Shown one piece after another: positions 1 to 24,667 of a stretch of DNA of 24,667 nucleotides. The DNA is taken from positions 1 through 24,667 of the IMG/VR virus record IMGVR_UViG_3300035158_000372. The stretch is one strand, 5' to 3'. Source of the DNA: a virus (Duplodnaviria > Caudoviricetes). Position 1 is the first letter of the stretch. Each line of letters begins with the position of its first letter. The notes under the pieces are model-generated. The model had not been told where the DNA came from. It did no database searches and saw only the letters and a list, made by a program, of their open reading frames with translations. A program made the position numbers and the translations under genes.

Positions 1-74
1 ACATCACAGCAAAAGAGCCGTGGGTTCAAGTGATGGACCCAGAAGATTTCGAGAGAGATTACGAGAGCGTATAA
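1..74 (+). CDS. 3' end of an upstream hypothetical protein (...ITAKEPWVQVMDPEDFERDYESV*)
   Basis: Frame starting at nt 3 is open to TAA 72-74 and stops 13 nt before the first tRNA; start lies outside the window. Confidence 0.45.
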   Translation, partial: ITAKEPWVQVMDPEDFERDYESV

Positions 75-87
75 GGGCCGCTCTCCA

Positions 88-160
88 GGGCCGTTCGTCT
101 AACAGGACAAGGCGCAGGGTTTCTACCCCTGTTATGAGGGTTCGAATCCTTCACGGCTCA
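88..160 (+). tRNA. tRNA-Arg(UCU)
   Basis: Acceptor GGGCCGT/ACGGCTC, anticodon stem CAGGG/CCCTG with loop TT-TCT-AC, T arm GAGGG-TTCGAAT-CCTTC, A20 after D-loop GG, A73. Confidence 0.93.
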
Positions 161-166
161 CTATAT

Positions 167-239
167 CTGGGGGTGGGGAAGTTGGTATCCTACGTGCCCT
201 GGAAGCACGGGAACGCTGGTTCGAGTCCAGCCCTCCAGA
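167..239 (+). tRNA. tRNA-Pro(UGG), atypical C33 and A37
   Basis: Acceptor CTGGGGG/CCTCCAG (C1-G72, A73), anticodon stem CGTGC/GCACG with loop CC-TGG-AA, T arm GCTGG-TTCGAGT-CCAGC. Confidence 0.9.
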
Positions 240-243
240 CGAT

Positions 244-317
244 GCCCTGGTAGCCCAACTGGCAGAGGCAGCTGCCTTAGAAGCAGACCAGTGTAGGTTC
301 AAATCCTACCCGGGGTA
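244..317 (+). tRNA. tRNA-Leu(UAG), short variable loop
   Basis: Acceptor GCCCTGG/CCGGGGT, Leu-like D loop TGGCAGA, anticodon loop CT-TAG-AA, 5-nt variable loop CCAGT, T arm GTAGG-TTCAAAT-CCTAC, A73. Confidence 0.9.
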
Positions 318-321
318 CTAT

Positions 322-395
322 GGCCGCTTGAGGCAATTGGCAGACCTACCGTACTCAAGATACGGTGCTTCGGGGTTCGAGTCCCTGAGCGGCTA
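322..395 (+). tRNA. tRNA-Leu(CAA), short variable loop
   Basis: Acceptor GGCCGCT/AGCGGCT, D loop TTGGCAGA, stem CCGTA/TACGG with loop CT-CAA-GA, 5-nt variable loop TGCTT, T arm CGGGG-TTCGAGT-CCCTG, A73. Confidence 0.91.
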
Positions 396-399
396 TCAC

Positions 400-472
400 T
401 GGCGAGTAACTCAGGGGTAAGAGTGCTTGTCTGATACACAAGTGGTCGGTGGTTCGATTCCACCCTCGCCAA
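400..472 (+). tRNA. tRNA-Ile(GAU)
   Basis: Acceptor TGGCGAG/CTCGCCA, D stem ACTC/GAGT, stem CTTGT/ACAAG with loop CT-GAT-AC, T arm GGTGG-TTCGATT-CCACC. Confidence 0.94.
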
Positions 473-476
473 TCGG

Positions 477-549
477 TGACCCGTAACTCAGCGGTGAGAG
501 TGGCTGTCTTATACACAGCTGGTCGATGGTTCGATTCCATCCGGGTCTA
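477..549 (+). tRNA. tRNA-Ile(UAU)
   Basis: Acceptor TGACCCG/CGGGTCT (1-72 T.T mismatch), D stem ACTC/GAGT, stem GCTGT/ACAGC with loop CT-TAT-AC, T arm GATGG-TTCGATT-CCATC, A73. Confidence 0.9.
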
Positions 550-561
550 TTGGAGGATCTC

Positions 562-714
562 ATGCCCAAAGGAACGAAAGTTCACAAAATGTACGTGTCT
601 CTGTTGAGTCGCGGCTATTCAGAGGCATCCGCAGCACGGATCGCGCAAAGCGAAACTGGGCAATCCCTACAGACCGGCAAACCGCCTAAAAAAAAGAAAA
701 AGAGAGGCCGGTAG
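562..714 (+). CDS. 50-aa basic hypothetical protein with Lys/Arg tail (possible nucleic-acid binding)
   Basis: GGAGG at 552-556 before ATG 562; MPKGTKVHKMYVSLLSRGYSEASAARIAQSETGQSLQTGKPPKKKKKRGR; fills the gap between two tRNAs; the ORF-track start at 526 lies inside a tRNA. Confidence 0.8.
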   Translation: MPKGTKVHKMYVSLLSRGYSEASAARIAQSETGQSLQTGKPPKKKKKRGR

Positions 715-775
715 TATAACGGCAGTACACGAGGCTTTGAACCTTAAGGCGGAAGTTCGATTCTTCCCCGGCCTA
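705..775 (+). tRNA. tRNA-Gln(UUG)
   Basis: Acceptor AGGCCGG/CCGGCCT, D stem GTAT/GTAC, anticodon loop CT-TTG-AA, T arm GGAAG-TTCGATT-CTTCC. Confidence 0.9.
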
Positions 776-779
776 TCGT

Positions 780-853
780 CGCGGCGTGACTGGAGTGGCC
801 CCAGACCGGGCTCATATCCCGGACAGACGCGAGTTCGATTCTCGCCGCCGCTA
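780..853 (+). tRNA. Initiator tRNA-fMet(CAU)
   Basis: C1 x T72 mismatch, three consecutive G-C pairs at the base of the anticodon stem (CCGGG/CCCGG), loop CT-CAT-AT, T arm GCGAG-TTCGATT-CTCGC. Confidence 0.9.
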
Positions 854-856
854 TAA

Positions 857-928
857 GGTCCATTGGTCCAGCGGCCAGGACGCCGGACTGTCGATCCGGA
901 AGCAGGAGTTCGATTCTCCTATGGACCG
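857..928 (+). tRNA. tRNA-Asp(GUC)
   Basis: Acceptor GGTCCAT/ATGGACC, D stem GTCC/GGAC, stem CCGGA/TCCGG with loop CT-GTC-GA, T arm AGGAG-TTCGATT-CTCCT, G73. Confidence 0.94.
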
Positions 929-931
929 TTT

Positions 932-989
932 GCCACCCGAGGGGTGGTGGGGCGGTTCCGGTCGCCGGAGGGAAAACGTGTAGGGTGGT
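932..989 (+). ncRNA. Possible small structured RNA in the Asp-Cys spacer
   Basis: GCCACCC 932-938 can pair with GGGTGGT at 942-948 or 983-989; hairpin TCCGG-TCG-CCGGA 957-969; not a cloverleaf. Confidence 0.25.
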
Positions 990-993
990 TCAA

Positions 994-1064
994 GCCTCCG
1001 TTGCAAGTGGTAAGCGGGCCGGTTGCAACCCGGCTCAACGTAGGTTCGATTCCTGCCGGGGGCT
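994..1064 (+). tRNA. tRNA-Cys(GCA)
   Basis: Acceptor GCCTCCG/CGGGGGC, stem GCCGG/CCGGC with loop TT-GCA-AC, T arm GTAGG-TTCGATT-CCTGC, U73; D arm is short or irregular. Confidence 0.88.
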
Positions 1065-1068
1065 CTAA

Positions 1069-1168
1069 GCGCCCACTGTAATCCGTAACAGGCATTTGGC
1101 TGTGGTGGTCGGGTGCCGTTCACACTGGGGCAGGAGGTCCTCAACGGATGCAAGACCGGTAAGGGCGC
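1069..1168 (+). ncRNA. Putative 100-nt structured non-tRNA RNA in the Cys-His spacer
   Basis: Terminal stem GCGCCC/GGGCGC, inner stem ATCCGT 1081-1086/ACGGAT 1144-1149, hairpins 1091-1117 and 1127-1141; spaced 4-5 nt from each neighbouring tRNA like the other array members. Confidence 0.45.
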
Positions 1169-1173
1169 GACAT

Positions 1174-1246
1174 GGTGGGCGTACCCGAGAGGCACAGGGT
1201 ACCGGCTGTGAACCGGTATACGTGGGTTCGAGTCCCACCGTTCACC
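1174..1246 (+). tRNA. tRNA-His(GUG)
   Basis: Encoded G-1 pairing with C73, acceptor GTGGGCG/CGTTCAC, stem ACCGG/CCGGT with loop CT-GTG-AA, T arm GTGGG-TTCGAGT-CCCAC. Confidence 0.93.
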
Positions 1247-1247
1247 C

Positions 1248-1361
1248 ATGGAATTACATTGGGTAGGATTGGTTTGGTTTCTGGTCATGCTTGGGATTCC
1301 GGTCCTGATATTTTGGCTCGGATTCCGGAATCTGGACAAGAAGGGAATGAATGAGCGATAA
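1248..1361 (+). CDS. Putative 37-aa single-pass membrane peptide
   Basis: MELHWVGLVWFLVMLGIPVLIFWLGFRNLDKKGMNER*: about 22-aa hydrophobic run followed by a charged tail; fills the tRNA-His to terL gap and overlaps the terL start; no Shine-Dalgarno. Confidence 0.5.
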   Translation: MELHWVGLVWFLVMLGIPVLIFWLGFRNLDKKGMNER

Positions 1362-2787
1362 ACTCGTTTGGCAACCACAGCCGCGCCAACAGAAAGCGCT
1401 GGAGTGTCCTGCGTTCGAACTGTTTTATGGCGGGGCTGCCGGTGGTGGAAAATCTGACTATCTCTTGATGGACTTTGTGCGACAGACCCACCACGGCGCG
1501 GACCATCGCGGGATTCTCTTTCGCCGGTCCTTCCCGGAGCTGGAGGAGCTGATCCTTCGGTCATATGAGTTGTACACGCCACTTGGGGCTAAGTGGCGAG
1601 GGTCGGACAAGACTTGGACCTTTCCAGGTGGTGCGACACTTAAAATGCGGTTCGTAGAGGCTGACACGGATGTGAATAAGTATCAAAGCCACCAGTATAC
1701 TTGGACCGGCTTTGACGAGCTGACCAACTGGCCATCGGACTACTCCTACCTGTACATGTGGTCACGAACACGATCAGCTGCGGGGGTGCCTTGCTGGGTA
1801 CGAGCCGCCGGTAACCCTGGAGGTCCCGGCCATGCCTGGGTCAAGTCCCGGTTTATCGATGTAGCGCCCCCGGAGCATTTCTACGTGGATCCAAAGACCG
1901 AGCTGTCGCGGGTGTTTATTCCTGCTCTATTGGATGACAACAAGATCCTAATGGAGAAGGATCCGGAATACGAACTGCGGCTTAAAGCCTTGCCGGAGCA
2001 CCTGTATCGTGCGCTGCGCAATGGTGATTGGGATGTTTTCGCCGGACAATTTTTCGGTGACTTCTCCAGGGGGAGGCACGTGGTCAAGCCCTTTGCCTTG
2101 GATCCGATGTGGTTCCGGTTTACCTCCCTGGACTGGGGATACAACAAGCCATTTTCGGTTGGCTGGTGGGCTGTGACCGGTGACGGTCGGTTCATTCGAT
2201 ACCGAGAATGGTATGGATGTACTGAGGGGGAACCTAACACGGGGATCCAGATGCGAGCCAAAGCCGTGGCCGCAAAGGCGTACCGGATGAGCGCACCAGA
2301 GGGTGCGATGGACATGGTAGCGGATCCGGCGTGCTGGGCCAGACATGGGCTTGAGGGAGCCAGTGTAGCCGATACTTTTCAGTCTGCTGGTTTTCGTATG
2401 CAAAAGGGAAACAATGACCGGGTTGGTGGTGCGGCCAGGATGCACGATTTGTTTAGTACGATGGGCCATGACGGACGCCCCCTGCTGATGGTGTTCGATA
2501 ATTGTGTCGATTTCATCCGGACGATTCCGATGCTGGTGATCAGTAAGAACAATCCGGAAGATGTGGACACGACCGGCGAAGACCATATCTACGACGAGGC
2601 CCGGTATGCGGTCATGAGTCGTTATGGGCTGCACCCAGATCGAGTGCGTCGGCAGTATGCACTCCCAGAAGCTGATTACTGGACACGTGGGCAGGGACCG
2701 ACCTGGACTTCCAGGCAGCAAATCATCGAGGATTATGCTCGGGAACAGGCCGAGCGAGAGAAGGAATACAATCCAATGACATATTGA
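1351..2787 (+). CDS. terL: Terminase large subunit
   Basis: Q motif PQPRQ, Walker A YGGAAGGGKS, Walker B WTGFDEL, coupling motif GNPGGPGH, RNase H-like nuclease acidic motifs SLDWG, ADP and EDHIYDEARY. Confidence 0.95.
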   Translation: MSDKLVWQPQPRQQKALECPAFELFYGGAAGGGKSDYLLMDFVRQTHHGADHRGILFRRSFPELEELILRSYELYTPLGAKWRGSDKTWTFPGGATLKMRFVEADTDVNKYQSHQYTWTGFDELTNWPSDYSYLYMWSRTRSAAGVPCWVRAAGNPGGPGHAWVKSRFIDVAPPEHFYVDPKTELSRVFIPALLDDNKILMEKDPEYELRLKALPEHLYRALRNGDWDVFAGQFFGDFSRGRHVVKPFALDPMWFRFTSLDWGYNKPFSVGWWAVTGDGRFIRYREWYGCTEGEPNTGIQMRAKAVAAKAYRMSAPEGAMDMVADPACWARHGLEGASVADTFQSAGFRMQKGNNDRVGGAARMHDLFSTMGHDGRPLLMVFDNCVDFIRTIPMLVISKNNPEDVDTTGEDHIYDEARYAVMSRYGLHPDRVRRQYALPEADYWTRGQGPTWTSRQQIIEDYAREQAEREKEYNPMTY

Positions 2788-2798
2788 GTGGAGATGTG

Positions 2799-2827
2799 TT
2801 GACATTCTACCGAATATGTGATATACT
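2799..2827 (+). promoter_or_regulatory. Sigma70-type promoter with extended -10
   Basis: TTGACA 2799-2804, 17-nt spacer, TG at 2819-2820, TATACT 2822-2827; ATG 2835 lies 7 nt after the -10. Confidence 0.85.
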
Positions 2828-2834
2828 ACCGGCC

Positions 2835-3287
2835 ATGAAACGTAAAGCTTGGTTTTGGATTTTGTTTGCTATTGGCTTGGGTGCGAATCTGCTTGGGGTC
2901 ATGGGGCCACTGCATGAGTTTTTTCACTGGATCTTTTCCTGGCTATCCGGATCCCCGGCCCGAATCACCGCCTGGGGATATTGTATGGTTGATCATCCGA
3001 CGCTAATGGGCGCGATTGCCGGCCCATTCGGAGAGGTGATCGTATTATACATTTTGACTTTTTGGTTCCTTAGCAAGGGGTGGCCGGCGGGTATGCTGCC
3101 CTTTGGTGCGGCCCATGCTGAGTTTGTCTTAGAGTATACGGGGACTGATCTTTTGGAGTGGGTTCCGTATGTTGCGGGAGACACGGTAATGGCATGGATT
3201 GTCGTGCTGTGGACGGTGTTTAATCTGGTATTTATTGTTTTGGGTTGGTTGGGTGTAATAGCCAACATGAAAATCCTAAAAACATAG
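2835..3287 (+). CDS. 150-aa membrane protein, M50/site-2-protease-like zinc metalloprotease (moron)
   Basis: Several hydrophobic segments; HEFFH (H27-H31) at the end of the first TM region, IAGP (62-64), candidate third ligand D105 in GTD; start at ATG 2835 preferred over the ORF-track 2784 because the promoter lies between them. Confidence 0.72.
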   Translation: MKRKAWFWILFAIGLGANLLGVMGPLHEFFHWIFSWLSGSPARITAWGYCMVDHPTLMGAIAGPFGEVIVLYILTFWFLSKGWPAGMLPFGAAHAEFVLEYTGTDLLEWVPYVAGDTVMAWIVVLWTVFNLVFIVLGWLGVIANMKILKT

Positions 3288-3310
3288 TCAATTTTTTTTA
3301 ACAGCAAATC

Positions 3311-3336
3311 AAGGCGGCCATTTGGTCGCCTTTTTT
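3311..3336 (+). terminator. Intrinsic terminator
   Basis: AAGGCGGCCA-TT-TGGTCGCCTT inverted repeat running into TTTTTT. Confidence 0.85.
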
Positions 3337-3349
3337 ATTGGAGGCGATC

Positions 3350-3661
3350 ATGGGCGATGCGATTCTGAAAGAGGAAGATTTTGAGGACTTCCGGTTTGGG
3401 TTTTCGAAGCCGACTCTGGGTGGTTTGGTTGACAAGATCCGTAAACAGCGTGTTTATCGCAAGGGCAAGGGCAGGGATACCTTTATCGAGATTATGCAGG
3501 GCTTAGGCTATTCCCGGGCCAAAAACCAGTACGGTATTGAGGTATGGGAAAAAAACGGTGTCCAGGTAGAGCCCGGTGGGGTACCGCCCGAGTTGCGCGG
3601 ACGAGGTTTCCGTAGCTGGGATGATGCTCTCCAGGCCATGCGCGAAGGTAAATTGCAATAA
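3350..3661 (+). CDS. 103-aa hypothetical protein
   Basis: GGAGG 3340-3344 before ATG 3350; stop overlaps the portal start (TAATG). Confidence 0.8.
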   Translation: MGDAILKEEDFEDFRFGFSKPTLGGLVDKIRKQRVYRKGKGRDTFIEIMQGLGYSRAKNQYGIEVWEKNGVQVEPGGVPPELRGRGFRSWDDALQAMREGKLQ

Positions 3662-5334
3662 TGGCAGATGAAAGAGCACGAACTTACCTCCGTCGCCTCA
3701 ATACTCTGGAGGAAGAGCGAGAGCCATACGACAAGCGATGGTTGCAGATTTGTGAGTATGTGCTGCCAAACCGTTCGCTCTTAATGGGTGATGAGGATAA
3801 ACGCGGGGAGCTGACACACAACAAGGTATATGACGGCACCGCCATTAATGCGCTCCAGTTGATGGCCAACGGCATTCTGGGATACATGGTCAGCCCGACT
3901 TATAAATGGTTTAAGCTTAAAATGATGGAGCGTCGACTGAATGAGTTGCGTGCCGTGAAGATGTGGCTGGACGAGGCTGAGTCTGCTCTGTACGGAGAGT
4001 TTCAGCATAGTAATTTTTATCCATCCATGGGTCAGTACATCATGGACGCCGGTGCTGTTGGTACAGCGACGATGTTTGTTGGCGAAGATCTTGGCGAGAA
4101 CCAATTGATTTTTCTGGTGCGCCACCCCAAAGAGATTTATGTCTCCACCAATTTTTGGGGCACAGTGGATACCATTTTCCGTGAGTTCAAGATGACCGCC
4201 CGTAATGCTGTTGCGTTTTTTGGCAAGGGTAGGCTCAGCACTCACATTACCGAGGTCCTGGATAAGGAGCCAGATAAAGAGTTCGATTTTGTGCACGTGA
4301 TCGAGCCACGCAAAGAGCGGAACATCAGCCTGGTGTCCGCGTCGAACAAGCCGTGGAAATCGGTTTGGATTGAAAAGAACGAGCACAAGATTGTGAAGGA
4401 GGGCGGCTACGATTCGTTGCCCGAAATCGTGTGGCGTTGGGATGTGTCGAGTGGTGAGAAGTATGGCCGTTGTCCTGGCACAAACTCCATCAAGGACGTG
4501 ATCGTGTTGAATCAGATCGCCAAGAGCAATCTGGTGGCTGCCCAGAAGCTGGCCGATCCACCTGTAAACGTTCCCCTGGAGCTACGCGGCAAGGTAAATA
4601 TTAATCCAGGTGGGAAAACGTTTTACGAGGACCCTCAAAGGATTGTGACCGATGCGGCACACAGACCGCGCTTGCCGGCGGGTGTAGACCGGGAAGAGCG
4701 GTTGCAGGAAATGATCAAGAACCACTTTTACGTGGATTTCTTTCTCATGTTGCAGCAGACCGATCGTACTATGACCGCCACCGAAGTGATCGAGAAGATG
4801 GGTGAAAAAGCTGCGGTGTTGTCCGCAGTGACCGGACGTTTTGGATCTGAGGCTTTGGACAAGATTATTGGTCGGTCTTTTGCACTGGCTTATCGGGCCG
4901 GCCGGATTCCCCAGCCACCTGATGTGGTGCTGGAGTGGGCTGAGCGCAACAATCGTGCTCCCGAATACGAGGTAGAGTATATGGGTCCTCTGGCGCAGGC
5001 TCAGAGGCGATTGTTCAAGAGTCAGGGTATCACCCGGGGTATGGAGTCGATGGTTCCGTTGATACAAATGAATCCGGAGATCCTGGATGTGTTTGACTTC
5101 GACGAGATGGTTCGCGAGCTGGCAGATAGCCATGGTATGCCCGAGAAGGTTCTACGGGATCCGCGGATGGTCAAACAGCTCCGTGCTTTGCGACAGCAGA
5201 TGATGGCACAGCAGCAAGAAGCCGATGTCATGGAGAAAACCGCTGGTGCCGTGCCCAAGCTGGGACAGGCCCCGGAGCAAGGTAGCATCCTGGATCAATT
5301 GCTGCGGGCTGGCAATTCAGTGGTGCCCAAATGA
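3661..5334 (+). CDS. Portal (head-tail connector, T7 gp8/BPP-1-like family)
   Basis: 557 aa after terL; family motifs WFKL, RW..SGEKYGRCPG, MTATEV, EYMGPLAQAQR. Confidence 0.93.
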   Translation: MADERARTYLRRLNTLEEEREPYDKRWLQICEYVLPNRSLLMGDEDKRGELTHNKVYDGTAINALQLMANGILGYMVSPTYKWFKLKMMERRLNELRAVKMWLDEAESALYGEFQHSNFYPSMGQYIMDAGAVGTATMFVGEDLGENQLIFLVRHPKEIYVSTNFWGTVDTIFREFKMTARNAVAFFGKGRLSTHITEVLDKEPDKEFDFVHVIEPRKERNISLVSASNKPWKSVWIEKNEHKIVKEGGYDSLPEIVWRWDVSSGEKYGRCPGTNSIKDVIVLNQIAKSNLVAAQKLADPPVNVPLELRGKVNINPGGKTFYEDPQRIVTDAAHRPRLPAGVDREERLQEMIKNHFYVDFFLMLQQTDRTMTATEVIEKMGEKAAVLSAVTGRFGSEALDKIIGRSFALAYRAGRIPQPPDVVLEWAERNNRAPEYEVEYMGPLAQAQRRLFKSQGITRGMESMVPLIQMNPEILDVFDFDEMVRELADSHGMPEKVLRDPRMVKQLRALRQQMMAQQQEADVMEKTAGAVPKLGQAPEQGSILDQLLRAGNSVVPK

Positions 5335-5588
5335 GACGGAAGTCGAAAGAGCTGAAAAACAAGTACAGACATCTGTTCGGCACACCGCAAGGTCAAGAGG
5401 TCTTGGCGGATATGCTGGAGGATCTTTGCTGGTTTGATGAACTGACGGACGATCCCGAGATCATCGCCAGACATAGTTATGCTGTTGAACTCTTGAAGAT
5501 CTGCAAGATCTTCACGGAGGTTAACAAGAAGCTCCTGGTTCAGGAGCTATTCAATAAGTCCAACCCCGATCAGGGAGAGGACGAGTAG
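5331..5588 (+). CDS. Small conserved protein downstream of portal (BPP-1 Bbp19-like)
   Basis: YRHLFGTPQGQEVLADM motif, position between portal and scaffold, ATGA overlap with the portal stop. Confidence 0.75.
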   Translation: MRRKSKELKNKYRHLFGTPQGQEVLADMLEDLCWFDELTDDPEIIARHSYAVELLKICKIFTEVNKKLLVQELFNKSNPDQGEDE

Positions 5589-5598
5589 GAGGTTTACC

Positions 5599-5808
5599 AT
5601 GCTCGACTCGAACGCTGTAGCAGGAGCCCTGGTGTCCGCAAATAGTGTGATTGACAAGCTGGAGCTGGAGACTGGCATCGCCAAGTCTGAGCGCGATTTT
5701 CTGGCTGACTATCAGTCTAAGCTGGGCGCTGGTCCTACCAGAAAAGACGAAGACATGCACTTTCTTCGGATTTTCAAGCGTTGGGCGCTGCATATCCATA
5801 AGCAGTAG
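5599..5808 (+). CDS. 69-aa hypothetical protein
   Basis: AGGAGG Shine-Dalgarno upstream of ATG; fills the gap in the operon. Confidence 0.75.
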   Translation: MLDSNAVAGALVSANSVIDKLELETGIAKSERDFLADYQSKLGAGPTRKDEDMHFLRIFKRWALHIHKQ

Positions 5809-5843
5809 TCAACGCAACACATCACATTTAAGGGGGATGGGTA

Positions 5844-6581
5844 ATGTTGTATGACAACACCAACCTGATCCGGCGAGTTCGGTTCGATGCCGACGCCGGT
5901 GCAGCTGGCGGAGAGCCGGACGGCAATACGGGCAATAATGGGAGCGCCCCCGAGACTCCCAAATGGATGGCACAGCTGAGTGATGAAGATAAAGGTAACG
6001 AGATCTTCGCGCAATACCAAACTCTTCCAGAGTTTGCAGATGCCTTTAAGGAGTTGAAAACCAAGGTAGACAGTAAGTCTGCGCCCGAAAACGTGGATGC
6101 TTACGAGTTGGAACTACCGGACAATCTGCCCGAAGAGTACAAGGCAGATGAGGCTACGGCCAAGGCTTTTCGTGAGTTTGCCAAAGAGCATGACCTTACT
6201 AAGGCCCAGGCCAAGGAAGCCTACAAATGGTTCAACCAGCTGATCATCGATCAATTCAACGATGTCCAAAAGGCTGCGGATCAGCACCGCAAGGAACGCC
6301 TGGGGCAGCTCAAGAAAGATTGGGGAGATGAGTTTAACGCCAAGTACGAGCTGATGAAACGCTCGATCCTGACGTTCGGGACCCCCGAGCTGCTGGAGTA
6401 CCTGGATTCTTCTGGGTTGGGCAATAATGCAGCGCTGATCGAGGCTTTTGTGAAGATTGGTGAGGCAATCGGTGAAGATCAGCTCGAACCAGGCCGGACA
6501 AGCGGAGAAGATTCTGGCCAGTACGCCATGCTGAGTCGCATGTATCCGTCCATGCAAGATCTTCCCGAACGTAGGGCATAG
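5844..6581 (+). CDS. Capsid scaffolding/assembly protein
   Basis: Acidic, helical; Gly/Pro-rich N-terminus; motifs APENVDAYEL, LTKAQA, LKKDWG, GLGNN...KIGEAIGED; position between portal and capsid. Confidence 0.85.
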   Translation: MLYDNTNLIRRVRFDADAGAAGGEPDGNTGNNGSAPETPKWMAQLSDEDKGNEIFAQYQTLPEFADAFKELKTKVDSKSAPENVDAYELELPDNLPEEYKADEATAKAFREFAKEHDLTKAQAKEAYKWFNQLIIDQFNDVQKAADQHRKERLGQLKKDWGDEFNAKYELMKRSILTFGTPELLEYLDSSGLGNNAALIEAFVKIGEAIGEDQLEPGRTSGEDSGQYAMLSRMYPSMQDLPERRA

Positions 6582-6583
6582 TC

Positions 6584-7237
6584 GTGAAAATTATCTTCTG
6601 TTTACCCGGGAAGTCGTTCACCCAGGGCTTTATGCAGAGCTGGAGCAAAACCCAGGTTGATTTTATTCAGCGTGGTATCAGTTTTGCGGTGTCCTGGGGC
6701 TATCAGTCCAGTGTGTTTCACTGCCGCAACGATCTTGTGTCCATGAATACGAATCCAGAGCTGCCAGAAACCAAATTGCAGCCGTTCGAGGGACAGGACC
6801 ATGACTTTGTAATGTGGATTGACAGTGACACTGTCTGGGAACCGGACGATATTCATCGGTTGATTGCAGCGGATAAGGACATCATCAGTGGTTTGGTGCC
6901 TGTTTCGCCAGAACGATTGGCGATAGGGTTGTTCAACAATTTTGATCCGACGCTGTGGTTCAAGCCAGACGCCATTAATGGGTGGCCCCGGAACGAGGAA
7001 GGCCTCCTGGAGGTTGACTTCGCCGGGTTTGCATTCATGTTAGTTCGCCAGGGGGTGTTCGAGTCCATGGATTACCCGTGGTTCGTGCCCCGAGTGCGTA
7101 ACCTGGAGAACGGACGTATCCTATTTCCATCCGAGGACTTTGGATGGTGCTTACGTGCTTCCGAATTGGGATGGAAGATCTACGCACATCCAGATGTGAA
7201 ATTATCACACCAAAAAGAAATGACAATGGGGCCGTAG
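6584..7237 (+). CDS. GT-A fold (GT2-like) glycosyltransferase
   Basis: CRN, DxD motif WIDSD, AGFAFMLV..GVFE, SED catalytic-base motif and terminal H (LSHQK); GTG start 2 nt after the scaffold stop. Confidence 0.85.
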   Translation: MKIIFCLPGKSFTQGFMQSWSKTQVDFIQRGISFAVSWGYQSSVFHCRNDLVSMNTNPELPETKLQPFEGQDHDFVMWIDSDTVWEPDDIHRLIAADKDIISGLVPVSPERLAIGLFNNFDPTLWFKPDAINGWPRNEEGLLEVDFAGFAFMLVRQGVFESMDYPWFVPRVRNLENGRILFPSEDFGWCLRASELGWKIYAHPDVKLSHQKEMTMGP

Positions 7238-7442
7238 GCGCGTTGCGCTGTTAGCCCCAAGCTACCCGAACCAGTTCGTAGTAGCGAACCTCCGGGTTTC
7301 AACGAACGTAACCTTTGACCAAAGAGGCTGGTATATATACCGGCCTCTTTGATTTATGGGACAAGATCCGCGACACCCTATGGGAGTGAAGTAGCTGTGA
7401 AAGGGGAGCTGCCCAAAGACCAATTCTCAAAAGGAGAAAACT
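7238..7442 (+). promoter_or_regulatory. Structured 205-nt leader of the major capsid gene, including a 14-bp hairpin (7320-7351)
   Basis: CAAAGAGGCTGGTA-TATA-TACCGGCCTCTTTG; AGCTAC 7260-7265/GTAGCT 7391-7396; CCCC 7255-7258/GGGG 7403-7406; GTTCG/CGAAC hairpin 7274-7289; AAGGAG at 7431-7436. Confidence 0.55.
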
Positions 7443-8408
7443 ATGGCTTTGAAGGATCAGCTCACTCTTGTCGAGCTGGCAAAGAGGACAAATAACAAGC
7501 AGATGCTGGACATCGCGGAAGTCCTCGACAAAAAGGTGCCGATGCTTCGTGACGCTGTGTGGCTTGAGGCCAACCAGCTGACCGGACACGTCATCAACCG
7601 CCGGACATACCTGCCCACTGGAACTTTCCGTGGGGTCAACGAGGGTGTTCCGAAGTCCGCATCACAGACCAAGCAGATTACCGAGCCTATCGGTCGCTTG
7701 GAAGACCGTTCCGAGGTAGACGAGTACCTCATTGACTTGGCACCGAACCCGAAAGAGTTCCGGTATGACGAAGACATTGCGCACGTGGAAGGATTGGCCC
7801 AGACGATGGGCGACGCCATCCTGTACGCAGCTTTGGCTACTGACCCCTTGAAGTTCGACGGGATCCAGACCCGGTATGACGCCCTATCTCTTGCTAACGT
7901 GTGGGATAATGGCGATGCAAGCTCCGGTGCGGTGACCTCCGCGTACCTCATTCAGTGGGGAAAGCGCAAGGCACACTTCGTGTATCCGCGAAACTTGATG
8001 AATGAGTTCATCAGGATGGTTGACAAAGGTCAACAGCTCGTGGAGGACGGAATCACGGCCGGAAACAAGTTTTGGGCTTACGTGACTCAGTTCGTATTCA
8101 ACATGGGAATCTCGGTGTGGGACGACCGTTGCATCCAAAGGATTGCCAACATCGGACCCGGCACTGCCAACAACTTCGACATCGATCTGGGAATCAAAGC
8201 CTTGAACGAGATGCCAGACGAGGGTGACGGGGCTGTGTTGTACGTCAACACAACGGTCAAGTCTCAAATAGAGATTGCGGCCAAGAACGCGGCAGATCCT
8301 ATTCTGCGGTGGACCAAGGTCGATGGCGTCGGTGACGTTTTGATGTTCAAAAATGCCCCCGTGCGGGTGCATGAGAAGATCAAGAACACCGAAAGCGTCG
8401 TAAGCTAA
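7443..8408 (+). CDS. Major capsid protein (BPP-1 Bbp17/epsilon15 gp7-like HK97 fold)
   Basis: 321 aa; LTLVELAKR, IAEVL, EAN..TGH...RRT.LP.GTFR..NEGV, FDGI..RY, IQRIANI, NTE.VV C-terminus; strong RBS. Confidence 0.92.
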   Translation: MALKDQLTLVELAKRTNNKQMLDIAEVLDKKVPMLRDAVWLEANQLTGHVINRRTYLPTGTFRGVNEGVPKSASQTKQITEPIGRLEDRSEVDEYLIDLAPNPKEFRYDEDIAHVEGLAQTMGDAILYAALATDPLKFDGIQTRYDALSLANVWDNGDASSGAVTSAYLIQWGKRKAHFVYPRNLMNEFIRMVDKGQQLVEDGITAGNKFWAYVTQFVFNMGISVWDDRCIQRIANIGPGTANNFDIDLGIKALNEMPDEGDGAVLYVNTTVKSQIEIAAKNAADPILRWTKVDGVGDVLMFKNAPVRVHEKIKNTESVVS

Positions 8409-8419
8409 GGAGGTGCCGT

Positions 8420-8803
8420 ATGATTCTCGACGTTAAAAACCAGTTCTGCGCACTGACAGAGTGCACCAACTCGAAGAGCCTGGGCGCGCTGGATCTCGGC
8501 TCAATTGCCGAGGCCGGCAAAGGGTCTCCCCTATACGTCCACGTGTTCTCGGACGGGGGGTTCTCAACTGGTTCCGAGGTATTCTCGATCTACATCAAGA
8601 CCGGATCTACCTCACCTGGCGACAACCAGGAACTGGCGATTGGGCCTTTCTCGGCGGCCGAAGCCTCACTGGCTGGCCGTGTGGGAGTTGCGGCCCTGCC
8701 CGCCAAGAACCTGGAGCAGTACATTTCCGCGTACTTCTACGCTAAGACTGCCTTGACCGCCGGTGGAAAGCTGCGCGTGGAGCTTGCTCCGCACGACGGC
8801 TAA
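8420..8803 (+). CDS. Capsid cement/decoration protein (Bbp16-like)
   Basis: MILD...F start, LDLG...G.G.PLYV, LP....QY pattern; beta-rich 127 aa directly after the capsid gene; AAGGAGGT RBS. Confidence 0.8.
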   Translation: MILDVKNQFCALTECTNSKSLGALDLGSIAEAGKGSPLYVHVFSDGGFSTGSEVFSIYIKTGSTSPGDNQELAIGPFSAAEASLAGRVGVAALPAKNLEQYISAYFYAKTALTAGGKLRVELAPHDG

Positions 8804-8822
8804 GAAGTCGCGCAAGAACACC

Positions 8823-8856
8823 AAGCCCCCGGGGATCTCCCCGGGGGCTTTCTTTT
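8823..8856 (+). terminator. Intrinsic terminator after the capsid/cement genes
   Basis: AAGCCCCCGGGGA-TC-TCCCCGGGGGCTT followed by TCTTTT. Confidence 0.9.
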
Positions 8857-8867
8857 GGAGGTAAACG

Positions 8868-9446
8868 GTGACCTATACCGATGTTTCTATTTGCAATTTA
8901 GCCCTTTCTAAACTTGGCGAACAAACCTTGACCGATCTTGACGGTACGGACAAGGCAACCGATCTGTGTAACTTGTATTATAACCATGTCTTGAACACGG
9001 TCTTTTCTCTCCACGACTGGAGTGAAATTATCGTGCGTTCAGACGAACTTTCCGCAGAGGCCTCTGCACCCAATTCCGGATATTCCTACCAGTTTACCCT
9101 ACCCACAGATTGCCTCTATGTCTTGGAGGTGGTGGATTGGAATTACCCGTATCGCATTGAAGCTGGCAAACTACTCATGGACACGGAGAAGTGTTACATC
9201 CGTTACATCAAAGAGGAAGATACGGAGTCGGCTTTCAGTAAAGCAGCCCTTTTGGTCGAAGCCATAGCCTCACGCCTGGCCGCGGTTTTGGCTATTCCCC
9301 TGGCCAAAGGTATTCAGCTCAAGACTCTCATGGATCAAGACTTCGCAGGTGCACTGTTGTTGGCTCGTCAGCACGATGCCCGTTACCGGCAGGAGGAAGA
9401 CTCTGGGTCTGACCTTTGGGTCGATGCCCTGGAGAATGATGCGTAA
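8868..9446 (+). CDS. Tail adaptor (tail tubular protein A, T7 gp11-like)
   Basis: VSICNLALSKLGE, HDW, YQFTLPTDCL motifs; 192 aa; GGAGGT RBS, GTG start. Confidence 0.87.
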   Translation: MTYTDVSICNLALSKLGEQTLTDLDGTDKATDLCNLYYNHVLNTVFSLHDWSEIIVRSDELSAEASAPNSGYSYQFTLPTDCLYVLEVVDWNYPYRIEAGKLLMDTEKCYIRYIKEEDTESAFSKAALLVEAIASRLAAVLAIPLAKGIQLKTLMDQDFAGALLLARQHDARYRQEEDSGSDLWVDALENDA

Positions 9447-12406
9447 TGAAGGCCGAACCTTTCTTCAACAACTTTACCGGGGGCGAAATCTCTGAGCGTT
9501 TTGCCGGTCGCGTGGATACCCCAGACTACCTGCGGACCGTTCGCACGATGGAGAACCTTATCATACACCCGTCTGGGGGAGTCGATCGCCGGCCCGGTAC
9601 GGTTTATTGCGGTGAGGCCAAGATTCCCAATGGTAATGTGCGATTGATTCCGTTTGTCGCCTCGGCTGGACAGGCGTACATTCTGGAACTGACAGGATCC
9701 CTGCTTCGCATCTGGCAGGACGGTTCTCTGGTGCAGGACGGGGGTTCCCCCCTGGAGATCACAACACCATGGGATGCCGGTTATTTGTACGAGTTGAAAT
9801 ATGCCCAGTCTGGGAACGCGATGTACTTTGTACATCCGGAATATCAGGTGCGGAAGTTGCTCCTTGGCGAGGGTGCGTGGACCCTCACAGAGGCCTTCAC
9901 TTCGAGTTATTGGGCCGCCTCTCATTGCGCAATAGCGGGTACGCATGTGATGTTTTACGGGCAAGAAGGAGATGTTTGTGCCAAGTTGCCCGATCCAGAC
10001 ACCATGCCCGGGGCTGGCCCGCAGGATGAATGCCGATGGTCGCGTAGTGGACTTTACTGGGCGCAGCCTGAATACGACGATGGGGGCGGCCCGTTCCATA
10101 TCTACAAGCAAGTAGACGGGGAGTTTCAACACCTGTCCAATCCCCTGGATACAAATCCAACGGGAAACGTGCTGGACGTCTCGTGGTCTCCCGGAGACAA
10201 ATATTTGGCAGTCACGGATCCATCAGCGGATATTGTGCGTATCTATGAACGATCTGGTGATTCCTTCACCCAGGTGACCACTATTGATACGAGTGCCATC
10301 GGGGGAGGATATCATGTGTCTTACTCTCCTGACGGCAACTACCTGGCTTGTGGTGGCGATGACGGGAATTATTTGGAGATTTACAGTGTAAGTGGGACGA
10401 CTTACACCAAGGAAGAGGACCCAGCCACCCTGCCACCGAACACAGTATTGGATATTTGTTGGTCTCCAGACAGTCTTCACCTCGTTGTGGGCCACCTGGA
10501 CTCGCCTTACATGACGATTTATCGCAAATTGACTGGGAGCTTTGTGAAGCTCCTCGATCCGGCAACCCTACCATCTGGTCCCTGCAGGGCGGTGGGTTAT
10601 GCACCCAACAACACTTACCTGGCAGTGGGTGGTGGCGGGCCATTTCTCTACATCTATAAGCGTGTCGGTGCAACCTATACCAAGCTGGCAGATCCGGCGA
10701 CATTGCCAGATGACTCTCCCTATTATCTTAATTCGCTGGGATGGAGTTCAGATAGCGTGTACCTGGGAACAGATGGTTGGGCTACGTATGGTGTGGGTTG
10801 GTACAAGCGTTCCGGTGATACTTTCACCAAGCTTTCCAATCCGGATGTATATCCAGGTGATAATAACGCGGTATCGGCTTTTCATGCCTCCCCGAATGAA
10901 TGGCACAACATTCCATGGGACGAGGACACTTACCCAGCGGCGATAGCTTTCCACGAACAAAGGCTGATCCTGGCCCGCGGTTTAACCGTGTGGGGTTCTC
11001 GATCGGGTGATCCACAGGATTTCATGCAAGATGCCTCTGATGCAAGTGCTGGATTCGCATATACCTTCGCCTCGGATCTGATTGGCGAATCTATTCGCTG
11101 GATGGTTACCAAGCAACACAACATTATTCTGGGCACAACCATGGGTGAGTGGCTGATGACCGGTGGTAATGCCCCGATTTCGAACTCGAACGTATATGTT
11201 GAGCGAGCCTCAGCGTTTGGTAGTGCAAATATTCAGGGTATCGCCGCGAACGAGTCCATCCTTTATGCGCAAAAGGGTGCTCAGATATTGCGCGAGTTTT
11301 TGTACAGCGAGGAACGGGGTGGCTATCTTTCACCCAATCTCACCTATCTGGCGGACCATATTGGCAAGGAGGGGTTTGTCGAGTTTGCGTGGCAACGGAC
11401 GCCACGACCGGTGTTGTGGGCGGTCCGTTCCAACGGGGAGTTGGCTGCCCTGACGTATGACAGGAATCATGGTATTCAGGCTTGGCATCGCCATCCATTT
11501 ACCGATGGGCAGGTAATCAGCGTGGCCGTAATTCCCGGTAGCACAGAGGATGTTGTGTACTTGGTGGTGAAGAGGGTGATCGATGGAACCAATACTCAGT
11601 ATGTAGAATATATAAAACCCCTGGATTGGGGTGATGATCAGCGAGATTGTTTTCTGGTCGATAGCGGTCAAACCACCGATCTTACCTACGATTATTCAAC
11701 CTATATTACTGGCGCCACAAAGGCCGAGCCAGTGGTTGTTACTGCTCCCTCTCATCCGTTCCAGAATGACGACATCATCCGTATTTGGGATGTGGAGGGG
11801 ATGACCGAGTTGAACAACAAGGCTTATATGGTCAAAAACAAAGCCCTCAACACATTTGAGCTATACGAGACCGATGGTACAACCCCGGTGGATGGCACGG
11901 GATATAGCACCTATGAATCTGGTGGCATCTATGCTAAGGCGACGCGCACGATTACCGGGCTTGCGCACCTGGAGGGCGAAAAACTGGATGTATTTGCGGA
12001 TGGGGCATGGGTTGATATCAGTGACGAACCAGGGGACACGTCCTATACAGTATCCAGTGGAGAGATCACGATAAAAGACTATGCGAGTCTGATTCATGTG
12101 GGGTTGGGGTACACCCCCAAGTTGCAACCGCAGCGGCTCCGAGAGTTGCCGACACACTATAAGCGCATCGATCACGTAACCCTTCGTCTGTACAAGAGCC
12201 TTGGTGGGAAAGTCGGACAAGATGCAAACAGCTTGGACGATATCACATACAAATCAGGGAATCCCCCACCGTTTTTTACGGGTGACAAGGAAGTGCCGTT
12301 TCGTGGTGGTTATAACAAAGATGGTAATATTCTGATCACACAACCATATTGTTTGCCGCTTTCTATTTTGGCTCTCTTCATCGATGCGGACATCACGGAG
12401 ATTTAG
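9446..12406 (+). CDS. Tail nozzle (tail tubular protein B, T7 gp12-like) with inserted propeller and FCCH-like domains
   Basis: NFTGGEIS, N.IIHPSGGVDRRPGT, YP..I.FHEQRL, AWHRH, GLAHLEG motifs; TAATG overlap with the adaptor gene. Confidence 0.9.
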   Translation: MKAEPFFNNFTGGEISERFAGRVDTPDYLRTVRTMENLIIHPSGGVDRRPGTVYCGEAKIPNGNVRLIPFVASAGQAYILELTGSLLRIWQDGSLVQDGGSPLEITTPWDAGYLYELKYAQSGNAMYFVHPEYQVRKLLLGEGAWTLTEAFTSSYWAASHCAIAGTHVMFYGQEGDVCAKLPDPDTMPGAGPQDECRWSRSGLYWAQPEYDDGGGPFHIYKQVDGEFQHLSNPLDTNPTGNVLDVSWSPGDKYLAVTDPSADIVRIYERSGDSFTQVTTIDTSAIGGGYHVSYSPDGNYLACGGDDGNYLEIYSVSGTTYTKEEDPATLPPNTVLDICWSPDSLHLVVGHLDSPYMTIYRKLTGSFVKLLDPATLPSGPCRAVGYAPNNTYLAVGGGGPFLYIYKRVGATYTKLADPATLPDDSPYYLNSLGWSSDSVYLGTDGWATYGVGWYKRSGDTFTKLSNPDVYPGDNNAVSAFHASPNEWHNIPWDEDTYPAAIAFHEQRLILARGLTVWGSRSGDPQDFMQDASDASAGFAYTFASDLIGESIRWMVTKQHNIILGTTMGEWLMTGGNAPISNSNVYVERASAFGSANIQGIAANESILYAQKGAQILREFLYSEERGGYLSPNLTYLADHIGKEGFVEFAWQRTPRPVLWAVRSNGELAALTYDRNHGIQAWHRHPFTDGQVISVAVIPGSTEDVVYLVVKRVIDGTNTQYVEYIKPLDWGDDQRDCFLVDSGQTTDLTYDYSTYITGATKAEPVVVTAPSHPFQNDDIIRIWDVEGMTELNNKAYMVKNKALNTFELYETDGTTPVDGTGYSTYESGGIYAKATRTITGLAHLEGEKLDVFADGAWVDISDEPGDTSYTVSSGEITIKDYASLIHVGLGYTPKLQPQRLRELPTHYKRIDHVTLRLYKSLGGKVGQDANSLDDITYKSGNPPPFFTGDKEVPFRGGYNKDGNILITQPYCLPLSILALFIDADITEI
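9905..10897 (+). repeat. Seven WD40-like protein repeats (about 46-49 aa each) inside the nozzle gene
   Basis: Consensus YLAV...IYKR.G.TFTKL.DPATLP...V.WSPD repeated seven times over aa ~154-484. Confidence 0.85.
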
Positions 12407-12415
12407 GAGGATGAC

Positions 12416-12892
12416 ATGTTTGCGGTGTTAGGAGCAATTGCTGCTGGTGCTGCCGTGATTGGCGGGATTACTCGGGCAATCGGGACCGCCAAAGCAAGCA
12501 AGGCAGCTGAGGAGCAAGCAGAGCAAAACGCGGCTTTTGCTCGCGGAGAGGCCAAGCAATTGGCACGGGCACGCGGAATGGCTGTTGGCGATATTGGTAG
12601 AGCCGTTGGTACCACGGTTGGAAAGATTCGTTCTGTTGCTGGTGCATCTGGAGTAAAAGCGACATCCGGATCTCCTTTGGCGGCGATCAATTTATCGTAT
12701 GCCAATGCGGAGCGTGACAAAGCCCGCGCGCAACTCCAGTACAACATGGAGATTGCTGGAAGGCGCCACGAGGCCAGCCAGTACAGCCAGCAAGCACAGT
12801 CTGAGAAAGATACCCGCTTTTGGCAGGTTAGTTCATCAATTCTCGGTAGTGCCGGGCAGGGCGCCGGTGCCCTGATGCCGGTTTTCGGTTAG
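12416..12892 (+). CDS. Small internal virion/ejection protein (T7 gp14-like)
   Basis: 158 aa, Ala/Gly-rich, hydrophobic N-terminus, ASGV..SGSPL motif; first of three genes after the nozzle; AGGAGG RBS. Confidence 0.78.
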   Translation: MFAVLGAIAAGAAVIGGITRAIGTAKASKAAEEQAEQNAAFARGEAKQLARARGMAVGDIGRAVGTTVGKIRSVAGASGVKATSGSPLAAINLSYANAERDKARAQLQYNMEIAGRRHEASQYSQQAQSEKDTRFWQVSSSILGSAGQGAGALMPVFG

Positions 12893-12900
12893 GAGTTAAT

Positions 12901-15108
12901 ATGCAGTTTCCCATTTATCAGTCACGAGTTGGTCCACCGACCCCTCCGCGTATTCGCGATACCGTCAACCCGGATCGAGAGAAATGGGAGGCGATTGCAC
13001 AGTTTGGGGATATCTTGGGAGATACTGGGACACAATTTCTTGGCAAGGTTGTACAGGCCGAAAAGTCGCGCCAGGTCAACCAGGCAATCACTGCTGCCAA
13101 GCAGCGTTTTGGAAACTGGTATATGGAGCGCGAGACCGACGAAAACTTCTTAACGTTCCTGGATCAGTTTGATGACTTCTCACCGCAGTTACGCGAGGAG
13201 CTGTATGAGAACATGAAGTTCCCGGGTGCTCGCGAGCAATTTGACCAAATGTATGATGCCCTGTCCGGTGAGTATCAACTGCGTACCAAGCAACTCATGC
13301 GTACCAAGAGCATCCAGGCTGGGCAGGGGCAGCTATTCGATGATCTTGAACAAATGGTGCGCGAGATGGATGAAGAGGGTATCCATAGTCGTATCGATTG
13401 GGCGGTCCAAGACGACCTGCTTACACCGGAGGCGGCTGAAAAGTTGCGCTCTCAGACGGTCTCTGCGGTACGTATTGAGCGAGGCCTGACGGAAGGTCGG
13501 GCTATGGGATATGAGGAAGGGATCCGGTACTTTGCTACTCCAGAGGCTGGTACGGAGTTTGGCTTAACCACGGATGAGCGTTTGCGTGTGGCATCTAAGT
13601 TGTCTACTGAGTGGGGGATTTTGCAGCGCCAAAAGAAAGAGGCGGCCGGTGAGGAGTTGTGGGATGCCTTTCTCAAGATTCACGCCGATGATCCAGAGAT
13701 CACAGATCCCGAGCAATTAGATCAATATAACAACCTTGATGCTCCCGCCAAAATCAGGCTTTCGGGAATGATTGAGGCTGTCAATAATCGGCGTATTAAT
13801 GAGGCCCTGGCGCAGCGAGAGCAGTCAATGCGCACAACTTTGTCCGGTCTGTGGACCCGCGTCGCCAACGTGGCTATGGGTAACGAGGATGCAGACCTCG
13901 GTACCGATATCGGGGCGTTTATTGAGTCTTTTCCCGAGTTTGATGATGAGGTTAAGCAGATCACTGATGCTTTTGCCGGCTTGAGTGATGCTCAAGATGC
14001 CTCGGAGCTTCTCCAGTCTCAACTGGATATCGCGATGTCGGCTAAGTACATTTCCCGGGACAGGTCTATGCTTGAAGATATTTACCGTGTTGCCGAGGAA
14101 CACCGTGACGAGGATTGGACTGGCGACTGGGTGGAACACTGGACATTGCGCTATGAGAAAATGCTCAAAGAAATGGAGCGGGATGTCGAGCGCCAGGAAG
14201 AACTTGATGTTTGGGAGCGCACCGATGGATTCTACACGAGGATGTATTTGTCCAAGCTCGTGGATCCGGACGAAACCGTTGAAACAGTGCGCGACTGGTT
14301 GAATAAAAACCATGGTCCCGATGGAGAGAATAACCCACGTATTGGGAATGACGAATGGAAGAAATGGTATCAAGAGGTGGAACGGTGGAAAGAGGATCCT
14401 CCCCATATCCGTGCTGCCTTGTCTGGATTGGCCGCTAAGTACGATGAGCTGATTCGCCAGGCAGAAGATGAGGATGAGCGCCAGAAGTGGACCGAGGAAA
14501 AAGAGAATGTGCTCTATGCTTTCCGACAGGAGGCTACAGAAAAGCAGATGGGTGCCCAGGAGCTGGAAGCGGCAAAACAAAACCTATCTGCACCCCTCGA
14601 AGAAGTTACTACCGACAAGACCGCCGTGCGGATCTTGCGGGGGATCGGGATTCGCCGAGCTGGTCAAAACCCAGAAGAGCTATATGTCAAGTGGGCTGAG
14701 GCTGGACGATTGGATGACTACGGTCGCCTGGTGGGTGTCTCGGAATCTGAGATGCTTAATGCACTGGGCTTGGACGATCTGTCTCAGCTTGATTTTAGCC
14801 AGAGTGGTTATTTCCAGAAATTGGGCAATCGCTTGCGCGAGGCGGGTGTGGATATGGAGCGTGTCTTGAGCGCACCGCGTGATCCGGAAATCGACCTTTG
14901 GGAAATCGCTGCCGGTCTGGAGCCCCATGAAGTTTTAATGCACGACAAAGAAACAGACGAATACTGGATCTTTAACCGCAAGAGCGGTATGCGCTATCGC
15001 CCGGACGAGAAGTCGCGGCCGGTGAATGTCCCCACTGAGCCGGTTTATGAGGCGCAAGAACCTGAGCCCGCATATACCAAACCAGATATACGGAGAGGAC
15101 GGAGATAG
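12901..15108 (+). CDS. Internal virion/ejection protein (gp15 position), acidic and helical
   Basis: 735 aa, MQFPIYQSRV start, helical composition, position between the small and giant internal proteins; AGGAG RBS. Confidence 0.7.
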   Translation: MQFPIYQSRVGPPTPPRIRDTVNPDREKWEAIAQFGDILGDTGTQFLGKVVQAEKSRQVNQAITAAKQRFGNWYMERETDENFLTFLDQFDDFSPQLREELYENMKFPGAREQFDQMYDALSGEYQLRTKQLMRTKSIQAGQGQLFDDLEQMVREMDEEGIHSRIDWAVQDDLLTPEAAEKLRSQTVSAVRIERGLTEGRAMGYEEGIRYFATPEAGTEFGLTTDERLRVASKLSTEWGILQRQKKEAAGEELWDAFLKIHADDPEITDPEQLDQYNNLDAPAKIRLSGMIEAVNNRRINEALAQREQSMRTTLSGLWTRVANVAMGNEDADLGTDIGAFIESFPEFDDEVKQITDAFAGLSDAQDASELLQSQLDIAMSAKYISRDRSMLEDIYRVAEEHRDEDWTGDWVEHWTLRYEKMLKEMERDVERQEELDVWERTDGFYTRMYLSKLVDPDETVETVRDWLNKNHGPDGENNPRIGNDEWKKWYQEVERWKEDPPHIRAALSGLAAKYDELIRQAEDEDERQKWTEEKENVLYAFRQEATEKQMGAQELEAAKQNLSAPLEEVTTDKTAVRILRGIGIRRAGQNPEELYVKWAEAGRLDDYGRLVGVSESEMLNALGLDDLSQLDFSQSGYFQKLGNRLREAGVDMERVLSAPRDPEIDLWEIAAGLEPHEVLMHDKETDEYWIFNRKSGMRYRPDEKSRPVNVPTEPVYEAQEPEPAYTKPDIRRGRR

Positions 15109-18100
15109 ATGAGCGATACATGGCTTCCCCTTCCCGACGATTTGACACCGGTGGATCCGCGCACCATCAACGTACCTTCTCGGGGAACATGGCAACAGAT
15201 GGAACTGCCTTCAAAGCTGACTCCCCTGCGCATTCCCACCATGGAAGAGTTCGATCAGCATTTGCGGGATTCTTTTGAGCCCGATGTGATAGAGGAGTTT
15301 GACCGACAGGTGGAAGAGTTGGCTGCCGCTTCTGAGAATCCGGACGAGGAAAGGGCAAAGATCTACAACTCCCTGATGCTCTCTTTAATTACCGGTGAAA
15401 AACCTGACAGGATCTATGGCACCCATGATGCGCTGGTACGATTCTGGTCAGGTGGTAAACAGGAGAACGCCACATCTTTCGGCAAGCAACTGGCTGATAG
15501 CATTACCTCTTCTCTGATGCCAGGGCGGGCAATGCCCCTGATCTTGCGGCAGATGTTTGGTGATGATAGCGAAGAATTGGAGAACCAGATTCGGGAGCTG
15601 GAATCCCAGGTATCCGGGGTACCCGCTGAACAGGTGGACTTTGACTTCAACCTAAAAGAGCAGTTGGTTAAGCTTCTCTTCCCGTTTACCCGTCCCGCTC
15701 TGGCGTTGCGCAAGCTTTATGCTAACGGTTTTCGCAAAGCCCGTGAAGCGATCCAAAGTGGTGCGCCTGGTGATTTTTTCAAAGACTCGGTATTGGAGGC
15801 AGCACGAATCTTCCCCATGCAGGTTCAGGCCATGCTCAAGGGCGGAGTTCCTGGTGCCGTTTTGGGTATGGGGGGTATATCTGCTGGTGGTTTGACCGCG
15901 GCATTGGCTGGTGGACCAGAAGCCGCCGCCCCTTTTATTGCTGCTATGGGACCTGCCGGGAAAGCTGGTTTTCAATTGGGTACCGTGGGATATATCGGGT
16001 TAATCGAATCTACCCAGTCTTATCGACAATTAATGAACTTGGAATGGACGGACGCTGATGGCAGTGTTCAAAAGATTGATAAGAGCTATGCCGTGGCCAC
16101 CTCTCTGGCCGTTGGGGTGGTCAACTCACTGATTGAATATGCCCAGATCCGTACCATCATGAGCGGGATTCCCGGGGCAGAAAAACTCTTCCAGGGTGTT
16201 GCTCGTAAGGCTACAGCAAAGGTCTTGGCCGACCAGTCTCTCAAGAGAATGGTGCTTGGTGTATTGGCTAAGGGGGGCGCCAAGTATGCCGGTAGTGTAG
16301 CTTCGAATGTGGCAGAGGAAATGTCTCAGGAAGCCGTGACCATGATCTTTGCCGAGATCACCAAAGAGATCAATAACGCGGTGAAAGGTACCGAGTTTGA
16401 GCACGAATGGAAGAACATCATCCCCCAGATGTTAGCAGTTGGAAAGGCTACTGCTAAGGGCTTTGCTCTTCTCTCCGTGTTCGGTAACACCATCCAAACT
16501 GCGGCTAATCTCAAGACCGTGGTGGAGGGGAAGGTCAACTATGACGCGGCAATCGCGAAGCTGCAACAATCCATTCCGGATCTGACCGCTGCGGAAGCCC
16601 GGGATGTATTGGTGAAACATGAACAGATGCGCCAGGAGCAGACAAAACGTACTCAGAAGATGCTTTCTGAGGGACGGGCAGTGGAGGGGGAATCTCGGCG
16701 TAAGCACATTCCAGTTCCGGAAGCTGCCGAGGGAGAACCGTTAACACAACGTGGTGAGTCCGCCGTTGTCGAACGAAAAGCCGCAGAAGCTCAAGTCGCC
16801 GAACCTACGATCGCTTTTCGGGAAGTGACCCCAGAAGAGTTTGTAAAGTTCCGCGATCAGATCGCGCCCGAGCGTAAACCATTCATTACCTTGTATACAC
16901 CCGAAGAGCTGAGAGGACCTGACTGGGAAGGATCGCGGTTTTTTGTCTCCGAACAACGGGACGGATTGGTTGGATACGCGATTTCACCTACTGGAGAGCT
17001 GTTCAATCTGTTCAACAATTCCGGTGTTCGGGGTCTTGGTCAAGATGCGATTGTCCACGCAACACAACAGGGGGCAACTGAACTCTTTGCATTTGATACC
17101 CTGGAAGGGATGTACTCCGAGCACGGTTTCGAGACCTATAAACGCGAGCCTTGGAATCCGGAGTATGCTCCAGAGGACTGGGACTACGAGAAATATGGTA
17201 CCCCTGGCGTTGTATACATGAGGCGACCAGCCGAGACTGTTCGACCAAGGGTAGCATCCCAGATTCCGCAACGTTATCGTCACAACCCCGATCGACCGCG
17301 GACAATGCCGTCACCGGCGTATGCTGTTCAGCTGGACGACGAAACAATCTACTTTGATCCAGATGCAACTTCCCCATTAGAAACGGCCAAGAACTTGGGG
17401 ATCCCAGCCCACCGTATCAGCGGCTCGGGGGTTGTTACAAAAGCCGGTACCTACAAAGCCTACGCCCAGCAAGCCAATCCCTTCGATACCCCCAGACAGC
17501 GACTGGTTTCTAAGCTCAAACAACTACAGGCGATCAACCCACATATCAAGGATGAGCAACTTCCGTATTTTTTCAAAGCCCTCCAGGCGCAAGCCCTGGC
17601 GCGTGGACTGACTCTGGACCAAATGCTCAAAGAAGATCTGGTCGATGAAATGATCAGTACCGCAGCCATTGATGATGCCATGGCGCGGAGCAGTGAAGAG
17701 TATCTCCAAGCTGATGCGCATGACATTTTCAAAAACCTGGCTGCTCAGGAAAAGAATCCTATTTTGCCACCCGGTCGTGGTGACCAGAACAACGAGGAGC
17801 TACAAACACGGATACGCGAACGGGCCATCACGCGGGGTCTGGAGGAAATCGGGCGTGCTCTGTCCGATGGCCTGGATCTCGATCCGGCACTTAATTGGTA
17901 TCGTGGAGCGGTGGATGACATGCTGCGTGTGAGCACGGAAATGGTGCCTGAGCTGGCTAATCCAAGCAAGGCTCGCCTGTTCAAGGCGCTCTTGGCTATC
18001 ACCAGTGCCGGGACTCCGGTGCGGGAGAACTACAATTTTGCCCTTGATATTGTCCGCGAGCTATTTCGCACGGGCAAAATGCCTATCGAGGAAACCACAT

Positions 18101-21100
18101 ACCGAAGTACGTTTACCGGTGAACAGCGCACAGTTTTGGCCTTGATCGTTGGTGGTGTGGGGACTGACAAGATCGTTGGTGGACCGCAGCTCCAGAATGT
18201 GCGCTTGAACGCCGAGCGCTTGCAACAACTCCATGATGAGTTGGGTGTTGATGGAACCGTGCGGTGGTTGACAACCAAGCATGACGGTCGTGAGATCTTG
18301 GACTTTTTTGGCCTGAAACATCACGGCACGGTAACCAAAACAGGACAGCATTATGGTGCTGAGGTTTTTGGCCCCAAGATTGGTGCGTACTTCCTGAATC
18401 TGGACGGGAACCATGAAATGCTCGTAACAGACCGTTGGTTTGTGAGAACTTGGAACCGGTGGATGGGGACGATTGAGTCACCGTCGACACGGGAGGTTAC
18501 AATCCAGCGGGTACGCAACAAAACAGAACGCAGGCTCATGCAGGAGTCTATCGAGGAAATGGTGCATCAGTTGACAGAGCTTACGGGCAAGCCTTGGGGA
18601 ATCGACCAGGTTCAGGCTGCGCTCTGGTATCTGGAAAAATCGATTTACGAGAGAGCTGGACTAACCAACGAAGAAGGTGTATCATACAAGGAGATTGCCA
18701 ATGAACGCTATAGACGATATCAACAAGGCCGAGACGCTCGTAGAGATGAAGAAGCAAGGGTACTTCACGAAAGAGAACGGGCGCAAGATCTTGAAGGGGG
18801 TCAAAGAGTACAAGAAGAAGGTCGCGGAGCGCGAGAAGAAGTAGACGACGTTCCGTACTTTTTGTACCAGCTCTCACCGGTCTATCACGGCACCTACGCA
18901 AACTTTGATCAATTCAGTACAGATTTTATCGGTGAAGGGGAGGGGGCCGATTCCTTCGGTTTGGGTCTCTACTTTACCAATACACGTGAAATAGCCGAGT
19001 ATTACGCAGAGGTGACTGCCCGAAAAAAGGGTGGTAAGGGTGCCGTATATGAAGTCTCACTCGAATCCATCAACTGGATGGAGTGGTACGATTACGTTGA
19101 CAAAGATACAACACAATACCTTGCAAGAACACTCAACGTAGAGCGCGACAAGTGGGTGAAGTATGCACCGGCCCGGCGCCGGGAGCACTTTGACCGCGCC
19201 GTTGCGGCTCTCCGGAAGTATGCTGATCCTTCGTTCAAATACTCATTTACCGGCCAAGAACTATATGGGGTTCTGGAAAGCGCCTTGGGTACCAAAGAAC
19301 GCGCATCTCGTTTTCTGCTGAGCGCGGGTATCGACGGGATCCGGTATCCAGCGGACTCTCTGGCCGCGATCGAGGCCGGCGAAAAGCCAAGTTACGACTC
19401 TGGTACGAATTACGTGGTCTTTGACGCCGATCAGGTCACTATTAACAACCACCTGCTTTACAGTTCATACAAGGCCGCGGTCCAGTTCATGAAGGATGGT
19501 CGGGCGCTGATATATGCAACCCGGCACACTGACTTGTCAAGTTTGCTGCACGAAATGGCACATATTTGGCGTAGAAAAATTGTCGATCCAAGGGTGCGGG
19601 CGCGAATCTCTGAATGGGTTGGAGAAGATCTGGCCAGCTGGGACCAGTGGTCTCGCCAATCTGAGGAGAAGTTTGCCCGGGGTATGGAGCAATTTTTCGC
19701 GGAGGGTAGGGCACCCGTTCCCCAGCTGGAGGGTGTGTTTCGGAGCATGAGGCATTGGCTCAAGGGTATGGTACGATTTGTGGATGGTGTGCGTCTCCCG
19801 AAAGAAGTGCGCGAGGCTTATGACACCATGTTTACTCCACGTGATCCCGCCTCGCTTGGGGATACAGCTGCCACCTGGGAGCTGATTGAGCTGGAGCGCC
19901 AAAACCGGATTCTGTTTGATCTGCTTTCCGACGAGGACAAGAATGCCGCCGCAGGACAGTACTCACGGGATACGGGTGAAGACCTCCAGGCTGCCTACGA
20001 AGCGCAGCGGAACCTCTGGTTTGGCAACAAGGATGAACGGGTTTTTATTGCCAAAGTGGAGTCTCAGCGAGCACAAGCCCGTATCGGTGAGATTGTGCGG
20101 CGTATGGGGCATAAGAAAGATCTTAAGACCATGGCCCGGAAGTACGACGAGGCTATGCACATTTATATTGACACCAAGCGTGATCCTGGGGCGATCGAGG
20201 AATACTGGGAGTTCCTGAATCAGGCTCAGCGTGAAATTGTTACACTTTCACAGCATCTTCCGGCCGAGTTGAAAGAAATGGCTGACGAGATGGGGGAAGT
20301 GTATCTGGCGACCGGCAAGGAAGCCAAAGATCATGAAGTGATCCAGAATCTCATCAAGAACTACGTGAACCGCGCCTGGGTGCTCAGGGGTGAGGATCGC
20401 GGGGCTAAGTTCAAGACTACCACCTCACACGCACGGCACCGGAAGTTCAGGACCGTTATCGAGGGGTGGGCTCAGGGCTATGATCTGCGCTACAAGTCTG
20501 CAACCGTGGCCATGCGCGAGTATCGCCAGGAGATGATTCGCACCATCGAGGACAAGCGATTTATTAAGGCTCTATCGAGGATGCGTGATACAGAGGGCCG
20601 GCCCGTGCTATCCGATAAGCGCCTGGAAGGGTTCAGCCAAGTAGAACACCCCAACTTCAAGCTCTACAAGTACGCTGGCACAACCAAGGTTGCTTTGCTG
20701 ACCCGGAGTCTGCGCGAATACTATGAGAAAGCTAAAGAGACACGTTCAAATACCGAAGGTATCCCAGTGGCTACACCCGGCGCCGTCCGGAAGCTCGAAG
20801 AGGTGATTGTTAACTCCTTGATGATCCGTGGTTACACAGAGGGCGAGGCCCAGAATGCACTATCCAGCGTGAAACGTGCCGGCAGCAAGGACGACGTGTC
20901 TGTAATTGTCAAGGAAATCGAGAAGGTCAGCAGGGAACGTGAACACGTGATTGCCGAGTCCTTCCGCGAGGTCTTTGGCAAGAACTTTATTCTCATCTCG
21001 GATGGCACGATCCTGGAGCGTCGAGAACTGTTTGCGCCAGAAAAAATTGCTCAAAACTTGAACAATATTCTGGGACGTTCGAAGTTGGCTGACCGGCCAG

Positions 21101-22326
21101 TCGTGAGGGTGATTACCAAGTTTAATGCGATCGTGAAATCGATAATCCTGACCAGTTCTATGTTTCACCACTTTGCCTTTACGCGGTCCTATTACCTGGG
21201 GACCAACCGTAAGGCATGGAGGGAGATGAACATCTTCAAGGCCCACAAGGAAGGAAAGCGTGCAATTCAGAATCTCCAGCCAGAGATTCTCTTGGGGGTG
21301 CGCAACGGTTTGACCCTGGGCGTACTTCAAGATTGGGATGAGCAACTCGTGCTCGAACCAACGTTCTTGGATAAGTGGATGGACAAGGTAGGGTTCGCGC
21401 AGGGGTTGAGAAATGGTGTGCGCAATGCACAAAAATGGTGGGCCGATCGGTTGTTTGACAGTTTTGGTGCTGGTTTGAAAGCTAAGGCATTTCTCATCGA
21501 GTACCGTAACCAACTCAAGAAAAACCCCGGGGAGGATCCAAATGTCTTGGCTGCAAGAGTTGCCAATCTCATCAACGATGATTTTGGTGGGCTTCATCTT
21601 GGTCGCATGGGACGAAATCCAACGGCGCAACACATATTCCGGATTCTATTTCTGGCGCCCGATTGGACCGAATCAAACTTTCGAACACTTACGAAGGCTA
21701 TGGGGTTCGTGGTTCAGGATAATCTTTTTAAGCCTCAAAAACTTGGCAAGGCAGATCGCCGGCTTTATCAGGCATTTTGGGCCAAGGCGCTAATCAAAGG
21801 CATGGCTGCCACGGTGTTCCTAAACTTCATCTCTGCCGGTGGGGATCCAGAACGATTCCTTGATAACTACCGGAGAGCAGTGGAGGCCGGCAATATGCGC
21901 GTACTCGATATTGATGTTACCTGGCTCTGGAAGGCCCTTGGGGGTAAAGGCAAGAAACGGAAGTATTTCTCTTTGATTGGACACTTTAGGGATCCGATAA
22001 AATGGTTGCGATACCCGCTTAAGTCGGTACGTCACAAGTTGGCCGTAGCACCGAGTACGGGGCTGGAAGCGCTCACTAAGCAAGATTGGGCTGGCCGTGG
22101 TTTCACCACTTTTGGCGAACTCCTGAAAACGGGTGAGACTGTGGCCTGGTGGCCAGAGGGCAGGGCATATACGGATTACTCATGGCTGCCCTCATTTATA
22201 CTCAACCAGCTGGTTGGGTACACCCCAATCCAGCTCCAGAATCTGTTTGCAGCTTTGAGCGGAGAGCAGGATTGGTTTGAATCTGTGGGCAATATGGTGG
22301 GACTTGGGATTAGGAGTACATATTAA
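15109..22326 (+). CDS. Giant polyvalent internal virion/ejection protein (GNAT, HhH-glycosylase-like, ART-like and zincin domains)
   Basis: 2405 aa at the gp16 position; Gly/Ala hydrophobic N-region; GNAT-like aa ~570-706; GPK...TDRW..R/QAALW aa ~930-1184; YHGT/GLYF/GIDGI/NYVVFD aa ~1258-1447; HEMAH aa 1481-1485. Confidence 0.85.
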   Translation: MSDTWLPLPDDLTPVDPRTINVPSRGTWQQMELPSKLTPLRIPTMEEFDQHLRDSFEPDVIEEFDRQVEELAAASENPDEERAKIYNSLMLSLITGEKPDRIYGTHDALVRFWSGGKQENATSFGKQLADSITSSLMPGRAMPLILRQMFGDDSEELENQIRELESQVSGVPAEQVDFDFNLKEQLVKLLFPFTRPALALRKLYANGFRKAREAIQSGAPGDFFKDSVLEAARIFPMQVQAMLKGGVPGAVLGMGGISAGGLTAALAGGPEAAAPFIAAMGPAGKAGFQLGTVGYIGLIESTQSYRQLMNLEWTDADGSVQKIDKSYAVATSLAVGVVNSLIEYAQIRTIMSGIPGAEKLFQGVARKATAKVLADQSLKRMVLGVLAKGGAKYAGSVASNVAEEMSQEAVTMIFAEITKEINNAVKGTEFEHEWKNIIPQMLAVGKATAKGFALLSVFGNTIQTAANLKTVVEGKVNYDAAIAKLQQSIPDLTAAEARDVLVKHEQMRQEQTKRTQKMLSEGRAVEGESRRKHIPVPEAAEGEPLTQRGESAVVERKAAEAQVAEPTIAFREVTPEEFVKFRDQIAPERKPFITLYTPEELRGPDWEGSRFFVSEQRDGLVGYAISPTGELFNLFNNSGVRGLGQDAIVHATQQGATELFAFDTLEGMYSEHGFETYKREPWNPEYAPEDWDYEKYGTPGVVYMRRPAETVRPRVASQIPQRYRHNPDRPRTMPSPAYAVQLDDETIYFDPDATSPLETAKNLGIPAHRISGSGVVTKAGTYKAYAQQANPFDTPRQRLVSKLKQLQAINPHIKDEQLPYFFKALQAQALARGLTLDQMLKEDLVDEMISTAAIDDAMARSSEEYLQADAHDIFKNLAAQEKNPILPPGRGDQNNEELQTRIRERAITRGLEEIGRALSDGLDLDPALNWYRGAVDDMLRVSTEMVPELANPSKARLFKALLAITSAGTPVRENYNFALDIVRELFRTGKMPIEETTYRSTFTGEQRTVLALIVGGVGTDKIVGGPQLQNVRLNAERLQQLHDELGVDGTVRWLTTKHDGREILDFFGLKHHGTVTKTGQHYGAEVFGPKIGAYFLNLDGNHEMLVTDRWFVRTWNRWMGTIESPSTREVTIQRVRNKTERRLMQESIEEMVHQLTELTGKPWGIDQVQAALWYLEKSIYERAGLTNEEGVSYKEIANERYRRYQQGRDARRDEEARVLHERERAQDLEGGQRVQEEGRGAREEVDDVPYFLYQLSPVYHGTYANFDQFSTDFIGEGEGADSFGLGLYFTNTREIAEYYAEVTARKKGGKGAVYEVSLESINWMEWYDYVDKDTTQYLARTLNVERDKWVKYAPARRREHFDRAVAALRKYADPSFKYSFTGQELYGVLESALGTKERASRFLLSAGIDGIRYPADSLAAIEAGEKPSYDSGTNYVVFDADQVTINNHLLYSSYKAAVQFMKDGRALIYATRHTDLSSLLHEMAHIWRRKIVDPRVRARISEWVGEDLASWDQWSRQSEEKFARGMEQFFAEGRAPVPQLEGVFRSMRHWLKGMVRFVDGVRLPKEVREAYDTMFTPRDPASLGDTAATWELIELERQNRILFDLLSDEDKNAAAGQYSRDTGEDLQAAYEAQRNLWFGNKDERVFIAKVESQRAQARIGEIVRRMGHKKDLKTMARKYDEAMHIYIDTKRDPGAIEEYWEFLNQAQREIVTLSQHLPAELKEMADEMGEVYLATGKEAKDHEVIQNLIKNYVNRAWVLRGEDRGAKFKTTTSHARHRKFRTVIEGWAQGYDLRYKSATVAMREYRQEMIRTIEDKRFIKALSRMRDTEGRPVLSDKRLEGFSQVEHPNFKLYKYAGTTKVALLTRSLREYYEKAKETRSNTEGIPVATPGAVRKLEEVIVNSLMIRGYTEGEAQNALSSVKRAGSKDDVSVIVKEIEKVSREREHVIAESFREVFGKNFILISDGTILERRELFAPEKIAQNLNNILGRSKLADRPVVRVITKFNAIVKSIILTSSMFHHFAFTRSYYLGTNRKAWREMNIFKAHKEGKRAIQNLQPEILLGVRNGLTLGVLQDWDEQLVLEPTFLDKWMDKVGFAQGLRNGVRNAQKWWADRLFDSFGAGLKAKAFLIEYRNQLKKNPGEDPNVLAARVANLINDDFGGLHLGRMGRNPTAQHIFRILFLAPDWTESNFRTLTKAMGFVVQDNLFKPQKLGKADRRLYQAFWAKALIKGMAATVFLNFISAGGDPERFLDNYRRAVEAGNMRVLDIDVTWLWKALGGKGKKRKYFSLIGHFRDPIKWLRYPLKSVRHKLAVAPSTGLEALTKQDWAGRGFTTFGELLKTGETVAWWPEGRAYTDYSWLPSFILNQLVGYTPIQLQNLFAALSGEQDWFESVGNMVGLGIRSTY
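18701..18844 (+). CDS. Nested +1-frame 47-aa protein inside the giant gene (MNAIDDINKAETLVEMKKQGYFTKENGRKILKGVKEYKKKVAEREKK)
   Basis: AAGGAG 18688-18693, 7-nt spacer, ATG 18701, TAG 18842-18844; 40/47 codons end in G/C in this frame versus 10/48 in the host frame. Confidence 0.75.
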   Translation: MNAIDDINKAETLVEMKKQGYFTKENGRKILKGVKEYKKKVAEREKK

Positions 22327-24667
22327 TGATTACCGAGACGGCTGTCAAGAAAGATTATCTCTGCAATGGTACCCAGACCGAGTTCACTATCCCCTTTCCG
22401 TTCTCTGCTGCATCGGAAATAGTGGTAAAGTTGCGTCACAATACCACTGGCGAACAGACCGACTGGGTACAACCGACCCACTATAGCGTATCTGGCACCA
22501 AGGTGGTGGCTGTTTCCGCTCCCAGTTCCGATTATACACTGTGGATGTTTCGGGTAACGCCGAACACGCAGACCTCGGATTTCCATGATCTTGGCAAGTT
22601 CCCAGTGGAGGCTACTGAGCGTGCACATGACAAATTGACCAGGATTGTTCAAGAGCTGAGCGAGAAGGTATCACGTACACTGCTCTTGCCTCAAACTACA
22701 GCAGAGTCTGACCATGAGCTTCCCGAGCCCAAAGATGGGTATTTTTTGCGCTGGAATGGTGGAGTCCTGGAAAATGTCTTCCCTTTTGGCGGTAGTGGCG
22801 TCATTATTCAGCCTTTCATGAAAGATTTTCTTGGTACTCTGACGAAGGCCGACGCACGCACGGAGCTTGAAGTCGTTAGCCAGGGAGCCCTGGATGATCT
22901 GGCCGGGGCGGGGCGAACCACGGAGACGGTCAAGGAAAACGCTGATGACATCGCTGTGCTCGAAACCGATCTTGCCAATCACGACCACGATGCCGAGTAT
23001 TTGGGTATCACAGCTCAGGCCGTTGATTCGGATAAAGTGGACGGTCAGCACGCCTCAGAGTTCGCGGCTGCCGGTCACAACCACGATTCTGACTATGTGG
23101 GCAAGGCCGGAAGCCAGAGCATGGAAGGGCCGCTCACGGTTACCGCGGGGGCGCTGGAGGTTCAGGCAGATGTAGATAGTAAGCATAAGCTTGGACGTGC
23201 AGCGATTGGGCATTCTGGCTTGGTTGATTACGCTCTTTTTGCACACGTAGATAGAGATGGTAGCAATGATTTTGCTCTCGCGCAATATGAGGACGGCACG
23301 TTATATCTCAATGCGGCAGCCGGTACTTATATTAGTTTTTCTATCAACAATGTGGAAATTATGCGCATGGATAGCCAGTACTTGGACCTGAAAAACTACA
23401 AGTATCTGCGCTTTGGAACCAGCCACTACTTCCAACTTTTTCACAATGGAACTAATGCCTATATCGACAACAACAGTGGCGAATTGCAGTTTCGTATCTC
23501 AAATAACCCCAAGCTGACCATGGGATCTGACGGAGTGTTTACCTTTACGGAGTTCCCCATCACCCCATCGGCTGCCCCGGACGCTGACTACGAGGTAGCG
23601 AATAAGAAGTATGTTGACGATAGTGTGTCCGCTGCTGGTGGAGATCCGGTGCTTAAAACCGGTCCCCAGAGCATGGAAGGGCCACTTACTTTGACTGTCG
23701 GCAATCTTATTTTGGACAATAGCCGTTTGCTGAAAATTGAGGACGCCGCAGGGCATGTTCACCACTTTGGCAAAGACGAGGGTGGAACTCCGATTGATGG
23801 AATCGTTCTCCGTACTTTGACCAATCCACCCACTGGAGATCCTATTTTTACGGTTAAAAGCTCTGGTCATGCCATCCGGTTTCAAGTAGACCATAATGGC
23901 TTCACCTATGTGGGGGACAGCTTGAATGTGGTTGAAACAGTTTACGCAGGCGGCTTGCAGTTGGATGATGGTGACTCGATCTATCTTGGAACGAGTAATG
24001 ATTTTCGCATCGGGCACAGCGGTTCCTATTCCTATATAGACAATTACACGGGCGCTTTATACATCCGGCAGCGGAAGCATGGATACCGTGTCTACATCCA
24101 GGGCGAAGATGCGGGTGGGACCAACCGAGCAATGATCTACATGGACCCCGACTCCTTTGTGAATCTGTATTATCATGGGAGTAAACGTTTAGAGACCACG
24201 TCTGCCGGGGTGGGTATAGTTGGCGATTTGGACATGAGCGGAAGCATTGTTAGTTCTTCTGTTGTGCCCCAAGCAGCGCTCAAAACCAGCCAAGGGTCAG
24301 TCTCTTCCTACAATCCCCATGCAGATTATGACGACCTGACCTTGCCGGGTGGAGAATACGGATTTTATCCTCAAGTAAGAACAGGCCATGTAACCCGTGA
24401 CGTACTGGCGAAGATATCAGAGCATGTGACAAGCACATCGTATGTCACGAATATAGCACTCAAAGTTAGTGGAGAATCGGGAACGGTCACTGTAGCTGCT
24501 CACCAACGATACGTAACGTCTTCTGGTGAAATCTTCTGGTTATTTCTACTACGAACGATAAACGAGAGGGATAAATATACTCCGGCAGGAACAATTATTT
24601 CGACTTATGCCGCGCCCGATCATCCATGTTTCGGAAATGGCGGAGATCCGGAAGCACTTTCGCATCC
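22326..24667 (+). CDS. Tail fibre protein, 3'-truncated by the window end
   Basis: Absent from the ORF track because it has no stop; manual translation is open to the end; N-terminus YLCNGTQTEFTIPFPF...ERAHDKLTRIVQEL resembles the T7 gp17-type anchor; HDHD/HNHD, DKVDGQHA and ANKKYVD fibre motifs; TAATG overlap. Confidence 0.9.
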   Translation, partial: MITETAVKKDYLCNGTQTEFTIPFPFSAASEIVVKLRHNTTGEQTDWVQPTHYSVSGTKVVAVSAPSSDYTLWMFRVTPNTQTSDFHDLGKFPVEATERAHDKLTRIVQELSEKVSRTLLLPQTTAESDHELPEPKDGYFLRWNGGVLENVFPFGGSGVIIQPFMKDFLGTLTKADARTELEVVSQGALDDLAGAGRTTETVKENADDIAVLETDLANHDHDAEYLGITAQAVDSDKVDGQHASEFAAAGHNHDSDYVGKAGSQSMEGPLTVTAGALEVQADVDSKHKLGRAAIGHSGLVDYALFAHVDRDGSNDFALAQYEDGTLYLNAAAGTYISFSINNVEIMRMDSQYLDLKNYKYLRFGTSHYFQLFHNGTNAYIDNNSGELQFRISNNPKLTMGSDGVFTFTEFPITPSAAPDADYEVANKKYVDDSVSAAGGDPVLKTGPQSMEGPLTLTVGNLILDNSRLLKIEDAAGHVHHFGKDEGGTPIDGIVLRTLTNPPTGDPIFTVKSSGHAIRFQVDHNGFTYVGDSLNVVETVYAGGLQLDDGDSIYLGTSNDFRIGHSGSYSYIDNYTGALYIRQRKHGYRVYIQGEDAGGTNRAMIYMDPDSFVNLYYHGSKRLETTSAGVGIVGDLDMSGSIVSSSVVPQAALKTSQGSVSSYNPHADYDDLTLPGGEYGFYPQVRTGHVTRDVLAKISEHVTSTSYVTNIALKVSGESGTVTVAAHQRYVTSSGEIFWLFLLRTINERDKYTPAGTIISTYAAPDHPCFGNGGDPEALSH
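23114..23683 (+). repeat. 18-nt perfect direct repeat CCAGAGCATGGAAGGGCC at 23114-23131 and 23666-23683
   Basis: Identical copies 552 nt (184 codons) apart, both encoding QSMEGP in the tail fibre. Confidence 0.85.

Follow-up and report, generated by a model that had tools for sequence, protein, structure and literature searches.

Small genes embedded out of frame in larger ones are familiar from lambda, where Rz1 lies in Rz, and from B. subtilis, where comS lies in srfA. Each has its own start signal and sits wholly inside the larger gene, in another frame. Toxin–immunity systems place a small gene directly behind a domain that attacks nucleic acids. In polymorphic toxin–immunity cassettes, phage MuF toxins included, the enzyme domain is followed by a small, variable, linked gene, and it is typical of immunity genes that the small protein differs from one clade of the enzyme to the next. 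Phages also carry glycosylase inhibitors, such as Ugi and p56, which are acidic DNA mimics that block the host’s UDG-fold enzyme.

The ShiLan domain is an HNH endonuclease encoded out of frame in a phage methylase, presented in the sections covered here as a homing insertion (PMC11855218). The Dag1/Dag2 defence glycosylases use the HhH-GPD fold as a weapon against modified DNA, and in the portion of the preprint covered here phage inhibitors of Dag-type enzymes appear as speculation only (bioRxiv 10.1101/2025.10.29.685425). Within the sources as far as they were covered, embedded genes, out-of-frame nucleases, toxin–immunity cassettes, and weaponised HhH glycosylases are each described separately. 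A sequence-only reading of the DNA discussed here knew of no described example of a nested partner gene in virion polyvalent proteins, and none was found in the open literature searched. Term searches of the covered parts of PMC5512222 and PMC7824862 returned no nested partner genes; in the main text of PMC5512222 the words “glycosylase,” “overlap,” and “linker” each occur 0 times, and its covered passages describe no nested genes or cognate inhibitors. The literature searched also gave no mention of DUF7178-like domains.

The window (the whole stretch of DNA analysed, 24,667 bases) contains a 2405-codon gene with a 47-codon open reading frame (ORF) nested in its +1 frame. Like Rz1 and comS, the nested ORF has its own start signal and lies wholly inside the larger gene in another frame. 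It differs from them in that selection on the host frame is neutral where the two genes overlap, that its partner-type genes are also found free-standing and antisense in relatives, and that it shows no indication of a spanin or competence role. It differs from toxin–immunity cassettes in that the window’s enzyme domain lies inside its protein, with the small gene in another frame of the same gene. The likeness to ShiLan, in the sections covered, is that the other frame over the hidden gene is a tolerated loop of the host protein; the ORF here differs in encoding a predicted 47-aa helical hairpin with no nuclease match and in keeping to a single neighbouring domain even in distantly related phages (PMC11855218). 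A homing insertion of the ShiLan type was rejected, as the hidden frame is not an HNH endonuclease and its 47-aa hairpin matches no family.

The locus and its nested gene

The window is a podovirus-type late block. Its genes run in the order terminase, portal, protease, major capsid, two tail proteins, internal virion protein, a 735-aa gene, and the 2405-aa gene. This last gene resembles the polyvalent proteins of PMC5512222, in the parts covered, in being large, multidomain, late, virion-associated, and equipped with an ART-PolyVal domain; several unrelated enzyme domains stand in one large protein among virion genes. From the gene order and that paper, we infer that the protein is packaged and ejected. 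The features are as follows.

1–24,667: the analysed contig, whole; podovirus-type late block
15109–22326, + strand: host gene, a polyvalent protein of 2405 aa (2405 codons), last of the virion-gene block
17836–18723, + strand: HhH-GPD glycosylase-like domain, aa 910–1205, DUF7178-related, predicted from an AlphaFold model and VIA-align
18376–18432, + strand: predicted catalytic pair, invariant Lys1090 (18376–18378) and Asp1108 (18430–18432)
18657–18685, + strand: candidate promoter, a sigma-70-like site TGGACT-17-TATCAT in the host frame
18688–18693, + strand: Shine-Dalgarno (SD) AAGGAG (Lys-Glu in the host frame), 7 nt before the ATG at 18701
18701–18844, + strand: nested gene, 47 aa (47 sense codons and TAG), in the +1 frame of the host gene
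18877–19437, + strand: ART-PolyVal domain, aa 1257–1443, Pfam PF18760, E 7e-10

At relaxed thresholds, the giant gene holds six other SD-led off-frame ORFs, with GC3 values of 0.47–0.73.

The nested ORF is complete within the longer open frame. Its coordinates, SD, 7-nt spacing, and 47-codon +1 frame were reproduced as the sequence-only reading had given them, and so were the codon counts in both frames. G/C-ending codons make up 40/47 in the nested frame, where Glu is GAG in 6/6 cases and Lys is AAG in 10/12; the host frame over the same stretch has only 10/48, with 4 AGA and 3 CGA. The nested stop was estimated at about 35 nt before the ART-like domain, and the distance to the Pfam start of ART-PolyVal (aa 1257, nt 18877) is 33 nt. 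The placement of the ORF after the end of the HhH-like domain did not hold up: the domain’s conserved C-terminal S-Y-x-x-x-A stretch (alignment A8) reaches into both the SD and the start codon; the end of the domain and the nested gene therefore overlap. RNA folding at the nested start site is unremarkable (z 0.79). A look-up for 17800–19500 listed no sequencing run and no RNA holder, a result neutral as to expression.

For a chance test, the host protein was held fixed and synonymous codons were redrawn from the phage’s own usage in 20,000 trials. The SD, the ATG, and the open +1 frame occurred jointly in 14.8% of the resamplings, which makes them weak evidence by themselves, so that the case for a gene rests on relatives. 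A host GC3 of 10/48 or lower was reached in 0/20,000 trials. The lowest value elsewhere was 17/48, among 5,571 other 48-codon windows from nine long genes.

Selection and recurrence in related phages

The closest relative, L190, has a glycosylase-like domain 69% identical to the window’s. Its SD is identical, its ATG and stop codon are likewise kept, and a 21-nt deletion leaves both frames intact. Expressed as uncorrected proportions on 39 and 339 codons, pN/pS for the window against L190, over 39 codons placed by the host-protein alignment, comes to 0.30 for the nested frame (95% bootstrap 0.15–0.54) and 1.03 for the host frame (0.53–2.37), and six independent further pairs give 0.25 nested versus 1.31 host. 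Seven control stretches of the same gene in the window and L190 show the reverse, with 0.21–0.41 in the host frame and 1.11–1.57 in the +1 frame. The nested frame is under purifying selection and the host frame is neutral there, just as had been proposed from codon usage, with selection on the nested frame and the host frame merely open.

A position test was applied to loci from viral contigs whose host frame continues past the domain. It counted an SD of at least 5 nt, an ATG, and an ORF of at least 40 aa in the +1 frame, 30–210 nt after the domain’s conserved Trp. In this interval, which was picked after the first loci had been viewed, an SD-led +1 ORF was present in 38/78 loci at 90% clustering, 21/45 at 70%, and 13/26 at 50%, compared with 0–5 of 74–78 in nine control intervals and 0 in the +2 frame. 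An SD-led +1 ORF downstream of homologues of the domain is what the sequence-only reading had proposed to test for. Among 11 held-out loci fetched later, the ORF was found in 6/11 versus 0/11 in five control intervals. The anchor was missing at first from 7/190 loci (5 were recovered later) and from 1 in another comparison, and L084, which is probably mis-anchored, is counted as a miss in the denominators. Three GenBank phages with domains 27–31% identical all have an SD-led +1-frame ATG after the domain, and at that position their annotation gives the host CDS only. The nested +1 ORF is almost certainly a real gene, and its translation is predicted.

The peptide and two families of small genes

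When a profile was made from 16 nested peptides of the closest relatives, with the window left out, the window ORF came 1st among its 575 six-frame segments, at 17.2 bits (E 1e-4); the next segment scored 3.6 bits. The nested ORF of a cultured phage, Limnohabitans phage DC33 (PQ492659), belongs to another peptide family. The window peptide is a divergent member of this LPHP-type family, without the LPHP motif. It is basic (pI 9.7, net charge +6), as the family mostly is (pI above 9 in 23/30), and it is modelled as a two-helix hairpin, with helices at 3–18 and 24–46 (pLDDT 88, pTM 0.48). It has no match in Pfam, PHROGs, NCBIfam, or PADLOC; a word-based search found no homologue; an exact look-up among about 15 billion predicted proteins did not contain it; and the only Foldseek match of the model in the PDB, at E 8.6, is not meaningful.

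A second family of small genes, the GKMP type, is mostly acidic where free-standing (6/7 in alignment A6). It includes 275 database proteins, with no Pfam domain or functional name among the 120 matches listed, and a free GKMP protein searched against the ESM Atlas had no usable match. Comparison of the two families by hhalign was non-significant both times (probability 0.3 and 0.45, E 0.19 and 0.13), so most of the direct evidence for free-standing genes comes from a family that is perhaps analogous rather than homologous to the window’s. By eye, the two families have a helix-Gly-turn-helix pattern in common. Reverse scans of viral contigs with the peptide alignments gave 2 loci each, all on contigs already sampled, and brought up no peptide gene away from the glycosylase.

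The glycosylase-like domain and its probable partner gene

The AlphaFold model of aa 910–1194 has a mean pLDDT of 87.7. When it was compared with 48,161 chains by VIA-align, the best match was the 8-oxoguanine glycosylase of T. maritima (Thermotoga; 3n0u), with Z 11.6, rmsd 4.2, and 199 residues aligned. Every one of the 23 matches with Z of at least 6.6 is a glycosylase or a related base-processing enzyme; an unrelated match follows at Z 4.7. Identity to the top structural matches is at most 15%, Foldseek placed OGG enzymes in its top rows with no PDB match at E ≤0.001, and sequence profiles of the domain reached no solved glycosylase. By overall fold, the upstream domain is predicted to belong to the HhH-GPD superfamily.

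Lys1090 and Asp1108 are invariant in alignments A1 and A8 and stand 18 residues apart, which we take to be the spacing of the catalytic pair of bifunctional OGG enzymes; they are the predicted catalytic pair here. The motif G.K.G..D.W is present in 141/143 loci. The domain is like OGG, EndoIII, Qng1, and Dag1/Dag2 in its predicted fold and, putatively, in its invariant Lys/Asp pair, and differs from them in being phage-encoded and part of a virion protein. Pfam DUF7178 matches 19/50 relatives and not the window’s own copy. At E ≤0.001, a profile search with the domain gave 1,830 representative proteins, mostly long among the 150 listed. Its structural relatives in a viral library are mostly large proteins from uncultured phages, and a GTDB scan gave 1 locus.

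Two partner profiles, one from 7 free genes and one from 16 nested genes, were run against 10,460 six-frame segments from 143 non-redundant loci at E ≤0.05. Where the glycosylase-like domain is C-terminal, a partner-family match was found in 40/46 loci (33/39 without the 7 training loci). These 40 comprise 24 free GKMP-type genes, 11 GKMP-type genes overlapping the host tail, 3 antisense copies that overlap the host tail from the opposite strand, and 2 LPHP-type genes, one overlapping and one free (L253, E 0.038, the only free-standing gene of its type seen). Loci of this kind have exactly the layout of a toxin–immunity cassette. Where the domain is internal, a partner matched in 33/93 loci (16/76 without the training loci and the window), and GKMP-type genes are also nested mid-gene, as in L022 (E 1.5e-11). 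Beside this one domain, the small gene is therefore found in four arrangements: nested mid-gene, overlapping the host tail, free downstream, and antisense.

Loci selected for the ADP-ribosyltransferase (ART) domain gave another result. Matches to either peptide family were found in 0/84, with 83/84 having no glycosylase in the fetched flank, and SD-led +1 ORFs at the matching interval were at background (3/67); these loci are distant relatives, so the control is not clade-matched. Of 30 nested loci, 14, L190 included, have a Pfam ART domain no farther than about 460 aa downstream, and the other 16 have no ART match in the fetched flank. Because partner matches are found at the glycosylase-like domain’s loci, at none of the ART loci, and with ART in only 14/30 nested loci, the constant neighbour is the glycosylase-like domain. 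The small gene is very probably tied to it, given the 40/46 C-terminal and 33/93 internal loci and the SD-ATG enrichment. The sequence-only reading had proposed a partner in the adjacent enzyme domain; the data favour the domain upstream in that role over the ART domain downstream. In a quick tree, 24 LPHP-type rows, the window among them, form a single clade (SH-aLRT 94), and a clade of 13 (SH-aLRT 93) contains 12 GKMP-type rows; since peptide and domain are physically linked, shared clades are no proof of coevolution. The varied downstream domains are consistent with exchange of the enzyme–peptide pair as one module, as had been suggested.

A possible internal promoter

The hexamers of the sigma-70-like site TGGACT-17-TATCAT lie 44 and 21 nt before the nested ATG, and both are identical in L190. 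The site is a candidate for the nested gene’s own promoter and is offered as a lead. In the region, 1 such site was found versus 1.0 expected by chance. Between the window and L190, four-fold sites across it are conserved in 7/8 cases versus 80/224 elsewhere, and other runs of eight sites reach 7 in 0/216 cases. A transcript from this candidate site would begin inside the SD, which weighs against it.

Upstream of non-nested partner genes, TTGAC(A/T) is present within 75 nt in 20/30 cases versus 45/1,400 background windows. The site stands at 43–48 nt in 15/20 of these, and the window’s candidate is at a like distance. This signal comes mostly from one clade, and a windowed test at 70% clustering gave 0/16. 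At internal loci, promoter-like sites near the domain end were counted in 23/54 versus 5.5 ± 2.1 under synonymous resampling; many of them overlie conserved Leu-Trp-Tyr codons, at a position other than the window’s.

Proposed function

A small gene that is kept beside the same domain whether it is nested, free-standing, or on the opposite strand likely encodes the enzyme’s own inhibitor. From this layout, the peptide is a putative cognate inhibitor of the predicted glycosylase/lyase domain, with a probability of roughly 0.55. After packaging, the giant protein would be ejected together with the DNA, and the glycosylase domain would then excise bases from, or nick, the DNA of the host or of a competitor. 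The small helical protein would use its own SD for translation, and it may also have a sigma-70-like promoter to itself, in which case it would be made before the late gene product. By binding the enzyme, it would spare both the phage’s own DNA and the DNA of the producing cell. The host frame over the nested gene would be a passive linker, which is how an enzyme–inhibitor pair could sit in the middle of a multidomain protein. The general form of this proposal, in which ejection proteins carry an HhH glycosylase together with an out-of-frame inhibitor gene that has its own ribosome-binding site and internal promoter, the linker being its read-through, is more tentative and stands a little short of an even chance.

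Several results weigh against inhibition. The best structural Z is modest for a helical protein, and 60/93 internal loci match neither peptide family. In a third large clade, a different nested peptide has a strong-SD start at +160 to +181 in 37/81 loci, and selection on it is weaker and mixed (pN/pS 0.51 nested versus 0.71 host, 14 pairs). A different peptide in a different clade may also fit the typical pattern of immunity genes, short of proof. Charge is another point against an inhibitor, since the window peptide is basic and Ugi and p56 are acidic. The likeness to them is that a small phage protein is paired with a glycosylase; the difference is that theirs is the host’s UDG-fold enzyme, whereas this basic, predicted helical peptide is linked to the phage’s own HhH-fold domain. 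A DNA mimic of the Ugi/p56 type, which would be strongly acidic, was rejected at pI 9.7 and net charge +6.

The alternative that survives best, though unlikely, is that the peptide is a cognate partner of the glycosylase domain in another role, as a chaperone in its folding, a subunit that activates it, or an aid to packaging. All of the linkage and selection evidence would suit any obligate partner equally. The antisense and TTGACA-led free copies speak against it, as their expression is uncoupled from the late gene, and uncoupled expression suits protection better than co-translational folding. The domain also folds confidently alone in silico, a weak argument that it may need no helper.

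A role in binding DNA, either to regulate its own or a neighbouring promoter or to coat phage DNA against the glycosylase, is quite unlikely. The basic character of most of the window’s family suggests it, and the short-leader promoters before the free genes resemble those of phage repressors. On the other hand, the acidic free GKMP genes do not suit it, the peptide is a predicted two-helix hairpin with no Pfam, PHROG, NCBIfam, PADLOC, or meaningful PDB match, and an inverted repeat around the promoter is seen, by eye, in only a few loci.

It is very unlikely that the peptide inhibits the downstream ART domain. That domain does follow in nearly half of the nested loci, but it has no Pfam match in the fetched flank of the rest, and the ART-selected loci, which are not clade-matched, have neither peptide family and only background +1 ORFs. 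A programmed +1 frameshift, yielding a shortened giant protein that ends in the peptide and no separate protein, is more improbable again. An SD-like run can stimulate +1 frameshifts, as in prfB, and the +1 frame is open for 12 codons 5′ of the nested ATG; yet the enriched feature is an ATG at SD distance, and the other family’s partner genes stand free or on the opposite strand, beyond the reach of any frameshift. A chance ORF in a low-complexity linker, for which the 14.8% joint occurrence and the empty word-based search might be cited, is the least probable reading, because selection is frame-specific and the position enrichment, family profile, GC3 trials, and held-out loci all contradict it.

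Significance

Annotation misses this nested gene: its product is absent from about 15 billion predicted proteins, and the three GenBank phages annotate the host CDS only. Reading linkers in the +1 frame may serve as a rule for finding the cognate partners of uncharacterised polyvalent-protein domains, and where such domains are cloned, the hidden peptide should be co-expressed. DUF7178-like domains gain a predicted fold and a probable partner gene. If the peptide is an inhibitor, it would explain how a DNA-damaging enzyme can be made and packaged by a phage whose own genome stays unharmed. It would also account for the mid-protein position of toxic domains in polyvalent virion proteins, and small helical inhibitors of HhH-GPD glycosylases, as distinct from acidic DNA mimics, would then form a class of their own.

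Partner genes outside the nested position

At three of the relatives' loci (L228, L241 and L247), the free partner gene has the promoter-like hexamer TTGACA 35 nt upstream of its ATG, a layout that would give a leaderless transcript. At a further locus, L232, a TTGACA-17-TATACT site is present at the end of the glycosylase-like domain, and an unrelated Cys/His-rich ORF separates the stop of the host gene from the partner gene. The partner gene of the GKMP type, the free-standing family, can also be inverted, with an antisense overlap with the tail of the host gene, as seen at three loci:

L176:2294-2449, minus strand, inverted GKMP-type partner gene
L168:2348-2506, minus strand, inverted GKMP-type partner gene
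L230:2228-2395, minus strand, inverted GKMP-type partner gene

Other features of the window

The giant gene of the window contains other +1-frame ORFs, listed here with their fraction of G/C-ending codons (GC3):

21542-21793, 83 aa, GGAGG in front, GC3 0.61
16619-16744, 41 aa, GC3 0.73, host GC3 low over the stretch

Features of two genes elsewhere in the window:

6584-7237, 217-aa gene between the protease and capsid genes, with weak matches to glycosyltransferase families (Pfam E 7e-4, below cut-off); a connection with DNA modification and the glycosylase would be speculative
9446-12406, second tail protein, WD40-like beta-propeller region at about aa 240-400, plus an E1 FCCH-like match

Nested peptides of other clades

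One clade of relatives (L118-L164) carries long nested ORFs of 124-135 aa, located +169 nt past the conserved Trp of the glycosylase-like domain and preceded by AGGAGGT. The nested peptide family is a different one here, and both frames share selection.

Nested peptides from distant clades, otherwise dissimilar, end in a common C-terminal motif, P-G-L-T-R-x-E-A/I-x-E-x-x-E-x-F-G, found in the +1 frame 220-340 nt past the Trp at L005, L025, L026, L042, L044, L045, L214, L215 and L226. When the fetched loci were searched with this pattern, all of the matches (9/9) were in the +1 frame and downstream of the glycosylase domain. The P-G-L-T-R-type motif may be a second small module.
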